Assembly: GCA_963792585.1 (NCBI GenBank)
Contig: CAWBWI010000004.1
Span: 64,554-128,553, forward strand
Reading direction: 5' to 3'
Length of the DNA stretch: 64,000 nucleotides
Source: Candidatus Eiseniibacteriota bacterium
GTDB lineage: Bacteria > Eisenbacteria > RBG-16-71-46 > CAIMUX01 > VGJL01
In this document: positions 1 through 64,000 of the stretch, one piece after another
Numbering within the stretch: the stretch's first letter is position 1
Layout of the letters: each line of letters begins with the position of its first letter
The notes under the pieces: generated by a model
What the model saw: the letters and a program-made list of their open reading frames with translations, nothing else
The model's database searches: none
What the model was told of the DNA's origin: nothing
Translations under genes and position numbers: made by a program

Positions 1-227
1 AGAGATACGGCCGGGCCGACGGCGATGCGATGGGCCGCCACCAATGCGGCGCCGAGACCGAGCGCCAGGGCAGGAAGATCCAGCAACAGCAGCCAGCCGG
101 TTCCGGGGAGGGTCTTCCGTCGGAGCTTGGGTCGATCGTCCGGACTGACGGTCTGGGTCGGCCTCGTGGGCGAGGACGACCTCGACCCCCGCCCGGGTTG
201 GGCGTGGAACTGCAGATCCCCCAACAC
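1..227 (-). CDS. hypothetical membrane protein, N-terminal fragment (gene runs off the left edge)
   Basis: GTG at 227 lies 3 nt after GGAGG (revcomp of 231-235). The frame is open to position 1; it is absent from the ORF track because there is no stop in the window. Hydrophobic stretch GWLLLLDLPALALGLGAALVAA and GC3-rich codons. Confidence 0.35.
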   Translation of the reverse strand, partial: MLGDLQFHAQPGRGSRSSSPTRPTQTVSPDDRPKLRRKTLPGTGWLLLLDLPALALGLGAALVAAHRIAVGPAVS

Positions 228-364
228 AATCCTCCGAATCTGACCCCTCTGACCGAACCGCGCCGATCGAATCCTGCGCTTATCTAGCAGCGGCCCTCGA
301 CCCGACGCAAGGGCAAATGCCTTGGTTGGATTGTCTCTCCCCCACCGGATTCCGTCCAGCCCAA

Positions 365-719
365 CCACCTTGGTTGTGGATCGGAGATTGGTGGTGTTGG
401 ATTGCAGCCCCCTCGCTCTGCTCCGATGGGGGGAACCACAGGAGGGAGGCCGCTTCCGACCGCTTTCCCCCTGTCGTCTTCCATGCGCGACACCGGGGCC
501 GCCATCGCGCGGCCGGGAGCGCCCGCAACGGCGCGTTGCTGGGGCGGAATTCAGGAGGGGAGAGACTCGGCCGCAGGACATCGGCGCCCGGGTCACCCCG
601 GATCCCTGCGGGCCACGAAGAGGGGATATCTTCAGTCTACGTGAAGAACTAACGGGTCGAGGCAGGGAGTGCCCTGCCCCGACTGATCAACACCAATCTT
701 CGATCCACCACCTAGGCGG
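365..719. repeat. imperfect inverted repeat pair (arms 365-400 and 688-719) enclosing ~290 nt of non-coding, hairpin-rich sequence
   Basis: CCACCTTGGTTGTGGATCGGAGATTGGTGGTGTTGG pairs with the revcomp of CAACACCAATCTTCGATCCACCACCTAGGCGG: 29 of 32 positions, including one G-T, with one 3-nt bulge. The right arm covers the stop codon at 712-714. Confidence 0.6.
643..678 (-). terminator. putative intrinsic terminator after the REC-GAF-kinase gene
   Basis: Perfect 7-bp GC stem GGCAGGG/CCCTGCC (661-667 / 672-678) with a 4-nt loop, 34 nt downstream of the stop. On the minus strand it is followed by a weak T-rich tail, CGTTAGTTCTTC. Confidence 0.4.
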
Positions 720-2382
720 CACGCTGCTTCTCGCCGACCCGACGGGCCGCTTCCAAGGAGGGGAGCCAGAAAGAGAACTGCGATCCGCGCCCCTTCTCGC
801 TCGTGATCCAGATCCGGCCGTGGTGCTCCTCCACGATCCCCTTGCAGATGACCAGCCCCAGGCCCGTCCCACCCGCCTTGCGCGTGTTGGATGAGTCGAG
901 TTGCTGGAACTTCAGGAACAGCTTCGGTATGTCCTCGGGAGCGATGCCGATGCCGCGGTCGATCACATCGATGCGGACGCCCTCCGAATCCGGCTCGGCT
1001 CGGACGACGATCTCGCCCGGGTCGGAGAACTTGATCGCGTTCGAGAGCAGGTTGGTCAGCACCTGCACGATCCTCAGTCCGTCGACCCATACGTGCGGCA
1101 GGGAATCCCCGCTCTCGAACCGGATCTCGATCCCCTTCCGGGTCGCCAGACCGCGCATATCGTTGATCGTGGTCTCGATCAGTTCTTCAGGCGCCATTTC
1201 CTCGAAGCTGGTCGAGAGCCTCCCCGACTCCAACTTGCTGAAGTCGAGAATTCCGTTGATCAGTTGTTCGAGGCGCTCCGTGTTCGCCTGGCAAATGTCG
1301 AGAAGCTCCTTCTGTTGCTCCCCCACGGCGAAGTAGGCGGGATCGCCGAGGATCTCGAGGCTCCCCTTGATGGAGGTCAATGGCGTGCGGACCTCGTGGG
1401 AGACGACGGCGACGAACTCGCTCTTTAGGCGGTCCAGCTCTCGCGCCTTCTCATAGGAGCGGACGTTGCGGATCGCGATCGACGCCATTCCCGCGAGCTG
1501 CGGTAGGAGGTCGGGGGTGTCCTCCTCCATCCTGCCCTTCGCCCCGGAGAGGACCGCGATCGTCCCGATCGCCTGATCCTCGAGGAGAAGGGGGACCACA
1601 TAAGCCGGCCGGGGACCGGATCCGCCATCCTCGATGGTCTCCTCGATCGGGCTCTTCATCAGCAGGGCCTTCGCATTCAGGGTCGCCAAGAGCTTGATTA
1701 GCTGCTCGCGCTCGCCGTCGCGCGGCTCGAGCCCCCGATCCACCCAGCACGCGAGTTGGCCGGTCGCCTCATCCAGCAGGAAGAGGAGCCCCTGGTCGGC
1801 AGAGCAGAGGTCGAGACTCCGTTCGACGATCCGGGTCAGCGTCCGCTCGAGCTGCAGGCTCTCGGTAATGTCCTTTGCGATCTCGTAGAGGGTTCGTTGC
1901 CTCGCCCTGGCGGCCTCGGCGATCTTCTTGCGGAACTCGACCTCCTGGCGCTCGCGTAGGGCGAAGGCCCGGCGTTCGAGCGCGCGCGAGAAGGCGGCCT
2001 CGAGTTCGCCGAGCTGGAAGGGTTTCTGCACGAAGTCGTAGGCCCCCTTGCGAAGGGCCTCGATCGCATTGAAGACCGTCGCGTTGCCGGTCAGGAGCAC
2101 GACCGCGATGTCGGGGTCCTTCTCCTTCGCCGCGCGCAGCACGCCGAGCCCGTCGGTTCCCGGCAGGTTCAGGTCCGTCAGAACCAGATCGTACGTCTCC
2201 TCGCGGATGCGACGGATGCCATCGTCACCCGTGCTGGCCAGATCGACGTGGTACGGATATTCAGCGAGGATGTCCGCCAAGAGCTCGAGCACCGGCTCTT
2301 CGTCGTCCACGACGAGGATGTGAGCGCCGGGCAGCGGCGGCGCGCTATCCTCGGATCGAACTCGCAGCATCTCATCCGACAT
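712..2382 (-). CDS. hybrid response-regulator receiver / GAF / histidine kinase
   Basis: ORF 712..2517 trimmed to the ATG at 2382 (MSDEMLRV), 15 nt after the upstream stop. Receiver domain (ILVVDDEEPV, DLVLTDLNLPG, KGAYDFVQKPF), a GAF-like middle, H-box HEVRTPLTSI, and ATPase boxes DRGIGI and GTGLGLVICK. Confidence 0.9.
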   Translation of the reverse strand: MSDEMLRVRSEDSAPPLPGAHILVVDDEEPVLELLADILAEYPYHVDLASTGDDGIRRIREETYDLVLTDLNLPGTDGLGVLRAAKEKDPDIAVVLLTGNATVFNAIEALRKGAYDFVQKPFQLGELEAAFSRALERRAFALRERQEVEFRKKIAEAARARQRTLYEIAKDITESLQLERTLTRIVERSLDLCSADQGLLFLLDEATGQLACWVDRGLEPRDGEREQLIKLLATLNAKALLMKSPIEETIEDGGSGPRPAYVVPLLLEDQAIGTIAVLSGAKGRMEEDTPDLLPQLAGMASIAIRNVRSYEKARELDRLKSEFVAVVSHEVRTPLTSIKGSLEILGDPAYFAVGEQQKELLDICQANTERLEQLINGILDFSKLESGRLSTSFEEMAPEELIETTINDMRGLATRKGIEIRFESGDSLPHVWVDGLRIVQVLTNLLSNAIKFSDPGEIVVRAEPDSEGVRIDVIDRGIGIAPEDIPKLFLKFQQLDSSNTRKAGGTGLGLVICKGIVEEHHGRIWITSEKGRGSQFSFWLPSLEAARRVGEKQRAA

Positions 2383-2396
2383 CGGTTCGTCCCCCC

Positions 2397-3641
2397 TCAC
2401 GCGGCCTTGGCCGCGGCGGCCACGGTGCAGTTGCGGCCGCTGCGCTTGGCCTCGTAGAGCGCGGAGTCGGCACGCTTGAGCAGATCCGAGCCGTTCGCGC
2501 CGTCCGCGGGGAAGCACGCGAGCCCGATGGAGACGGTCAGTTTCTTCCTGCGAGGGAAGATGTGGTCGCCGATCGCCGCGCGCAAACGCTCCGCCGCCAT
2601 GACGGCGTGCTCGGCATCCGCCATCGGCATCAGAACCACGAACTCCTCCCCGCCATAGCGGGCCAGGAGATCGCTCGACCTCCCGAGCTTCCGCAGCAGG
2701 CGCCCCATGTCGGCGAGCACGCGGTCCCCGACCGGATGGCCGAGGGCGTCGTTGATCTCCTTGAAGTGGTCGACGTCGATCATTGCGACGGCGAAAGGCT
2801 GCTGATAGCGACGGCCGCGGTCGATCTCACCCTGCAAGTGCTGCATGAAGTAGCGGCGGTTCCACAGGCCGGTCAAGTCATCGGTGATCGCGAGCCGCTT
2901 CATCTGCTCGTACATGAGCAATCGCTGGATCACGCTGGCCGATTGCCCCGCCACGAGAACCAGCACCCGCAGGTGCTCCTCGTTGAAGATCTTCTGCTTC
3001 GAGTGGCTCAGATTGAGCACGCCGATCAACTCGCCCTGCACGATCAGGGGCGCCGAGAGGAACGAGCCGACTTCGATCCCGGTCTGCCGGCGACCACGGT
3101 GGAGTTCTGAGAGGAGAATCGGCTTCTGTTGCTTGGCGACCCAGCTGGAGAAGCCGAAACCGCTGTCGAAGCGCACATCACCGATCAGATCGACGGTCTC
3201 CCCCTTGCTCGCGGCGACCGAGAGTTGCTTGGTTTCGAGGTCGACCAGGAAGAGGGTCGCGTTTTCGTACGGCACCGCCTGCGCCACGAGCTCGAGCAGG
3301 CGGTCGAGGAGCTTCTGGCGCTCGTCACAGGTCTGCGTGAGCCGCGTGACCTCGTAGAGGACTTCGAGGTCGCCGCCCTCCCGGCTGTCGCTCGACAGCT
3401 TGCTCCTCCGGAGAACCTGAATGATCTTGTTGTGAACGGTGTGGGCGGCTCCCAGCACTTCGCTCGCGCGCTTCTGCGCGGCGGCGTGAGAGACTTGCTC
3501 GACCAGGTTGTCCCGCTCCCGCGCCGAGATCAACCCCTCTTCCTCGAGGAGACGGATCAGACGCTGCTCCCCCTTGCGGAACTTGTCGGTGACATCCTGA
3601 AGCTGTCCCGGTCCGTGACCGTTACGCCGTACCATCCTCAT
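2397..3641 (-). CDS. GAF-GGDEF diguanylate cyclase
   Basis: ORF 2397..3845 trimmed to the ATG at 3641, preceded by AAGGAGGA. GGDEF domain with an intact GGEEF motif and an RSSD (RxxD) I-site 5 residues upstream; the N-terminal half is GAF-like. Confidence 0.88.
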   Translation of the reverse strand: MRMVRRNGHGPGQLQDVTDKFRKGEQRLIRLLEEEGLISARERDNLVEQVSHAAAQKRASEVLGAAHTVHNKIIQVLRRSKLSSDSREGGDLEVLYEVTRLTQTCDERQKLLDRLLELVAQAVPYENATLFLVDLETKQLSVAASKGETVDLIGDVRFDSGFGFSSWVAKQQKPILLSELHRGRRQTGIEVGSFLSAPLIVQGELIGVLNLSHSKQKIFNEEHLRVLVLVAGQSASVIQRLLMYEQMKRLAITDDLTGLWNRRYFMQHLQGEIDRGRRYQQPFAVAMIDVDHFKEINDALGHPVGDRVLADMGRLLRKLGRSSDLLARYGGEEFVVLMPMADAEHAVMAAERLRAAIGDHIFPRRKKLTVSIGLACFPADGANGSDLLKRADSALYEAKRSGRNCTVAAAAKAA

Positions 3642-3744
3642 CCTCCTTCGTTCAGGCGGACCTCCTGCATCCTGCGTTCCCCATCCTTCGTGAATGGGGT
3701 CGCCCGCCACTTTCTGTGTGCCCCTCTTACGATCGCGTCGCCGC

Positions 3745-4023
3745 TCAGGCGGCCTTCTTCTCCGTCTCATCGTCCGTGATCTGAACCATCCGGATCGGCT
3801 CCGGCAACGGCCGGCTCCCCTGCTCGGCCAGCCTCGGCGCGTCATGCCGCGTCGGGTCGAGGACTCCCCCGATCTCCCGAAGCTCTCGAAGGATCTCCTG
3901 CCGATTGCGCTCCTGATCCCGTCTCGAATCCTTGTTCCGTCCGCCGAGGGCGATCAGGGTCAGTACCGCTCCCACGAGCGCCCCGATGACGGCGGCCAGT
4001 TGCCATGTCCATACACCGGCCAT
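3745..4023 (-). CDS. small single-pass membrane protein, unknown function
   Basis: ATG at 4023 with GAGGAG upstream overlapping the fliA stop. One TM helix (WQLAAVIGALVGAVLTLIAL) followed by a charged tail. No family recognised. Confidence 0.5.
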   Translation of the reverse strand: MAGVWTWQLAAVIGALVGAVLTLIALGGRNKDSRRDQERNRQEILRELREIGGVLDPTRHDAPRLAEQGSRPLPEPIRMVQITDDETEKKAA

Positions 4024-4033
4024 CGAATTCTCC

Positions 4034-4813
4034 TCAGGCCGCCCACATCTTCTTCATCCGGCCCCGCAGGCGGAGGATCGCCTTGGTGTGGATCTGCGAG
4101 ACGCGCGATTCGGAGATGTGCAGGGTCTCCCCAATCTCCTTCAACGTCATTTCCTCGTAGTAGTAAAGGGCGACCACGAGGCGCTCCTGCTCGGTGAGGT
4201 TGTTGATCGACTGGAGTAGGAGCTTCTTGTTCTCTTCCTCCTCGACCAGATTCAGCGCGTCCGGCGAAGCCTCGTCCTCGATCACATCCGCCAGTCCGGA
4301 CAGGTCGTGATCGTCGTCAACGGTGACCGTCTGATCGAGCGAGAGGACGACCGTTCCCCGCACCTCCTCGACCAGCCGCAGCAGCTCGTGTACGGAGATC
4401 TTCATCTCCTTCGCGATCTCGGCCTCACTCGCAGCGCGACCGTATTTCTGATCGAGCGAGCTCGCGACGCGCTCGAGGTTGCGCGCCTTGCGGCGGGTTG
4501 TGCGCGAGACCCAGTCCATGCTCCGCAGCTCGTCGAGGACCGCGCCCTTGATCCGCCAGATCGCGTAGGTCTCGAACTTGGTGCCGCGCTCGGGATCGTA
4601 TTTCTCGAGGGCGTCGAAGAGGCCGATGATCGCGGTGTTGACAAGGTCGTCCTTCTCGATCGACTTGGGCAGCCCCGTCGCGATCCGATCGACCACGTAC
4701 TTCACCAGGGGCGCGTAGCGCCGGAGGGACTCCTCGCGCTTGCGCTCGTGGGGGGGCGCGTCCATCCGGGCAACCTGGTGAGTCAGTCTCGCTAGAGCAT
4801 TCGATTCAGCCAT
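4034..4813 (-). CDS. fliA: RNA polymerase sigma factor, FliA/WhiG (sigma28) family
   Basis: 259 aa with sigma70 regions 2-4. Motifs DLVNTAIIGLFDALEKYDP, YAIWRIKGAVLDELR and the C-terminal HTH LTEQERLVVALYYYEEMTLKEIGETLHISESRVSQIH. Confidence 0.9.
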   Translation of the reverse strand: MAESNALARLTHQVARMDAPPHERKREESLRRYAPLVKYVVDRIATGLPKSIEKDDLVNTAIIGLFDALEKYDPERGTKFETYAIWRIKGAVLDELRSMDWVSRTTRRKARNLERVASSLDQKYGRAASEAEIAKEMKISVHELLRLVEEVRGTVVLSLDQTVTVDDDHDLSGLADVIEDEASPDALNLVEEEENKKLLLQSINNLTEQERLVVALYYYEEMTLKEIGETLHISESRVSQIHTKAILRLRGRMKKMWAA

Positions 4814-4846
4814 GAGTCCTCCCGCAGCGGTATTGCGTCTTGTGCT

Positions 4847-5767
4847 CTACGCCTGGAGCAGTCCCCGAATGGGGACCTCAGGCTGGTTGCCGATCATCGG
4901 AATCTCGTCGAATCCCCCGGGGATCGCGGTGTCCTCCGGGTCCGGTGTGAGGCTCTCCATCCAGTTCTTCGCGAGAAGCTCGATGCAGCGGGCGGCGGCC
5001 GATCCCGGGCACGAGCGAAGGAGTGGCTCTTGCTTGCGGACCGCCGTGGAAACGGTCGCATCGTCGAGGACCCACCCCAGGAAACGTGGCTCGATCGTGA
5101 GGAAGCGACGGGCGGTCTCGCGGATCCGCTCGGCTGTCAGTCTCGCCTCGCGGGCGCTCTCCGCGTGGTTGACGACGATCCAGGGCTGCGCGGCGAGCTT
5201 CTTCGAAGCGAGAACCCGGAAACAGGCATAGGCATCGGTGAGCGCCGTCGGCTCCGGGGTCGTCACGATGAGGATGTCGTCGGCGGCGCGGGCCAGGTGG
5301 AGGGTCGTGCGGTGGATGCCGGGGGCCGTGTCGAACAGGATCAGGTCCATGCCTTCCTCGACTTCGCTCACGCTTTGCAGCAGACGCTCGCAGCGGAGGT
5401 CGTCGAGGTCGGCCATCTCGGGGACGCCGGAAGCTCCCGGCAGCAGATTGATCCCGTCCGGAGTGCGAACCAGGACCTCTTGCGCCGTACGCTCCCCCAA
5501 GACGATGTCGTAGAGGGTGTGCCGCGGGATCATCCCGAGGTGCAGATCGAGATCCGCCATCCCCAGGTCGCCGTCGACCACCAGGACCTTCTGGCCCCGC
5601 CTGTGAAGAGCGATCGCCAGGTTCGCGACGATCGTCGTCTTGCCGACCCCACCCTTCCCGCTCACGACCGCAAGGCTGCGTGAGCGCGGACGGCTCGACC
5701 GGATACGTTCGCTCCCCTTCGCTCGGATGACCCGGAACCCCGCGGTGCGGTCGTTCTGCTTTGCCAT
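4847..5767 (-). CDS. flhG: MinD/ParA-family ATPase, FlhG (YlxH)-like
   Basis: ORF 4847..5845 trimmed to the ATG at 5767 (GGAGG upstream). Deviant Walker A SGKGGVGKTT. It sits directly upstream of fliA, as in flhF-flhG-fliA loci, but no flhF is adjacent. Confidence 0.8.
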   Translation of the reverse strand: MAKQNDRTAGFRVIRAKGSERIRSSRPRSRSLAVVSGKGGVGKTTIVANLAIALHRRGQKVLVVDGDLGMADLDLHLGMIPRHTLYDIVLGERTAQEVLVRTPDGINLLPGASGVPEMADLDDLRCERLLQSVSEVEEGMDLILFDTAPGIHRTTLHLARAADDILIVTTPEPTALTDAYACFRVLASKKLAAQPWIVVNHAESAREARLTAERIRETARRFLTIEPRFLGWVLDDATVSTAVRKQEPLLRSCPGSAAARCIELLAKNWMESLTPDPEDTAIPGGFDEIPMIGNQPEVPIRGLLQA

Positions 5768-5825
5768 TTGCCTCCCCCTCGATCGGCCTGCGACGGGTTG
5801 CCGTCGCGGCCAGGCCAGGGGGAAA

Positions 5826-5841
5826 TGCAATCGGCATGCCC
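5826..5841 (-). promoter_or_regulatory. candidate sigma54 (-24/-12) promoter for flhG-fliA
   Basis: The minus strand reads GGGCATGCCGATTGCA, i.e. GG-N10-GC with a TTGCA -12 element, ~60 nt upstream of the flhG ATG. An AT-richer tract lies at 5861-5910, and an NtrC-family activator gene is immediately upstream. Confidence 0.45.
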
Positions 5842-6251
5842 GCAAAAAGCGCGGGGCGGAGAATTGTGGATGTTTCGTATCCCCCTATGTAGAAGTTCTT
5901 TATGGAGGACACCTCGTGTGCGACAGGAAGACCCCACGGCGCCGCCGCCGGCCCACCGATCAGGTGCTGACCACCGCTGGTAAGAAATCAACCGGCCCCT
6001 GGGGAATCTCCACAGGTTTCCCGCAGGTTTCCGGGGCTGGGCAGAACAGGGTCGGGCCCATGAATGGTCCCTGACGATGGACAGGAAGATCGAGCTCTCG
6101 GGGTCGGCCACGACGGTGCGGGACCGTTCGATCGAGTCGCATGCGGTTCAGCCAGCCTATGAAGGGTGAGGTCTGGAAGGGTGCCGGTCTCGGGATCGGC
6201 ACGGGTCTCCGTTTCGGTGCCGGGTTCGGCGCCGGCGACTCTTCGGAGTGT

Positions 6252-6299
6252 GCGTTGGCGTCAGCGTCAGCGTCGGCGTCTACGTCTGCGTCCGCGTCA
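6252..6299. repeat. hexanucleotide tandem repeat (GCGTCN) x7-8
   Basis: GCGTCA GCGTCA GCGTCG GCGTCT ACGTCT GCGTCC GCGTCA at 6258-6299, preceded by a degenerate GCGTTG. It lies ~25 nt downstream of the ntrC-like stop, in the 555-nt gap before flhG. Confidence 0.85.
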
Positions 6300-6322
6300 G
6301 TGCCTGCGCGCCGGCCCGCAGC

Positions 6323-7729
6323 TCAGTCCGCGCCTTCCTCCTTCATCTTGGCGCGTAGGGTCTGACGGCTGATCCCCAGCGCCTCAGCGGCCTTGGTCTT
6401 GTTCCCGCCCACCCGCTCGAGGGTGTGTAGGATCGCGGCCCGCTCGATCTCCTCGAGTGTGGGCAGGCGATCGTCGCCGGGGCTGAGCCCCGCCGCCTCA
6501 CGCCCTCCGCGCGACGCCGTTGGGCCTGAAACCACGTGGGGCGGGAGATGCTCCGGGAGGACCTCCTCCCCGGCGGTCATCAGGACGAGTCGTTCCATCA
6601 GATTCCGCAACTCGCGGACGTTCCCCGGCCAGGAATAGCCGATCAGGAGTTCCATCGCCCTCCGGGAGACTCGCCGCACGCCCCTCCCGAGCTCTCGCGA
6701 GAACTGATCCAGGAAGTGCTGCGCGAGAACCGGGACGTCTTCGGGTCGATCGCGCAGCGGCGGCACCAGGACCGGAATCACGTCGAGGCGATAGTAGAGG
6801 TCTTCACGGAATCGGCCCGACTCGACTTCTGCGAGGAGGTCCTTGTTGGTGGCGGCGATCAGACGAACCTGCACCCGCACGTCGACCGTCGACCCCAGCT
6901 TGCGAAACGACTTGGTCTCGAGCACGCGCAGGAGCTTCGCCTGCATCGAGAGGGGCATTTCTCCGATCTCATCGAGAAAGAGGCTCCCACGATCGGCCAG
7001 CTCGAAGAGACCGCGCTTGCTGGAACGCGCGTCCGTGAACGCCCCCTTCTCGTACCCGAAGAGCTCCGACTCGACGAGGTTCTCCGGCACGGCGCTCACG
7101 TTGAAGTCGACGAAGGGACCCGCCGCGACGGGACTCATGGTGTGGATCTGCCGGGCGATGAGCTCCTTGCCGACCCCCGTTTCCCCACGGATCAGGACCG
7201 TCGAGGTCGGCGAGGCCGCCGCCCTCCGCACATGCTCGAGCAGCGCCTGCGTCGGCGGACTCGGCCCGAAACGCACACTCGTGCTGAAGACCTTTTCCTG
7301 CTGCTTGCGCAAGACCTCGACTTCCCTCCGCAACCGGGAGGTCGAGAGCGCGGATGCGATCAAGAGCTTCAACTGATTCACGTCGAGAGGCTTCGTGATG
7401 TACTGGAAGCACCCCAGCTTGGTCGCCTCGACCGCCGACTCGATTCTTCCATAGGCGGTCATCATGATCGTCACGACGTCCGGATGCCGTTTCCGGATTT
7501 CGCGAAGCACCTCGATCCCGTCCTCGCCGGACTCCTTGAGCTTTTGGTCGAGAAGGACCAGGTCGATGACCTCGGACGCAAGGGCGGCGAGAGCGTCGTC
7601 CCCGTTCGCCGCGGTCAGCACAATCGTGGAGTCATCGGAGAGCGCCGCGGCGAGGGATACGCGGATCGACTCCTCGTCATCCACGATGAGCAGACGGTGC
7701 TCCATTTCAGGGATCTCTACGTCGCTCAC
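6323..7729 (-). CDS. sigma54-dependent response regulator (NtrC/FleR family)
   Basis: 468 aa. Receiver (LLIVDDEESIR), AAA+ sigma54-interaction domain (GETGVGKELIA, ESELFGYEKGAFTDA, WPGNVRELRN) and a C-terminal Fis-type HTH (NKTKAAEALGISRQTLRAKM). Confidence 0.92.
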   Translation of the reverse strand: MSDVEIPEMEHRLLIVDDEESIRVSLAAALSDDSTIVLTAANGDDALAALASEVIDLVLLDQKLKESGEDGIEVLREIRKRHPDVVTIMMTAYGRIESAVEATKLGCFQYITKPLDVNQLKLLIASALSTSRLRREVEVLRKQQEKVFSTSVRFGPSPPTQALLEHVRRAAASPTSTVLIRGETGVGKELIARQIHTMSPVAAGPFVDFNVSAVPENLVESELFGYEKGAFTDARSSKRGLFELADRGSLFLDEIGEMPLSMQAKLLRVLETKSFRKLGSTVDVRVQVRLIAATNKDLLAEVESGRFREDLYYRLDVIPVLVPPLRDRPEDVPVLAQHFLDQFSRELGRGVRRVSRRAMELLIGYSWPGNVRELRNLMERLVLMTAGEEVLPEHLPPHVVSGPTASRGGREAAGLSPGDDRLPTLEEIERAAILHTLERVGGNKTKAAEALGISRQTLRAKMKEEGAD

Positions 7730-9263
7730 CGTGTCTCCTCTCGACAGGGAGGTCGATCAGTACCGTCGTGCCCTTGCTCTCGATCGAGCGGACGGAGATG
7801 AACCCCCCATGTTCCTTGATGATCGACTGGGTGATCGAAAGGCCGAGTCCGGTTCCCTTCGTTCGGGTGGTGAAGAACGGGTCGAAGATCCTGGGAAGGG
7901 TGTCCTTCGCGATGCCACGTCCGGTGTCTCCCACCCGGATCTGGACGTAGCGCATCATCGGCGCCTGACGCTCGATCCGTATCCGGTCGGACCGGCGCTG
8001 CCCGGTGCCGCGCCGGACATGCGGCCTGCGACGGATCACGGAACACTCCAGCGCGAGCCGTCCCCCCGAAGGCATCGCCTCGGCGGCATTGCGGATGACG
8101 TTGAGCAGGACCTGTGTGATCTGCTCGGGATCGATGTAGATTCGCGGGATCCGGCCCCGGAGCTTCGTCTCATGGGAAATCCCGCGTTCCCTCAGTGCCT
8201 CTTCCTCGAGCTCCGCGACATGGCGAAGGATCTCGATGACGTCGCTTTCGCGCAGTTGCGGCCGGCTCGGCCGGGCGAAGGAGAGCAGGCTGTCGACAAT
8301 CCGGTTCAGGCGCGCAGCCTCCTCCAGGATGATCTGGACGAATCGCAGTTTTGGATCGTCTGCGGGGATCCGATCGCGAAGCACTTGAGCGCAGTTGCCG
8401 ATGCCCGTCAGGGGATTGCGGATCTCGTGGGCGACCCCGGCGGAGAGTTCGCCGATCGATGCGAGCCGCTCTCTGCGTCGCATCTCGTCCTCGAAGGCGC
8501 GCTCCTCGGATGTATCGCGGATGAGCACCAGCATCCCCTTGGGAACCTCTCCGCCCCGTGCGGCCAACCGGATCATCTGCAACCAGACCGGCTTCTCCCT
8601 GCCGTGTCGGTCGGCGATATAGAGTTCGAGCTTCGTCGCTTTTCCCCGGAAGCCCAGATCGATCGGATTCTCCTCCACACCCGCCGGCCGGAAGACCTTC
8701 AGGCAATCGACGCCGACCGCCTCGTCGTTCCGATACCCGAGGATCTCCTCCGCAGGCGGGCTCAAGTAGGCGACCCGACCAAGCCGATCCAGCGCCATCA
8801 CCCCCAGCGGCAACCCGGGAAGCAGCGCGTCGTGGAACCGTCGCAAGAGCGCGAGCCCGTGGTCGGCTGCATCGGAGCGGATCCGAAGTTCGAGGAACTC
8901 GACGAGCTCCCCGAGATCCGGCTCCGATATCTTCCAGATCGCGGAGCGCGGAGAAGCCTGAAGGAAGAGCACCCCCGGCCGCCGTCCGGCCGCGTCCAGG
9001 GGCATGAGAACCAGATCCCGCGCGCCGGCGCCGTTCGGGAGCAGCCCGCGTGCGTTCCAGAACCGAGCATCGCCGGGGCGGTCAGGGGATCCCAACAACG
9101 GCGCGAAGGCCGCGGGGTCGAACCCGGCGGGGGGCCAACTGGGGTCGGCGACCAGCAAGACAGGGCGCGCCCCTCCCTCGCGGAGCGCGTAGAGCCCGAA
9201 CCGCGTGCGACCGAGGAGTCGACGAAGGATACGAGGGATTGCCACCATTCCGCGGCGCGACAC
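7707..9263 (-). CDS. sensor histidine kinase (GAF/PAS-HisKA-HATPase)
   Basis: 518 aa. PAS-like region, H-box HEIRNPLTGI, and ATPase boxes NVIRNAAEAM, DTGRGI and GTGLGLSITQ. It overlaps the downstream regulator start by 23 nt. Confidence 0.9.
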   Translation of the reverse strand: MSRRGMVAIPRILRRLLGRTRFGLYALREGGARPVLLVADPSWPPAGFDPAAFAPLLGSPDRPGDARFWNARGLLPNGAGARDLVLMPLDAAGRRPGVLFLQASPRSAIWKISEPDLGELVEFLELRIRSDAADHGLALLRRFHDALLPGLPLGVMALDRLGRVAYLSPPAEEILGYRNDEAVGVDCLKVFRPAGVEENPIDLGFRGKATKLELYIADRHGREKPVWLQMIRLAARGGEVPKGMLVLIRDTSEERAFEDEMRRRERLASIGELSAGVAHEIRNPLTGIGNCAQVLRDRIPADDPKLRFVQIILEEAARLNRIVDSLLSFARPSRPQLRESDVIEILRHVAELEEEALRERGISHETKLRGRIPRIYIDPEQITQVLLNVIRNAAEAMPSGGRLALECSVIRRRPHVRRGTGQRRSDRIRIERQAPMMRYVQIRVGDTGRGIAKDTLPRIFDPFFTTRTKGTGLGLSITQSIIKEHGGFISVRSIESKGTTVLIDLPVERRHGERRRDP

Positions 9264-9284
9264 TAGCGCGCGGAAGGTGCCGTC

Positions 9285-9977
9285 TCAAGGCCTTTCGATG
9301 GAGAGGACTTTTGCGAGATCGCCCGTTCCACGCCCCCCCTGCAAGTGGAGGCGGTGCTGGCGGACCAGGTAGCGGAGGAGCGCCTGCCGGGTTCCCTCGC
9401 CGATCGCCTCGAACGAGAGGGCCACCCGTCGCGGTTCCTCATCCTGAACACGGACCACCCGGGAGCTCAGACGCACCACCTCGCCTGCGGGGCCGATCGG
9501 GAGGGCGAGGCCCACCGTTTGTGCCTGCTCGAGATACTCCTCGGGATCGAAGACCAGGATTCCGTTGCCGGAGAGGTTGCAGGCTCGCAGCACGACGATT
9601 TCACCGTCGTGCCCTTCCCTCTCGAGCCGGACGCCCAGCCGCACGGGCATGCGAAAGAAGTGCCGCTGCTGCTTGCGTTGCGCCGGGCCGGCGCCCAGAA
9701 GAAGCCTGCAGGAGCCGTCGGGCTCGGTGCCCTCCACGGTCACGTTGTAGAGGAAGAGCCCAAATGGGCGGGCTGCGCGGAGCATGTGGGGGTCTCCCGT
9801 GTTCCAGACCGGGGCGACCCCGGCGCCCGCGAGCGGCTCGACCCGCACGCTTCGGCCGCTGCGCGTGACGACGCGAACCCGGCAGCGCGCACTGCCACGG
9901 GCGTCCTCGAGTGTCACGACGGCACCGGGTCCCAGAATCCTCGCCTTCGGCAGCGGCGACGTGGCTCCGCGATTCAT
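9285..9977 (-). CDS. PilZ-domain c-di-GMP receptor, YcgR-like (PilZN + PilZ)
   Basis: RxxxR (QRHFFR) and D/NxSxxG (NLSGNG) motifs in the C-terminal half, with a beta-rich N-terminal half. The ATG at 9977 overlaps the upstream TGA by 1 nt. Confidence 0.8.
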   Translation of the reverse strand: MNRGATSPLPKARILGPGAVVTLEDARGSARCRVRVVTRSGRSVRVEPLAGAGVAPVWNTGDPHMLRAARPFGLFLYNVTVEGTEPDGSCRLLLGAGPAQRKQQRHFFRMPVRLGVRLEREGHDGEIVVLRACNLSGNGILVFDPEEYLEQAQTVGLALPIGPAGEVVRLSSRVVRVQDEEPRRVALSFEAIGEGTRQALLRYLVRQHRLHLQGGRGTGDLAKVLSIERP

Positions 9978-10387
9978 CAAGCTCCTCCGCGACCCATTCC
10001 GTTGTCGGGGTCAAGATCGTCCGCCAAGATCCGCCGAACGATTTCCTCGAGCACCTCCGGGCGCTCGTAATAGCCCATCCGGATCCGCCGCCGCGCCTCC
10101 CGGATCTTTGCCGGTCGGACATCGGGGAGAATGCGGAATTCCTCACGAATGAGTTCCATGGCGCGAGCGGTCCGCGCGTCCTTCTTCTGGGGTCTCCCTC
10201 CGTTGGATCCGTCGCGCTTGGATTGGGTTGGAGGCGAGGCTCCCGCCTCCCGGTCTCCCGACTCCAATCGGGCCCTCGCGCGGAGGAAGACGTCATAGGG
10301 CACGACGTTGCCGGTCGTGGCCTTGCCGTTCGGCGCGCCTTCGCTTCCGGGATCAATCCGGTTCAAGATTCCCCTTCTGCGTCGCAC
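9977..10387 (-). CDS. putative anti-sigma28 factor, FlgM-like (weak)
   Basis: Only the C-terminal ~45 aa are informative: VRPAKIREARRRIRMGYYERPEVLEEIVRRIL resembles the FlgM sigma-binding helices. The N-terminus is low-complexity, the start is uncertain (GTG 10387), and an alternative ORF overlaps it at 10353-10544. Confidence 0.4.
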   Translation of the reverse strand: MRRRRGILNRIDPGSEGAPNGKATTGNVVPYDVFLRARARLESGDREAGASPPTQSKRDGSNGGRPQKKDARTARAMELIREEFRILPDVRPAKIREARRRIRMGYYERPEVLEEIVRRILADDLDPDNGMGRGGA

Positions 10388-10626
10388 GAATGCTCGGTCG
10401 GTCCGACGAACGGGGTGAAGGAAACCTGCGGCCGACCGACAGATCGTCGGCGAGCGCGTCGAACGAGGCTTCGAGCCTTCGCTCCAGATCGCGCAGCGAC
10501 CGACCGGCCGGTCGACCCGATTTCGGTTTTCGCCCTGGATTCATCGGTAGCAGCCTCCAATTGCTTGATCGGCTGGCCCGCGCTCCGGCTTGATCGGGAA
10601 TCCGGGGAGTCGGTGGGCGCCGACCG

Positions 10627-10881
10627 CTAGTCCGCATCCCGATGCGGGTGCCTCCCGCGCTGGAAGATCTGGGCAACTTCTCGAATCGCCTTCGTCGAGA
10701 TGCCCGAGGCCCTCCGGTTCTCCTCGCGGATGCGCTCGTAGATCTCCTCCCGGTGCACCGCCACGCTGGGCGGCGCATCGATGCCGAGCTTGACCTGGCC
10801 GCCCTTGATATCGAGGACGACGATCCGGATGTTGTCGCCGATCCGGATGTTCTCTCCCAACTTCCTTGTCAGGATCAGCAT
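10627..10881 (-). CDS. csrA: carbon storage regulator CsrA
   Basis: ORF 10627..11256 trimmed to the ATG at 10881 (GGAGAGGA upstream). [51 protein letters not shown] is canonical CsrA, with a C-terminal extension of the FliW-regulated type. Confidence 0.92.
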
Positions 10882-10904
10882 GATCCTCTCCCGCCCCTCC
10901 CGGG

Positions 10905-11393
10905 CTAGGCGGCCCTTCGATCCGTGATGCGGACAACCGTGCGGCCGACGATGGAACCGGTCACCCCAGGAGGGGAAACCGGCAGCCGGAGCGGTTGCTT
11001 CGCGCTGTACGCGACCAGTTGCTTCGCCGTCCGATTCCGTGGATTGATGATGAGCGGACCCTTCAGATTGATGGTGACCCTTCCCTGCCGTTCCGCGGGC
11101 GACACGAGCGCGAGCACCTCGACGGGGTCGTCGGGGTGCAGATCGAGTAGTTGACGATCCGTTTCCGCAAGCGCGAGGTCGTACGCCTCGCGAAGGAACG
11201 GCTCCGGGTCGACGACCGCGAACAGAAGGTCCGGCTCCTCGAGCGAGAGGAGCCACAGGAACGGATCGGACGCCTCCGTCCCAAACAGGGCGAAGCGCTC
11301 CAGCCCTTCGAAACCGATCAGGCCCCCGGCAATCCGGATGAACGCTTCCTCACCGATTTCGACCACTCCGAGTTGAGGATTCTCGATTCTCAT
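10905..11393 (-). CDS. fliW: flagellar assembly factor FliW (CsrA antagonist)
   Basis: ORF 10905..11516 trimmed to the ATG at 11393. [18 protein letters not shown]...[21 protein letters not shown]...[21 protein letters not shown] is typical FliW, and the gene is immediately upstream of csrA. Confidence 0.85.
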
Positions 11394-11607
11394 ATTCCGT
11401 CCTTGAGCGAACGTCCTCCCGGACGACCTCCTGCTCCCCCGCATTTCCTTCGTGCGGCCGGGCGGTGATCCCCCCGGGGATCCCTCCCGTCCGCCTGTTT
11501 GAAGAGATCGGCGCAAGGGAGGGTAACCCTGAGCTTTCCATGGCCCGGAAAGGTGGAGATTCCTAGGTGTATGCGGGGGTTCGGGCTCGCAGGATTCCAG
11601 GGGCTCG

Positions 11608-11636
11608 TTGACAGGCGCCGGATCTGCGTCTAGCCT
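11608..11636 (+). promoter_or_regulatory. sigma70-type promoter TTGACA-N17-TAGCCT, probably giving a leaderless transcript
   Basis: TTGACA at 11608-11613, a 17-nt spacer, and TAGCCT at 11631-11636, which ends 5 nt before the ATG at 11642. No Shine-Dalgarno can fit in that space. Confidence 0.4.
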
Positions 11637-11641
11637 CCCCG

Positions 11642-14131
11642 ATGCAGCATGAGCCCCTTCTCGGGGAGGCAGCCTTGGATACCCGGTATCGCGGTATACG
11701 CTTCTTCGTCGGGATCGCTTCGACGGCGCTCGCCGCTTCGATCATCGTTGCGGCGGGGGGCCTGCCACGGACCCCATTCCTCGGAATGAGCGAACGTGGC
11801 CACACTGTGGGACTGGTCCAGCCCAACGGCCCGGCGGATCGCGCGGGGCTCCAGGTCGGCGATCGGATCGATGCGGTCGACGGCACGCCGGTCAGCGAGC
11901 TGGCGGGATGGCTTCTCTCGCTCCGATCCCTCGAACCCGAGAAGCCGGTCCGGCTGTCGATCACGCGCAACGGCGACCGGATCGAACGCCTTCTGGTGCC
12001 GGATCGGCTTCCTCCGCAGGAAGTGGGCTGGAATCTGGCCCTCGCGGTCGCCGCGCTGATCGCCCTCTTTGTCGGTAGCATGGTGCTCGTCAAGCGCGTC
12101 TCGGGACTCACCGTTGTCTTCTATCTGATCTGCGCGTCGCTCTCGCACCTGGTCTTCTTCCCTTACGTGCCCCCGGTGCGCGCCTTCGCGGCGGCCGCGG
12201 GCATCGCGAAGCTCTTCCTCACCGCATTCTTCCCCGCCCTCTTCCTGCACTTCTTCCTCCTCTTCCCGTATGAGCGCTCGCCCCTTCGACGGCATCCCCG
12301 GATCGTGTGGATCCCGTATTTGACGTCGGCGCTCCTCTTCGGTCTGGCATTGTGCTCGGGGCTGAAGGCCATCCCGATGAGCGCGCGCGGGCGACTCGAG
12401 GCCGTGAGCGGCGCTCTTTCGGCCGCGACGTTCGCGCTCTCTCTGTCCAGCTCCGCGATTCTCTTCGTCACCGCCTACATCCGGACCGACGTGCCGTCGA
12501 TCCGGCGCAAGCTTCGCGTTGCGCTGGCCTCGACTCTCGCCGCAGTCTTGCCCATCGCCGTCGTGCTCGTCTATTACGGCCTCTTCCCGGGCAGGGCCAT
12601 CGCGGTCGACCGTCTCGCCGTCATCGGGCTCGTGCTCCTTCCGATCGGGTTCGGATACGCCATCGTCCGTCACGGCGTGTTCGACATCGAGCATCTCGTC
12701 AAACGCAGCCTCGTCGTCACCGGCGTGACGGCGATCCTGATCCTGCTCTACTTCCTTTCCTACTTCCTGCTGCGGGCGCTTCTCCACTCGGTGACCTCCC
12801 TGTCGGGAACACTGGTGAGCGTCGTCGCCTTCCTCTTCGTGGTCGTGCTCTTCAGCCCTCTGCGCGATCACCTTCAGGACATCGTCGACCGCTCGGTCTA
12901 TCCCGAAAGGTTCGAAGCGCGTCGCCGCCTGCGGGATTTCGGCCGGAGCCTCCCCCTCCTACCGGATGAAGAGCAGATCGTCCAGGCAAGCCTCGAGGCG
13001 GTCGCCCGCGCTCTCGGCGTCACGCGGGGCGCCTACTTCCCCGGGGGGGGAGAGATGTGGACGTCGGCGTTCACCTGGGGCATTCACACGGCGTCCGAAG
13101 GGGCGCTCCAGCTCGGTCCGAGCATCCGTGAACCTGTGTTGCGACGGGGTGAGCCACTGCTCCGAGAAGAGGCCGAGGCGGAACTCCCGTTCGGCCGGCT
13201 CCCCCGCGACGAGGGAACCGCGCTCGACACGATCGACGCGCGGGTGCTCGTGCCGATCGCGACCCGGGGACACCGCTTCGGCATCGCGATCTTCGGAGGA
13301 CGCCTCGAGGACGACGCCTACAGCGGCTCGGACCTCGAGATCCTCGACTTCCTCGCCACCCAGACCGCCCTCGCGATGGAGAACGCCGTCTTCCAGCGCG
13401 AGATCCGTGTCAAGGAGGCGATGGAGCGGGAACTCGAGATCGCTCAAGCGCTGCAGCGCGAACTTCTGCCGCACACCGCGCCGAAGATCCCGAAGATCCA
13501 GCTCGCCGCCGCGATGCTTCCCTGTCGCGAGGTCGGGGGCGACTACTACGATTACGTGCAGGCGCGCGGCGGCCGGATCTCGATCGCGATCGGTGACGTC
13601 TCGGGCAAGGGGGTGCCCGCCGCGCTCCTGATGGCGAACGTCCAGGCCCTGTTCCGCGCCGAGGCGCGCGGAGGGGTGGAGCCTGACTCGGTACTCGACG
13701 CGATGAACCGCCGACTCTGCGAGATCGGGCGGCCGGATCGTTTCGTCTCCTTCTTCTGCGGCCTCCTCGACCCGGATCAGGGCGTGCTTCGCTATTCAAA
13801 CGCCGGTCATCCGCCCCCCCTCCTCGTCCGCGAGAACGGGGAGATCGAGCGGCTCGAGGTGGCGGGTCTGTTGCTCGGGATCCTGCCTGATGTCCGCTAC
13901 CCGGTCGACATCGTTCGCCTGCACCCCGGGGACCTGATCCTCTGCTTCACCGACGGGATCGCCGATCCGGACGCCGAAGGCACCGCCTTGCGGGAGGACC
14001 AGTTGGCGGACCTCGCCCGCGCCCTCCGCCATCTCCCCGCCGAGACGATGCTCGACCGGCTCGTGGAACGGATCCGCCAGGACCCGGTCCTGGAGGACGA
14101 CACCACCCTGGTGATCCTCAAGGCAATCTGA
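11642..14131 (+). CDS. membrane-bound PDZ / multi-TM / GAF / PP2C (SpoIIE-RsbU type) serine phosphatase
   Basis: 829 aa. PDZ domain (GLVQPNGPADRAGLQVGDRIDAVDG), ~8 hydrophobic helices, a GAF-like linker, and a PP2C domain (EVGGDYYDY, GDVSGKGVPAALLMA, FTDGI, DDTTLVILK). Confidence 0.88.
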   Translation: MQHEPLLGEAALDTRYRGIRFFVGIASTALAASIIVAAGGLPRTPFLGMSERGHTVGLVQPNGPADRAGLQVGDRIDAVDGTPVSELAGWLLSLRSLEPEKPVRLSITRNGDRIERLLVPDRLPPQEVGWNLALAVAALIALFVGSMVLVKRVSGLTVVFYLICASLSHLVFFPYVPPVRAFAAAAGIAKLFLTAFFPALFLHFFLLFPYERSPLRRHPRIVWIPYLTSALLFGLALCSGLKAIPMSARGRLEAVSGALSAATFALSLSSSAILFVTAYIRTDVPSIRRKLRVALASTLAAVLPIAVVLVYYGLFPGRAIAVDRLAVIGLVLLPIGFGYAIVRHGVFDIEHLVKRSLVVTGVTAILILLYFLSYFLLRALLHSVTSLSGTLVSVVAFLFVVVLFSPLRDHLQDIVDRSVYPERFEARRRLRDFGRSLPLLPDEEQIVQASLEAVARALGVTRGAYFPGGGEMWTSAFTWGIHTASEGALQLGPSIREPVLRRGEPLLREEAEAELPFGRLPRDEGTALDTIDARVLVPIATRGHRFGIAIFGGRLEDDAYSGSDLEILDFLATQTALAMENAVFQREIRVKEAMERELEIAQALQRELLPHTAPKIPKIQLAAAMLPCREVGGDYYDYVQARGGRISIAIGDVSGKGVPAALLMANVQALFRAEARGGVEPDSVLDAMNRRLCEIGRPDRFVSFFCGLLDPDQGVLRYSNAGHPPPLLVRENGEIERLEVAGLLLGILPDVRYPVDIVRLHPGDLILCFTDGIADPDAEGTALREDQLADLARALRHLPAETMLDRLVERIRQDPVLEDDTTLVILKAI

Positions 14132-14444
14132 CCGCCCCCCCCTCCCCGCGTTGCATCCGGCACTCAAGTGAGGCGAATGGGCCGCCGACAATAGAAGCGG
14201 GATGGGAGACGTATCGGGCGCGGTGTGGTGAGGTGGCAACGCGAGATCGACAGGGAACGTGAGGCTCGCTGTTCCCGCGGTAGCGGGGGCGAAAGGCAGG
14301 GAAGAGCCATGGTTCTCACCGTCATCATCCTGCTGTTCATCGACATCTTCTGGTGGTTGAAGCGGTAGCGAACCGCCAGCACGATCGGCGCCGCCCGGGC
14401 CCTTGGATCGAAGCAGACCGGACGGCGCCTCTCCGTTGCGCCGC

Positions 14445-15245
14445 TCAGCGAATGAAGATCAGTCCCGCGATCCCCACGAGAATGCAATAGAGGCCGAAGT
14501 AGCCGAACTGCCCGCGCCGCACGACCCGCATCAACCCCGCAATCGACAGGTAGCCGACCACGAAGGACACCGCGAAGCCGAGGAGCAGGAGACTCCCTTT
14601 CGCATGGTGGATCTCGGCGACAACCGCCGGCGCCTTGAGAATCCCCGCCCCCAGGATCGCCGGGATCGAGAGCAGAAACGAGAAGCGCGCCGCCTCGTCA
14701 GGACGCACACCGAGGTAGAGCCCCCCCGCGATCGTCGTGCCGGACCGAGAGATCCCTGGAAGCAACGCGACGGCCTGGCAGATCCCGATCCAGCCTGCGC
14801 GACCGAGGTCGACCATCCGGGTGCCGCGGCGCACGAAGAGGGTCGAGAGGAGGATCCCTGCGGTCACGAGCAGCTCGATCGAGGCCTCGCGCGGGTTCTT
14901 GTAGAGACCCTCGAGCCACTCACCGCCCGCAAATCCTGCGATCACCGCCGGAACGGTTCCGATCACGATGGCCAACGCGAGCAGCGCGTGCGAGTGCGCG
15001 GCCTCGTCTCTGCGACCGCGCAACCAGTGAAACAACCCCGCAAGGAGGGTGATCAGATCGTGGCGAAAGTAGAGGAGCACGGCGAGGAGGCTTCCCAAGT
15101 GGAGCACGATCTCGACCGCGATTCCCGGCTCGCTCACGTGCAGGAGCCGCTGGGCAAGGACGAGGTGGCCGCTGCTCGAGATCGGGAGGAACTCGGTCAG
15201 CCCCTGGATCAGGCCGAGGATCAGAATGTCGACGGCGCCGATCAC
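14445..15245 (-). CDS. uppP: undecaprenyl-diphosphatase
   Basis: 266 aa. GLIQGLTEFLPISSSGHLVL and PGISRSGTTI are BacA/UppP signatures. The GTGA start overlaps the trpA stop. Confidence 0.92.
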   Translation of the reverse strand: MIGAVDILILGLIQGLTEFLPISSSGHLVLAQRLLHVSEPGIAVEIVLHLGSLLAVLLYFRHDLITLLAGLFHWLRGRRDEAAHSHALLALAIVIGTVPAVIAGFAGGEWLEGLYKNPREASIELLVTAGILLSTLFVRRGTRMVDLGRAGWIGICQAVALLPGISRSGTTIAGGLYLGVRPDEAARFSFLLSIPAILGAGILKAPAVVAEIHHAKGSLLLLGFAVSFVVGYLSIAGLMRVVRRGQFGYFGLYCILVGIAGLIFIR

Positions 15246-16042
15246 GGATCGAGCGCCCTGCGGATCGGTCCGAGGAAGGAGGCGAACCCCTCTTCGATCT
15301 CCCGGACGTTCTGCGCCGCGGCGAGGATCTCGAGCAGCCGCGCACCGATGACCACACCGTCGACGAGCGGTCGCAGACGCTCGACGTCGGATGCAGCGCG
15401 GATTCCAAAGCCTGCAACGACGGGGAGGTCGCAGCCCGCGCGGATCCTGGCGACTTGCTGCGCGAGGTGGTCCGAGAAGTCTCCGCCCGCGCCGGTCACG
15501 CCGGTGCGGGTCACGCAGTAGATGAACCCCGAACCCGCGGTGATGATCCGATCGATGCGTTCGGGGCGCGAGGTCGGCGCCACGAGGACGATCCGGTCGA
15601 GCCGGTGGGAACGCAATGCGGCCCCGAAGGACGGCAGTTCTTCGGGCGGGAGATCCGAGACGAGCACTCCCGAGACCCCCGCGGCGGCGGCGCGTCTACA
15701 AAATGGATCCGCCCCCATCGCGTGGACGGGATTCATGTAGGTCATCAGCGCCACCGGAGCGCCGATCGATTCTCCCTCGTCGCGCAGTAGATCGAGAATC
15801 CCTCCGAGGGTCACCCCGCGGTCGAGGGCCGCCTGCGAAGTTCTCTGGATCGTCGGCCCGTCGGCGAGCGGATCGGAGAATGGAATCCCGATCTCGAGGG
15901 CGTCCGCGCCGCAGGCAACGGCGGCCCGCGCGGCCGCGAGGAACCGCTGCTCGTCAGGATAACCGGCCGTGAGGAACGGGATCAGGATCTTCCCGCCGGA
16001 GGCCACGCGCGCGCGCAGTCGTGTTTCGAGGATCGATGGCAA
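15242..16042 (-). CDS. trpA: tryptophan synthase alpha chain
   Basis: 266 aa. LIPFLTAGYPD and EIGIPFSDPLADGPTIQ are hallmarks, with YCV..TGVTG at the C-terminus. No trpB is adjacent. Confidence 0.92.
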   Translation of the reverse strand: MPSILETRLRARVASGGKILIPFLTAGYPDEQRFLAAARAAVACGADALEIGIPFSDPLADGPTIQRTSQAALDRGVTLGGILDLLRDEGESIGAPVALMTYMNPVHAMGADPFCRRAAAAGVSGVLVSDLPPEELPSFGAALRSHRLDRIVLVAPTSRPERIDRIITAGSGFIYCVTRTGVTGAGGDFSDHLAQQVARIRAGCDLPVVAGFGIRAASDVERLRPLVDGVVIGARLLEILAAAQNVREIEEGFASFLGPIRRALDP

Positions 16043-16049
16043 TCCGGAA

Positions 16050-17141
16050 CTACTCCCGATCCGTCAGTCGATCGGCTTCACGGTACTGCGCCTTCGCTTG
16101 CTCGTAGAGGCCCTTCTTGTCCATCGCGATGCCGAGGTTGAAGTGCGCCTCGCCGTTGGTCGGCTCGATCTCACAGAGTCGGGTCAACACCTCGACCGCA
16201 TGATCGGGCATGTCGCTCTTGTTAAAAGCCATGCCCAGGTAACGAAGGACCTTGGGGCTGTCGGGGAACTGCTCACGGCAGTGCTGCAGATAGCGGATCG
16301 CGGTATCGTAGGTCCCCTTCTTGAAGTAGAGAACGCCGAGCGAGTACTGGATCTCCCAGTTCTGGGGATCGAGCGCCTGCGCGCGGCGCAGCGCCGCCTC
16401 CGCTTCGGCCGGACGCTCGTCGAGGTAGATGAGGCCGAGATTGAAATGGGCCATGGAGTAGTTCGGATCGAGTTCAATCGCCCGCCGGAACTCCTCGATC
16501 GCCTCACGCTTTCGGCCCGATTCAGCGTAGGCCGCGCCGAGATTGCAGTGGCTCTCGACGCTCGTCGGGTCCATCTCGATCGCCTTCTGGAACGCGAGGA
16601 TCGCCTTCTGCCGGTCCCCGTTGCGATCGTGGACGTACCCGATGTTGATCTGTGCCTTGGTCATTCGGGGGCTCGTGCGAACGCACGTCTCGAAGGCCAC
16701 GATCGCCTCGTCGTCCCGATGCGCCTTCATCAGGGTGACCCCGAGTCGATAGCGGTACTCCGGTTCGCTGGGATCGAGGGAGATTGCCTGCTCGTGGTCC
16801 TCGCGCGCCTGTTCGAAGTCCCCGAGGTCCTCGCACATCCTGCCGCGGAGCGACCAGTACTCGGCGCGGTCGTTGTTCCCCTGCGCGTGGCCGTCGAGCA
16901 ACTCGCAGCCGTGCTCGGCATTCCCGGCGCGGCGGTAGGCCTCCGCGCACCGCTGGAGGATCTCCCAGTCGTCTTCACCGCCCAAGAGCCGCGTCTCGAG
17001 GAGCGTTGCGGCCGATTCCGCGCGATTGGATTCGAGATAGAGATCGACGAGCTGGCGCAGCAGATCCCGATCGCCCGCGCGCGAGCGCAGGCGCCGTTCC
17101 AGTTCTTCCGTCCGTCTCTGGTTTCTGTCGTCCGAAGGCAT
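16050..17141 (-). CDS. TPR-repeat protein
   Basis: 363 aa of tandem 34-aa TPR-like units (A..Y.....G....A...F..AI..DP pattern repeated about 9 times). Confidence 0.8.
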   Translation of the reverse strand: MPSDDRNQRRTEELERRLRSRAGDRDLLRQLVDLYLESNRAESAATLLETRLLGGEDDWEILQRCAEAYRRAGNAEHGCELLDGHAQGNNDRAEYWSLRGRMCEDLGDFEQAREDHEQAISLDPSEPEYRYRLGVTLMKAHRDDEAIVAFETCVRTSPRMTKAQINIGYVHDRNGDRQKAILAFQKAIEMDPTSVESHCNLGAAYAESGRKREAIEEFRRAIELDPNYSMAHFNLGLIYLDERPAEAEAALRRAQALDPQNWEIQYSLGVLYFKKGTYDTAIRYLQHCREQFPDSPKVLRYLGMAFNKSDMPDHAVEVLTRLCEIEPTNGEAHFNLGIAMDKKGLYEQAKAQYREADRLTDRE

Positions 17142-17227
17142 CCGTTCCCCAAGGCGACGTGGGATATTGCCGCCTTGGGCCGCAATCTACGGACCGATAG
17201 GAGCCCCCGTCAAGGAGATCCGGCCGC

Positions 17228-18595
17228 CTAGGCGGCCAAACGTTCCCCCTCCGGCTCCTCTCCGGAGGACTCGTTGGAGCGCCGCACGCAGATCCGGAGC
17301 TTCAGGACGACGCCGCGCTCGAGATCGTCGGGCTCGAGATCGACCAGGATCGGGACCTCGCGCCAGCGGGGTTCCGAACACGCCGCATCCGTGGGCACGG
17401 GCGCCTGCACGGACGGATAGGCGGTGGCGCCTTCCGGCCGGATCGACGGTTCCGGCGTCGTCGGGCGCGTCACGGTCTCGCGATTGACATCCATCTCGAC
17501 CGTGAACTCGGATTCGTCCGCGTCCCGCGCCCGGCCGAACCAGCGGCGGAGCCTACCTCCCACTCCCTGCCGGCGATCGAGCTCGTCCGGCATTCCATCG
17601 ACGGCATCGGCGGGTGAGCCTTCGGTCGGCGGGCGATCGAACGAGTGTTCGCTATTCTCCACGACGAGTTCGATCTCCTCCCGCGGGGAGGGCTCTTCAG
17701 CGGCGGGGGGAATTGTCTGGTCCGCGACCAGCGGTTCCGCGGGCTCCACACGCTCCCGCGGCGGCGGGGGCGCGACAGGCTCGAGTCGCAGCGGCACAAT
17801 CGTCCTCGGAGTTTCCTCCGGCGCCGGGTCCCTCAGGAGCGATGGCGACGGCACGACGGGCTGCCGGACGGGAAGCGGGTGCGGTGCGAGCGCGATCGTC
17901 GGTGGCGGCGGCGCGGCGATCGGGATCGGCGGCGGCGCTTCCGCTGCCGCAGGTGGGTGCGCTTCGGCGACCGCGGGCGGGCTCGACGGAGACGCAACAA
18001 CGCGTACGCCGATCTCGTGGGCGAGGTGCTTCAGCAGCATTCGCGACATCGCCTTGAACGTCTCGAACACTCCGACCCCCGTCGTCCCGACCGCCTCGAA
18101 AGAGGGGACTTTTCCCGGGTTCAGGGTTCGCTCGAGCTCCTCGATCGAGTAGACATCCGGTAGGTCGCGCTTGTTGTACTGAATGACCCATGGCATCTTG
18201 TCGAGGTCGATTCCGTGCTCCCGCAGGTTCTCCCGCAGGTTCTGGAGACTCTCGATGTTCTCGTCCATCTTGCCGCGCTTGGAGTCGGCGACGAAGACGA
18301 TCGCATCGACCCCTTTGAGCACCAGCTTGCGGGTGGCGTTGTAGTAGACCTGCCCGGGAACGGTGTAGAGCAGGAACCGGGTCTTGAAGCCGGAGAGTTC
18401 GCCGAGATCGATCGGCAGGAAGTCGAAGAAGAGCGTCCGCTCCGTCTTCGTCTTCATCGAGACCATCTTGCCGCGGTTGGTCTGCGGGATCGCCCCGTAG
18501 ATGAACTCGAGGTTCGTCGTCTTCCCCGAGAGCCCCGGACCGTAGTAGACGAGCTTCGCGTTGATCTCGCGGCCGGAGTAACTGATGAGGACCAT
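17228..18595 (-). CDS. MglA-family small GTPase with a long Pro/Ala-rich C-terminal extension
   Basis: ORF trimmed to the ATG at 18595 (GGAGG upstream). The first ~195 aa are collinear with MglA (INAKLVYYGPGLSGKTTNL, LYTVPGQVYY, IQYNKRDL). They are followed by ~260 aa of PPAVAEAHPPAAAEAPPPIPIAAPPPP-type linker and an acidic/basic tail. Confidence 0.85.
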   Translation of the reverse strand: MVLISYSGREINAKLVYYGPGLSGKTTNLEFIYGAIPQTNRGKMVSMKTKTERTLFFDFLPIDLGELSGFKTRFLLYTVPGQVYYNATRKLVLKGVDAIVFVADSKRGKMDENIESLQNLRENLREHGIDLDKMPWVIQYNKRDLPDVYSIEELERTLNPGKVPSFEAVGTTGVGVFETFKAMSRMLLKHLAHEIGVRVVASPSSPPAVAEAHPPAAAEAPPPIPIAAPPPPTIALAPHPLPVRQPVVPSPSLLRDPAPEETPRTIVPLRLEPVAPPPPRERVEPAEPLVADQTIPPAAEEPSPREEIELVVENSEHSFDRPPTEGSPADAVDGMPDELDRRQGVGGRLRRWFGRARDADESEFTVEMDVNRETVTRPTTPEPSIRPEGATAYPSVQAPVPTDAACSEPRWREVPILVDLEPDDLERGVVLKLRICVRRSNESSGEEPEGERLAA

Positions 18596-18777
18596 GGCGC
18601 CTCCTGCAAGGGTGTGTGTCCCGCGGGGTTCCGATACTCCCCGCCATCTTCTTATCGGTCCCCTGAGCCCGCAGCTTGATTGCGCAGGCATGACCCGCAT
18701 CCTGAACGCCGGCGCAAGCCGGCGATCAGGATCGGATTGAGGCCCTATTTATTTGCCAGATTGTCTGTTATGCCCGA

Positions 18778-20877
18778 TCAGGCGATCTCGAAGAGCCGGA
18801 TCCCGTCGGGGTGGCGCCGCTCGATCGCCTTCCACAGGCGGGCATGATCGGGCCGGGCAAGGTCGGGGTCTTCCCGCAGCATCGTCTCGGCCGCACCCCG
18901 CGCAACCCGGAGCAGGTCGGCGTCCCGCACGAGATCGGCGACCTTCATCCTCGGCATTCCGGCCTGCCGGGTCCCGAAAAGCTCTCCGGGGCCGCGCAGG
19001 CGGAGGTCCTCTTCCGCGATCCGGAATCCGTTGGACTCACGGACCAGGACCCGCAGCCGCTCGAAGGTCTCCCCTCCTGTGCCCTCCGGCTTCATGAGGA
19101 AGCAATAGGGCGCCTCACCCGGCGCGCGGCCGATCCTCCCCCGGAGCTGGTGGAGCTGCGAAAGACCGAAGCGCTCGGGATGCTCCACGACGAGCACCGT
19201 CGCGCGCGGAAGATCGATGCCGACCTCGATCACCGTCGTCGCGACCAGTGCCCGCAGGCTCCCCGCACGCAGTCCGGCCATCACCCGTTCGCGCTCCGCG
19301 GGGTCCGTCCTGCCCGTGAGCAGAGAGACCTCGAGGCCCCGGAACGCCGGATGCGCCGCGATCTCGCCGCGCATCCGCGTCGCATCCCGAAGGTCGAGCG
19401 CCTCCGATTCCTCGACGAGTGGATAGACGAAGAACGCCTGTTGTCCGGAGCGGAGGCGATCGGCGACGAAGGCGAGCAGCTCGTCCCATCGCGAGCGATC
19501 GATGAGCTTCGTGACCACGCCCGTTCTGCCGGGCGGCATCTCATCGATCGTGGTGATGTCGAGGTCGCCGTAGTAGGCCAGCGCGAGCGTCCGCGGGATC
19601 GGGGTCGCGCTCATCACGAGGGTGTGGGGACGGGGCCCCTTCTCGCGCAGTCGCAGCCGTTGCATCACCCCGAAACGGTGTTGCTCGTCGACGACGATCA
19701 GCCCGACGGCGCGCGGCTGGACCTTCTCCTCGATCAACGCGTGCGTGCCGACCAGTAGATCGATCGCCCCGCCCTCGAGCGCCGCGAAGACACGGCGGCG
19801 TTCCGCGGCCGGCGTTCGACCGATCAACAGGGCGACCCGGACTCCGCCGGGCGCGAGCATCTTCTCCAGCGTCTCGGCGTGCTGCAGGGCCAGGACCTCG
19901 GTCGGCGCCATGAAGCAGGCCTGGCTCCCCGCGCCCGCCGCCCACGCGCATGCGAGCGCGGCGACGACCGTCTTGCCCGAGCCGACGTCGCCCTGCAGCA
20001 GCCGCATCGCGGGTCGGGCCGAGCGTAGATCGGTGAGGATCGTCGCGAGCGCCCGCTCCTGCGCGCCGGTCAACGTGTAGCCGAGACTCGCGCGCACGCG
20101 GTCGAGACGCGCGGGGTCTCCTTCGAGCGGGCAACCGTCCTCGGTGCGCGCCCGACGCTCGCGAAGGCGCAGGAGGAGAAGCTGGAACATCAGCAGCTCC
20201 TCGAGGGCGAGACGGCGACGCGCCGCCTCCGCCTCCTCGACCGCCTCGGGCAGATGGAGCGCGCGCAGCGCTTCCCGCCGATCGGGCAGGTCGAGGGACG
20301 CGACCAGGGATTCGGGGAGAGGATCGTCGAGTGCCGGCGGAAGGCTCTCGAGCGCGCCGTGGACGAGCGAGCGGAGCAGTTTCTGCGAGATTCCCGCCGT
20401 GAGAGGGTAGACGGGAACGATGCGTCCTCCAGTCAGAATGGGCCGATCGTCATCCGGATCGAGAACCTCGAACTCGGGGTTCGCGAGCTGCAGATCACGC
20501 CCGACCCGGATGCGCCCGCTCGCGAGGATCCGGCAGCCGGGCCGCAGGAGTTTTGCGACATAGGGCTGGTTGTACCAGACCGCCTCGAGGCGGCCGGAGC
20601 CGTCATCGAGCCGGGCGACCGTATCCCTTCGCCCGCCCCGGCCCCGGTGGACGTCGGCCCGGACGACGTTGGCCGCCACGGTCACGACCATGTCCGCCCG
20701 CGCCGTTCCCAGCGGGGTGAGCTTGGTCCGGTCCAGGTAGGCCGCGGGAAGGTGGAAGAGCAGGTCTCCGACCGTCCGGATTCCGAGTTTCTCGAGCAGC
20801 ACGGCGCGTCGGGGGCCGGCCCCCTTGAGGAACTGAACGCTCTGGCTGTCCCAGGAGGCCTCGAATCTTGCGCTCAT
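18778..20877 (-). CDS. recG: ATP-dependent DNA helicase RecG
   Basis: 699 aa. Wedge/OB N-terminus, helicase motifs [27 protein letters not shown] and QLRGRIGR. Confidence 0.93.
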
Positions 20878-20915
20878 CCCGCCGCCGCCGGGTTCATTTG
20901 GACCCGAATCGTGGG

Positions 20916-20944
20916 TTGCCGGAAGGCGCTCCCATCGCTAGACT
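20916..20944 (+). promoter_or_regulatory. candidate sigma70 promoter for rpmB (TTGCCG-N17-TAGACT)
   Basis: The hexamers and 17-nt spacing were read directly from the sequence, ~47 nt upstream of the rpmB ATG, in the recG/rpmB divergent gap. Confidence 0.3.
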
Positions 20945-20990
20945 TCATTTATTGTGCCTGGAGGCTTGCCAGCCCCGGAGGAGGAGTGTC

Positions 20991-21218
20991 ATGTCACGAG
21001 CTTGTGATATTTGCGGCAAGGGGATCCAGTTCGGAAACCAGATCTCCCATGCCCACAACGTGTCGCACCGGGTCTGGAACCCGAACCTGCAGCGTGTCCG
21101 CGCCATCGTGGACGGGAAGCCGGCGCGGTTGCGCGTCTGCACCCGGTGCCTCCGCAGCGGCGCGGTTCAGAAGAAGGTGCGCGCCCCGAAGTCGGAACAC
21201 AAGACCGCGAACGCTTAG
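20991..21218 (+). CDS. rpmB: 50S ribosomal protein L28
   Basis: ORF 20868..21218 trimmed to the ATG at 20991 (GGAGGAGGAG upstream). [38 protein letters not shown] is canonical L28. Confidence 0.92.
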
Positions 21219-22843
21219 AGCCCAGCAATCAGTCCATCGTCCGCGAACACGCGGGCTATCGGATTCGCCGGATCGGCGCGGAAGACCGCTTCCATCTCCG
21301 TCCGACCGGCGTCCTTGCGTTCCAGCTTGAAGAGCACCAGACCCAGACCGACGCGCGCCGCCGTGTGGTTCGGATGGACGGCGAGCGCCGCCTCATAGGC
21401 CTCCTTCGATCGGGCGATCTCCCCCAGCCCGGTGAGCACTTCCCCGTAGAGACAGAGCAGGTCGGGATCGAGGGGGGCCCGCTCGAGGGCTCTTTCGATC
21501 GACCCCTTCGCCCGTCCGGCGTTCCCCGCCCGCAGGTCGATGCGGGCGAGCCCCACGAGGGCGGAACCGGTGTGAGGAGCCCTTTGCAGCGTCTCCTCCA
21601 GTTCCTCCCGGGCGTGCTCGTCGTCCCCGGTCGCTTCGAGCGCGAGCCCCATTCCCAGGTGCGCCTCCACGTCGGAGGGGTCCTGCGCGAGGACCTTCCG
21701 GAAGAGACTCGCCGCCACCTCCGGATCGCCGTGACGCACATGCAGGAATCCCAGATCGATGGGCCCACGGGAACCGATCGGATCGGCCGCGACCGCCTCC
21801 TCGAGCAGGCGCGTCGCATCGAGCATCCTTCCCTGCACGAGCCGGACGAGACCGAGGGCGTAGCGGGCCCGCTGGAAATTCGGAATCGCATCCAGCGTTT
21901 CCTCGAGGATGCGCGCCGCTTCTTCCGTGTCTCCGTCACGGAGGCGGGCGACCCCGAGGAAGAGACGCACATCGGGATAGTCCGGCTGACGTCGCTGCGC
22001 GACCGTCAGGTGGACGATCGCCTCGGTCGGATCGCCCAGCCGCAGGCAGGCAAGGCCGGCCTGCAATCGCGCCTCGACGTAATTCGGGTTGATCACGAGC
22101 GCCTCTTCGAGTTCCCCCATCCCCTCGTCGAGAAGGCCTTCCTCGATCAAGAGCGACCCGAGCCGGCAGCGCAGGTCCGCGTAGCTCGGGTGCGCATCCA
22201 CGGCGGCGCGCAACTCGGCGATCGCCTGCTCCCGATTGCCCCGGTCATAACTCTCGAGCGCGCGCGTGAGGTTGTGCTGGCCCTTCTGACGCTCCTCGAT
22301 CGCGCGCAGCAGTTCGCCGACGATATCCGGACCCAGAGGAGAGCGGGCGATCTCGAAATCTGAGGGGAGGTGGCAGCCCGACGCGGCGAGGAGGCCGATC
22401 TCCCCTCGCGCGGCCTCCTCCTTCCCCTGTCGAATCAGCGCGACCGCGAGCCGGCAGCGGGCATCGAGGTAGCCGGGGTGGATCTCGAGTGCCGCGCGGC
22501 ACTCGCGCTCGCTCCCCGCGAAATCACCGCGCGCCTCCAGGATCGCCGCAAGCAGGACGTGGAGGTCGGGATAGCGGTAGCCGCACGCGAGCGCGGCGCG
22601 GAACTGCTCCTCGGCGCGTTCGAGATCTCCGGAGCGATGGAGCGCGAGTCCGAGCTTCGCATACGCCTCGGCCGCGAAGAAGCGGCCCAGACTGTAGTAT
22701 GGATCGGCCGGATCGCCGATCGCATCGAGGTTGCGCTCGAACGCAGCGACGGCCTCCTGGTAGCGCTCTTGATTGAACAGGACGACCCCGCGGCGGTACT
22801 CGGCCATTCCGTTCCGATGGAAGAACCGGCCCAGAATCGACAC
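21215..22843 (-). CDS. TPR-repeat protein
   Basis: 542 aa of tandem TPR-like units. It lies immediately downstream of ftsZ on the same strand, and its 3' end overlaps the rpmB 3' end by 4 nt (convergent). Confidence 0.8.
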
Positions 22844-22863
22844 GCGAGCGGCCTCCTCTCGGG

Positions 22864-24246
22864 CTAGTCCATTTGCTTGCGGTAGAAGGTGGGCGTGTCC
22901 TTGGTCTCACGCCCCTCGCGACGGAAGTCCCCGAGACGCTCCGGGAAACTCAACCGGCGCGCCGGACGCCTCCGCCAGAGCGCGGGAGCCCGATCGGCGG
23001 CCGTCACAGGCTCGTCCGTGGGCACCTCCTCGATCCACCGCTCGGGGTCCTCGACCAGTGGCGGGGTCTCCACGCGCGTCTCCCTCCAGGGATCTCGCTC
23101 CGGGATCGTATCCGGTTCGAGACGCTCCGCCCAGACCGACTCATCCTCGTCGACCGCCGCGGCCGGAACCGGCTCCATCGGAACGATGCGGGCGGGGGTC
23201 AGGGCCGGCAACGCCGCCGGCTCCTCGATCACGGGCGCCGGCGCCGTCCGGACGGCCGCGACCGTCCGCTCGACCTTGCGGATCGCGGCCGGACGCTGGA
23301 ACCCTGTCGCGATCAGCGTCACGCGCATCTCGGCCGTCAGGTTGGGATCGACGACGGCGCCGAGGAAGACGTCGCAGTCCTTGCCGGCCTGTTCGGTGAT
23401 GTACTTCGCCGCCTCGGTCACCTCGTGGAAGCCCATGTCGGGTCCGCCGACGATGTTGACGAGAACCGCCTCCGCCCCCTGGATGCTCAGATCCTCGAGC
23501 AGCGGACTCGAGACCGCGGCCTGGGCCGCGTCGTTCGCGCGGTTCGCACCGCTGGCGACGCCGCATCCGAGGAGCGCGGCGCCGCGATTCTTCATCACGG
23601 TGCGCACGTCGGCGAAGTCGACGTTGATCAACCCGTTCCCGGAAACGATGTCGGCGATCCCGCGGGTGGCCTGGTAGAGCACGCCGTCGGCCACGCGAAG
23701 CCCCGCATCGAAGCTCGCCGCGCGGTCGACGAGGTGGAGCAGTTTGTCGTTCGGGATCACGATCAGGGTATCGACCTCGTCGCCGAGAAGGCGGACCCCT
23801 TCCTCGGCGCGCGAGGATCGCCGCGCCGCCTCGAGACTGAACGGCCGGGTGACCACGCCGACGGTCAGGGCACCGAGGGAGCGGGCGATGCGCGCCACCA
23901 CGGGCGCCGCGCCGGTCCCCGTGCCTCCGCCCATCCCGGCGGTCACGAACACCATGTCGAATCCCTCGAGGATCTCGGTGATGGCGTTCCCGTCCTCCTC
24001 GGCCGCCGCGCGCCCCACCGCGGGATCGCCGCCCGCGCCGAGGCCTCCAGTGAGGGAGGCGCCGAGTTGGAGTCGATTCGGGCAGGCTGAACTTTCGAGC
24101 GCCTGGGCATCCGTGTTGGCGACCCAGAAGGTCACGTGACGCAGTCCCTCGTCGATCATCCGATTGACGGCGTTGGAGCCGCCCCCGCCAAGACCGATGA
24201 CCGCAATCCGCGCCGGATCGGTACGACGCGCCTCGATGTCGAGCAT
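22864..24246 (-). CDS. ftsZ: cell division protein FtsZ
   Basis: 460 aa. IAVIGLGGGGSNAVNRM and GGGTGTGAAPV tubulin signatures, a long disordered linker, and the C-terminal peptide DTPTFYRKQ. Confidence 0.95.
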   Translation of the reverse strand: MLDIEARRTDPARIAVIGLGGGGSNAVNRMIDEGLRHVTFWVANTDAQALESSACPNRLQLGASLTGGLGAGGDPAVGRAAAEEDGNAITEILEGFDMVFVTAGMGGGTGTGAAPVVARIARSLGALTVGVVTRPFSLEAARRSSRAEEGVRLLGDEVDTLIVIPNDKLLHLVDRAASFDAGLRVADGVLYQATRGIADIVSGNGLINVDFADVRTVMKNRGAALLGCGVASGANRANDAAQAAVSSPLLEDLSIQGAEAVLVNIVGGPDMGFHEVTEAAKYITEQAGKDCDVFLGAVVDPNLTAEMRVTLIATGFQRPAAIRKVERTVAAVRTAPAPVIEEPAALPALTPARIVPMEPVPAAAVDEDESVWAERLEPDTIPERDPWRETRVETPPLVEDPERWIEEVPTDEPVTAADRAPALWRRRPARRLSFPERLGDFRREGRETKDTPTFYRKQMD

Positions 24247-24322
24247 CCATTACCTCCCGTGCAAGCCGGACCCCGGGGTCCGATGAACTCCCGCTCGAGG
24301 CGGGAGCGAACGCCATCCCTAG

Positions 24323-25549
24323 CTAAAGATAGTCACGAACCCAATCGCGGATCGGCCGGCGAAACAGGTTCAGGAACCCGCCCCTTCCTCCGGATCGACC
24401 GCGCTCCAGTTCCGCTCCGTACCACAACAGCCCGAGAGCGGTGGCGTGCGCCGGCAGCGCCTCCGACTCGGGAAGACCTTCGACCAGCTTCGGGAGACCG
24501 ACGCGCGCGGGGATCCCGACGACCCGTTCCGCCAACTCCACGAATCCGGGCAAGAGCGCGCTGCCGCCCGTCAACACGATCCCGGCCGCCAACAGGTCGG
24601 TCACCCCGCAACGATCCAGCTCGTGCAGGACATCGGTCAGGATCTCCTCCGCCCGCGGCTCGATGATGGCGGCAAGCACCTGACGGCTCACGATGCGCGG
24701 GCTGCGTCCGCCCACGCCCGGGACCTCCACGCCATCCTCCGCGGGAACGCGCGCCGAGAGAGCGCAGCCGTGGGCCAGCTTCAGTTCCTCCGCCCTCTCG
24801 TTGGGAGTGCGCAGGCCGATCGCGATGTCGGCGGTGATGTGCCGTCCGCCAAGGCCGAGGATCGCCGTATGCCGCACCACGCCGCCCTGGAAGAGGGCGA
24901 CATCGGTCGTTCCGCCCCCGATGTCGACCAACGCCACGCCGAGCCGCCTCTCGTCCTCTTCGAGGATCGCGAGCGAGGCGGCGAGAGGCGAGAGGACGAG
25001 TGAGACCGGGCTCAGCCCGGCGCGCGAGATCGCGCGCATGAGATTACGGACGGGCGTGGAGGCGACGGTCACGATGTGCACCTCCGCCTCCAGTCGCACC
25101 CCCGACATGCCGACGGGGTCGCGGATGCCAGGCTGATCGTCGACGGAGAATCCGCGCGGGATCACGTGGAGGATCTCTCGATCGGCGGGGATCTTGACCG
25201 CGCGGGCTGCCTCGAGGACGCGATCGAGGTCCTCCCGGACGACCTCCTTCTCGCGCCGGCTGATGCCGATCGCGCCGCGGCTGTTGATGCCCTTCACGTG
25301 CTCGCCCGCGATCCCGACGTAGGCCTCGCGGATGGAGACATCCGCCATCTTGGAAGCCGCTTCGACGGCGCAGGAGATCGCCTCGCTGGTCGCCTCGAGG
25401 TTGACCAGGCTCCCGCGCTCGATCCCCTCGCAAGGGCACTGCCCCAGCCCGAGAAGGCGGATCCCGCTGTCCGGCAACGACTCACCGACGGTGCAGCAGA
25501 CTTTGGTGGTACCGATGTCGAGTCCGGCGAGGATGTTTTTCATAGCCAT
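24323..25549 (-). CDS. ftsA: cell division protein FtsA
   Basis: 408 aa with an actin-like fold: GLDIGTTKVCCTVGE, DIGGGTTDVALF. Confidence 0.93.
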   Translation of the reverse strand: MAMKNILAGLDIGTTKVCCTVGESLPDSGIRLLGLGQCPCEGIERGSLVNLEATSEAISCAVEAASKMADVSIREAYVGIAGEHVKGINSRGAIGISRREKEVVREDLDRVLEAARAVKIPADREILHVIPRGFSVDDQPGIRDPVGMSGVRLEAEVHIVTVASTPVRNLMRAISRAGLSPVSLVLSPLAASLAILEEDERRLGVALVDIGGGTTDVALFQGGVVRHTAILGLGGRHITADIAIGLRTPNERAEELKLAHGCALSARVPAEDGVEVPGVGGRSPRIVSRQVLAAIIEPRAEEILTDVLHELDRCGVTDLLAAGIVLTGGSALLPGFVELAERVVGIPARVGLPKLVEGLPESEALPAHATALGLLWYGAELERGRSGGRGGFLNLFRRPIRDWVRDYL

Positions 25550-25554
25550 GGTGG

Positions 25555-26472
25555 TCAGGTCCGTCCGCGGGTGTTGTCGGCCGCAAGGGTGTCGGGAACC
25601 GCCGATTCGGGCAGGTGCACCACGATCCGATCGTCGAAGCGCAGATCGAGCACGACGTCGGTCCGCTTGCGACGATCGAGATCCCCCAGAACCGTTGGGA
25701 TCCTGTTCCAGAGATCATCGTGCATGCCCGGGATGAAACGAATCACGGCGGTCCGTGTCCGGAGGTAGGCATACGCCTGTCCCCCGCTCAACTCGAACTC
25801 GGACAGATCGCGCCAGAGATCGGGGCGCTTCTCGCGCAGATCACCCACGAGGCGCGCGAGCGCTGCGGTCTCGACGCCGACCTGCGACCCGGGCATCGGC
25901 ATGCTGCCGGCGGCCGGGCGAAAGATCGGGAGGTCGCTGTCCGTGTTTCCCTCGCGCGCGGGCAGGAACCAACCGTCGCGAGTGAGTTCCCCGTCGAACG
26001 CGCCCATGACATACAGAACCGGTTCGCGCTCCACGATCCCGACGTGCAGGCGGTGGAACCAACCGTAGTTGAATTCGATCCCCGCGATCTGCGGACTCGC
26101 GGCGACGCGCGCGCGCACCGCGTCGGGCTTCAGGTTCCACCACGGGTCGCCCGCGCGGAGATCGAGCAGGTCGTAGACTCCCGCCTCGGTGATCGTGCGG
26201 TTGCCGGTGACTTCGATCACGCGGATGCTGAAGAGCGGCAGGGCCGAGATCGCCTCGCGCTGGACGAACACGAGGGCGAGCAGGCCGGCGACCGCGAGCC
26301 CGAGGAATCCAAGCGCCAGCCCGCGGCGACGATTCCGCTTGCGGCGACTCTCCACGAGCCCTTGCCACGTAGCGTTCGCCCATTGGGACTGCTGATCGTT
26401 CAACGCCTCTTCCCCTGGTCCCCCGACGTCTGCGTGTCCGCCGGAACGCTCGTGATGTCCTCCGCTGCGCAA
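25555..26472 (-). CDS. ftsQ: cell division protein FtsQ
   Basis: Single TM helix (LALGFLGLAVAGLLALVFV) followed by a POTRA/FtsQ domain (IRVIEVTGNRTITEAGV). The start is ambiguous: 26472, or a TTG at 26403 overlapping the murC stop. Confidence 0.8.
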   Translation of the reverse strand: MRSGGHHERSGGHADVGGPGEEALNDQQSQWANATWQGLVESRRKRNRRRGLALGFLGLAVAGLLALVFVQREAISALPLFSIRVIEVTGNRTITEAGVYDLLDLRAGDPWWNLKPDAVRARVAASPQIAGIEFNYGWFHRLHVGIVEREPVLYVMGAFDGELTRDGWFLPAREGNTDSDLPIFRPAAGSMPMPGSQVGVETAALARLVGDLREKRPDLWRDLSEFELSGGQAYAYLRTRTAVIRFIPGMHDDLWNRIPTVLGDLDRRKRTDVVLDLRFDDRIVVHLPESAVPDTLAADNTRGRT

Positions 26473-27866
26473 CCGGGATGCGTGGACGCCCGGGAGCGCT
26501 CTCCCATGATCCGATCACCCCAACGCCAGATGTCCCCCGCTCCAAGCGTCAAGAGGACGTCTCCCGGCCGGATCACTCCTTTCGCGACGCCCGCCGCCTC
26601 ATCGATGTCGGCGACGAGATGCGCTTCCGGACACGTTGCGTGGGCCCGGACCGCGGCGAGGATAAGCGACGCGGAGACGCCGGGCAAGGATCTCTCGCCG
26701 GCCGCGTAGATCTCTCCGAGAAGCAGAAGATCGGTGTTCGCCAGGGCGTCCCCGAACTCCCTGTGGAGGGCGCGGGTCCGGCTGTAGCGGTGCGGCTGGA
26801 ACAGGGTCACGAGGCGACGGGTCGGCCAAACCGCCCGTGCCGTGGCGAGCACCGCCGCGACCTCGGTCGGGTGGTGGCCGTAGTCGTCGACGTGCGTCAC
26901 CCCCCCCACCTCGGAACGGATCTCGAGACGGCGACCGACCCCTCCGAAGGTCGCAAGAGCCTCGCGGATCGTGTCGATCCGGACGCCGATCTCGCGCGCG
27001 ACCGCGTAGGCGGCAAGGGAGTTCAGCACATTGTGGCGGCCCGGTAGGCTCAGCTCGATCGGATGGGGAGCCTCCTCCTGGTATCGCACCCGAAAGCGAG
27101 AGCGCATTCCATCGAACTCGACCTCGTCGGCGACGACGAGGTTCTCCGGGCCGAAGCCGTAAGTGATGCATCGCTTTGGAATTCGGCGAATCACTTCACG
27201 TACGTTCGCATCGTCCCCGCAGACGATTGCGGCCCCGTAGAAAGGCACCTTCCGCAGAAACTGGTGGAACGCCTCCTGGATGTCGGGCAACCCCTTGTAG
27301 TAGTCGAGGTGCTCGAGGTCGATATTGGTGACCACCGAGATCGTCGGGTTCAGGTCGAGGAAGGAGCCGTCGCTCTCGTCGGCCTCGGCCACCATGTAAT
27401 CCCCCGCCCCGAGCCGCGCGTTCGATCCGACCGCCCGAAGCCGGCCGCCGACAACCACGGTCGGATCGAGGCCGGCGGAGGACAGGACGTGGCCCGTCAA
27501 CGAGGTCGTGGTCGTCTTCCCGTGCGCCCCCGCGATGGCGATCCCGGTCTTCAGGCGCATGATCTCGGCGAGCATCTCTCCCCGCTTGAGCATCGGAATC
27601 AGGAGACGGGAGGCCTCTCGGTACTCGGGATTCGTCCGCCGGATCGCAGAGGAGACGACGATCAGGTCCGCGCCCCTGACCTGTTCGGCCCGGTGGCCTT
27701 GATCGACGTGGGCGCCGAGCCGCTCGAGCCGCTCGGTCACCTCGTTGCGGGCCAGGTCGCTGCCGCTGACCTGATAACCCAGGTTCAGGCAGACCTCGGC
27801 CAGACCGCACATGCCGGTCCCGCCGATTCCGACGAAGTGGATCCTACGGATTCTGGTGGGCGACAT
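26400..27866 (-). CDS. murC: UDP-N-acetylmuramate--L-alanine ligase
   Basis: ORF 26400..27998 trimmed to MSPTRIRRIHFVGIGGTGMCGLAEV (ATG at 27866). Mur ligase motifs GAHGKTTTTS and DDYGHHPTE. Confidence 0.92.
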   Translation of the reverse strand: MSPTRIRRIHFVGIGGTGMCGLAEVCLNLGYQVSGSDLARNEVTERLERLGAHVDQGHRAEQVRGADLIVVSSAIRRTNPEYREASRLLIPMLKRGEMLAEIMRLKTGIAIAGAHGKTTTTSLTGHVLSSAGLDPTVVVGGRLRAVGSNARLGAGDYMVAEADESDGSFLDLNPTISVVTNIDLEHLDYYKGLPDIQEAFHQFLRKVPFYGAAIVCGDDANVREVIRRIPKRCITYGFGPENLVVADEVEFDGMRSRFRVRYQEEAPHPIELSLPGRHNVLNSLAAYAVAREIGVRIDTIREALATFGGVGRRLEIRSEVGGVTHVDDYGHHPTEVAAVLATARAVWPTRRLVTLFQPHRYSRTRALHREFGDALANTDLLLLGEIYAAGERSLPGVSASLILAAVRAHATCPEAHLVADIDEAAGVAKGVIRPGDVLLTLGAGDIWRWGDRIMGERSRASTHPGCAAEDITSVPADTQTSGDQGKRR

Positions 27867-29044
27867 AGTTCCCCCGCGGCCGATTTCGGGGTCCGCGGTC
27901 GGGGGGCGGAGCGGCATGCTCGTGGGCGGCATCGTCCGGTCCCGGGACGAGCCCTTCGCCGATTCTCCTGATCGCGCGCACGATACGATCGGTCGCATCG
28001 GGCCGGGAGAGCTTCATGGCCTGGATCGACATCATCCGCAGGCGACGCGGCTCGTCGAGAAGCTCCAAGATCTTGCGCGGCCAGGCGTTCTCCGGTCAGC
28101 TCATCGTCGGGGATGAGGATCGCCGCCCCCGCGTCTACGGGAATCTCCGCGTTGAGGGTCTGGTGGTTGGCCGTCGCGTAGGGATAGGGGACCAGGATCG
28201 CCGGCCGGCCCGTCCCAGCCAGTTCAGCCAAGGTCAACGCGCCGGCCCTGCACACCACGAGATCGGCGATCGCGTACGCGTCCCCCATGTTCAGGATGAA
28301 CGGGCGCACCCAGGTTCGCACCTGCACCCCGCGACAGCGGTCGAGCATCCAGGCATGATCCTTCTGCCCCGCTTGAATGACAAACTGCACATCTCCACGG
28401 GCCGCAAAGCGGGGAAGGGCGTCCGCCACCGCCTCGTTGAGTTTGTGGGCCCCCTGGCTGCCGCCGAATACGAGGATCGTCCTGCGGTCATCCTCGAGAC
28501 GGAACAGGCGCAGGGCCTTCCCCCGACTCCCCTGCACGATTCCCTCGCGGAGTGGCACGCCGGAGAGGCGCAGATGGCCGCGTCGCGGGAAATGGCAGCG
28601 CGAGGCGCTGTAGGTGATGTGCACCTCGCGGGCGAAGCGGCTCGCAATCCGATTCGTGAGCCCGGGGACCGTGTTCTGCTCGTGGAGGATCACGGGGACC
28701 CTCGCCAGCCAACCTGCGGCGAGGATCGCGGCGGAGGCGAAGCCGCCGGTCGCGAAGATCACGTCCGGCTTCCAGGAGTCGAGGATCTCCCGCGCCTTGA
28801 GAAGCGACCGGAGGTTGGCGAAACCGGCCTGAAACAGGCGCAGGGAAAAGCGCCTCGGGAGACTCATCGCCGGAAGGCCCTTGAACGCGTAACCGGCCTG
28901 CGGAACCGCGGTCGCCTCGAGCCCGGTCGCGGAACCGACGAATAGAATCTCCGGTGGCGGCAAGAGCTTCACCAGCGTATCGGCGACGGCGAGCGCCGGG
29001 AAGAGATGGCCTCCGGTTCCGCCGCCGGTGATCAGGACCCTCAT
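27844..29044 (-). pseudogene. murG: murG (UDP-GlcNAc:lipid I transferase), interrupted by one +1 frameshift near 28078
   Basis: [19 protein letters not shown]...GGSQGA...ATANHQTLNA is read in the frame of ORF 27785..29071. The conserved C-terminus (ILELLDEPRRLRMMSIQAMKL) continues in ORF 27844..28068. Removing one base in GCGCGG restores ERLARKILELL. Confidence 0.85.
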
Positions 29045-30159
29045 CCGCGGATTCCCCCGATCGAGGACCAATCACGCCCGCGCGATCCCAGCGAGCGCTT
29101 CGCGACGGACATGAGGACACCGACCGCCAGCAGGTTTGCCATCAGCGACGATCCACCGCAGCTCATGAAAGGCAAGGGCACCCCCGTAACCGGTCCGACT
29201 CCAAGGTTGACCACCGTGTGGACGATCACATTGAGGGCGAGGTTCAGGGTGAGGCCTGCGGCCAGTAGGCTTCCAAACCTGTCGGGCGCGCGGCGCGCCG
29301 TTGCGATTCCCATCACGATCAGGACCGCGTACGCCGCCAGGAGCAGCGACATGCCGACGAGCCCCGTCTCCTCCCCCACGATGCCGAGAATGAAGTCGGT
29401 ATGCGGAAAGGGCAAGAAAAAGTACTTCTGGAGCCCCTTGGCGAGGCCCATGCCGAACACCCCTCCGGACCCGACCGCGGTGATGCTCTGTTCCCGCTGC
29501 CAGCTGGATTCGGTGCCTGCCATTCCGAGGATGTCTCGGATTCGGTCCCACTGATAGTCCCTCATGACGAGGAGCGCCGCGCCCGCGACGAGAATCGTTC
29601 CCGCGAGCAGCCAGCGCTTCTTCGCGCCGACCAGGTAGAGCAGGATGAGGCCGAGCATGAAGATCAGAATCGCCATCGACAGGCTCGGCTGAAGCGCAAC
29701 CAGTCCGGCCGTCGCGAGCGCCACCCCCGCGGGGATCATGAGGATGCGCGGTCGCGTCTCGATCTCGCGTTCCTTGCGGCTGAGGTAGGAGGCGAGGAAG
29801 ATGGCCAGCGCGACTCGCGCGAACTCCGACGGCTGGATCGTGAAGCCGAGGAATTGGTACCAGCGGAAGCCATGGAGGAAGACGAGAAACGCGAGGCTCG
29901 TCAGCACGGCGGCCATCAGTCCCAAGGTGATCCTGCGGCCGAAGTGATGGTAGTCGAACTGCCAGAAGCAGAGCAGGAGGATCAGTCCCGCGATCAGCTT
30001 GGGCAGCTGCGCCTCCAGGAAGAGGGAGGGGGAGTTCGCTTGCGCGATTCCCAGCACCGAGCTTGCCGAGTAGACCATCACGAGCCCGAATGCGCTGATC
30101 CCGAGCACCATCGCCAGGATCACCCGCTCAGGGCGGGCGGCCAAGGACGAGACCTTCAT
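29041..30159 (-). CDS. ftsW: SEDS peptidoglycan polymerase FtsW
   Basis: This is the intact 372-aa tail of the 755-aa track ORF, starting at the ATG at 30159 (ATGA overlap with the murD stop). ~10 TM helices, with LVMVYSASS and PFMSCGGSSL motifs. Confidence 0.9.
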   Translation of the reverse strand: MKVSSLAARPERVILAMVLGISAFGLVMVYSASSVLGIAQANSPSLFLEAQLPKLIAGLILLLCFWQFDYHHFGRRITLGLMAAVLTSLAFLVFLHGFRWYQFLGFTIQPSEFARVALAIFLASYLSRKEREIETRPRILMIPAGVALATAGLVALQPSLSMAILIFMLGLILLYLVGAKKRWLLAGTILVAGAALLVMRDYQWDRIRDILGMAGTESSWQREQSITAVGSGGVFGMGLAKGLQKYFFLPFPHTDFILGIVGEETGLVGMSLLLAAYAVLIVMGIATARRAPDRFGSLLAAGLTLNLALNVIVHTVVNLGVGPVTGVPLPFMSCGGSSLMANLLAVGVLMSVAKRSLGSRGRDWSSIGGIRG

Positions 30160-31553
30160 CGATTCTCCCCCTGGGATGCGCGCTCCCGCACGAGTTCGCG
30201 GAAGCGGTCCCCTCTGTCCTCGTAGTTCTTGAATTGATCGAAGCTCGCGCAGGCGGGCGAAAGCAGGACGATCTCGCCCGGCGATGCGATTGCGGCGGCG
30301 CGATCGAGCGCGGCGGCAAGGTCGGGCGCGAGGTCGCAGAGATCCGCGCCCCACTGTTCCCGGATCGACGCGGCCGATTCGCCGAAGAGCAGCACGCGCC
30401 GGCAGCGGTTGCGCACATGTGCGGCCAGCGGCCGGAAGTCCTGTCCCTTGTCCCGCCCGCCCGCCAGGAGGATCAGGGGTTCGTCGAATGCGTCGAGAGC
30501 GATCGCGGTGGAGTCGGTGTTCGTCGCCTTCGAGTCGTTCACGTAGCGGACTCCGTCGATCGCCCCGACCCTCTCGAGCCGGTGGGCGAGGCCGGGGAAT
30601 CCGCGAAGCGAGGCGACAAGCCCCTCTTCGGGAAGGCCGAGCGGCGCCACCAAGCGCGAGGGCGGCCAGCGCGTTGGCCTGATTGTGGCGACCCGGAAGG
30701 GAGAGTTCCGGGGCCGGGCATAGAAACGTCTCGTCGCCCTCCAGGCGGATTCCGATCCTGCCATCGCGGATGAAGGTTCCCTCCTCGCCCCGATCCCCCA
30801 GACGGAATCGGAGGATGCGGGAGCGGAAACGGCGGCGCACGTCATCGGCGATGTCGTCGTGTTCGCCGATGACCGCGTGATCGAGGGAGGTCTGATTCCT
30901 GAAGATCCGCATCTTCGCCTCTCGATAGGAGGCGAGATCGGGGTGGCGGTCGAGATGGTCCGGCGTGAAGTTCAGAATCGCGGCGCCGAGCGGGTGGAAC
31001 GTCTCGACGTCTTCGAGCTGGAAGCTCGAGACCTCCGTGACGTAGACGGCCCCGTCCTCCGGCGCGCAGCACCCCGTCGGAGATCGGCCGGCCGATGTTG
31101 CCGACCATCTCGTGGGCGCGGCCGCAGCGCGCGAACATGTCGGCCGTCCACGCGGTGGTGGTCGACTTGCCGTTCGTCCCGGTGATCGCCGAGGATCGGC
31201 CCGCGGGTGAACCATGAGGCGAACTCGATCTCGCTCACGACCTCGATTCCGCGCGCGCCGCGCTTCGGAGAGGAAGGCGATCTCGCCGGGAACGCCCGGG
31301 CTCTTCACGATCGAGGGCGCAGCCCATCCAGCGCCTCGATCGGGTGCGGTCCCCAGAGGAAGCGCACGTCGGCCGCCTGGAGCTGCGCGATCTCGGCGGC
31401 CGATGCCGCCGGGCTCTTCAGGTCGAGCCCCGAGGGGAGCGCTCCCTCCCGCAGGCAGAGGCGGATTGCGCCCAGACCGGAGCGCGCCATCCCGAGTACC
31501 AGGATGCGCTGCCCGCGGATGCTCCGCGCACTCCCCGCGCCACTCCCGGTCAT
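30156..31553 (-). pseudogene. murD: murD (UDP-MurNAc-L-Ala--D-Glu ligase), at least 5 frame changes
   Basis: Conserved segments sit in three frames: [10 protein letters not shown]; KSPGVPGEIAFLSEARR; IEVVSEIEFASWF..PILG; ITGTNGKSTTTAWTADMF; VYVTEVSSFQLED...GRHNQANALAA; PGLAHRLE...YVNDSKATN. The switches are near 31310, 31250, 31190, 31060 and 30655. Confidence 0.85.
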
Positions 31554-32637
31554 TGCAGCTTCACCGTCGAGAGGGTGAGGAGCGCCAGCAGAATGGCGAC
31601 GATCCAGAAGCGAACGACGACCTTCGTCTCGGGCCAGCCCGAGAGTTCGAAGTGGTGATGGATGGGGGCCATCCGGAGGACCCGCTTGCCCCTCCAGCGA
31701 TAGCTCAGCACCTGCGCGACGACGCTGAGCGTCTCGATGACGAAGAGTCCTCCGACGATGACCAGCAGCAGCTCGCGCTTCACCAGCATCGCCATGGCCC
31801 CCAACGATCCGCCCAGCGCAAGGGATCCGGTGTCTCCCATGAAGACCTCGGCGGGGTGCGCGTTGTACCACAGGAAACCGAGGCTCGCCCCGAAGAGCGC
31901 GCCCGCGTAGACGGTCAACTCCCCGCATCCCTCGAGATAGGGAATGTTCAGGTACTTCGCGAACACTGCGTTTCCGCTCACGTATGCCAACCCGCCGAAC
32001 GCGATCGCGGGCGGGATCACCATCCCGATGGCCAGTCCGTCGAGACCGTCGGCGAGATTCACCGCGTTCGACGTCGCCGTGATCACGAGGATCACGAACG
32101 GGATGTAGAGATAGCCGAGGTCCAGGAAACGCCCTTTCAGGAACGGAATGGTCGTTCGGGTCGTCATGTCGCCGTAGGCATGGGTGAGGACGATGATCAG
32201 CCCCACGCCGGCGCCGATCAGAATCTGCCCGACGATCTTGTATCGTCCCCGCAGACCTTTGGGGACCTGCTTCACGATGCGGAGGTAGTCGTCGAGGAAC
32301 CCGAGCAGGCCGAGACCGGCCGTCACGATCAGCATCACCCAGACGCCCTTGCTCGAGAGGTTCGCCCATAGCAGCGTGGGGATGATGATCGATGCGAGGA
32401 TCAAGAGCCCCCCCATCGTCGGCGTCCCCTGCTTGCCCGAGATGCGAACTCGGGCCGTCCGTGCGGATCACCTGCTCCAGACGCATCGCCCGCAGGCGCG
32501 CGATCAACCACGGACCGAGCAGGAAGCTCAGAAGAAGCGCGGTGATCGTCGCGTAGGTCGTGCGGAAGGTGATGTACCGGAAGACGTTCAGCGCGGAGAA
32601 CTGAGTCGCGCAGCGGATAGAGCAGTTCATACAGCAT
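31550..32637 (-). pseudogene. mraY: mraY (phospho-MurNAc-pentapeptide translocase), two +1 frameshifts in the first 75 codons
   Basis: MLYELLYPL (from 32637), [18 protein letters not shown] and [11 protein letters not shown]... lie in three frames, with switches near 32608 and 32433. The remaining 288 aa (31550..32416) are intact. Confidence 0.87.
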
Positions 32638-32643
32638 CCGCGA

Positions 32644-34044
32644 TCACTCCCCCTGCGCGGCGCGCAGCGCCAGGCACTCTTCGAAGACCTTCTCCATCGC
32701 CGTCGAGGCGCGAGCCCTTGAACAGCACGACATCCCCCTGCACGGAGTCTCGGCGCCAGATCGGCCGCCAACTCCTTCCGGTCCGCATACAGACGCGCCG
32801 GCCGTCCGGCCCCCGCACCCTTCCCATATGCCTCGAGTGCCGGGGCGCACGCATCTCCCAGGAAGAACGCGCCGTCGAAGCCGGCCGCCCGCTCACCGAC
32901 GAGTCGGTGCGCCTCCTCGGATCGTTCCCCGAGCTCGCGCATCTCGCCGAATGCAAGCCAGCGCCGCCCCGCGCACGCGACCGACAACGAGGAAGTCGAT
33001 CGCAAGCAGCGATCGACTCCGGGCTTGCGTTGTAGCAGTCCAGGATCGCGGTCGCGGGCCCGAGCGGAACGCGGCTCCATCCGAAGGGGGCGCGGCCTGG
33101 CCAGTTCCAGAGCCCGCCGCGCCTGATCTCCCGGAACCCCGAGCGTTCGCGAAACGAGACACGCGGCGGCGGCCGCGTGGAGGGCCCCCCGGCCGGGGCA
33201 AGCATACCGCACCGGCCCGGTGAACGGGCTCTCGAAGCGCGTCTCGGCGAGATTCCACTCGATCCGTTCCGGGTAGAAAACCGCGCCGGGCTCGAGACCG
33301 AAGGTCAGACGCGTGCGCGCGCGGATCGGCTCCGGCAGTCGCGCGATCATCCACGGGTCAGCAGCGTGGAAGCAGCGTCCCCCCCGGTTCGAGCCCGGCC
33401 AGGGCATCCAGCTTCTCCGCGAGGATCGCCTCGCGCGTCCCGAACGCGCCGATGTGGGCCCAACCGATCGTCGTGATGACGACGTGGCGCGGGCGGGCGA
33501 GGAGGGAGAGCGGCGCGATCTCTCCCGGATGGTTCATCGCGATCTCGACGACGGCCCAGCGGTGTCCCCGCGTCACGCCCAAGAGGGTGATCGGCACGCC
33601 GAGGTGGTTGTTCAGATTCCCGGGCGTCGCGTGGACCGCTCCCTGGGTCTCCAGGAGCGACGCGATCCGGTCCTTCGTCGTCGTCTTTCCGCTCGAGCCG
33701 GTCACCACGATCACGCAGGCATCCATCGTCGCGCGGTGCGCCGCGGCCCAGCGGTGCAGACCCGCGATCGTGTCGGGCACGCGGACCAAGGCGAATCCAC
33801 CCGGGACCTCGACGGCGCGGCCTTCTTCCACGATCGCCGCGGCCGCCCCACGCGCGGCGGCGTCGGCGACGTATGCGTGCCCGTCCCTTCCTTCGCCGCG
33901 CACGGCGAGGAAGATCGAGCCGTCGCTGAGCGTGCGCGTGTCGATCGATACGGCTCCGGGAGCCACGATCCGTTCCGGATCGGCCGCATTCTCGAGCCGG
34001 CCGCCGCACATCTCCGCGATGCGGGCGAGCGTCGTTCCGTTCAT
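32644..34044 (-). pseudogene. murF: murF (UDP-MurNAc-tripeptide--D-Ala-D-Ala ligase), at least 5 frame changes in the C-terminal half
   Basis: The N-terminal 230 aa are intact (TGSSGKTTTKD). The later segments NADDPWM..., [44 protein letters not shown] and ASTAMEKV alternate between frames, with switches near 33365, 33075, 33000, 32745 and 32715. Confidence 0.83.
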
Positions 34045-35531
34045 GCCGTCCACCCGAGTACGGCGAGGAGGCGGCGCGCCACCTGGCGATCATCGAACGC
34101 GTGCCGTGCCCCCGCGATCTCCTGATAGGTCTCATGCCCCTTTCCGGCGATGAGCAGCGTGTCGCCGGGTCGGGTCCGCGCGATCGCCTCCCGGATCGCC
34201 TCCTCCCGATCGACGCGGACCAGGCCCGGTTCGCGTCCCTGCGCGCGCACCCCCTGGACGATCGCCTCCACGATCGCCTCCGGCGGTTCGCTCCGCGGGT
34301 TGTCGCTCGTCACGATCACCTCATCCGCGCCGCGGGCGGCGATCGCGCCCATCTGCGGCCGTTTGCCCGCGTCGCGGTCTCCCCCGCAACCGAACAGGAC
34401 GATCAGACGGCCGGGTGTGAGCGCGCGCAGCGCGGCGAGCGCTCGGTCGAGGGCGTCGGGCGTATGGGCGAAGTCGACGACGACCAGGAACGGCTGACCC
34501 CGTTCGATCCGCTCCATCCTCCCGGGAACTTGGATCCCGTCGGCGAGGGCCGCCTCGACCGCGTCCGCCGGAAGATCGAGGGCAAGCGCGGTCGCATAGG
34601 CGGCGAGAAGGTTCCAGCCGTTGAAGCCACCCACGAGCGGTGAGACGAGCTGCCGCGTGCCGTGAGGGGTCGAGAGACGAAGTCGGATGCCCTCGGGGCG
34701 CGCATCGAGTTCCTCGAGCCGCACCCGAGCATCCGGCGCCGTTCCGTAGCCGAGGATCGGATCGCTCGTCCCGGCGGTCAGCGCGGCGGTCGCGGGGTCA
34801 TCGAGGTTCACGACTGCGATGGATGCCGCGTCATCGCCGCGGCCGGCCGGATGGAAGAGCCGCCGCTTGGCCTCTCGGTACGCCTCGAAGGTCCCATGGT
34901 AGTCGAGATGGTCGCGGGTCAGGTTGGTGAAGACCACGGCCCGGAAGCGGCTGCCGTAGGTTCGATCCTGATCGAGGGCGTGCGAAGAGACCTCCGCGGC
35001 GACGGCGCGGATACCGTCCCGGACCAGTTCGCGCAGGGTTTCCTGGAAGCGTGGAGCATCGGGGGTCGTGTGGGTCGCCGCCCCCAGCGCTCCGGGCCTG
35101 CCGGTTCCGAGCGTCCCCGAAACCGCCGCGGGAATCCCGCAGCGATCGAGGATCGCCTGAAGCAGCCAGCTCGTGGTGGTCTTGCCGTTGGTGCCGGTGA
35201 TCCCGATCAGGGCGAGTTCGCGGGAGGGGTTGCCCTGCAGGCGGGCGCTCAGCAGCGCGGAGGCCTTGCGGGGATCGGTCACTGCGAGATAGGGAAGCGC
35301 TCCCGATGCGGGGGCGGCCCCGACGGCCGCGCGCGCGCCGCGCGTCGCGGCCTCGCCGAGATAGGCGCGCCCGTCCTCGCGGGTGCCGGGAATCGAGACG
35401 AAGAGGGCGGGGCGCGTGATGCGGCGGGTGTCCTGCTCGATCTGCGCGATCTCCCCGTTCGGCCAGTTCTTTGGAATGTCGGCGTCGAGCAGCCCCCGCA
35501 AGATCGCGGGGACATCCTCGAAGCAGATCAC
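34041..35531 (-). CDS. murE: UDP-MurNAc-L-Ala-D-Glu--2,6-diaminopimelate ligase
   Basis: 496 aa and intact. GITGTNGKTTT and DFAHTPDAL motifs. GTGA overlap with the ftsI stop. Confidence 0.92.
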   Translation of the reverse strand: MICFEDVPAILRGLLDADIPKNWPNGEIAQIEQDTRRITRPALFVSIPGTREDGRAYLGEAATRGARAAVGAAPASGALPYLAVTDPRKASALLSARLQGNPSRELALIGITGTNGKTTTSWLLQAILDRCGIPAAVSGTLGTGRPGALGAATHTTPDAPRFQETLRELVRDGIRAVAAEVSSHALDQDRTYGSRFRAVVFTNLTRDHLDYHGTFEAYREAKRRLFHPAGRGDDAASIAVVNLDDPATAALTAGTSDPILGYGTAPDARVRLEELDARPEGIRLRLSTPHGTRQLVSPLVGGFNGWNLLAAYATALALDLPADAVEAALADGIQVPGRMERIERGQPFLVVVDFAHTPDALDRALAALRALTPGRLIVLFGCGGDRDAGKRPQMGAIAARGADEVIVTSDNPRSEPPEAIVEAIVQGVRAQGREPGLVRVDREEAIREAIARTRPGDTLLIAGKGHETYQEIAGARHAFDDRQVARRLLAVLGWTA

Positions 35532-37735
35532 CGGGCTTCCTCGCGCATCTTGACGAATGCGGAGCAGGAATCAGGCGCCAGATCGATGTGGAGTGTACGC
35601 GAGCCGTCGAGCGGCGATCCCGCGGGGGGATCTTGCGCGACGATCCAGCCCGATCCGCGGACGTCGAGCGCGAGGTCCTGTCCCCGCGCGCGGACGATCG
35701 CGTCGCGCAGGGAAAGCCCGATCAGGTCGGGGATCCCGCCGGTCACGCCCAGGCTGTCTCCGGGGTCGGAGAGGACGCAGGTGACCGTGTCGCCGATCCT
35801 GCAACGGGAACCGGCCGCCGGAATCGTCTTGAGAACGAGCTCGCCGTGCCCGACGAAGTTCGGCTCGAGTTGATCGCGACGGAGCAGCTTGCGCGCCAGA
35901 CGCGGCGAGGTCCCCACGACGCGCGGGACGCTGGTGGTCGGCTCCGGCTCGTGGACGACCCACTGGATGCTGTCCGTCGGATTGTCGGTCGGACGCCGAT
36001 CGAGCCCGGCGATATCATCCACGATCCGAGAAAACACCGGCGCCGCGACGCTGCCACCCCAGATGGACCCCCGCGGCTCGTCGAGGACGACGGCGCAGAG
36101 CCAGCGGGGGCGATCATACGGCGCGAACCCGACGAAGCTCGCGATGTAGCGTTCCTTGCTGTACTGGTTGAGCTCTCGAATGTACTTCTGCGCGGTCCCC
36201 GTCTTGCCGGCGGGCTGAAGTCCCTTGACCTCGGCCGGCTTCCCGGTGCCCTCGGTCACCACGCCGCGGAGCATCTCGCGAAGCGCGCGCGCCGTCTGGG
36301 GACGCATCGCGCGTCGGACGATCTCCGGTTCACGGGACTCGCGAACCGAGCCGTCCGGCTCGCGAACCGAGCGGACCAGGAAGGGCCGCATCAGGAGGCC
36401 GTCGTTGGCGATCGCGCCGTAGGCCATCGCCAGCTGCAGGGCCGTGCAGGAGACTTCCTGACCGAACGCCTGGGTCACGAGCGACCGCGCGCTCCAGGAG
36501 GAGGGGTCGGGGATCCATCCCCTCTCCTCGCCCGGGATCTCCACCCCCGTGGGAATCCCGAATCCGAGGAGTCGCTCCATGCGAAAGAACCCCTCTCCTC
36601 CGGCCTTCTCGGCGATCACGCCCGTGCCCACGTTGCTGCTGTGGGCGAGCACGAGTCTCGCGGGGATGACGCCGTACGGTTCGTGGTCGCTGATCTCGCC
36701 GCCGGGAACCCTGCGGCACCCGTTGTAGCAGTTGATGAGATCGTCGGGGTGGACCACTCCTGCTTCGATCGCCGCGGCGAATGCGACGATCTTGTACGTC
36801 GAGCCGGGCTCATAGTTGTGCGTGACGGCCCAGACCTTCAGCGCCAGACTGTCGGCCTTTCCCACAGCGTCGGGATCGAAGCCGGGGAAGGAACTCAGGG
36901 CCAGGATCTCGCCGGTCTTCGGGTCGATGAGGATCGCGGTTCCGCCGCGCGCGTTCTGCTCCTCGACGACCTCCCGCAGACGCGCGTCCACGATCTGTTG
37001 AAAGCGCGCATCGATGGTCAGCTCGACCGTCGCGCCGATCATCGGTTCGGCGAGCACGACCCTTCCGGGACCCTGATGCAGATCGGGACGGCAGGAGCGA
37101 AAGTCCAGCACGCGCCCGTTCGTACCCCGGAGGTACCGCTCATAGCGGCCCTCGAGGCCGAAGAGGCCGAGGCCGTCGACGCCGGTCGCGCCGAGCAGCG
37201 GCGCCGCGACGGGGCCGAGGGGGTAGAGCCGCTTGGGTTCCCGGGTGCGAATCACAGCCCGGCCGAAGCGCGCTTCCAGAGAGCAGGCGAGGGCCTCGCG
37301 AACGCTCCGCCGGGTCAGCCATGCGAAGCGCGGGCTGGGTGACGATGCGATCTGAGCGCTGACCTTCGCGGCGGGCATGATCCCGCGCTCTTCCATCCAC
37401 TGCGCCAACGTGTCCGGCCTGCCCAGGAGTTTCGGGTCGACGGCCAGCGAACTGCCCTCCACCGAGAAGGCGATCGGCTGTCCCGCGCGGTCCAGGATCG
37501 GTCCGCGCAGGCTCGGGATCGAGCCGATCTCGGTCTGCTGCTTGCGCGCCTTCTCCGCCAACGAGACGTGGCCGACGGTCGTCAGGAAGGCGGCCCGCAC
37601 CCAGAGAAGGGAGAGGGCGATGAGCATCCCGATCCCGATGATCCGGAGACGATCCGTTCTAGCGGGCACGGACCGTCCCTTCGTCCGTCGCGGGCTGGGC
37701 CTGGGCAACACCCGTGCGGAAGAGGCGCTCCGCAC
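35528..37735 (-). CDS. ftsI: peptidoglycan D,D-transpeptidase FtsI (PBP3) with two C-terminal PASTA-like repeats
   Basis: 735 aa. N-terminal TM helix, PBP dimerisation domain, and transpeptidase motifs (STYK, SSN, KTGTA). An alternative GTG start at 37669 is closer to the ftsL stop. Confidence 0.9.
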   Translation of the reverse strand: MRSASSARVLPRPSPRRTKGRSVPARTDRLRIIGIGMLIALSLLWVRAAFLTTVGHVSLAEKARKQQTEIGSIPSLRGPILDRAGQPIAFSVEGSSLAVDPKLLGRPDTLAQWMEERGIMPAAKVSAQIASSPSPRFAWLTRRSVREALACSLEARFGRAVIRTREPKRLYPLGPVAAPLLGATGVDGLGLFGLEGRYERYLRGTNGRVLDFRSCRPDLHQGPGRVVLAEPMIGATVELTIDARFQQIVDARLREVVEEQNARGGTAILIDPKTGEILALSSFPGFDPDAVGKADSLALKVWAVTHNYEPGSTYKIVAFAAAIEAGVVHPDDLINCYNGCRRVPGGEISDHEPYGVIPARLVLAHSSNVGTGVIAEKAGGEGFFRMERLLGFGIPTGVEIPGEERGWIPDPSSWSARSLVTQAFGQEVSCTALQLAMAYGAIANDGLLMRPFLVRSVREPDGSVRESREPEIVRRAMRPQTARALREMLRGVVTEGTGKPAEVKGLQPAGKTGTAQKYIRELNQYSKERYIASFVGFAPYDRPRWLCAVVLDEPRGSIWGGSVAAPVFSRIVDDIAGLDRRPTDNPTDSIQWVVHEPEPTTSVPRVVGTSPRLARKLLRRDQLEPNFVGHGELVLKTIPAAGSRCRIGDTVTCVLSDPGDSLGVTGGIPDLIGLSLRDAIVRARGQDLALDVRGSGWIVAQDPPAGSPLDGSRTLHIDLAPDSCSAFVKMREEAR

Positions 37736-38090
37736 GGCGGACGACGGATCTATCCGCGACCTCGCTTTCCGTCCGCTCCGCGACCTGGACCGTAGGCGCG
37801 GGCGCGAAGATGTAGCGTTGGTCCCGACCCGCGACCTTCATCTTCCACCGGTCGCGCGCCTCCCGCTGAACCGCCGCGTAGTCGCAAGCGCGCTCGATCG
37901 AGACCTGCAGGTACGCCTCGTCGGCGAGGCGCTCGCTGAGCCCGCGTTCGAGAGCTTCGATGCGGGCCATGCGTTCCCGGTACTGGATCCGGACCGCAGT
38001 GATCGCGAGCGGAAAGACGAAAATGCACATGAACGGGAGTAGCCAGCGCACGCCCAAGCGGCGGATCCCCCCCTGCCTCACGCTTGCCAT
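37659..38090 (-). CDS. ftsL: cell division protein FtsL-like
   Basis: 143 aa. One TM helix (WLLPFMCIFVFPLAITAV) followed by a coiled-coil-like segment. It occupies the canonical position between rsmH and ftsI. Confidence 0.7.
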   Translation of the reverse strand: MASVRQGGIRRLGVRWLLPFMCIFVFPLAITAVRIQYRERMARIEALERGLSERLADEAYLQVSIERACDYAAVQREARDRWKMKVAGRDQRYIFAPAPTVQVAERTESEVADRSVVRRAERLFRTGVAQAQPATDEGTVRAR

Positions 38091-39046
38091 TGCGATGCCG
38101 TCCTTTCGAGGGCCCGCAACTTCGCGGAGCGGGCCCTAGGATTCGCGCGGATTTCTTCACGATCGGGGCGCAGGACGTGGCGGTGCAGCATCCGAAACGC
38201 CGGCGTTTCATCCGACGCCGCGGGGCGGCAGCGCGCCTTCACCCTTCTATCCGTCAGGGATTCGTAACTGATGACGACGAGGCGTCCCCCGGGAACCAGC
38301 CAGCGGGGCGCATTGTCGAGGAGCTCATCGAGCTCCTCGAGCTCGCCGTTGACCACGTAACGCAGGCTCTGGAAGATCCGGGACAGCTCCGAGGGGCCGC
38401 CCGGGATCGCGCGCGCGCGGCGCAACACGGATACGAGGTCCCCCGCCGTCAGGATCGGACGGGTCGCGCGCTCGCGAACGATCGCCCGCGCGGCGACGGC
38501 CGGGCGTCGGGTCTCGCCGAGTTCGCTGAAGATGCGCTCGAGCTCATCCTCGCTCGACTCCGCGACCACCGTCGCGGCGGTCAGCGAGCGGGTGCGGTCC
38601 ATCCGCATATCGAGCCGCGCACTCGGGTCGCGGTATTGCAGGCCGCGCTCCGGATCGTTCAGGGCGTCGGAGCTCAGACCAAGATCGACGAAGATGCCGT
38701 GGGCCGATTCTCCCGCGCGCTCGAGTTCGGCCCCGATCGAGGAGAAGGGCGCGTGGAAGAAGCGGACGCGCTCCCCCGCGTCCGCGAAGAGGGTGCGCGT
38801 GCGGGCGAGCAACTCGCCGTCCCAGTCGAAGCCCCAGAGGCGCCCTTCCGGGGAGATGCGATCCAGGAACGCGCGGAAGTGCCCCGCCCGGCCGAGGGTG
38901 GCGTCGATATAGAGACCCGCAGGGTCCCACACGAGGAAGTCGGCTGCGGCCGCCACCATCACCGGAATGTGCACGATGCAGTCCTTTGCGAATCGTTCCC
39001 TGCTGTTGCGTCGACGGCCGACGGGCGGGTTCGAGGGTCCAGCCAC
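38078..39046 (-). CDS. rsmH: 16S rRNA (cytosine1402-N4)-methyltransferase
   Basis: HIPVM...YIDATLGRAGH...DLGLSS...SYESLTDRRVK motifs (MraW family). The start may be internal to the 322-aa ORF. Confidence 0.9.
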   Translation of the reverse strand: MAGPSNPPVGRRRNSRERFAKDCIVHIPVMVAAAADFLVWDPAGLYIDATLGRAGHFRAFLDRISPEGRLWGFDWDGELLARTRTLFADAGERVRFFHAPFSSIGAELERAGESAHGIFVDLGLSSDALNDPERGLQYRDPSARLDMRMDRTRSLTAATVVAESSEDELERIFSELGETRRPAVAARAIVRERATRPILTAGDLVSVLRRARAIPGGPSELSRIFQSLRYVVNGELEELDELLDNAPRWLVPGGRLVVISYESLTDRRVKARCRPAASDETPAFRMLHRHVLRPDREEIRANPRARSAKLRALERTASQWQA

Positions 39047-39142
39047 TGCTGGCAGGCCGGAGAGAGGAGAACGGCTTTGGTCTTGCCTGTCTTCCCGAGC
39101 CCTCGAGCCAATCCCGCCGGCAACGATGAGCGGGCGATCGAG

Positions 39143-39541
39143 CTAGTTCGCTGAAATGCCCCAGGACGACGGAATCGGCGCGAATCCCCCCAGCCGATCC
39201 ATGCGGTCCCGCGCGGGAAGCCGTTCGAATCCTCCCGCCAAACGTGAGACGAGTTCCAAACCCTCGATGGAAAGCGCGTAGCGCCAGATCGCGAGCACAT
39301 AGGGGCTGAAACCCGAACACTGAATCGTCACACCACGGTCCTGCAGGCGCCGCAACTGCGCCGCGATCTCCGAGAGTCCGCGAAAGTCGACGTGATTCAC
39401 GTTCTGCCAATCGATGGTCAGTTCTCGCGTATCGTGCGTGAGCTGTCCGAGTCGCGTCGCGAGGTCGTGGAGTTCGACGCGTCCGAGACGGCCCTCGGGG
39501 ATCTCGATCCGGTTGTTCACGGTCGTCTGTCTGCTTGCCAT
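39143..39541 (-). CDS. STAS-like (anti-sigma-antagonist/MlaB fold) protein inserted between mraZ and rsmH
   Basis: ORF 39143..39700 trimmed to the ATG at 39541, 9 nt after the mraZ stop. LTIDWQNVNHVDFRGLSEIAAQLRRLQDRGVTIQCSGFSPYVLAI follows the STAS beta-alpha pattern. The usual DSSG phospho-serine position reads DFRG. Confidence 0.55.
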   Translation of the reverse strand: MASRQTTVNNRIEIPEGRLGRVELHDLATRLGQLTHDTRELTIDWQNVNHVDFRGLSEIAAQLRRLQDRGVTIQCSGFSPYVLAIWRYALSIEGLELVSRLAGGFERLPARDRMDRLGGFAPIPSSWGISAN

Positions 39542-39549
39542 GGTGCGCC

Positions 39550-40053
39550 TCACTTCGTGTCGCGTCCGGATGCATTGCCATCCGTTCGATGCTCGGAAGA
39601 CTTCAGGTATTTGCTCGCGAGTTCTTCGTGCGACCCGAAGGCGATCTTGCAAGCGGCCATGTACTCGTCGAACCGCTTCGCGTCCCAGCACTCCACCCAC
39701 TCGCCGACGCCGTAGATGACGACGTCCGACTCGATACCCGCATGGGCGCGAAGGTCCTTGTTGAGCAGAATCCGGCCCTGGTTGTCAGGCACGACGACAT
39801 CCATGCCGTTGTATGCGCTGCGCTTGAAGTAGCGGGCCCCGCGATCCGCTTTGTACTCCTCGTGCGCGAGCTGGGGACGGAACTCGTTCCAGGTGGTGGG
39901 GGGAAGGAGCGCGACGCAGCCGTCAAACCACTTCATCGCCATCAGGGAGGACGACTCTTCTTGAGCGAGGATCTCACGCAGCTTTGCCGGAAGGCTGATG
40001 CGCCCTTGGGCGTCTGCCGTGTACCGGTACTCACCGACGTAGGCTGGAGTCAC
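39550..40053 (-). CDS. mraZ: transcriptional regulator MraZ
   Basis: Two SpoVT/AbrB-like halves (YVGEYRYTADAQGRISLPAKLR and PDNQGRILLNKDLR). The track ORF starts at a TTG at 40077, but that codon lies inside the operator repeats, so the GTG at 40053 is preferred. Confidence 0.88.
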   Translation of the reverse strand: MTPAYVGEYRYTADAQGRISLPAKLREILAQEESSSLMAMKWFDGCVALLPPTTWNEFRPQLAHEEYKADRGARYFKRSAYNGMDVVVPDNQGRILLNKDLRAHAGIESDVVIYGVGEWVECWDAKRFDEYMAACKIAFGSHEELASKYLKSSEHRTDGNASGRDTK

Positions 40054-40071
40054 GAGCCCCCCGACTCTTGG

Positions 40072-40096
40072 TTCCAACAGTCCCCAAATTGCCCCA
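40072..40096 (-). promoter_or_regulatory. candidate MraZ operator: TGGGG-N5-TGGGG-N5-TGGAA direct repeats
   Basis: The minus strand reads GGTC TGGGG CAATT TGGGG ACTGT TGGAA C. The 10-bp periodicity matches the TGGGN-N5 repeat architecture described for E. coli MraZ. It lies between the putative -10 and the mraZ start. Confidence 0.55.
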
Positions 40097-40126
40097 GACC
40101 AGAACTATGGATTCCTGGTGAAAGAG

Positions 40127-40156
40127 ACTGTATCCCTATTCAACCCAGTCTGTCAA
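40127..40156 (-). promoter_or_regulatory. candidate dcw promoter (Pmra-like) TTGACA-N18-TACAGT
   Basis: On the minus strand, TTGACA is the revcomp of 40151-40156 and TACAGT is the revcomp of 40127-40132. It is the only AT-richer stretch upstream of mraZ. Confidence 0.5.
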
Positions 40157-40247
40157 CGACAAGATGAGCAGGCTTCTTGAGGACTTTCATCAATGGGCGG
40201 AGAGCACGGCGGGAGTTCCGAGGGAAGAGGAGGGGCCGGGAGGGGGG

Positions 40248-41540
40248 TTACCGGGCCGGATGGGGAAGCGCGTCGAGCAGGGCGGCAAGACGCGCCGTGA
40301 GCGCCCTGCGCTCGAAGCGCCGGACCTCATCGGGGTCCGCGACCAAGCCGGCGGGCGCGGCGCTGCGGGAGGCCTCGTACAGCGTCTCCAGGTGGGACGC
40401 GCCGGCGGCGGGGTCCCCGGGCAGGGCGCACAGACCCGCGTGTAGCGACTCCACCAGGTCGGAGGCCGCCCCTCTCGGAACGAGCGCAAGGATCGGGCGG
40501 CGCGCCCGCAACATCTCCAGTGTCTTTCCGGGGAGGACCAAGGCACCCCGCTCACTGTCCTGTTCGAGAAGGAGCAGGACCCGGGCCCGAAACAGCCGTA
40601 GGATCGCATCCCCGTGCGGCAGGGCGTCCTCGAAGCGAACGATCTCCCCCAGACCGCGCGCGGCGACCTCCGCCTCGTCCTCGCGGTAACGGGGTCCGAT
40701 GAAGTCCGCTCGAACCCGCTCCCGAGCTTCCGGCCGGCTCTGGAAGAAGGCCTCGAGGCAGTCGAGGAAGGGCGTGATGCGTCGCTCCGGGTTGAGCTGT
40801 CCGAGATGGAGGATTCGGAACAACGAATCCGGACGGGGTTCTTCCCGGGGGAAGTCCTCTTCGTCGTATCCGTTCTCGATCACGACGAATCGTTCTGGGT
40901 TGACGCCCGGGTACCGCCCGAGGAAGTCCCTTCGCGTCGCCTCCGACGTCAGGACGATCCGCGTTGCGGCGCGCACGACCCGTGCTTCCAGCGATTCGTG
41001 CAGCCGTCGATGCAGAGGCGTGGGCGGTCGGCAGCTCATCCTCCGCACCCAGGGATCTCGAAAATCGGCCACCCACGGCACGTGCCGCAGTGCCGGATCG
41101 AGGCCCACCAGGTGGGCGCTGTCCGGCGAGGACGTCGTCAGCAGGACCCCTCCGCCGCGCAGGACTCGGGCCGCCGCGCGGGTCGCGAACGGCGCCCATC
41201 CCGCGTACGCGTCCGGAATGCTCACCCAGCCGGCGATGCGGCGCAGGAGCTGCTGGGAGCCACCGGATCGTTGCGCGTTCGTCTTCTCGATTCGCCTACG
41301 CCCGCCCAGGCGACCGAGCAAGGCCGGGCCGGTGAGGGCGCGTGTGCGTACGATCTCGACCGACGGGGGAATCTCCGCCAGGAGGGTCGGGTCCTCCATC
41401 CAGTAGTGGGAAGCGCGGACGGTGATCACCGTGGGACTCCACCCGTGCTCCGGGAGATAGCGGACGAACTTGACGGTCCTCTGGACGCCGGCGCCCCCGG
41501 TAGGCGGAAAGAAGTAGGCGACGTACGCCAGCCGCTTCAC
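40248..41540 (-). CDS. glycosyltransferase (GT-B, GT4-like)
   Basis: 430 aa. N-terminal YFFPPTGGAGVQR motif, with a C-terminal half carrying an E..E-type GT4 pattern. NTGA overlap with the upstream propeller gene. Confidence 0.7.
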   Translation of the reverse strand: MKRLAYVAYFFPPTGGAGVQRTVKFVRYLPEHGWSPTVITVRASHYWMEDPTLLAEIPPSVEIVRTRALTGPALLGRLGGRRRIEKTNAQRSGGSQQLLRRIAGWVSIPDAYAGWAPFATRAAARVLRGGGVLLTTSSPDSAHLVGLDPALRHVPWVADFRDPWVRRMSCRPPTPLHRRLHESLEARVVRAATRIVLTSEATRRDFLGRYPGVNPERFVVIENGYDEEDFPREEPRPDSLFRILHLGQLNPERRITPFLDCLEAFFQSRPEARERVRADFIGPRYREDEAEVAARGLGEIVRFEDALPHGDAILRLFRARVLLLLEQDSERGALVLPGKTLEMLRARRPILALVPRGAASDLVESLHAGLCALPGDPAAGASHLETLYEASRSAAPAGLVADPDEVRRFERRALTARLAALLDALPHPAR

Positions 41541-43738
41541 GGCCCGCAGGGTCCCTCCCCGACGCCCACGCCGACCACCCTCGACCCCTCCGGCGTCGCG
41601 AGTCGGATCCAGTAGAGCCCGGGTGGGACTGCCCGTCCGCCCGAGTCACGGCCATCCCAGATGGGAATGCCGCTGGGAATCCGCTCGAAACGGCGGGTGA
41701 CCTTCCCGCTCAAGTCGACGACCACGCCGTCGGCCGCGCCCGAGAAGCCGAGAACCCGGACCCCGTCGACACATCCGGGGATGAATGGATTCGGATAGGC
41801 CGCGAGCTTCCCGGACGCGATCGTGTCCTCGGGGGGAATCAGCCGCGCAAGGCCGCGGGAAGTGCCGCACCAGACGGAGCGGCCGTCGGGATCGAGGGCC
41901 AAGGTCTCGACGTTCGGATCCGGAAGGTCCGGCGGGCCGTAGGTGACGAACTGGAAGCCGGTCCCTTCGGGCGTCATCCGAGTGATCCCCCCCTGCGTCG
42001 TCGCGATCCAGGCTCCGCCGTCGAGGAGCGGCAGCACAGCATTGACCTGCGGAGACGGGAATCGCTCCGGTCCCGGCCCGATGCTCGTCACGCGCGTCGG
42101 ATCGATGATGGAGATGCCTGCGGTGGTGCCGATCCACACCTTCTCGCTGCGGATCGCGATCTGCGTAATCGCATCCGAGATCAACCGCGATCCGGTGGTC
42201 GAAGTGTTGTAGATCCGCCAGGTGTCGTCGGCGCTCATCGGAATCCCATCCGGACCGAGGTTCCAGCGGTGGACCCCCATGTCGGAATACCCGATCGTGA
42301 CGATCCCGTCGCCGACTCCGACCGCGCGTACCCGGTTCGATAGCATTCGGGAACCGGCCGTGTCGGTGCGGAAGTTCGTCCACGCGCCGGTCGTCGCATC
42401 CCGCCTCCAAACCCCGTAGGCGTACTGAACCTGATCGTTCGCCTGATCGGACGCGCACCAGAGATTCCCTTCCTCGTCGAGGCAGAGGCTGCGAAGATTC
42501 CGCGGAGCCTCCTCGGAGAAGAGCCCGTCCTCCAGCACATGCAGAGTGCAACCCGTCTCACGACAGCAGCACTGTCCGAACCAGAGTCTTCCATCGCGGT
42601 CGAACTGGAGGTCGAAGGTCCAATCGGTCAGCGCCTTCGGCGCGCTCCAGGTCACTCCGTCGAAGGTCTGATAGGTCGGCTGCTGCCCGCGCTGGGCCGT
42701 GGTGGTATGGAGAACGCCGCCGGTGTCGAACGCGAGGGCGAGGTAGTGGGATCGAATGCTCGGCCCAGGGAAGGAGGTCCGCCGCCAGGTATCTCCATCC
42801 AGCTTCCAGACGCCGTCCGCTCGCTCCGTGGCGTCGCGGGCGCCGGCCCACAGGGTGCCGTCCTCGGCACGCGCGATCGAGGATGCCGCGAAACTGGCTC
42901 CGGCCAGCTTCTGCCACTCCCCGGCTCCGCCCCATCGCCAGACGCCGCCGTGGCCGGCGGCGATCAGAACGTCTCCCTCGCTCCAAAGATCCACGATCGC
43001 CGCATCGGTCGGTAGGCCGGGAGCGAGGCTGACCCAACTGCCCGAGCGCAGGACGAGCACGTTGAAGGTGAACGCCCCGACCCACTCCCCGGCGTGCCGC
43101 ACGATCCGCGTCACCGAAGGATTCGTGGGGCCTTCCGCGAAGGTGGTCCACTCGCCCGAGGGACTCCTGCGCGCCGCGCCGGCCGGCGTCGCGATCCAGA
43201 GTCCGTCCGGGCCGGTCGCGAGATCACGAACATCGAAGGAGGGCAGTCCGCAGAGGTCGACCCCCTGCTGGCACACCAGCCGCTGTTCACCCCCCACGAA
43301 GACCGCCATGCCCCGCGCCGTGCCCACCAGCAAGGAATCCCCCGCGAAGCGGACCCGTTGGATCCGATCATCCGGGATTGGATACAGGAGGCTCGTGAAA
43401 GGCTGCCACGTCTCGTCGTTCGGATCGAAGATCGCGATCCCCGCCTTCTCCGTCCCGAACCAGAGTCGGCCGTCGGGCGCCACCGCGACGCCGGAGAGCG
43501 AATCGCTCAGAAGGCCGTCTCGCTCGCGATGGAAGGTACGCGTATCCCCGTCCGCAGGATCGAAGGAGACGGCGCCGCCTCCCGTTGCGATCCAGAGCCG
43601 GCCCCCCGCCGACGCGACGCCCCGGACGTCGTTCGTGTTGAGAAAGACGTTCCAGATCGGGCTCCCCTCCTGCGCGCGGGCGCCCGCAACAGGGAACAGA
43701 ATCATGCAGCCGCAGATCAGCCTGAATAAGTGTCTCAC
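41537..43738 (-). CDS. secreted multi-blade beta-propeller protein with a FlgD-Ig/T9SS-type C-terminal domain
   Basis: The 941-aa track ORF is trimmed to the GTG at 43738 (AAGGGGGA upstream, GTGA overlap). Signal peptide VRHLFRLICGCMILFPVAGARAQ, many W/G-rich repeats (GLWIAT, GRLWFGT, TLWAGA, VWIGTT), and a C-terminal AYPNPF...GLYWIRL sorting-type domain. Confidence 0.75.
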   Translation of the reverse strand: MRHLFRLICGCMILFPVAGARAQEGSPIWNVFLNTNDVRGVASAGGRLWIATGGGAVSFDPADGDTRTFHRERDGLLSDSLSGVAVAPDGRLWFGTEKAGIAIFDPNDETWQPFTSLLYPIPDDRIQRVRFAGDSLLVGTARGMAVFVGGEQRLVCQQGVDLCGLPSFDVRDLATGPDGLWIATPAGAARRSPSGEWTTFAEGPTNPSVTRIVRHAGEWVGAFTFNVLVLRSGSWVSLAPGLPTDAAIVDLWSEGDVLIAAGHGGVWRWGGAGEWQKLAGASFAASSIARAEDGTLWAGARDATERADGVWKLDGDTWRRTSFPGPSIRSHYLALAFDTGGVLHTTTAQRGQQPTYQTFDGVTWSAPKALTDWTFDLQFDRDGRLWFGQCCCRETGCTLHVLEDGLFSEEAPRNLRSLCLDEEGNLWCASDQANDQVQYAYGVWRRDATTGAWTNFRTDTAGSRMLSNRVRAVGVGDGIVTIGYSDMGVHRWNLGPDGIPMSADDTWRIYNTSTTGSRLISDAITQIAIRSEKVWIGTTAGISIIDPTRVTSIGPGPERFPSPQVNAVLPLLDGGAWIATTQGGITRMTPEGTGFQFVTYGPPDLPDPNVETLALDPDGRSVWCGTSRGLARLIPPEDTIASGKLAAYPNPFIPGCVDGVRVLGFSGAADGVVVDLSGKVTRRFERIPSGIPIWDGRDSGGRAVPPGLYWIRLATPEGSRVVGVGVGEGPCGP

Positions 43739-45837
43739 CGGTCCCCCTTGCGATGCTTGATGCGCTCCAGGAGCAGATTCAGGTCCAAGGCCAAGCTCCA
43801 GCGCGCGACGTACTCCTGGTTTGCCGCACACACGGCCGGGACCGGTTGTCCCGGTGGGTTCGCGAGCGTGACCCAACCCGGCGCCGCATCCGGCGCGAAT
43901 CGACGATATGACTCGGGTAGCTCCGGCCATAGATCCGCGTCGAAGGGATGGATTCCGACGACGCTCCACTCGCCCGTCAGCCACCGAAGAAGCACGGGAT
44001 AGTCGCGGAGCGGCGCAAGTCCGCGGATCGGCAGATGAAGGAGCCGGAGGCGCCTGCCGCGCCGGCCGATCACCTCCCGCGCGACCAAAGGCTTGCCGGC
44101 GGCCGCGCAGATCAGCCGCGCGATCAGGTAGGGAACGAGGAGAAGCAGGATCGAGACGGCGGCGGCCGCCGCATCGATCAACCGCTTCTCCCAGGAACGG
44201 GCCGTGGGACTCGAGCCCGCGACCTGCAACGCAGGGAATCCGAGGAAGTCCCCCATCCGGGCGCCCCCGTGGAGGGCCGCGCGCGTGCGGGGCACCAGGC
44301 GAACGGCGATCCCCTCCGCCGCCAGCCGCGCGACGAGCGCATCGATCGAGCCGCCCGGCCAATCCTCGAAGAGCACCACCTCGGCGATCCGCTCATCCTG
44401 CACCCAGAGGACGACGGCATCCTCGATCGCGCCGGGTGTCGCGCCCCGCGGGCGTTCGAGCACCGCGGCCTGCGAGGTCAGCGGCAGGACATCGAGCCCA
44501 AGATCGGCGTGCCGGCCCTGACGGCGGAGGATTTCGGCCGCGTCCGCCTCGGGGGCGAGCAGTCCGATTCGCCGCAGGTGGAGCCGGCGCGATCGAATGC
44601 TGCCCTGGATCCGGAAGATCCCCCACCGGAAGGAGAGAATCAGCAGCAGCGCCAACGGCAAGAACGCGCCGACCACGGCGCGCGAATAGACCGGCGTCGA
44701 GAAGAGGAATGTGGAGGCCATCATGATCAGGGCCGTGGCGAGCAACGCCCGCGCTGCGCCCAGGACCTGTTCCCCCGCCTCTTCAGATCGACGACTCCTG
44801 TACATCCCGGCGAGCGCGAGCGACAGGAGGGCGACCGCGTCGCTGAAGATCAGGAAGCGCGCGTACCGGCCGAACCCGAACGTCGGCTTCGTCAGGATCC
44901 CTGCGGTCAGCTCCCGCGCGACATAGGCGAGAGCAAACGCAAGGTTGACCGCCAGGAAGTCGGATAGGACCAGTGCGATCCGACGGATGGCGGAGGAGCG
45001 TCGCTTGAACCAGTAGAGGACGAAACTCCACTTCTCGTAGTAGCGGAAGGTCGAGGCGAGGTGGAGCCACAGGCCGCGCCCCGGCTTCCGAGCGCTTTCC
45101 CGCGCGTAGCGATGGAGCATCGTCGCCGCCGGATGGTAGACGACCTTCCATCCTCGGGCCTGCATCCGGTAGCACCAGTCGACATCCTCGAAGTAGAGGA
45201 AGAACCGCTCGTCCATGGGGCCGACGTCCTCGACGGCGCGCCGCCTCGCCAGGAGGCTCGCCCCGATGCACCAGTCGACCGTCCGTGTGTGAGCGTGATC
45301 GAAGTCGAGCATCAGGTGCTCGCGAAGCAGACGATGATTCGGGAAGAGCCTGCCGATGAACGTACGCCGCAGCAGGAAGACCGGCAGGGTATAGAAGGTG
45401 CGACACGAATCCTGGAGGGTTCCGTCGGGATAGACCAGCTTGGGCGCGACGAGCCCGGCTGCGGGGTCGCGCTCCGCCTCGGCGATCAACTCCTCGACGC
45501 TCCCCGGGGCGATCTCCACGTCTGGGTTCAGGACGAGGAAGAACGCGCCGCGCCCCTGCGCGATCCCCTGGTTCACGGCCCGTCCGAATCCGATGTTGCT
45601 CTCATTCTTCTGATACCGCACCCCGGATCGACCGTGGGCGATCCGCTCCGCAGCGTCGTCGAGGGGCGCATTGTCGACGACGATCACCTCCCACGGGACG
45701 GAGATCCGCGCCTGCGCGATCTTCTCGAGGCAGACCTCGAGCACGTCGGGCGTACGGAAGTGGACGATGACGAGGGAGACGCGGGGCGTTTCGAGCCCCA
45801 CACCGGCGAGGGGACCCCGATCGAGGGAGGCGTTCAT
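43735..45837 (-). CDS. fusion protein: GT2 glycosyltransferase + multi-TM polyprenyl-phosphate glycosylphosphotransferase (WbaP-like) module
   Basis: Trimmed to the ATG at 45837 (ATGA overlap). N-terminus VSLVIVHFRT..VVDNAPLDD..LNPDV..FFLYFEDVDWC (GT2), then ~5 TM helices and a linker, then a C-terminal bacterial sugar-transferase-like fold (KRLIDAAAAAVSILLL...EWSVVG...EYVARWSLALDLNLL). Confidence 0.75.
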   Translation of the reverse strand: MNASLDRGPLAGVGLETPRVSLVIVHFRTPDVLEVCLEKIAQARISVPWEVIVVDNAPLDDAAERIAHGRSGVRYQKNESNIGFGRAVNQGIAQGRGAFFLVLNPDVEIAPGSVEELIAEAERDPAAGLVAPKLVYPDGTLQDSCRTFYTLPVFLLRRTFIGRLFPNHRLLREHLMLDFDHAHTRTVDWCIGASLLARRRAVEDVGPMDERFFLYFEDVDWCYRMQARGWKVVYHPAATMLHRYARESARKPGRGLWLHLASTFRYYEKWSFVLYWFKRRSSAIRRIALVLSDFLAVNLAFALAYVARELTAGILTKPTFGFGRYARFLIFSDAVALLSLALAGMYRSRRSEEAGEQVLGAARALLATALIMMASTFLFSTPVYSRAVVGAFLPLALLLILSFRWGIFRIQGSIRSRRLHLRRIGLLAPEADAAEILRRQGRHADLGLDVLPLTSQAAVLERPRGATPGAIEDAVVLWVQDERIAEVVLFEDWPGGSIDALVARLAAEGIAVRLVPRTRAALHGGARMGDFLGFPALQVAGSSPTARSWEKRLIDAAAAAVSILLLLVPYLIARLICAAAGKPLVAREVIGRRGRRLRLLHLPIRGLAPLRDYPVLLRWLTGEWSVVGIHPFDADLWPELPESYRRFAPDAAPGWVTLANPPGQPVPAVCAANQEYVARWSLALDLNLLLERIKHRKGDR

Positions 45838-46594
45838 CGGGCGGCACCGGCGGCGTGGTGCCGGCGTCGCGGACCGAAGAGCCGCAGGAAGAAGAGACGC
45901 CAGAGGACAAAGACCGCCTCGAGGATGATCTTGCGGTTCATCTTGCTGATCCCGGCGCGCCGGTCGACGAAGGTGATCGGAATCTCGCGGATCCGGAAGC
46001 CGTTGCCGCCAGGCATAGAAGCTCATCTCGATCTGGAACGAGTAGCCGTCACTGTGGATCCGAGTCGAGGTCGATCGACTCGAGCACCTCGCGACGAAAG
46101 CACTTGTACCCGCCGGTCGCGTCCTTCACCGGAAGTCCCGTCATGATCCGGGAGAGCACGTTGGCGGTGTAGGAAAGCACGAGGCGCCGCAGCGGCCAGT
46201 TGACGACGGTCACGCCGTTCAGATACCGGCTGCCGAGCACGAGGTCCGCCGTGCGCGTCGCCTCGAGGAAGCGCGGGATCTCGCTCGGGTCGTGAGAGAA
46301 GTCGGCGTCCATCTCGAAGATCAGGTCGGCCCCGTCGGCCAGCGCGCGGTGGAAACCGTCCCGATAGGCGCTTCCCAGCCCCATCTTCGCGGGTCGGCGC
46401 AGGCAGTGGACCCGGGGGATATCGCGGTTCATCCCCTCGACCCATGCGCCCGTTCCGTCGGGCGAGTTGTCGTCCACGACGAGGACCTCGATGTTCGGCC
46501 CCAACGCGAGCAGCTTCGGCACCAGCGAGCGCACGTTGTCCAGCTCGTCGTAGGTCGGGATGATGATCACCACCCTGGGAAGGCCGTCCTGCAT
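45834..46594 (-). pseudogene. Dpm1-like polyprenol-phosphate mannosyl/glycosyl transferase (GT2), two +1 frameshifts ~50 nt apart
   Basis: VVIIIPTYDELDN..VVDDNSPDGT..EMDADFSHDP..GGYKCFRREVLE is in ORF 46049..46594. DGYSFQIEMSFYAWR is in a second frame. GFRIREIPITFVDRRAGISKMN is in ORF 45834..46016. The switches are near 46052 and 46003. Confidence 0.8.
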
Positions 46595-46604
46595 CGGTCA
46601 GCCC

Positions 46605-47542
46605 CTAGGGCTTCGCCCCCGAATCACGGAACCACTCGACCGTCATTCGCAGGGCGTCGTGCACGTCCACCTTCGGCTCCCAGCCCAACCGCTCCAGGGC
46701 GATCGTGATGTCGGGCTGGCGCACCTTCGGATCGTCCTCGGGGAGGGGCGCGAATATGATCGGGCTCTTGCTCCCGGTGATCCGCTTGAATCTCCTCGGC
46801 CATCTCGAGGACCGTCATCTCCTGCGGATTGCCGATGTTGACCGGCTCGTTCGTGTCGGAGTGCATCAGGAGGTCGATGCCCCGCACGAGGTCGGTGATG
46901 TAGCCGAAAGAGCGGGTCTGCGACCCGTCGCCGAAGACGGTGAGCGGCTCGTTCCGGAACGCCTGCATGATGAAGGTCGGGACGGCGCGACCGTCGTCGC
47001 GGCGCATCCGGGGACCGAAGGTATTGAAGATCCGCACGATCTTCGTGTCCGTCCCATGGTAGCGGCGGTAGGCCATCGTCAGAGCCTCGGCGTAGCGCTT
47101 CGCCTCGTCGTAGACGCCCCGAAACCCGATCGGGTTCACGTTGCCCCAGTACGACTCGGGCTGCGGGTGGATCAGGGGATCGCCGTAGACCTCGGAGGTG
47201 GAGGCGAGCAGGAAGCGCGCCCCCTTCGCGCGGGCGAGACCCAGAGCGCGGTGCGTGCCGATCGCGCCGACCTTCAGGGTGTGGATCGGCAGGCGGAGGT
47301 AGTCGATCGGACTCGCGGGGCTCGCGAAGTGCAGAACGAAATCGAGTGGGCCGTCGACGTAGATGTAGTTCGTGACGTCGTACTCGATGAACTCGAAGCG
47401 CGGGCTGCGGATGTGGGCGATGTTGGTCACGCTTCCCGGTCAGCAGGTTGTCCATGCAGATCACCTCCATCCCCTTGTCGAGAAGGTGATCGCACAGGTG
47501 CGACCCGATGAACCCCGCTCCGCCGGTGATCAGTACCCTCAT
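46605..47542 (-). pseudogene. UDP-glucuronate decarboxylase (UDP-xylose synthase family SDR), two +1 frameshifts
   Basis: [18 protein letters not shown].. (ORF ending 47542), NIAHI...[10 protein letters not shown]...[16 protein letters not shown] (ORF 46624..47430), and [36 protein letters not shown] in a third frame ending at the TAG at 46605. The switches are near 47425 and 46789. Confidence 0.82.
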
Positions 47543-48489
47543 GAGGCGTCCTCCTTGGGAAGTCTCTTGGCGACTGGAAGATCCCGCGGAGGCTGGATCC
47601 CCGCGATCATCTCGGCGAGGAGCCCCATCGAGATGAACTGGATGCCGATGATCACGAGGATGACCCCCGCAATCAGGAGCGGGCGCACGCGAAGCCGCTG
47701 CTCCGCAACCCAGATGCCCGCCATGTAGACGTTCAGGCCCAGACCGATCGTCAGGAAGAAAACCCCGAGACGGCCGAAGACGTGCAGCGGCGAGCGGTGC
47801 CGGCCGCTATGGAACATCACGAGCAGGAGATCGAGGAAACCGTTGACGAACCGATCGGAACCGAACTTGCTGCTCCCGAATGGCCGGGCATGGTGACGGA
47901 CCTCCCGCTCTCCGACCCTCCAACCTCGCTGCTTCGCTAGAACCGGCACATAGCGATGAAGTTCCCCGTGCAGGTCGATCGTGTCGACGACGCCGCGCCG
48001 GTAGGCTTTGAACCCGCAGTTGAAATCGTGCAGTCGGATGCCGGTGACCCAGGCGGTGACGATGTTGAACACGCGGCTCGGGAGCTTCTTGGTCCAGGGA
48101 TCCTTCCGATGCCGCTTCCATCCGGAGACGAGGTCGTATCCGGAATCGAGCATCGCGAGCATTCCGGGGATCTCCTCCGGATCGTCCTGCAGGTCGCCGT
48201 CGAGGGTGACGACGAAGTCGCTCCCGCGGCACTCGCGAAACCCCATCGAGAGGGCGGCCGACTTCCCGCAGTTCGCGCGCAGCGCGATGAGCCGAAGCCC
48301 GGGCACCGCGCCGATTCGCTCCTCGACCCGCTCCGCGGTCCCGTCCACGGAGCCATCGTCGATCACGAGGATTTCGAACGGCCGTCCGAGCGGCGCCATG
48401 ACCGCGGCGATCTTCTCGACCAGGAGCCCGATCGACTCCGCCTCGTTGTAGGCCGGGATCAGGACCGAGATCGAGCAGGTAGGTTTCAT
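47539..48489 (-). CDS. polyprenyl-phosphate glycosyltransferase, GtrB/ArnC-like GT2 with two C-terminal TM helices
   Basis: The 605-aa track ORF is trimmed to the ATG at 48489 (ATGA overlap). [36 protein letters not shown], then the hydrophobic helices FFLTIGLGL.. and [21 protein letters not shown]. Confidence 0.85.
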
Positions 48490-49451
48490 TCGCCCTCCCC
48501 CGCGAGGAGGCGGGTCATCCAGGCGTTCATCCGCTCGATGCCTTCGGTCAGATCGACGCGGGGAAGGTAGCCGATCTGCGTCCGCGCGCGTGCCGTGTCG
48601 GCGCCGGTGTGCCGGACATCGCCGGGGACTTCCGGGCCGTGCCGCAGGATCGCAGGCTTGCCGGTCACGGTTTCCATGATCGCGAAGATATCCGTGAGCG
48701 CCACGCGGGATCCGCCACCTATGTTCATGGCGACGCCCGGCTCCACGCCGCTCTCGAGCGCCTGGATGTTCGCAGCCACCGCATCGTCGACGTAGGTGAA
48801 GTCCCGGGTCTGCCCACCGTCGCCGTTGACCAGGATCTCCTCCCCGAGGTGGATCGCCCTGAGGAAGCGGTGAAAAGCCATGTCCGGCCGCTGCCGGGGG
48901 CCGTAGACGGTGAAATAGCGCAGCGAGGTCGCGGGGAGACCCGAACGGACCGCGTAGAGCCGCACGAGGAGTTCCCCCGCGAGCTTCGTCACACCGTAGG
49001 GCGAGATCGGCAGTTTCGGAGCGTCCTCCGCGGTCGGAAAACGGGGCGCATCCCCGTAGACGGACGAAGAGGATGCATAGACGAACCGACGGAGCGAGCG
49101 CTCCCGCCCGGCGCACGCCTCGAGAAGCCGCTGGGTCGCCTCGATGTTGTGCGAAGCGTAGCCGTGGAACTGCGTGCCCCACGAGGATCGAACGCCCGCC
49201 TGCGCCGCCTGGTGGAAGACCGCGTCGACGTTTTCGAGGATCGGCGCGATCGGATCGGTGCGCAGGTCGATCGAGTGGAGGCGAAAGCCGGAACGCCCGG
49301 TCAAGCGGGCCAGATTCCGGCGCTTCAGGGCGGGGTCGTAGAAGTCCGTGAAGCAATCGACCCCGACCACCTCCTCGCCCATGTCGAGAAGGCGATCACA
49401 GAGGTGCGAACCGATGAAGCCGGCGGCCCCTGTGACGAGAATCGCCGGCAT
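48486..49451 (-). CDS. NAD-dependent nucleotide-sugar epimerase/dehydratase (extended SDR)
   Basis: 321 aa. [23 protein letters not shown] (YxxxK). Substrate cannot be assigned from the sequence alone. Confidence 0.85.
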   Translation of the reverse strand: MPAILVTGAAGFIGSHLCDRLLDMGEEVVGVDCFTDFYDPALKRRNLARLTGRSGFRLHSIDLRTDPIAPILENVDAVFHQAAQAGVRSSWGTQFHGYASHNIEATQRLLEACAGRERSLRRFVYASSSSVYGDAPRFPTAEDAPKLPISPYGVTKLAGELLVRLYAVRSGLPATSLRYFTVYGPRQRPDMAFHRFLRAIHLGEEILVNGDGGQTRDFTYVDDAVAANIQALESGVEPGVAMNIGGGSRVALTDIFAIMETVTGKPAILRHGPEVPGDVRHTGADTARARTQIGYLPRVDLTEGIERMNAWMTRLLAGEGE

Positions 49452-49454
49452 CGG

Positions 49455-51986
49455 CTACCGGGCGCCCAGCGAATCCCGCAACTCGGCGAGGCGCTTCTTC
49501 GCCGCGTCATCGGCGGGATGGCGCCGCACCCAGCGGTCGAGAACGTCGACCGCCTCCTGCAGACGGTTCTGCTCGAGGTAGAAGGAGAAGATCTCGCGCA
49601 GCGCCTCCTGTTCGTCGGGATTCTGTTCGTAGCCCCTTCGATAAATCTGCTCCGCCTCGTCCAGCCGACCCTGCCGTTCGACGGTCCTGCCCAGGAGTCG
49701 GAGGATCGGGTAATCGCCGTAGCCTCGATCCACCAACTGGCGGAAGGTCCGTTCCGCCCGCTCGAATTGCTCGCCCCGGTAGTACATGACCGCCGCGCTG
49801 TAGAGAACCGTTGCGGAGGAGGTCAGCTGCAACGCCTGCTCGGCGGCCCGGAAACCCTCTTCCTTGGCCCCCTGGTCGAGCAGCGACTCGCCGGCGCGGA
49901 TGTACCCGGCGGCGTAGTTCTGGACCAGCCTCTGGGCATTGTCGTCCTTGTAGACCGTCGCGTCGTAGGTCCCGTCCTTCTTCACGAGACCGCGATAGAG
50001 ATAGACCTCGCGGAGGTTGTGAAGGGTCTTGTCGACGTCGACCAGCTCCTCCTTCCCCGCATGCGCCTCCCCGAGCTTGAAGACGATCCCCTCCATCGTG
50101 AGGCGGTTCGTGAAGCCCATCTGGTCGGGCACGGTGACGGCGAAGTAGATGGGCCGCTTGCCGTACTCCCGCTCGATGATCCGGCGGCTGGCCACGTCCT
50201 TGGACCAGGTGAACTCGTCCAGGTCCGGCACGTACTTCCGGACGCCGAACGACTTCAAGTACGAATCGTACTGGTCGCGGCGGATCTCCTCCTGCGCGTA
50301 TGCGGCGAAGGTCTCGGGGATCCCACGGACTCCTTCGATCTCCTTGTCGTTCCAGCCGATGTCGACCTTCGGCGGATAGTCCCGCAGCTGTTTGAGGTAC
50401 CAGTCGGTGTTCAGGAGGCTCAGGTTGACGACCCGAATGTCCTTGCGAATCTTCTCGACCTCCTGGAGGTACCAGAGCGGGAAGGTGTCGTTGTCGCCGT
50501 TGGTGAAGAGGAGCGCGTTCGGCTCGAGCGGATAGAGCATGTTGTACGCGAGATCCCTCGCCAGATAGAAACGGCTCCGGTCGCGCATATGGTAGAAGTT
50601 CGCGCAGGTGAGGAGCGGCAAGATGACCCCGAGGACGGCGATTCCCCAACCGAGGTAGTGCCCGAGCTTGTCCTTGCCCTCGGAGTAGGCCCAGCGCGCC
50701 CAACCGGCGAGGGTCATGAACCCCAGACCGATCCACACGGCGAAGACCTGGAAGCTCATCGTGAAGAAGTAGTCCCGGTCGCGAACCTCGTCATCTTTGA
50801 AGTTCAGATAGAAGACCATTCCCAGGCTCGTGATCAGATAGAAGAGGAGCAGCGCGAGGAAGGTCTTTCGGTCGCGGCGCGCGTGTTCGACGGCGCCGAC
50901 CAGACCGACGAGATAGGGCAGGTAGAGGCCCAGCCAGACGGGCTTGAAGAACCCGAGCTGGTACTGATCGCGGATGTAGCGCCAGAAGTGCTTGGTGAAT
51001 TGCACGTCGAGCGGCGCGTTGCGGATCTCGAACGGGTTCACCGGTTTGTACTGGTCGCGGATCAGGGCGAGCCAGAATCGATGCCAGGTCGACGGGTCGG
51101 CTTCGTTGATCATCGGATGCTGCGCGGCGCGGATCGGCAGATAGAGATGGGTCAACAGCCCGAAGACGGCGAGCAGGAGGCACCAGAAGACGACGCCGCG
51201 CGGTCCCATCGGCGACCATACGCGCCCCAGCAGCAGAGAGCCGATCAATCCGAGGACGAGCAGGATGATCCAGCCTTCCTTGAGAATGGGGAGCATCGCC
51301 GGCTGCAGGCCCACCAGGATCGCGGCGACCACGAGCGCGCCGAACTTCGTCGGCGCCAGAGCGCGGTGGTCGACGAGCAGGACGAAGAAGAGCAGGGAGG
51401 GGACCACCAGAAAGGTCCCCATGTGGATCCCGGCGGAGACGGCGATGAGGTAGTAGGCAAGAACGAAGAGCCGGTTGTCCCGCTTCTCCGATCCTTCATC
51501 CCCCGCCCAGCGCACGACCAGCCAAAAGGCCGCCATGACGAATGCGCTCGAGAGCCCGTAGACTTCCGCCTCGAGCGCATTCTCCCACAGGGTGCGGGAG
51601 AAGGCGGTGAAGAGCCCCGCCGAGATCCCCGCGAGGATCCCGAACTCGATCGGGAGGCGCTCCGTCCGGCCGCGCTGTTGCCATCGGTAGATCTCGTAGG
51701 TGAGGAGGAATGCGAAGACGGCCGCCAGGCTCGTCGACAGGGCGGATAGATAGTTGACCCGGGTCGCGATCGAGCCGATCGGCAGCATCGAGAAGATCCG
51801 ACCGATCAGCGCATAGAAGGGCGTTCCGGGAGGATGCGGGATACCGAGGATGTAGGAGATCGAGATGAACTCCCCGCTGTCCCAGAACGGACAGGTTCGG
51901 GTGAGCGTCATCACATAGACGATCTGGCTGATCAAGAAGACCGCCAGCGCCCCCAACCCGATCTTCCGCGAATCGTCCAACTTCAA
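49455..51986 (-). CDS. GT-C-fold membrane glycosyltransferase, DUF2723/TMEM260-like, with a C-terminal TPR domain
   Basis: 843 aa. First loop motif FWDSGEFISISYILGIPHPPGTPFY, ~11-13 TM helices over ~480 aa, a soluble middle domain, and C-terminal TPR units (AAVMYYRGEQFERAERTFRQLV...). TTGA overlap with the GT4 stop. Confidence 0.75.
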   Translation of the reverse strand: MKLDDSRKIGLGALAVFLISQIVYVMTLTRTCPFWDSGEFISISYILGIPHPPGTPFYALIGRIFSMLPIGSIATRVNYLSALSTSLAAVFAFLLTYEIYRWQQRGRTERLPIEFGILAGISAGLFTAFSRTLWENALEAEVYGLSSAFVMAAFWLVVRWAGDEGSEKRDNRLFVLAYYLIAVSAGIHMGTFLVVPSLLFFVLLVDHRALAPTKFGALVVAAILVGLQPAMLPILKEGWIILLVLGLIGSLLLGRVWSPMGPRGVVFWCLLLAVFGLLTHLYLPIRAAQHPMINEADPSTWHRFWLALIRDQYKPVNPFEIRNAPLDVQFTKHFWRYIRDQYQLGFFKPVWLGLYLPYLVGLVGAVEHARRDRKTFLALLLFYLITSLGMVFYLNFKDDEVRDRDYFFTMSFQVFAVWIGLGFMTLAGWARWAYSEGKDKLGHYLGWGIAVLGVILPLLTCANFYHMRDRSRFYLARDLAYNMLYPLEPNALLFTNGDNDTFPLWYLQEVEKIRKDIRVVNLSLLNTDWYLKQLRDYPPKVDIGWNDKEIEGVRGIPETFAAYAQEEIRRDQYDSYLKSFGVRKYVPDLDEFTWSKDVASRRIIEREYGKRPIYFAVTVPDQMGFTNRLTMEGIVFKLGEAHAGKEELVDVDKTLHNLREVYLYRGLVKKDGTYDATVYKDDNAQRLVQNYAAGYIRAGESLLDQGAKEEGFRAAEQALQLTSSATVLYSAAVMYYRGEQFERAERTFRQLVDRGYGDYPILRLLGRTVERQGRLDEAEQIYRRGYEQNPDEQEALREIFSFYLEQNRLQEAVDVLDRWVRRHPADDAAKKRLAELRDSLGAR

Positions 51987-53117
51987 GGCCGCGCTCCTCC
52001 CCGCCCCTCGCGGACCACCCGCTGGAGCAGATCCTCCGTCTCCCCGGCCATCCGGTCCCAGTTGAACTCAGCCGCCCATCGGATGCCAGCCTGCCCCATC
52101 CTGCCCCATGTCGCCGCGTCGCTCAACAACTCCGAGAGGCGGCCCGCCAGGGCCGGGATGTCCCCGTGAGGGACGAGGTAGCCGGTCTCCCCGTCGCGAA
52201 CCGATTCCCGCAGTCCCGGAGCGTCCGAAGCGACCGCGGGGATCCCCATGGCGTTGGCCTCGATCACGGAGAGGCCCCAGCCTTCCTTGGGGGAGGTGTA
52301 GACCAGGACGCGGGTGCGGCGCAGGATGTCCAGCTTCTCCTCCCCGTCCTTGTACCCGAGCAGCCGCACGCGGTCGCCCAAGCCCATCGCGGCGATCTTC
52401 CGCTCCAAGGGTCCCCGGAAGTCCCCCTCACCGGCGATCCAGTAGGAGGCATTCGGCACCTTCTCCAGAACGCTCGGGAGGGCGTCGATGGTCAATTCGA
52501 TCCCCTTGTATTTCTTCAGCCGTCCCAGGTACAGGACGACCGGGTCCGGGGTTCCCTCCCGAGGCGGGGGCCGATAGGTCTCGTGGTCGATTCCGCAGCG
52601 GATGACATGGATCCGATCCGCCGAGATCCCCCGCCCGATGAGGTCATCCCGCGTGGTGTTCGAGAGCACCTGGAAGCGGGTGCGCCGATAGCAGAGGGGG
52701 ATGAGGCGCTCGTGGAGATAGACGTAGAGCCCGATGGGCAAGGCGGCCTCGCGAAAGACGGTCGTCCCGAAGAGGTGCGGGACGTTTGCCAGGACCGGCA
52801 CCTCCTTCTGGAACCACGGGCCGAAGAAGGGGATCTTGTTCAGATCCTCCACGATGACGTCGAAGCGGCGCCCGCGAAGCCGCTCCCACATCCCCGGCAC
52901 GATCCAGTTGAACGTGTAGGTCGAGCCCGATGCGGACGACCGGCATGCCGTCGATCGCATCTTCCTTCGGCGCGCCGGGCCACGCCCCCGTCAGAAAGGT
53001 GACCCGATGTCCCTTGGCGACGAGCCGGCGGTAGATCTCGTGAAGGATCACCTCGGCGCCCCCCATCTCGGGGTGGCGGATGTCCCGGTAGCTCACGATC
53101 AGGATCGAGAGCCCCAT
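51983..53117 (-). pseudogene. GT4 glycosyltransferase, one +1 frameshift near 52927
   Basis: The N-terminal 65 aa (MGLSILIVSYRDI..GGAEV..) are in ORF 52644..53117. The rest (STYTFNWIV...EGWGLSVIEANAMGIPAV..) is in ORF 51983..52960. Removing one G from ATCGGGCTCG restores VVRIGSTYTF. Confidence 0.82.
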
Positions 53118-53899
53118 CAGCGCGCGTCCTTCCGTCCGAGGGTGGAGATCATCGCATAGGTATGGAGGCCCAATCGCGTGTCCCGCGAATCGCTCCCGAA
53201 ACCAAGCCGGGCCGGCTTCGAGCCAGGCGCGGCGACCGGGGGTAGAGCGGTAGCCGCGCGATGCGCGCCTTCAAGAGCGTGTAGCGGAAGGCCGCGGTAG
53301 AAGAAACCCGGGACGGAACCAATCGCCCGGACGTGCGCACGATCGTGAAGCCCGCCTCGCGCATGCGCGCCTCCAGCTCGCCGGGCGAGTACTCCGTTTC
53401 CCAACCCGGCGAACCACCGGTTCATGGCGATCATCACGTGCTTGGCGATCGTGTAGACGTGCCAGCGCTGCGGCACGTCGACGAGGCAATGGCCTCCGAT
53501 CTCGGTGACCCGCTGGTTCTCGCGCAGGAGGGGGCGCGGATCGCGGAAGTGCTCCATCAGACCCTGATGGAAGACGAGGGCGAAGGAGCCTTCGCGAAAC
53601 GGCATCCGCGTTGCGTCCGCGCATACGCAGACGACCTCGACGCCCTGCTCGCGCGCCAGGCGGCGGATCACGTCGAAGGAACTGCCGACGTAGTCGAGGA
53701 CGTAGATCCGGGACCCGCGATGCGCCAGCTCGAGGCTGTCGCGGCCGGATCCCGCGCCCACCTCCAGGACACGATGTCCTTCGAGCGCAAGCCCGTCGAG
53801 CTGGCGCAGGATCCGGTCCTCGTTGGCATAGACATCCTCGATCGTCTCGGTCCGATCCTGCCAGTATCGGTCCCAGTGACCGCGGGTCGAGACGCGCAT
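53117..53899 (-). pseudogene. class I SAM-dependent methyltransferase, at least 3-4 frame changes in the last 300 nt
   Basis: LEVGAGSGRDSLELA..VLDYV motif I; intact to AMNRWFAG. Then WETEYSPGELEARMREAGFTIV, PGFFYRG, FRYTLLKARIARLP and HTYAMISTLGRK appear in alternating frames (53402-53230). Confidence 0.7.
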
Positions 53900-53939
53900 T
53901 GGCTCTATGGGTTCCTCTGGGCGGGATCCGTCCCGTCCC

Positions 53940-54498
53940 TCATTGCGGCGGTGCTCCGCCGACGTTACTCGCAGCGAATACGGACGTTAGCTTAACGGCG
54001 ACCGATGGGTCAACGAACCGAGGCTCCCCCTTCGGTCCGGGAGCCGGCGGCTCGAGGCTGCCCGGGCGGATCCTACGCGCCGCGGCGTCGAGCACACCGT
54101 TGACGAACGTGCCCGTCTCCTCCTCCCCGTAGCGGTCCGCGAGCCGGATCGCCTCGTTCAGGATCACGAGGACCGGCGTCTCGGAGATCACGAGCATCTC
54201 GGTCACGGCAAGGCGCAGAATCGCGCGCGAGACCGCCGAGACCCGCTCGAGGGACCAGCGCTCCAGCAGATTCCGTCAGATGTCGATCGATCTCTTCGCG
54301 CCGATCGCCCGCCCCGCGGGCCAGCCTCAACGCGAACGTGCGGCCGTCCGCCGTGAAGCGGAAACGGCCGAGCGAGAGCTCGAGGACGTCAAGCGGATCG
54401 TCGCCGGTGGAATCCGCTTCGAAGAGGGCGCGGAACACGACCTCGCGCGCGCGGGTGCGACCTCCGCGCGCCGCGTCCGGATTCACGGGGCCACTCAC
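53940..54498 (-). pseudogene. nusB: transcription antitermination factor NusB, one +1 frameshift near 54271
   Basis: RTRAREVVFRALFEADS... in one frame (GTG at 54498, GTGA overlap with ribH) continues as LLERWSLERVSAVSRAILRLAVTEMLV...GFVNGVLD in ORF 53940..54206. Confidence 0.82.
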
Positions 54499-54986
54499 CG
54501 ACGCCGCGTCTTCTCCGGCCCGCGGAGATGGGCGAGCACGCCGATCATCTCGAGGGCGACCGAGGCGGCATCGTAGCCGCGGCCGCCGCCTTTCAGCCCC
54601 GACCGTTCGATCGCCTGGTCGACCGCGTCCGCCGTGATCACGCCGAAGACCGTGGGAACGCCCGTGTCGTATCCGACCTGGAACAGCCCGCGGGAGACCT
54701 CTCGCGAGACGTGATCGAAGTGCGCCGTCTCCCCCCGGATCACGCACCCGAGACCGATCACGGCGTCGTAGCGCCCGGAGCGCGCGGCGACGAGCGCGGC
54801 CAGCGGAATCTCGAACGACCCGGGCACCCAGACGATCTCGATCGCCTCCTCCTTGGCGCCGTGCTGACGGAAGCAATCCAGCGCTCCCTGGATCAGCCGG
54901 TCGGTGACCGCACGGCTGTATCGGCTCGCCACGATCGCGAACCTACGACCCGATGCGTCGAGCGACGCGAGAAACTCCTTCGACAT
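54495..54986 (-). CDS. ribH: 6,7-dimethyl-8-ribityllumazine synthase
   Basis: 163 aa. FAIVASRYS, VWVPGSFEIP and GCVIRGETAHFD motifs. Confidence 0.93.
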   Translation of the reverse strand: MSKEFLASLDASGRRFAIVASRYSRAVTDRLIQGALDCFRQHGAKEEAIEIVWVPGSFEIPLAALVAARSGRYDAVIGLGCVIRGETAHFDHVSREVSRGLFQVGYDTGVPTVFGVITADAVDQAIERSGLKGGGRGYDAASVALEMIGVLAHLRGPEKTRRR

Positions 54987-55002
54987 CGGTCCCCCCTCCC
55001 TC

Positions 55003-56229
55003 TCAGTCGGCGTCGATCCGGAGCATGTGCCCCAGCTTGCTCTTCTTCGTTCCCAGATAGCGCTTGTTCGTCGGATTCGGGCGGACCTCGATCGGCACGC
55101 GCTCGACGACCTCGAGCCCGTGCGCCGAGAGGCCGACCCTCTTGCGCGGATTGTTCGTCAGCAGGCGGATCTTGCCGACGCCGAGGTCGGCGAGAATCTG
55201 CGCGCCGATCCCGAAATCCCTCTCGTCGGCCCGGAACCCGAGGCTCACGTTCGCCTCGACGGTATCGAGCCCCAGATCCTGGAGATGATAGGCGCGGATC
55301 TTGTTCGCCAGGCCGATCCCTCGACCTTCCTGGCGCATGTAGAGAAAGACCCCCTTGCCCGACGCCGCGATCAACTCCAGCGCGAGACTCCGCTGCTGGC
55401 CGCAGTCGCACCGCAGACTGCCGAGAACGTCGCCGGTCAGGCACTGGGAATGGACCCGAACGAGGACCGCCTCGTCGGGCTTGATCTCCCCCTTCACGAG
55501 GGCGACATGATGCTCGCCGTCGAGCATGTCCTCGAACAGGACCAGTCGGAATTCCCCGAAGGTCGTGGGGAACGGCGTCTCGGCGAGCCGCCGGATCAGC
55601 TTCTCCTTCTTGCGCCGATGTTCGATCAGCGCCGCGATCGAGAGGATCTTCAGCCCATGCGCCTCGGCCAGCTTCTGCAACTCGGGCAGGCGCGCCATCG
55701 TTCCATCCTCGTGCAGGATCTCGCACAGGACCCCTGCGGGGAACAGGCCGGCCATCGTCGCGAGGTCGACGGTCGCCTCCGTGTGGCCTGCGCGCCGAAG
55801 AACACCCCCCTTGACCGCACGGAGCGGAAAGACGTGACCCGGACGGGCGAGGTCTTCGGGGCGCGTCCTCGGATCGATCAGCGCGCGAACAGTCTCGGCA
55901 CGGTCGAACGCCGAGATCCCCGTGGTCGTCCCGTGGATCGCATCGACACTCACCGTGAAGGGCGTTCCGAGCTTCGCCGTATTGCGTCCCACCATTTGCG
56001 GGAGATCGAGGGCGGCGAGTCGCTCCTCGTTCATCGGAACACAGATGAGGCCGCGGCCGTGTCTGGCGAGGAAGTTCACAGCCTGAGGCGTGGCTTTCTC
56101 CGCCGCCATGATGAGATCGCCTTCGTTTTCGCGGTCCTCGTCGTCGACGACGATGACCATGCGCCCCGAACGGATCTCCTCGATCGCCTGCTCGACCGTC
56201 GTAAAGACGGTCTCCTTCGGCGCGCTCAT
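55003..56229 (-). CDS. ribBA: bifunctional 3,4-dihydroxy-2-butanone-4-phosphate synthase / GTP cyclohydrolase II
   Basis: The 605-aa track ORF is trimmed to the ATG at 56229 (ATGA overlap with ribE). [14 protein letters not shown] (DHBP synthase) and [20 protein letters not shown] (GCH II). Confidence 0.93.
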
Positions 56230-56855
56230 GCATCCTCCTGCGAATCGTTCTCGGAAGCGTGGATCGGGGTCAGGAGTGACTCGGCATACTTGGCGAGGAG
56301 ATCGACCTCGAGATTGACCTTGCGGCCCACCCGGTAGCTCCCAAGAAGCGTCGCCGCGACCGTCTTCGGAATGATGTGGACCCGCATCCAATCGACGCCC
56401 TTGCGTCCCACGGTGAGGCTCACGCCGTCGATGGCGATCGATCCCTTCTCGACGACATAACGCGACAGGCGGGATGGAATCGTGATTTCGAGGGTCGTCT
56501 CGCCCGGCTCGCGCCTCGTTCGACGGACCCGGCCGAGACCGTCGATGTGCCCCTGCACGAAGTGGCCCCCCAGACGGGAATCCGCACGCAGGGCGCGCTC
56601 GAGATGAACCGCATCTCCCACGCGGAGCCGCCCGAGCGTCGTGCGCCGAAGGGTTTCCGGCACGGCCTGCACGCGGAAGGCTCCGTCCGCGGTCCCGCTC
56701 TCGACGAGGGTCAAGCAAACCCCCTGAACAGCGATCGACGCTCCCTCGGTCAGATCTCCTTCCGGGAAGGGCGATCGGATCCTGAGATCTCGGACCCCGC
56801 CCCGGGTCCGGACCCCGCACACCTCCCCGATCCCCTCGACCAGCCCGGTGAACAT
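56226..56855 (-). CDS. ribE: riboflavin synthase
   Basis: 209 aa. [12 protein letters not shown] and the duplicated lumazine-binding repeat ([14 protein letters not shown] / [12 protein letters not shown]). Confidence 0.93.
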
Positions 56856-56867
56856 TCCCGTTCTCCT

Positions 56868-58088
56868 CTACGGAGAATGTACCGCATTCCGGGCCCCGCG
56901 CACCGGGGCGATCGCGCCCCCACGCGGGCCTTCGATCACGACGAATAGGTCATCCCCGCGGCGCTCCGGGTCGGCCGTGAAGGCGGCCCGGATGGCCCGC
57001 GTGAGAGCTCGCGGCGGGAGGCGATCCGACCAGCCCATCCCGCCGCCGAGGATCACGGGGGCAAGGAAGAGCAGGACGCGGTCGACCGGCCCCGAGTCGA
57101 GGATCGAGGCGGCGAGCGTCGGGCCCGGCTCGACGAGGAGGTCGATCAAGCCCTCCGCGGACGCTCGCCGGGCGAAACCGGTGAGGTCGACTCCGCGGCC
57201 GGAGCGCGGCAGCTCCCAGATCTCCCAACCACACTCCTCGAACCGCCGCCGCCTTCTTGGAGCCGGGTCGCACGTCGCGACGATGAGCCGGGGCGCCCGG
57301 ATCCACCGGACACCGCCGCCGCGGGTGTGTGATCCGCTCCAGTTCCCCTTCCGCAGCGTATCGGGGAGAAGGCCCAGGTTCGGGCCCTCGTTACGCCAGA
57401 TCCGCGCAAGGCGGCATTCCGGGTCGAAGTCCAGCGAGGACGCGAGAACGATCCGGCTGACGGCGCGCCTGGAGGGGCCATGGGAACGCAGGCGGGGGTT
57501 GTCCGACTCCACGGTCCCGCGTCCTACTACGATGGCGTCTGCGTGGCCCCGGAGCCCGCTGACGGCTTGTCTCGAGTCCGGGCCTGTGATCCACCGGGAT
57601 CGGCCCCGAGCATCCGCCAGCTTTCCGTCGAGTGTGGCCGCCAACTTGAGGGTGATCCGCGCCCGTTTCGCCACCTGGCTCATGGAGAATGGGGCCGCGA
57701 GCTGCTCCGCTTCCTTCTGCAATAGGCCGAGCCGGACCTCTCGACCGTCCTCCCGGAGACGGCCCACCCCCCGTCCGCGAACGCGCGGATTCGGATCCTG
57801 CATGGAGATCACGAAGCGCCGGACCGCGGACTCGAGCAAGAGATCGATGCAGGCGGGGGTCTTCCCCTCGAACGTGCACGGCTCGAGCGTCAGGTAGAGA
57901 ACCGCGCCGCGCGGGATTCTGGAATCGCGCAACGTCGCGAAGAGATTGCGCTCCGCGTGGGGTCCGCCGAATCGCCGGTGGAACCCTTCCGCCAGGATGT
58001 GGCCACCCTGGATCAGGATCGCTCCGACCGGAGGATTTGGAGAGACCGATCCGCATCCGCGAGAGGCCAGATCGAGGGCACGGCGCAT
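56868..58088 (-). CDS. ribD: bifunctional riboflavin-biosynthesis deaminase/reductase RibD
   Basis: 406 aa. Deaminase [20 protein letters not shown] and reductase [11 protein letters not shown] motifs. It carries an insertion relative to typical ~365-aa RibD proteins. The upstream frame stays open (DEQDRIW), so the start is slightly uncertain. Confidence 0.88.
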
Positions 58089-58135
58089 CCAGATCCGGTC
58101 CTGCTCGTCGAATCGCTGATGGGGCCCGGCCAGGA

Positions 58136-58336
58136 CTAGGGCGCTCCCTTGGGGACGCTGTCGTCGCGGGGCAATTCCTCGAAGGGGACATCGACGATCT
58201 CATCGGGGCGCACCGCGGGTGGCTCGGGCTTGTTCTCGGCTGCGCGACCGGCGTCACGCGACCGCGCCCCCCGTTGGATCACCCGCAGGAGGAGGACCGT
58301 CAGGACGCAAAGGAGAGTGAATAGAAGGAGTCTCAT
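58136..58336 (-). CDS. small N-terminally anchored protein, unknown function
   Basis: 66 aa. ATG at 58336, hydrophobic N-terminus MRLLLFTLLCVLTVLLL, and an acidic/proline tail. It lies between the pilin gene and ribD. No family recognised. Confidence 0.35.
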   Translation of the reverse strand: MRLLLFTLLCVLTVLLLRVIQRGARSRDAGRAAENKPEPPAVRPDEIVDVPFEELPRDDSVPKGAP

Positions 58337-58406
58337 CGTTCCCCGGACGATAGGACCCCTCTTCCGCGAGTGTCAAGCCGACCACGAAAGCGCGATCCCG
58401 CCCGCA

Positions 58407-58805
58407 TCAGAACGCCATGTGGTGCTTCTCTCCCAGGATCAGACACTCGACCGCCGTCGCCCTCCCACCCGCGACCGTGACGTCGTAGTCGTCCGTGTCG
58501 AAACCCTCGCTGGTGGGGCACTCGCAGACTTCGTCCGCGCAGTAACCTGCGTTGTGCAGATCGAGCGAGCTGACCACCCCGTCCTGGAAGCCGGTATCCG
58601 AGCAGTAGAGGGTCGCGGCAAAGAGGAGGTTCCGCTGGTTCGAGAAGCACGATCCCCGTTGGGAACGCTCGGCGGCACGCAGGTAGTTGGGGACCGCAAT
58701 CGCCGCCAGGATGCCGAGGACGCTGACCACGAGCGCGACCTCGATCAGTGTGAAGCCTCGCCTCCCACTCGCCCCGCCGCCTGTTGTCCGCCGCGTGCCT
58801 TCCAT
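58407..58805 (-). CDS. type IV pilin-like / T2SS pseudopilin-like protein (prepilin N-terminal methylation motif)
   Basis: Trimmed to the ATG at 58805 (GGGAGG upstream). Leader MEGTRRTTGGGASGRR then GFTLIEVALVVSVLGILAAIAVPNY, the class III signal peptide with Glu at +5. The C-terminal globular part has 5 Cys. Confidence 0.85.
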   Translation of the reverse strand: MEGTRRTTGGGASGRRGFTLIEVALVVSVLGILAAIAVPNYLRAAERSQRGSCFSNQRNLLFAATLYCSDTGFQDGVVSSLDLHNAGYCADEVCECPTSEGFDTDDYDVTVAGGRATAVECLILGEKHHMAF

Positions 58806-58845
58806 GGGAACCTCCCGGTCGCGATTGACCGCTTGCCGCATACCT

Positions 58846-58861
58846 AGCAATCGCCGTTCCA
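58846..58861 (-). promoter_or_regulatory. near-consensus sigma54 promoter upstream of the pilin gene
   Basis: The minus strand reads TGGAACGGCGATTGCT against the consensus TGGCACG-N4-TTGCW: one mismatch, correct GG-N10-GC spacing, and the -12 GC ~40 nt upstream of the ATG. Confidence 0.65.
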
Positions 58862-58898
58862 ATGGCGAGTTCGCGCTATTTCAATAGGTTGACCGGAT

Positions 58899-58949
58899 TT
58901 GCAGGATGCAATCATCGGGCGTCGCGCAATGGGGCATTGCAGGATGCAA
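58899..58949. promoter_or_regulatory. two copies of the palindrome TTGCA-GGA-TGCAA (candidate enhancer-binding-protein sites)
   Basis: Identical 13-mers at 58899-58911 and 58937-58949, 38 bp centre to centre and 40-90 bp upstream of the sigma54 -24 element. Each is a 5-bp inverted repeat with a 3-nt spacer. Confidence 0.5.
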
Positions 58950-58987
58950 AAAGTCGAACCCTGCGGGGGAGGCAGTCCCCGCAGGGT
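58948..58987 (-). terminator. intrinsic terminator after the OmpA-like gene
   Basis: Perfect 11-bp stem ACCCTGCGGGG / CCCCGCAGGGT (58958-58968 / 58977-58987) with an 8-nt loop. On the minus strand it is followed by TCGACTTTTTG. Confidence 0.7.
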
Positions 58988-59061
58988 CCGGACGGGTTCT
59001 CCGGAGGCCGACCCGATGAAGGGTCGGTCCGGTCAATGCACGAACGGATCGAAGGCGCGGT

Positions 59062-60699
59062 CTACTGAATGACCTGGAACTCGATTCTCCGGTTCCGGGC
59101 GCGCCCGAGATCCGATATCGTTCGTGTCGAGCGGCTGGCTCTCACCCTTACCGTCGGTCGAAATCCGATCGGCAGACACACCGCGCTTGACCAGATAGTC
59201 CTTCACCGCCTCAGCGCGACGCGTGGAGAGCTTCATGTTCGCATCGTCACCGCCAATATTGTCGGTGTGGCCCGTGATCTTCAGCTTCCAGTTCGGATTC
59301 TCCCGCATCAGCTGAGCCGCGTTCTCGAGAATGGGAACGGGGTCGGCGCCGCTGATCTCGGCAGTCGCGAACTTGAAGTTGATGTAGGCGAGGCCCGGGA
59401 TGCAGGCGGCCTTGTTGCCACCCTCGGGACACCCGTCGGCGTCCTCGAATCCGTTGAAGTCCTCGGCCACGCTCGGGCACTTGTCGTCCTTGTCGAGGAT
59501 GCCGTCGCCGTCATTGTCGACGTCGGGGCAACCATCGCTGTCCTGCCAGCCGTCGAGGTCTTCGGCCTGATTCGGACAGTCGTCGTTCACGATCCGGGAT
59601 ACCGTCTCCGTCGTTGTCCGGATCCGGGCAACCGTCGGAATCCTGAAGCCGTCGATAGTCCTCGGCGATCGTCGGGCACTGATCGACGTTGTCGGGGATG
59701 CCGTCCTTGTCGGTGTCCTTGAGGCGTACCGATCATCTGCTCCTCCTGGCCCGAACTTCAGGGCGACCGAGAACCGGTGGTTCTCGTTCAGGAACGCCTG
59801 CTTGTCGTTGACGTAGGCGTAGTCGAAGTCCAGGAACCGAACGCGGAACCCGAGCCCGGCCGCGAAGTGGCCGTCATTGAGGCCGACGCGAATCGCAGCG
59901 CCGAGGTCCTCGTTCAAAGGAATCCGATACTCGCCGCCGAGGTGGAACTTCCAGTCCTCTTCGTCCTGGATCTTCTCCACATCGAAGGCCGCCGTCAGAC
60001 CCTGGATCGGCCAAACCGCGACGACCCGCGCGCAGGTCGGTCGGGATGTCCTGGACCTCGTCGACGCTGCCGAGCTTGCCGGCGATGTCCTGAACGTTCA
60101 GACCGAACCGAACCGCGTCGGTCAGCTGCAGGCCGAAACCAAGATCGATTCCGTAGCCATTGATCCGACTCGTCCTGCCCGACGCAACGTTCGCCGCCGA
60201 CACCCTCGTGGAGGTACTTGCCGGTGATTCCGAAGGACGCGATGTCCCACTGCTTCGCAAGCGAGAGCATGAAGGCATTGTCGCTGAAGTCGAACTGGCC
60301 GACCCGGCCGCCCGCGCCGTCACGCTGATCGATGTCGGTCATTCCCGCATTGAGCCAGTTGAAGCCGTAGGCGCCCCATCCGCCGTTGCGAGCGAAGCAC
60401 CGATCTGGTTGTACTTCCGGTCGACATCCATGCCACCCGTGAACATCCCGCCGACCTGCCAACCGCTCGTCCAGGTCAGGCCGGCCGGGTTCCAGTAGCC
60501 GGCCGTCAGATCGTTGGCGACCCCACGAACGCACCACCCATACCCAAGCGCCCGGGCGCCGACGCCCATCCTCAGATACGGCGCATTGTGATTGCTCTGG
60601 CTTGCCGACGGACTTTCTCCGCCCGGCGAGCCCCGTAAGGAAGAACGATCCCGTCAAGACCATCAGGGCCAGGATCGTTCCCCGCTTCGGTCTCTGCAT
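59062..60699 (-). pseudogene. outer-membrane protein: N-terminal beta-barrel-like domain + thrombospondin type-3 repeats + C-terminal OmpA domain; at least 10 frame changes
   Basis: Strong RBS and signal peptide MQRPKRGTILALMVLTGSFFLTG. Segments GVANDLTAGYWNPAGL, GYGIDLGFGLQLTD, repeated D.D.DG..D..D.CP units, and the OmpA core KITGHTDNIGGDDANMKLSTRRAEAV are spread over three frames. The true end RNRRIEFQVIQ-TAG is at 59062. Confidence 0.8.
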
Positions 60700-60759
60700 T
60701 TCGGTACCTCCTCCTTGTTGAACCCGTCGTCACGTATCTGTTGGAAACAGTTGGGAGGC

Positions 60760-60783
60760 GGGGGGAGCCGTCCGGCTCCCCCC
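60760..60783 (-). terminator. GC hairpin downstream of the adhesin gene (terminator-like, no clear U tract)
   Basis: GGGGGGAGCC / GGCTCCCCCC 10-bp stem with a 4-nt loop, 14 nt after the stop at 60797. Confidence 0.4.
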
Positions 60784-60796
60784 GTTCCACTGACCG

Positions 60797-63700
60797 CTAC
60801 TCCCTCCAGATGACCACCTTCAGATTCGACTCTTCGGTCCGAGCACCGTCGCTTGCGGTCACGCGGACGATGTACGCACCGTTCGCACAGCGTCGTCCCG
60901 TCATGACGCCGTGCCGCCCCAGTGGACGATCAGGCGACGACCGAGTCATGGTCTCGTGACTCTTGAGGGTCGTCACGAAGTTGCCGGCGAAGTCGTAGAT
61001 CTTGATGGTCACATCGCTCGTCTTGCTCAGGATGAAGTGGAGTGACCACATCGCCCGAGGCAGGATCGAACGGGTTCGGGTAGCTGTACACGTCGGTCAG
61101 GGTCAGCATAGGATTCTCGACCCGGACCGTCTTCGTAGCGCTGCACACATGGCCAAGCTTGTCCCTGGCCGTCGTCGTGATGGTGTAGTCGCCCGTCGCC
61201 AACGGAGCCGGGATCGTTCCCGTGAAGTGTCCGTTGTTGACGACAACGTTCTGGATCTCCAGCTCGTCACCGTTCGGTCCGTAGACCTTCACCGTGACCT
61301 CGTTGCCCATGCCCACACCGCCGTCGTTCGCAGAGACGTCGATGAGCATCGGGCTCGCCGGGTCCAGCGTCGCGCCGGGCAGGTTGATCGCGCAGTTCGG
61401 AGCCGTCATGTCGACGATGAACCGCTGTTCGACATACTGGCTTCCGCTGTTGCGGACCTGGTCGACGACACCCTGCTGTAGATGATCCGCTGCTGGCTCA
61501 GGAAGTCGAACCAGCAACTCGACCAGGATGTACATCGTCTGGCCGTTGACGGTCAGCGTGTCCACCAGGTCGCAGCCGAGCGCCGGTCCCTCACCGAGGA
61601 GGGTGCGCGTCTTGTGGCTGTAGACCGTCACCTCGAGGATGTCCCCGTCCTGGATCCGACCGCCGCCCACGATGGGCAGCTTCACGAAGAGATCCTTGCT
61701 CGGAGTCGTAGATCTCGCCGGTGCCGTAGAGAGGCGGCGCCAGATGTACGGCAGCAACTCGTCCGCCGTTCCCTGGTGCAGCAACTCGCGCTCTTCGAAC
61801 TCGTCGATGTCGGCCTGCTCGTCCTCGCCGTCGACGCGCCAGAGGTCGTAGTGGATACCCCAGTCGATCGGGGTTGAAGCAGTTGGCGTCGGTCGGATCG
61901 GTGAACGACTCGTTGAGCGCGACTTCAGTCGCCGGATCGATGAGGCCGTCGCAGTCGAGGTCGAGGAGGTACTCCTGGCGCTGCGGCCGGACGAAGATAC
62001 CCGACTCGTGGTCGGTCATCTTCACCGTCAGCATCGCAGTTGTTCGCATCCACGTACCCGCTCACGTTCTGCAGCAGCGGGTTCGAGACCCAGCCACCGT
62101 GGAACTCGATGATCGGAGCCGTCGAGGTCGACCGAGAACGGAATCGGATCGCTCACGAAGTGATCGCTCGTTCCGCTGTCGTAGCCGAACTCGACGGTCA
62201 ACGTGTGATCCCCCTGCGTCAGCCAGTCGCGCTGGAGCGGGGAGTGCCAGTAATCCAGCTCCCACACCGTCCTTTCAGCGTTCGCAGCCGACAGGTGCGA
62301 CTCACCGGCGCCCCAGGTCCAGGTGGCGATGTCTGTGTCTCGCCGTCGCCGAAGGACCCGAAGTAGGTGGCAACGTCACGCCCGTCGATCTTGACCTTGA
62401 CGGTGGAGGGGTCGATTCCCTGACCACCGACGTCGTTCAAGTACGATGTGAAGATCGGATCGGCGTCCGTCATCCAGGTGCTCAGGTACTCGGAGTGCGG
62501 CGTCACGTTGTAGACGAAGACCGGAGCCGAGCTCTTCGGAACGAAGACCTGGAAGATGTTGCCGGCGCTGTACGAGCCATCCGACTTCCCAGGCGTCGTC
62601 ACCCAACGCATTGGTCAGGTTGTCGACCTCGAAGTGGATCTCGTTTGCGGCGGCGTTGACGTGGATCTTGCTGATCCCGTCGCCCGTCCAGTAACCCACT
62701 CCGTCCTCAGGCAGCAGATCGTTCGGATCGTTGGTACCCGCGTTCGGGTTCCAACGACGAACCGTCAGCATGTCCTCGGTCACGCCATCCGTGTCGGCGA
62801 GCGCCGCATCGAGGGCCGCATCGCTGTACTTGATGGTGACCGTCGGGAAGTAACCCGAGGTGAAGGAACCCGCGATAACCGTCCGTGAGCAGCTCCATGT
62901 GGTAGGCCGACTCATCGACCGGCGTGAGGTACATCGACTGCGCGGTGCTGACCGACGGCGGGATGGTCTGGCTCACCAGGAGGCAAGCCTCGCCGCCCTG
63001 CCACGCGCCGCTCCGAATCGTCACCTTGTTCGTAAAGATCGGTGTAGCCGGGCGTGACAACCGTGCCGTTCGTGCCGAGCTCCGGAGTGACCGGGTACTC
63101 GTGCACCGACCGGCTGACCAAGTCGATGATCTTGTTGTCGGCGCCGCTCACCCAGATGGTGTAGCTGATGCAGTTCTCGTCGATGTTGTCGAGATCTCCG
63201 TACCACGTCGGATCCAGATAGATCTGGCCACGCCAAACGGTCGGATCATCGAGCGAACGAACGAGCTTGTAGTCGTCGTCCATGTCCACACCGGCTGCGT
63301 AGACGGCCCAGATATCGTCCGGATCGCAGATGTTCTCCGTGTCCGTCTCCTGAACGAACGGCTCGCCGAGGACGACCACGCGCGGACGATCCGTCGCGTT
63401 GCTCATCTTGACGGTGAGGACGGCGATCGTCGGGCTCTCGATCTGGATCGATGCCGTCTCGACGGCCGGGACGGTCGTCCGGACCGGCGCGAAGGTGATC
63501 TTCCCGTCGAAGAGCGTGACGAGGTCACAGAGAAGCGTCGGAGCGTTCTTGATCGAGATGTTGCCGGCATCGTCCTGCACCAGCGCACGCAGGCGATAGT
63601 GGAGGGCGGTCGGCAGGCTGTTCGTTCTGACCGAGGTCACCCAGAGGGCCTGCGTGATCTCGTCGCCGCTATCGAGCTCCTCGCCGACGCCGATGTTGAC

Positions 63701-64000
63701 CCAGGTCGTATCGGTGTCGGTGTCGCTCGTGACGGCGTCGTACTGGAAGTGGACGATGTCGTAGCCATCCGGATCGCTCTCGGCGACCGCGTAGATCTTC
63801 ACGCAGGTCTGCGGATCCTCGCCATGAGTCTCGAGGTCCGGATCGAACGCGATGATCCGCGCCGACGGCGGCGTGATGTCGACGATCTTGATCTCATACG
63901 ACGCGCTGTCGGTGTGATTGCCGCAGGAGTCGTACGCGATGACCTTCACCTCGAGGAGCGTGCCCTCGGGGATTCCGGTCGTGTTCCAGATCACCGACGC
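60797..64000 (-). pseudogene. 3' part of a very large Ig-like/cadherin-like surface protein with a FlgD-Ig/T9SS-type C-terminal domain; at least 8 frame changes; 5' end outside the window
   Basis: Beta-rich repeats are read across ORFs 62912..63994, 62707..63060, 62376..62915, 62219..62611, 62028..62267, 61591..62049, 60930..61784 and 60797..61051. The C-terminus is YSYPNPFDP...DVTIKIYDFAGNFV...GAYIVRVTA. The frame is open at 64000. Confidence 0.7.

Follow-up and report, generated by a model that had tools for sequence, protein, structure and literature searches.

MglA is the model for a Ras-like switch that sets front-rear polarity in bacteria, and to our knowledge the mechanistic work on it all rests on the MglA/MglB pair. 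SofG, according to the first-pass annotation, departs from the plain G-domain layout by an extension at its N-terminus. It is not stimulated by MglB, and its activator is not known (PMC4316618). The MglA of Bdellovibrio bacteriovorus works without an MglB in the genome and with a TPR protein, Bd2492, as partner; this MglA is short, carries Ser21 and is predicted to be GTP-locked, and bd2492 is found not beside mglA but in the tamAB operon (PMC3983030). Partners of MglA-GTP that belong to the TPR proteins are SgmX in M. xanthus and Bd2492 in Bdellovibrio (PMC3983030, PMC7519303, PMC7668184). The published census of group-1 MglA proteins (Wuichet and Sogaard-Andersen 2014) applied a length criterion, a single domain of 150-240 aa, and left out proteins longer than 240 aa (PMC4316618).

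The gene described here encodes an MglA with a long C-terminal tail and is located at 17228-18595 of the window, i.e. of the whole 64,000-nucleotide stretch of DNA that was analysed. The open reading frame proposed in the first-pass annotation exists, with its strand now corrected to minus, and encodes 455 aa. The start codon, ATG 18595, is preceded by a GGAGG ribosome-binding site 7 nt upstream, and the resulting N-terminus, MVL(I/V)SYSG, is the start of all orthologues. A 490-aa version starting at ATG 18700 is unlikely because of these orthologue starts, the ribosome-binding site and a promoter-like motif that falls within the N-terminal extension implied by the longer reading.

The MglA G domain occupies residues 1-195 (18011..18595, minus strand) and was correctly recognised from the outset as collinear with Myxococcus MglA. 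Residues 2-191 match the M. xanthus MglA structures 5ymx and 6h17 at E 3e-77 and the T. thermophilus structure 3t12 at E 2e-73; MglA structures are also the top Foldseek matches, and the G domains of 5ymx, 6h17, 6izw and 3t12 are collinear with this one over 190 residues. Identity to the MglAs of Myxococcota and Desulfuromonadota is 62-65%. The features shared with canonical MglA are all in place in the 455-aa protein; (i) the P-loop GPGLSGKTT (G19-T26, including G21); (ii) the intrinsic arginine finger R53; (iii) T78 in G3; (iv) the catalytic Q82 of the PGQ motif; (v) NKRD. The segments T78-V-P-G-Q82 and N141-K-R-D144, together with R53, agree with the residues that characterise group-1 MglA (threonine for the G3 aspartate, TxxG). 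Among 110 tailed homologues none departs at G19, G24, K25, T26, R53, T78, Q82 or NKRD, and at least 90% keep G21. Since the full catalytic set of MglA is kept, the G domain should, judging by these residues, cycle between GTP and GDP. The GTP-locked type known from Bdellovibrio combines Ser or Ala at position 21 with the loss of MglB; here MglB is likewise absent but Gly21 is kept, and the protein falls outside that type.

By G-domain homology the protein belongs to group 1, and in the tree it is nested among group-1 sequences. All 47 tailed sequences lie on one side of a single branch (SH-aLRT 89), and the short, mglB-linked MglAs that these genomes also encode lie apart from them. Paralogues from Myxococcota fall outside the tailed clade and have long branches. 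The tailed MglAs make up a large paralogous branch of group 1 that is monophyletic and has so far gone undescribed; the idea of a distinct extended MglA type, put forward from the sequence of this one gene, holds when the G domain is placed phylogenetically. Of the 61 genomes sampled from the phylum about 56 have a tailed form, and such forms extend to Latescibacterota and Krumholzibacteriota. With its 455 aa the present protein lies outside the 150-240 aa single-domain range, and protein length is the reason why this phylum-wide branch fell outside the reference census. Compared to canonical MglA, the tailed clade shows 19 positions fixed differently, which concentrate on the surfaces that bind partners (switch I, beta-3 and switch II/alpha-2). 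The genes of the branch are at present annotated as “hypothetical”, “MglA” or “SRP receptor beta”. Its description allows better annotation and supplies candidate proteins for work in structural and cell biology.

The tailed form also differs from canonical MglA in its relation to mglB. As first noticed, no Roadblock/LC7 gene is present within 10 kb, and the search of the whole 5.4-Mb assembly was likewise empty (best E 0.2, below threshold). A custom MglB HMM (71 MglB sequences plus two seed sequences, 72 rows at build) gave no match at E<=10 against the genome translated in all six frames. The genes that flank mglBA in two relatives are contiguous here (contig C1, around 1,234,100), which shows that the mglBA operon is cleanly absent from this genome; an mglB elsewhere that would form the usual pair with the tailed protein, which had been named as an objection, does not exist in it. 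The canonical short MglA is also absent from this genome and from several related families. A sister genome of the same family, 99% complete, has neither mglB nor short mglA; both genes are likewise missing from every sampled member of families f6 and f7 and from three of the four sampled in f3, the fourth (G066) being without Roadblock but with a divergent second MglA-like match. Altogether 14 of the 61 genomes of the phylum carry the tailed MglA only and no Roadblock gene.

Elsewhere in the phylum a normal mglB-mglA operon with a second, short MglA is present, in 42 of the 61 genomes and in all six closely examined relatives. Where relatives have an mglB, it is operonic with the short MglA; an mglB occurs within 8 kb of none of six tailed loci versus 71 of 74 canonical loci, and at the present locus none lies within four genes of mglA, the distance that defines a coupled module. 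The tailed form is a paralogue and not an MglB-less replacement, for most relatives carry both it and a separate mglB-mglA. Like SofG it is an additional MglA paralogue that extends past the G domain and is encoded away from mglB; the extension is C-terminal here, against the N-terminal one described for SofG, and none of the orthologues has sequence added at the N-terminus. The genomes in which MglB is absent and the tailed protein is the sole MglA offer a natural system for studying how such a switch is localised, and how it is turned off without a Roadblock activator, a question common to SofG.

The tail adds 260 residues to the canonical layout (19% Pro, 12% Glu, 11% Ala). It is real and conserved: 19 full-length orthologues share two conserved islands in it, so the absence from orthologues that would have spoken against it is not observed. 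A different assembly contains the nearest homologue, with 84% identity across 100% of the length, and an origin of the tail by read-through is ruled out by the full-length orthologues in independent assemblies. The first-pass annotation had divided the tail into a linker, an acidic stretch and a basic end; the end sequence, VPILVDLEPDDLERGVVLKLRICVRR, is as it described, whereas a conserved amphipathic helix had gone unnoticed. The tail begins with a Pro/Ala-rich disordered spacer (residues 196-342, 17570..18010, minus strand; 26% Pro), which differs among orthologues in length and sequence and has no secondary structure in the AlphaFold2 model, with means of 41-62 over 10-residue blocks (low-to-moderate confidence).

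The first conserved island is a basic-aromatic amphipathic helix, QGVGGRLRRWFGRARD (residues 343-358, 17522..17569, minus strand), with the conserved pattern VGxRLRRWFxRxR. All 19 aligned sequences have L349, residues 346-352 are modelled as a helix by AlphaFold2, and the hydrophobic moment of 0.72 is the maximum of the tail. Variants of the motif occur in 79 of 110 homologues, usually as the window with the top hydrophobic moment among the homologues listed; a few short family members have no such helix. MinD ends in a helix of approximately the sequence GFLKRLFGG, and membrane binding by helices of the MinD/FtsA type requires that at least two of them act in concert. The motif GRLRRWFGR of the present protein, and GFWGRLFGR in relatives, is predicted to form a short amphipathic helix of this type, with basic and aromatic/hydrophobic faces. 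Its position is different: the helices of MinD and FtsA are terminal, whereas this one is internal, 108 residues from the C-terminus (family median 140), with disordered sequence on both sides and a distinct conserved element farther on.

A second disordered spacer (residues 359-409, 17369..17521, minus strand), without predicted secondary structure and variable among orthologues, leads to the other island, a conserved strand-helix-strand element of 29 residues, RWREVPILVDLEPDDLERGVVLKLRICVR (residues 410-438, 17282..17368, minus strand). This element was found in nearly all of 120 long homologues and is modelled with a pLDDT of 84-90 in the full-length protein and of 91-98 when residues 380-455 are folded alone. 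In the AlphaFold2 model extended segments flank the element at 410-439 and have no intramolecular partner. Searches of PDB sequences, Pfam and Foldseek gave no significant match, and an AbrB/SpoVT-like (PF04014 or solved AbrB/MazE structures) or PilZ-like identity finds no support there: Pfam gave, among 53 members, chance matches only at E<=10, the best PDB sequence match was an unrelated one at E 0.13, and Foldseek returned 0 matches. A role as a shared targeting peptide was discarded, as no second protein in the genome has the element. The protein terminates in an acidic tail ending LAA-COOH (residues 439-455, 17231..17281, minus strand), in which the terminal Ala-Ala is recurrent; ends of the xAA type (RAA, EAA, YAA, KVA, ASA) are found in most Eisenbacteria-type homologues, and the forms from Latescibacterota and Krumholzibacteriota are without the acidic, terminal Ala-Ala end.

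Downstream of the tailed mglA by 86 nt, on the same strand, lies the gene of a cytoplasmic TPR protein of 363 aa (16050..17141, minus strand), a candidate partner. TPR repeats cover the whole protein (Pfam), and inspection of its N-terminus by eye revealed no signal peptide. In 25 of the 27 genomes in which both were detected, and in eight of nine loci examined, the TPR orthologue directly follows the tailed mglA; it is unlinked in genome G001 and is kept without a tailed MglA in G047 and G058. In about 30 genomes with a tailed MglA no orthologue was detected at E<=1e-35, which is weak evidence because only 33 candidates per genome were scored. The link between the two genes is strong and not obligate. 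The view that the TPR gene is the only co-directional neighbour had to be given up, as recG (upstream) and trpA and uppP (downstream) also run in this direction. The genes recG and uppP are also syntenic, and part of the TPR adjacency could be due to inherited gene order. Two other neighbours of relatives were considered: a Zn-ribbon protein encoded after recG, as a GltJ-like MglA binder, is missing from this genome, and a gene of about 180 aa between the tailed mglA and the TPR gene, as a hidden MglB, encodes a signal peptide, has no Pfam match and has no homologue here. The locus resembles the Bdellovibrio system in having an MglA without MglB, with a TPR partner there and a candidate TPR partner here, and it bears on whether TPR proteins are general partners of MglA.

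The most likely mechanism that we infer for the tailed MglA is that of a polarity switch which anchors itself, does not depend on MglB and works with the TPR protein. The tail would serve as a built-in anchor, in which the short amphipathic helix may provide weak binding to the inner membrane, by analogy with the helices of MinD and FtsA, and the strand-helix-strand element may pair with a second copy or dock on a partner, giving higher avidity and a fixed site. The Pro-rich spacer would let the G domain search tens of nanometres for effectors. Such a tether would parallel the hypervariable region and the lipid or polybasic anchor of eukaryotic Ras/Rho proteins, in which a small G domain is likewise followed by a flexible variable linker and a basic membrane-binding end; the likeness is one of analogy alone, for the present protein has no lipid-modification signal, a linker ten times longer and no homology in the tail. 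The TPR protein would most likely be the effector or regulator, and GTP hydrolysis would proceed by intrinsic activity or by a further activator, as for SofG. The output is probably type IV pili or another polar machine and not the flagellum; the latter is disfavoured because FlhA is present in 23 of 61 genomes versus about 56 of 61 for the tailed MglA. PilM is present in 61 of 61, and its co-occurrence is uninformative for that reason.

As an overall explanation, membership in the tailed branch together with this anchor and TPR mechanism is considered moderately probable, and the branch bears on whether a disordered tether with a weak membrane helix can replace partner-based recruitment. A further-reaching version is speculative and rather unlikely: a self-contained Ras-like switch with its own tether, consisting of the membrane helix and the terminal pairing or docking element, and controlled by the TPR protein instead of MglB/RomR-type partners, so that lineages without mglBA would run polarity or type IV pilus placement on a two-gene module. 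Bacteria would then have their own version of the Ras/Rho design of a “hypervariable region plus anchor”, with a non-Roadblock activator.

The strand-helix-strand element might instead be a docking peptide for the TPR protein and take no part in self-association, with the TPR protein as the scaffold that keeps the GTPase tethered. TPR domains take extended peptides and C-terminal tails as ligands (Hop, CHIP, class II type III chaperones), and the two amphipathic extended segments of the element, lacking an intramolecular partner, would suit such binding, as would the position of the TPR gene in 25 of 27 genomes. The TPR genes that remain without a tailed MglA in G047 and G058 argue against it, and so, weakly, do the roughly 30 genomes in which no orthologue was detected; this alternative appears unlikely.

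Somewhat less likely still is a regulation in cis, in which part of the tail, either its C-terminal element or the acidic stretch at its end, folds onto the switch regions and replaces the activating, exchange or inhibitory roles of MglB. It would agree with the tailed form being the sole MglA in those 14 genomes that are without MglB, with a clade-specific A48K in switch I, facing the acidic tail, and with the unusually low confidence at the P-loop and switch regions in the full-length model. That model is poor over the G domain (pLDDT 41-55 for residues 1-70; TM 0.63-0.66 to MglA structures) and therefore says nothing on contacts between tail and G domain. The tail, however, predates the loss of MglB, as in most genomes a tailed MglA is found alongside mglBA; the C-terminal element is modelled with higher confidence alone than as part of the whole protein, so that this confidence is independent of the G domain; and members from Latescibacterota and Krumholzibacteriota lack the acidic end.

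The terminal Ala-Ala could also be read, from its sequence, as a ClpXP-type degradation tag, in which case the protein level and not an activator would limit the switch. The ssrA tag ends in LAA, the present protein ends in ERLAA, and the xAA ends of most Eisenbacteria-type homologues follow an acidic stretch; many members nevertheless end in VA, SA, GT or II, and those of Latescibacterota and Krumholzibacteriota have no such end, which makes this reading improbable. An ordinary MglB partner, hidden in the unassembled part of an assembly rated 84% complete or too divergent to be found, and acting in the usual way, is very improbable: although mglB is present in most relatives and some MglB matches of family f5 are near the Pfam cut-off, the syntenic mglBA site is contiguous and empty, the related genomes named above lack the genes as well, and the HMM that finds nothing here recovers the Eisenbacteria MglBs at 1e-24 to 1e-36.

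A structured RNA leader upstream of the tailed mglA was rejected, as the 50-nt leader shows no folding advantage over shuffled sequence (z 0.19). Membership in a flagellar sigma-28 regulon was rejected, as the five other motif matches in the genome are not ahead of recognisable flagellar genes and about 35 genomes without FlhA still carry the tailed MglA. The motif itself, a putative sigma-28-like promoter TCAAG-N15-CCGATA(A) (18653..18679, minus strand), is located about 58 nt upstream of the start codon and is the single match in the window, where 0.02 are expected; GCCGATAT-like boxes are found upstream of the orthologues at loci L092 and L093.

The interval 17228-18595 contains a single open reading frame on the minus strand, encoding P0001, a 455-residue MglA-family GTPase with a long C-terminal tail (residues 196-455). 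The frame remains open upstream as far as an ATG at 18700. The start has been assigned to 18595, because all orthologues begin with MVL(I/V)SYSG, a GGAGG is located 7 nt upstream of this ATG, and a promoter-like motif falls within the alternative N-terminal extension; on the same grounds the ATG at 18700 was rejected. The gene of a 363-residue TPR protein (TPR363; 16050-17141, 86 nt downstream) had been described as the only co-directional neighbour, but recG (18778-20877), trpA and uppP are located on the same strand as well. Further upstream, a gene for a 542-residue TPR protein is found, together with the end of the dcw cluster that carries ftsZ.

Residues 2-191 can be aligned without gaps with the MglA proteins of M. 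xanthus (PDB 5ymx/6h17; E 3e-77) and T. thermophilus (3t12; E 2e-73), which confirms the collinearity with Myxococcus MglA noticed at first reading. The P-loop GPGLSGKT (including Gly21), Arg53, Thr78, Gln82 and NKRD are all present, and the catalytic set is intact. Since Gly21, Arg53 and Gln82 are conserved, P0001 does not belong to the Bdellovibrio type, characterized by Ser21 and presumed to be GTP-locked (PMC3983030). Pfam analysis revealed weak matches to Arf and Gtr1/RagA and nothing else, while the sole NCBIfam match was a sub-threshold one to ObgE (E 0.009). P0001 possesses the sequence features of group-1 MglA, but neither a single-domain architecture nor coupling to MglB.

A maximum-likelihood tree was computed from 93 G domains. 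The 47 tailed sequences in it all fall to one side of a single branch (SH-aLRT 89), within group-1 MglA and separate from the short, mglB-linked MglAs that the same genomes encode. Tailed and canonical proteins are differently fixed at 19 positions, with clusters at the N-terminal strand, at switch I (41, 45, 47, 48), at beta-3 (H75L) and at switch II/alpha-2 (84, 86, 88, 92); this distribution suggests that the tailed form has partners of its own. In the species-representative genomes, long forms were found in Candidatus Eisenbacteria, in Latescibacterota and Krumholzibacteriota and in unnamed MAGs, and a form of 192-197 residues in Gemmatimonadota, Myxococcota and Desulfuromonadota. The reference census, which surveyed small GTPases of prokaryotes, left out all sequences above 240 residues (PMC4316618), and a full-text literature search found no paper linking MglA to Eisenbacteria, Latescibacterota or Krumholzibacteriota. 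The family assignment and the conservation, taken jointly, are close to certain.

The tail (19% Pro, 12% Glu and 11% Ala over the last 260 residues) is conserved, with three recognisable modules. A protein-collection search with P0001 returned at least 8000 matches of 250-796 residues; the closest homologue among the matches listed, from another assembly, is 84% identical over the entire length. Two islands, VGxRLRRWFxRxR (L349 invariant) and REVPILVDLEPEDLERGVVLKLRIxVR, as well as a terminal Ala-Ala, are common to 19 full-length orthologues, and the extension is thus neither absent nor unconserved in orthologues, as an artefactual read-through would be. The basic-aromatic motif (variants RLRRW[FL], GFWGRLFGR, GLWRWFR and KLARLFG) was detected by regular expression in 79 of 110 homologues and, among the sequences listed, usually coincides with the peak window of helical hydrophobic moment in the tail. 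The C-terminal element R-E-I-x-V-P-x-x-L-x-P-E-D-L-x-x-G-x-V-L-x-L is present at the end of nearly all of the best 120 of the at least 8000 matches.

In an AlphaFold2 model of full-length P0001 (110-row alignment) the tail is disordered apart from a helix spanning 346-352 and, at pLDDT 76-90, an element spanning 411-440; modelling of the G domain is poor (pLDDT 41-55 to residue 70; TM 0.63-0.66 against MglA structures). Residues 380-455, to which the first-pass annotation had drawn attention, do contain a confidently predicted fold: modelled alone, positions 410-439 reach pLDDT 91-98 and form a short helix (PDDLER) flanked by two extended segments, unpaired with each other. Such a predicted pattern is typical of segments whose sheet is completed by another polypeptide chain. 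The element gave no match among PDB sequences (best E 0.13), in Pfam or with Foldseek, and no further copy was found in its own genome.

These features may be combined in an anchor model, in which the amphipathic helix would provide weak membrane affinity, the C-terminal element would contribute pairing or docking and thereby avidity and localization, the spacer rich in proline would serve as a leash, and the TPR protein would act as effector or regulator. As stated, the anchor model is tentative, with somewhat less than an even chance; the best explanation of the tailed MglA, taken overall, is slightly favoured. In a rival explanation, the tail would regulate the GTPase in cis.

According to another rival, the C-terminal element would be a docking peptide for the TPR protein, the gene of which is a conserved neighbour. 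A TPR363 orthologue (33-38% identity) is located downstream on the same strand in the relatives' loci L006, L007, L008, L025 and L062, and likewise in L091-L093. In the phylum sample (61 genomes; 33 candidates scored per genome; E<=1e-35) both genes are present in 27 genomes, 25 of them with the orthologue 1-2.6 kb downstream; in the other two, fragmented assemblies, it is found on another contig. An obligate link is counted against by genome G058 (L116 = G058:C1:144000-158000, 4965-10481), where recG / MJ0042-type Zn-ribbon / TPR / trpA / uppP is intact without the tailed mglA, by G047, retaining TPR-uppP without the GTPase gene, by G001, where the two genes are unlinked, and by recG and uppP being themselves syntenic. 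The co-occurrence of the two genes is strong but not obligate.

Some relatives carry a signal-peptide protein gene between the two genes; in the Krumholzibacteriota-type loci L025 and L062 (about 9170-9560) the tailed mglA is followed by genes for a stand-alone CheY-like receiver, a small signal-peptide protein and the TPR protein. An MJ0042-type Zn-ribbon gene follows recG in L091-L093 and is absent from the genome of P0001. The 86 nt that separate the mglA stop from the TPR start include a sigma-70-like match, TTGACG-N18-TAGATT, at 17184-17213 (minus strand); no site resembling a terminator was detected there.

The extreme C-terminus of P0001 (17231-17239, minus strand) reads LAA, and in most homologues of the Eisenbacteria type an acidic stretch is followed by x-Ala-Ala. 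Judged by sequence, this conserved ending recalls that of the ssrA degradation tag, and a further rival regards the tail end as such a tag.

At canonical loci mglB directly precedes mglA in 71 of 74 cases, whereas it lies within 8 kb at none of six tailed loci. The genomes of six relatives each contain exactly one Roadblock gene. With E 1e-24 to 1e-60 against a custom HMM this gene is a true mglB, and another mglA, of the short type, comes immediately after it. The tailed MglA must accordingly be regarded as a paralogue usually coexisting with the canonical pair. The tailed form is present in about 56 of the 61 sampled genomes, a Roadblock gene in 42 (within ~0.5 kb of the short mglA wherever checked), and the tailed form without a Roadblock gene in 14, including P0001's own genome, a 99%-complete member of the same family, three out of four in family f3 and every sampled genome of f6 and f7. 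The tailed family is thus independent of MglB in several lineages. The own genome has one MglA-like gene only, and a hidden MglB, the weakest rival, is opposed by a best Robl_LC7 (Pfam) value of only E 0.2, by the lack of any match of the custom MglB HMM to the six-frame translation at E<=10, and by the mglBA-flanking genes of two relatives (L085, L086), which map side by side on contig C1 (~1,234,098 and 1,234,106) with no space for the operon. The absence of mglBA is real and no assembly gap. The lack of MglB reported near the gene extends to the genome. The proposal of a distinct, MglB-less module next to a TPR gene is partly supported, the tailed form being distinct but a paralogue and no replacement of the canonical pair. 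Comparison of C1 at about 1,233,300-1,234,800 with L085/L086 marks the canonical mglB-mglA polarity module as polymorphic, present in the two relatives and cleanly absent here.

Like SofG, the tailed MglA is an orphan paralogue without a known activator, and like Bdellovibrio MglA it occurs here without MglB and with a TPR link; its architecture and the retained Gly21 set it apart from both. The locus contributes proof by synteny that mglBA is absent, the relation of the tailed form to the canonical pair as a paralogue, phylum-wide counts of tailed MglA and Roadblock genes, the isolated-fragment fold of the C-terminal element, and a flagellar profile arguing against a flagellum-specific role.

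As for M. xanthus MglA and SofG and for Bdellovibrio MglA, type IV pili are a candidate output of the tailed form. In the phylum sample FlhA is encoded by 23 of 61 genomes and PilM by all 61. About 35 genomes without the flagellar export gate, including the sister genome G027, retain the tailed MglA, which is therefore not tied to flagella; PilM, being universal, does not discriminate on pilus output. The own genome encodes both FlhA and PilB/PilT-type ATPases. Its flhA (C3:883027-884992) is interrupted by a frameshift, with two overlapping frames that cover profile positions 1-404 and 393-655, respectively. In this long-read assembly the frameshift reflects an error of assembly or else a pseudogene.

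A sigma-28-like promoter motif, TCAAGCTGCGGGCTCAGGGGACCGATA(A) (TCAAG-N15-CCGATAA), is located at 18653-18679 (minus strand), about 58 nt upstream of the mglA start. It is the sole match in the window, with 0.02 expected, and one of six genome-wide; the other five precede sensor/regulator genes and no recognisable flagellar genes. Similar GCCGATAT boxes are found upstream of the L092 and L093 orthologues. Analysis of the mglA leader revealed no significant structure. Upstream of the Latescibacterota tailed mglA (L007, about 7830-7850), TTTGGCACGCTACTTGCGCG resembles a sigma-54 -24/-12 promoter; if this site is genuine, the alternative sigma factor for the tailed mglA would differ between phyla.
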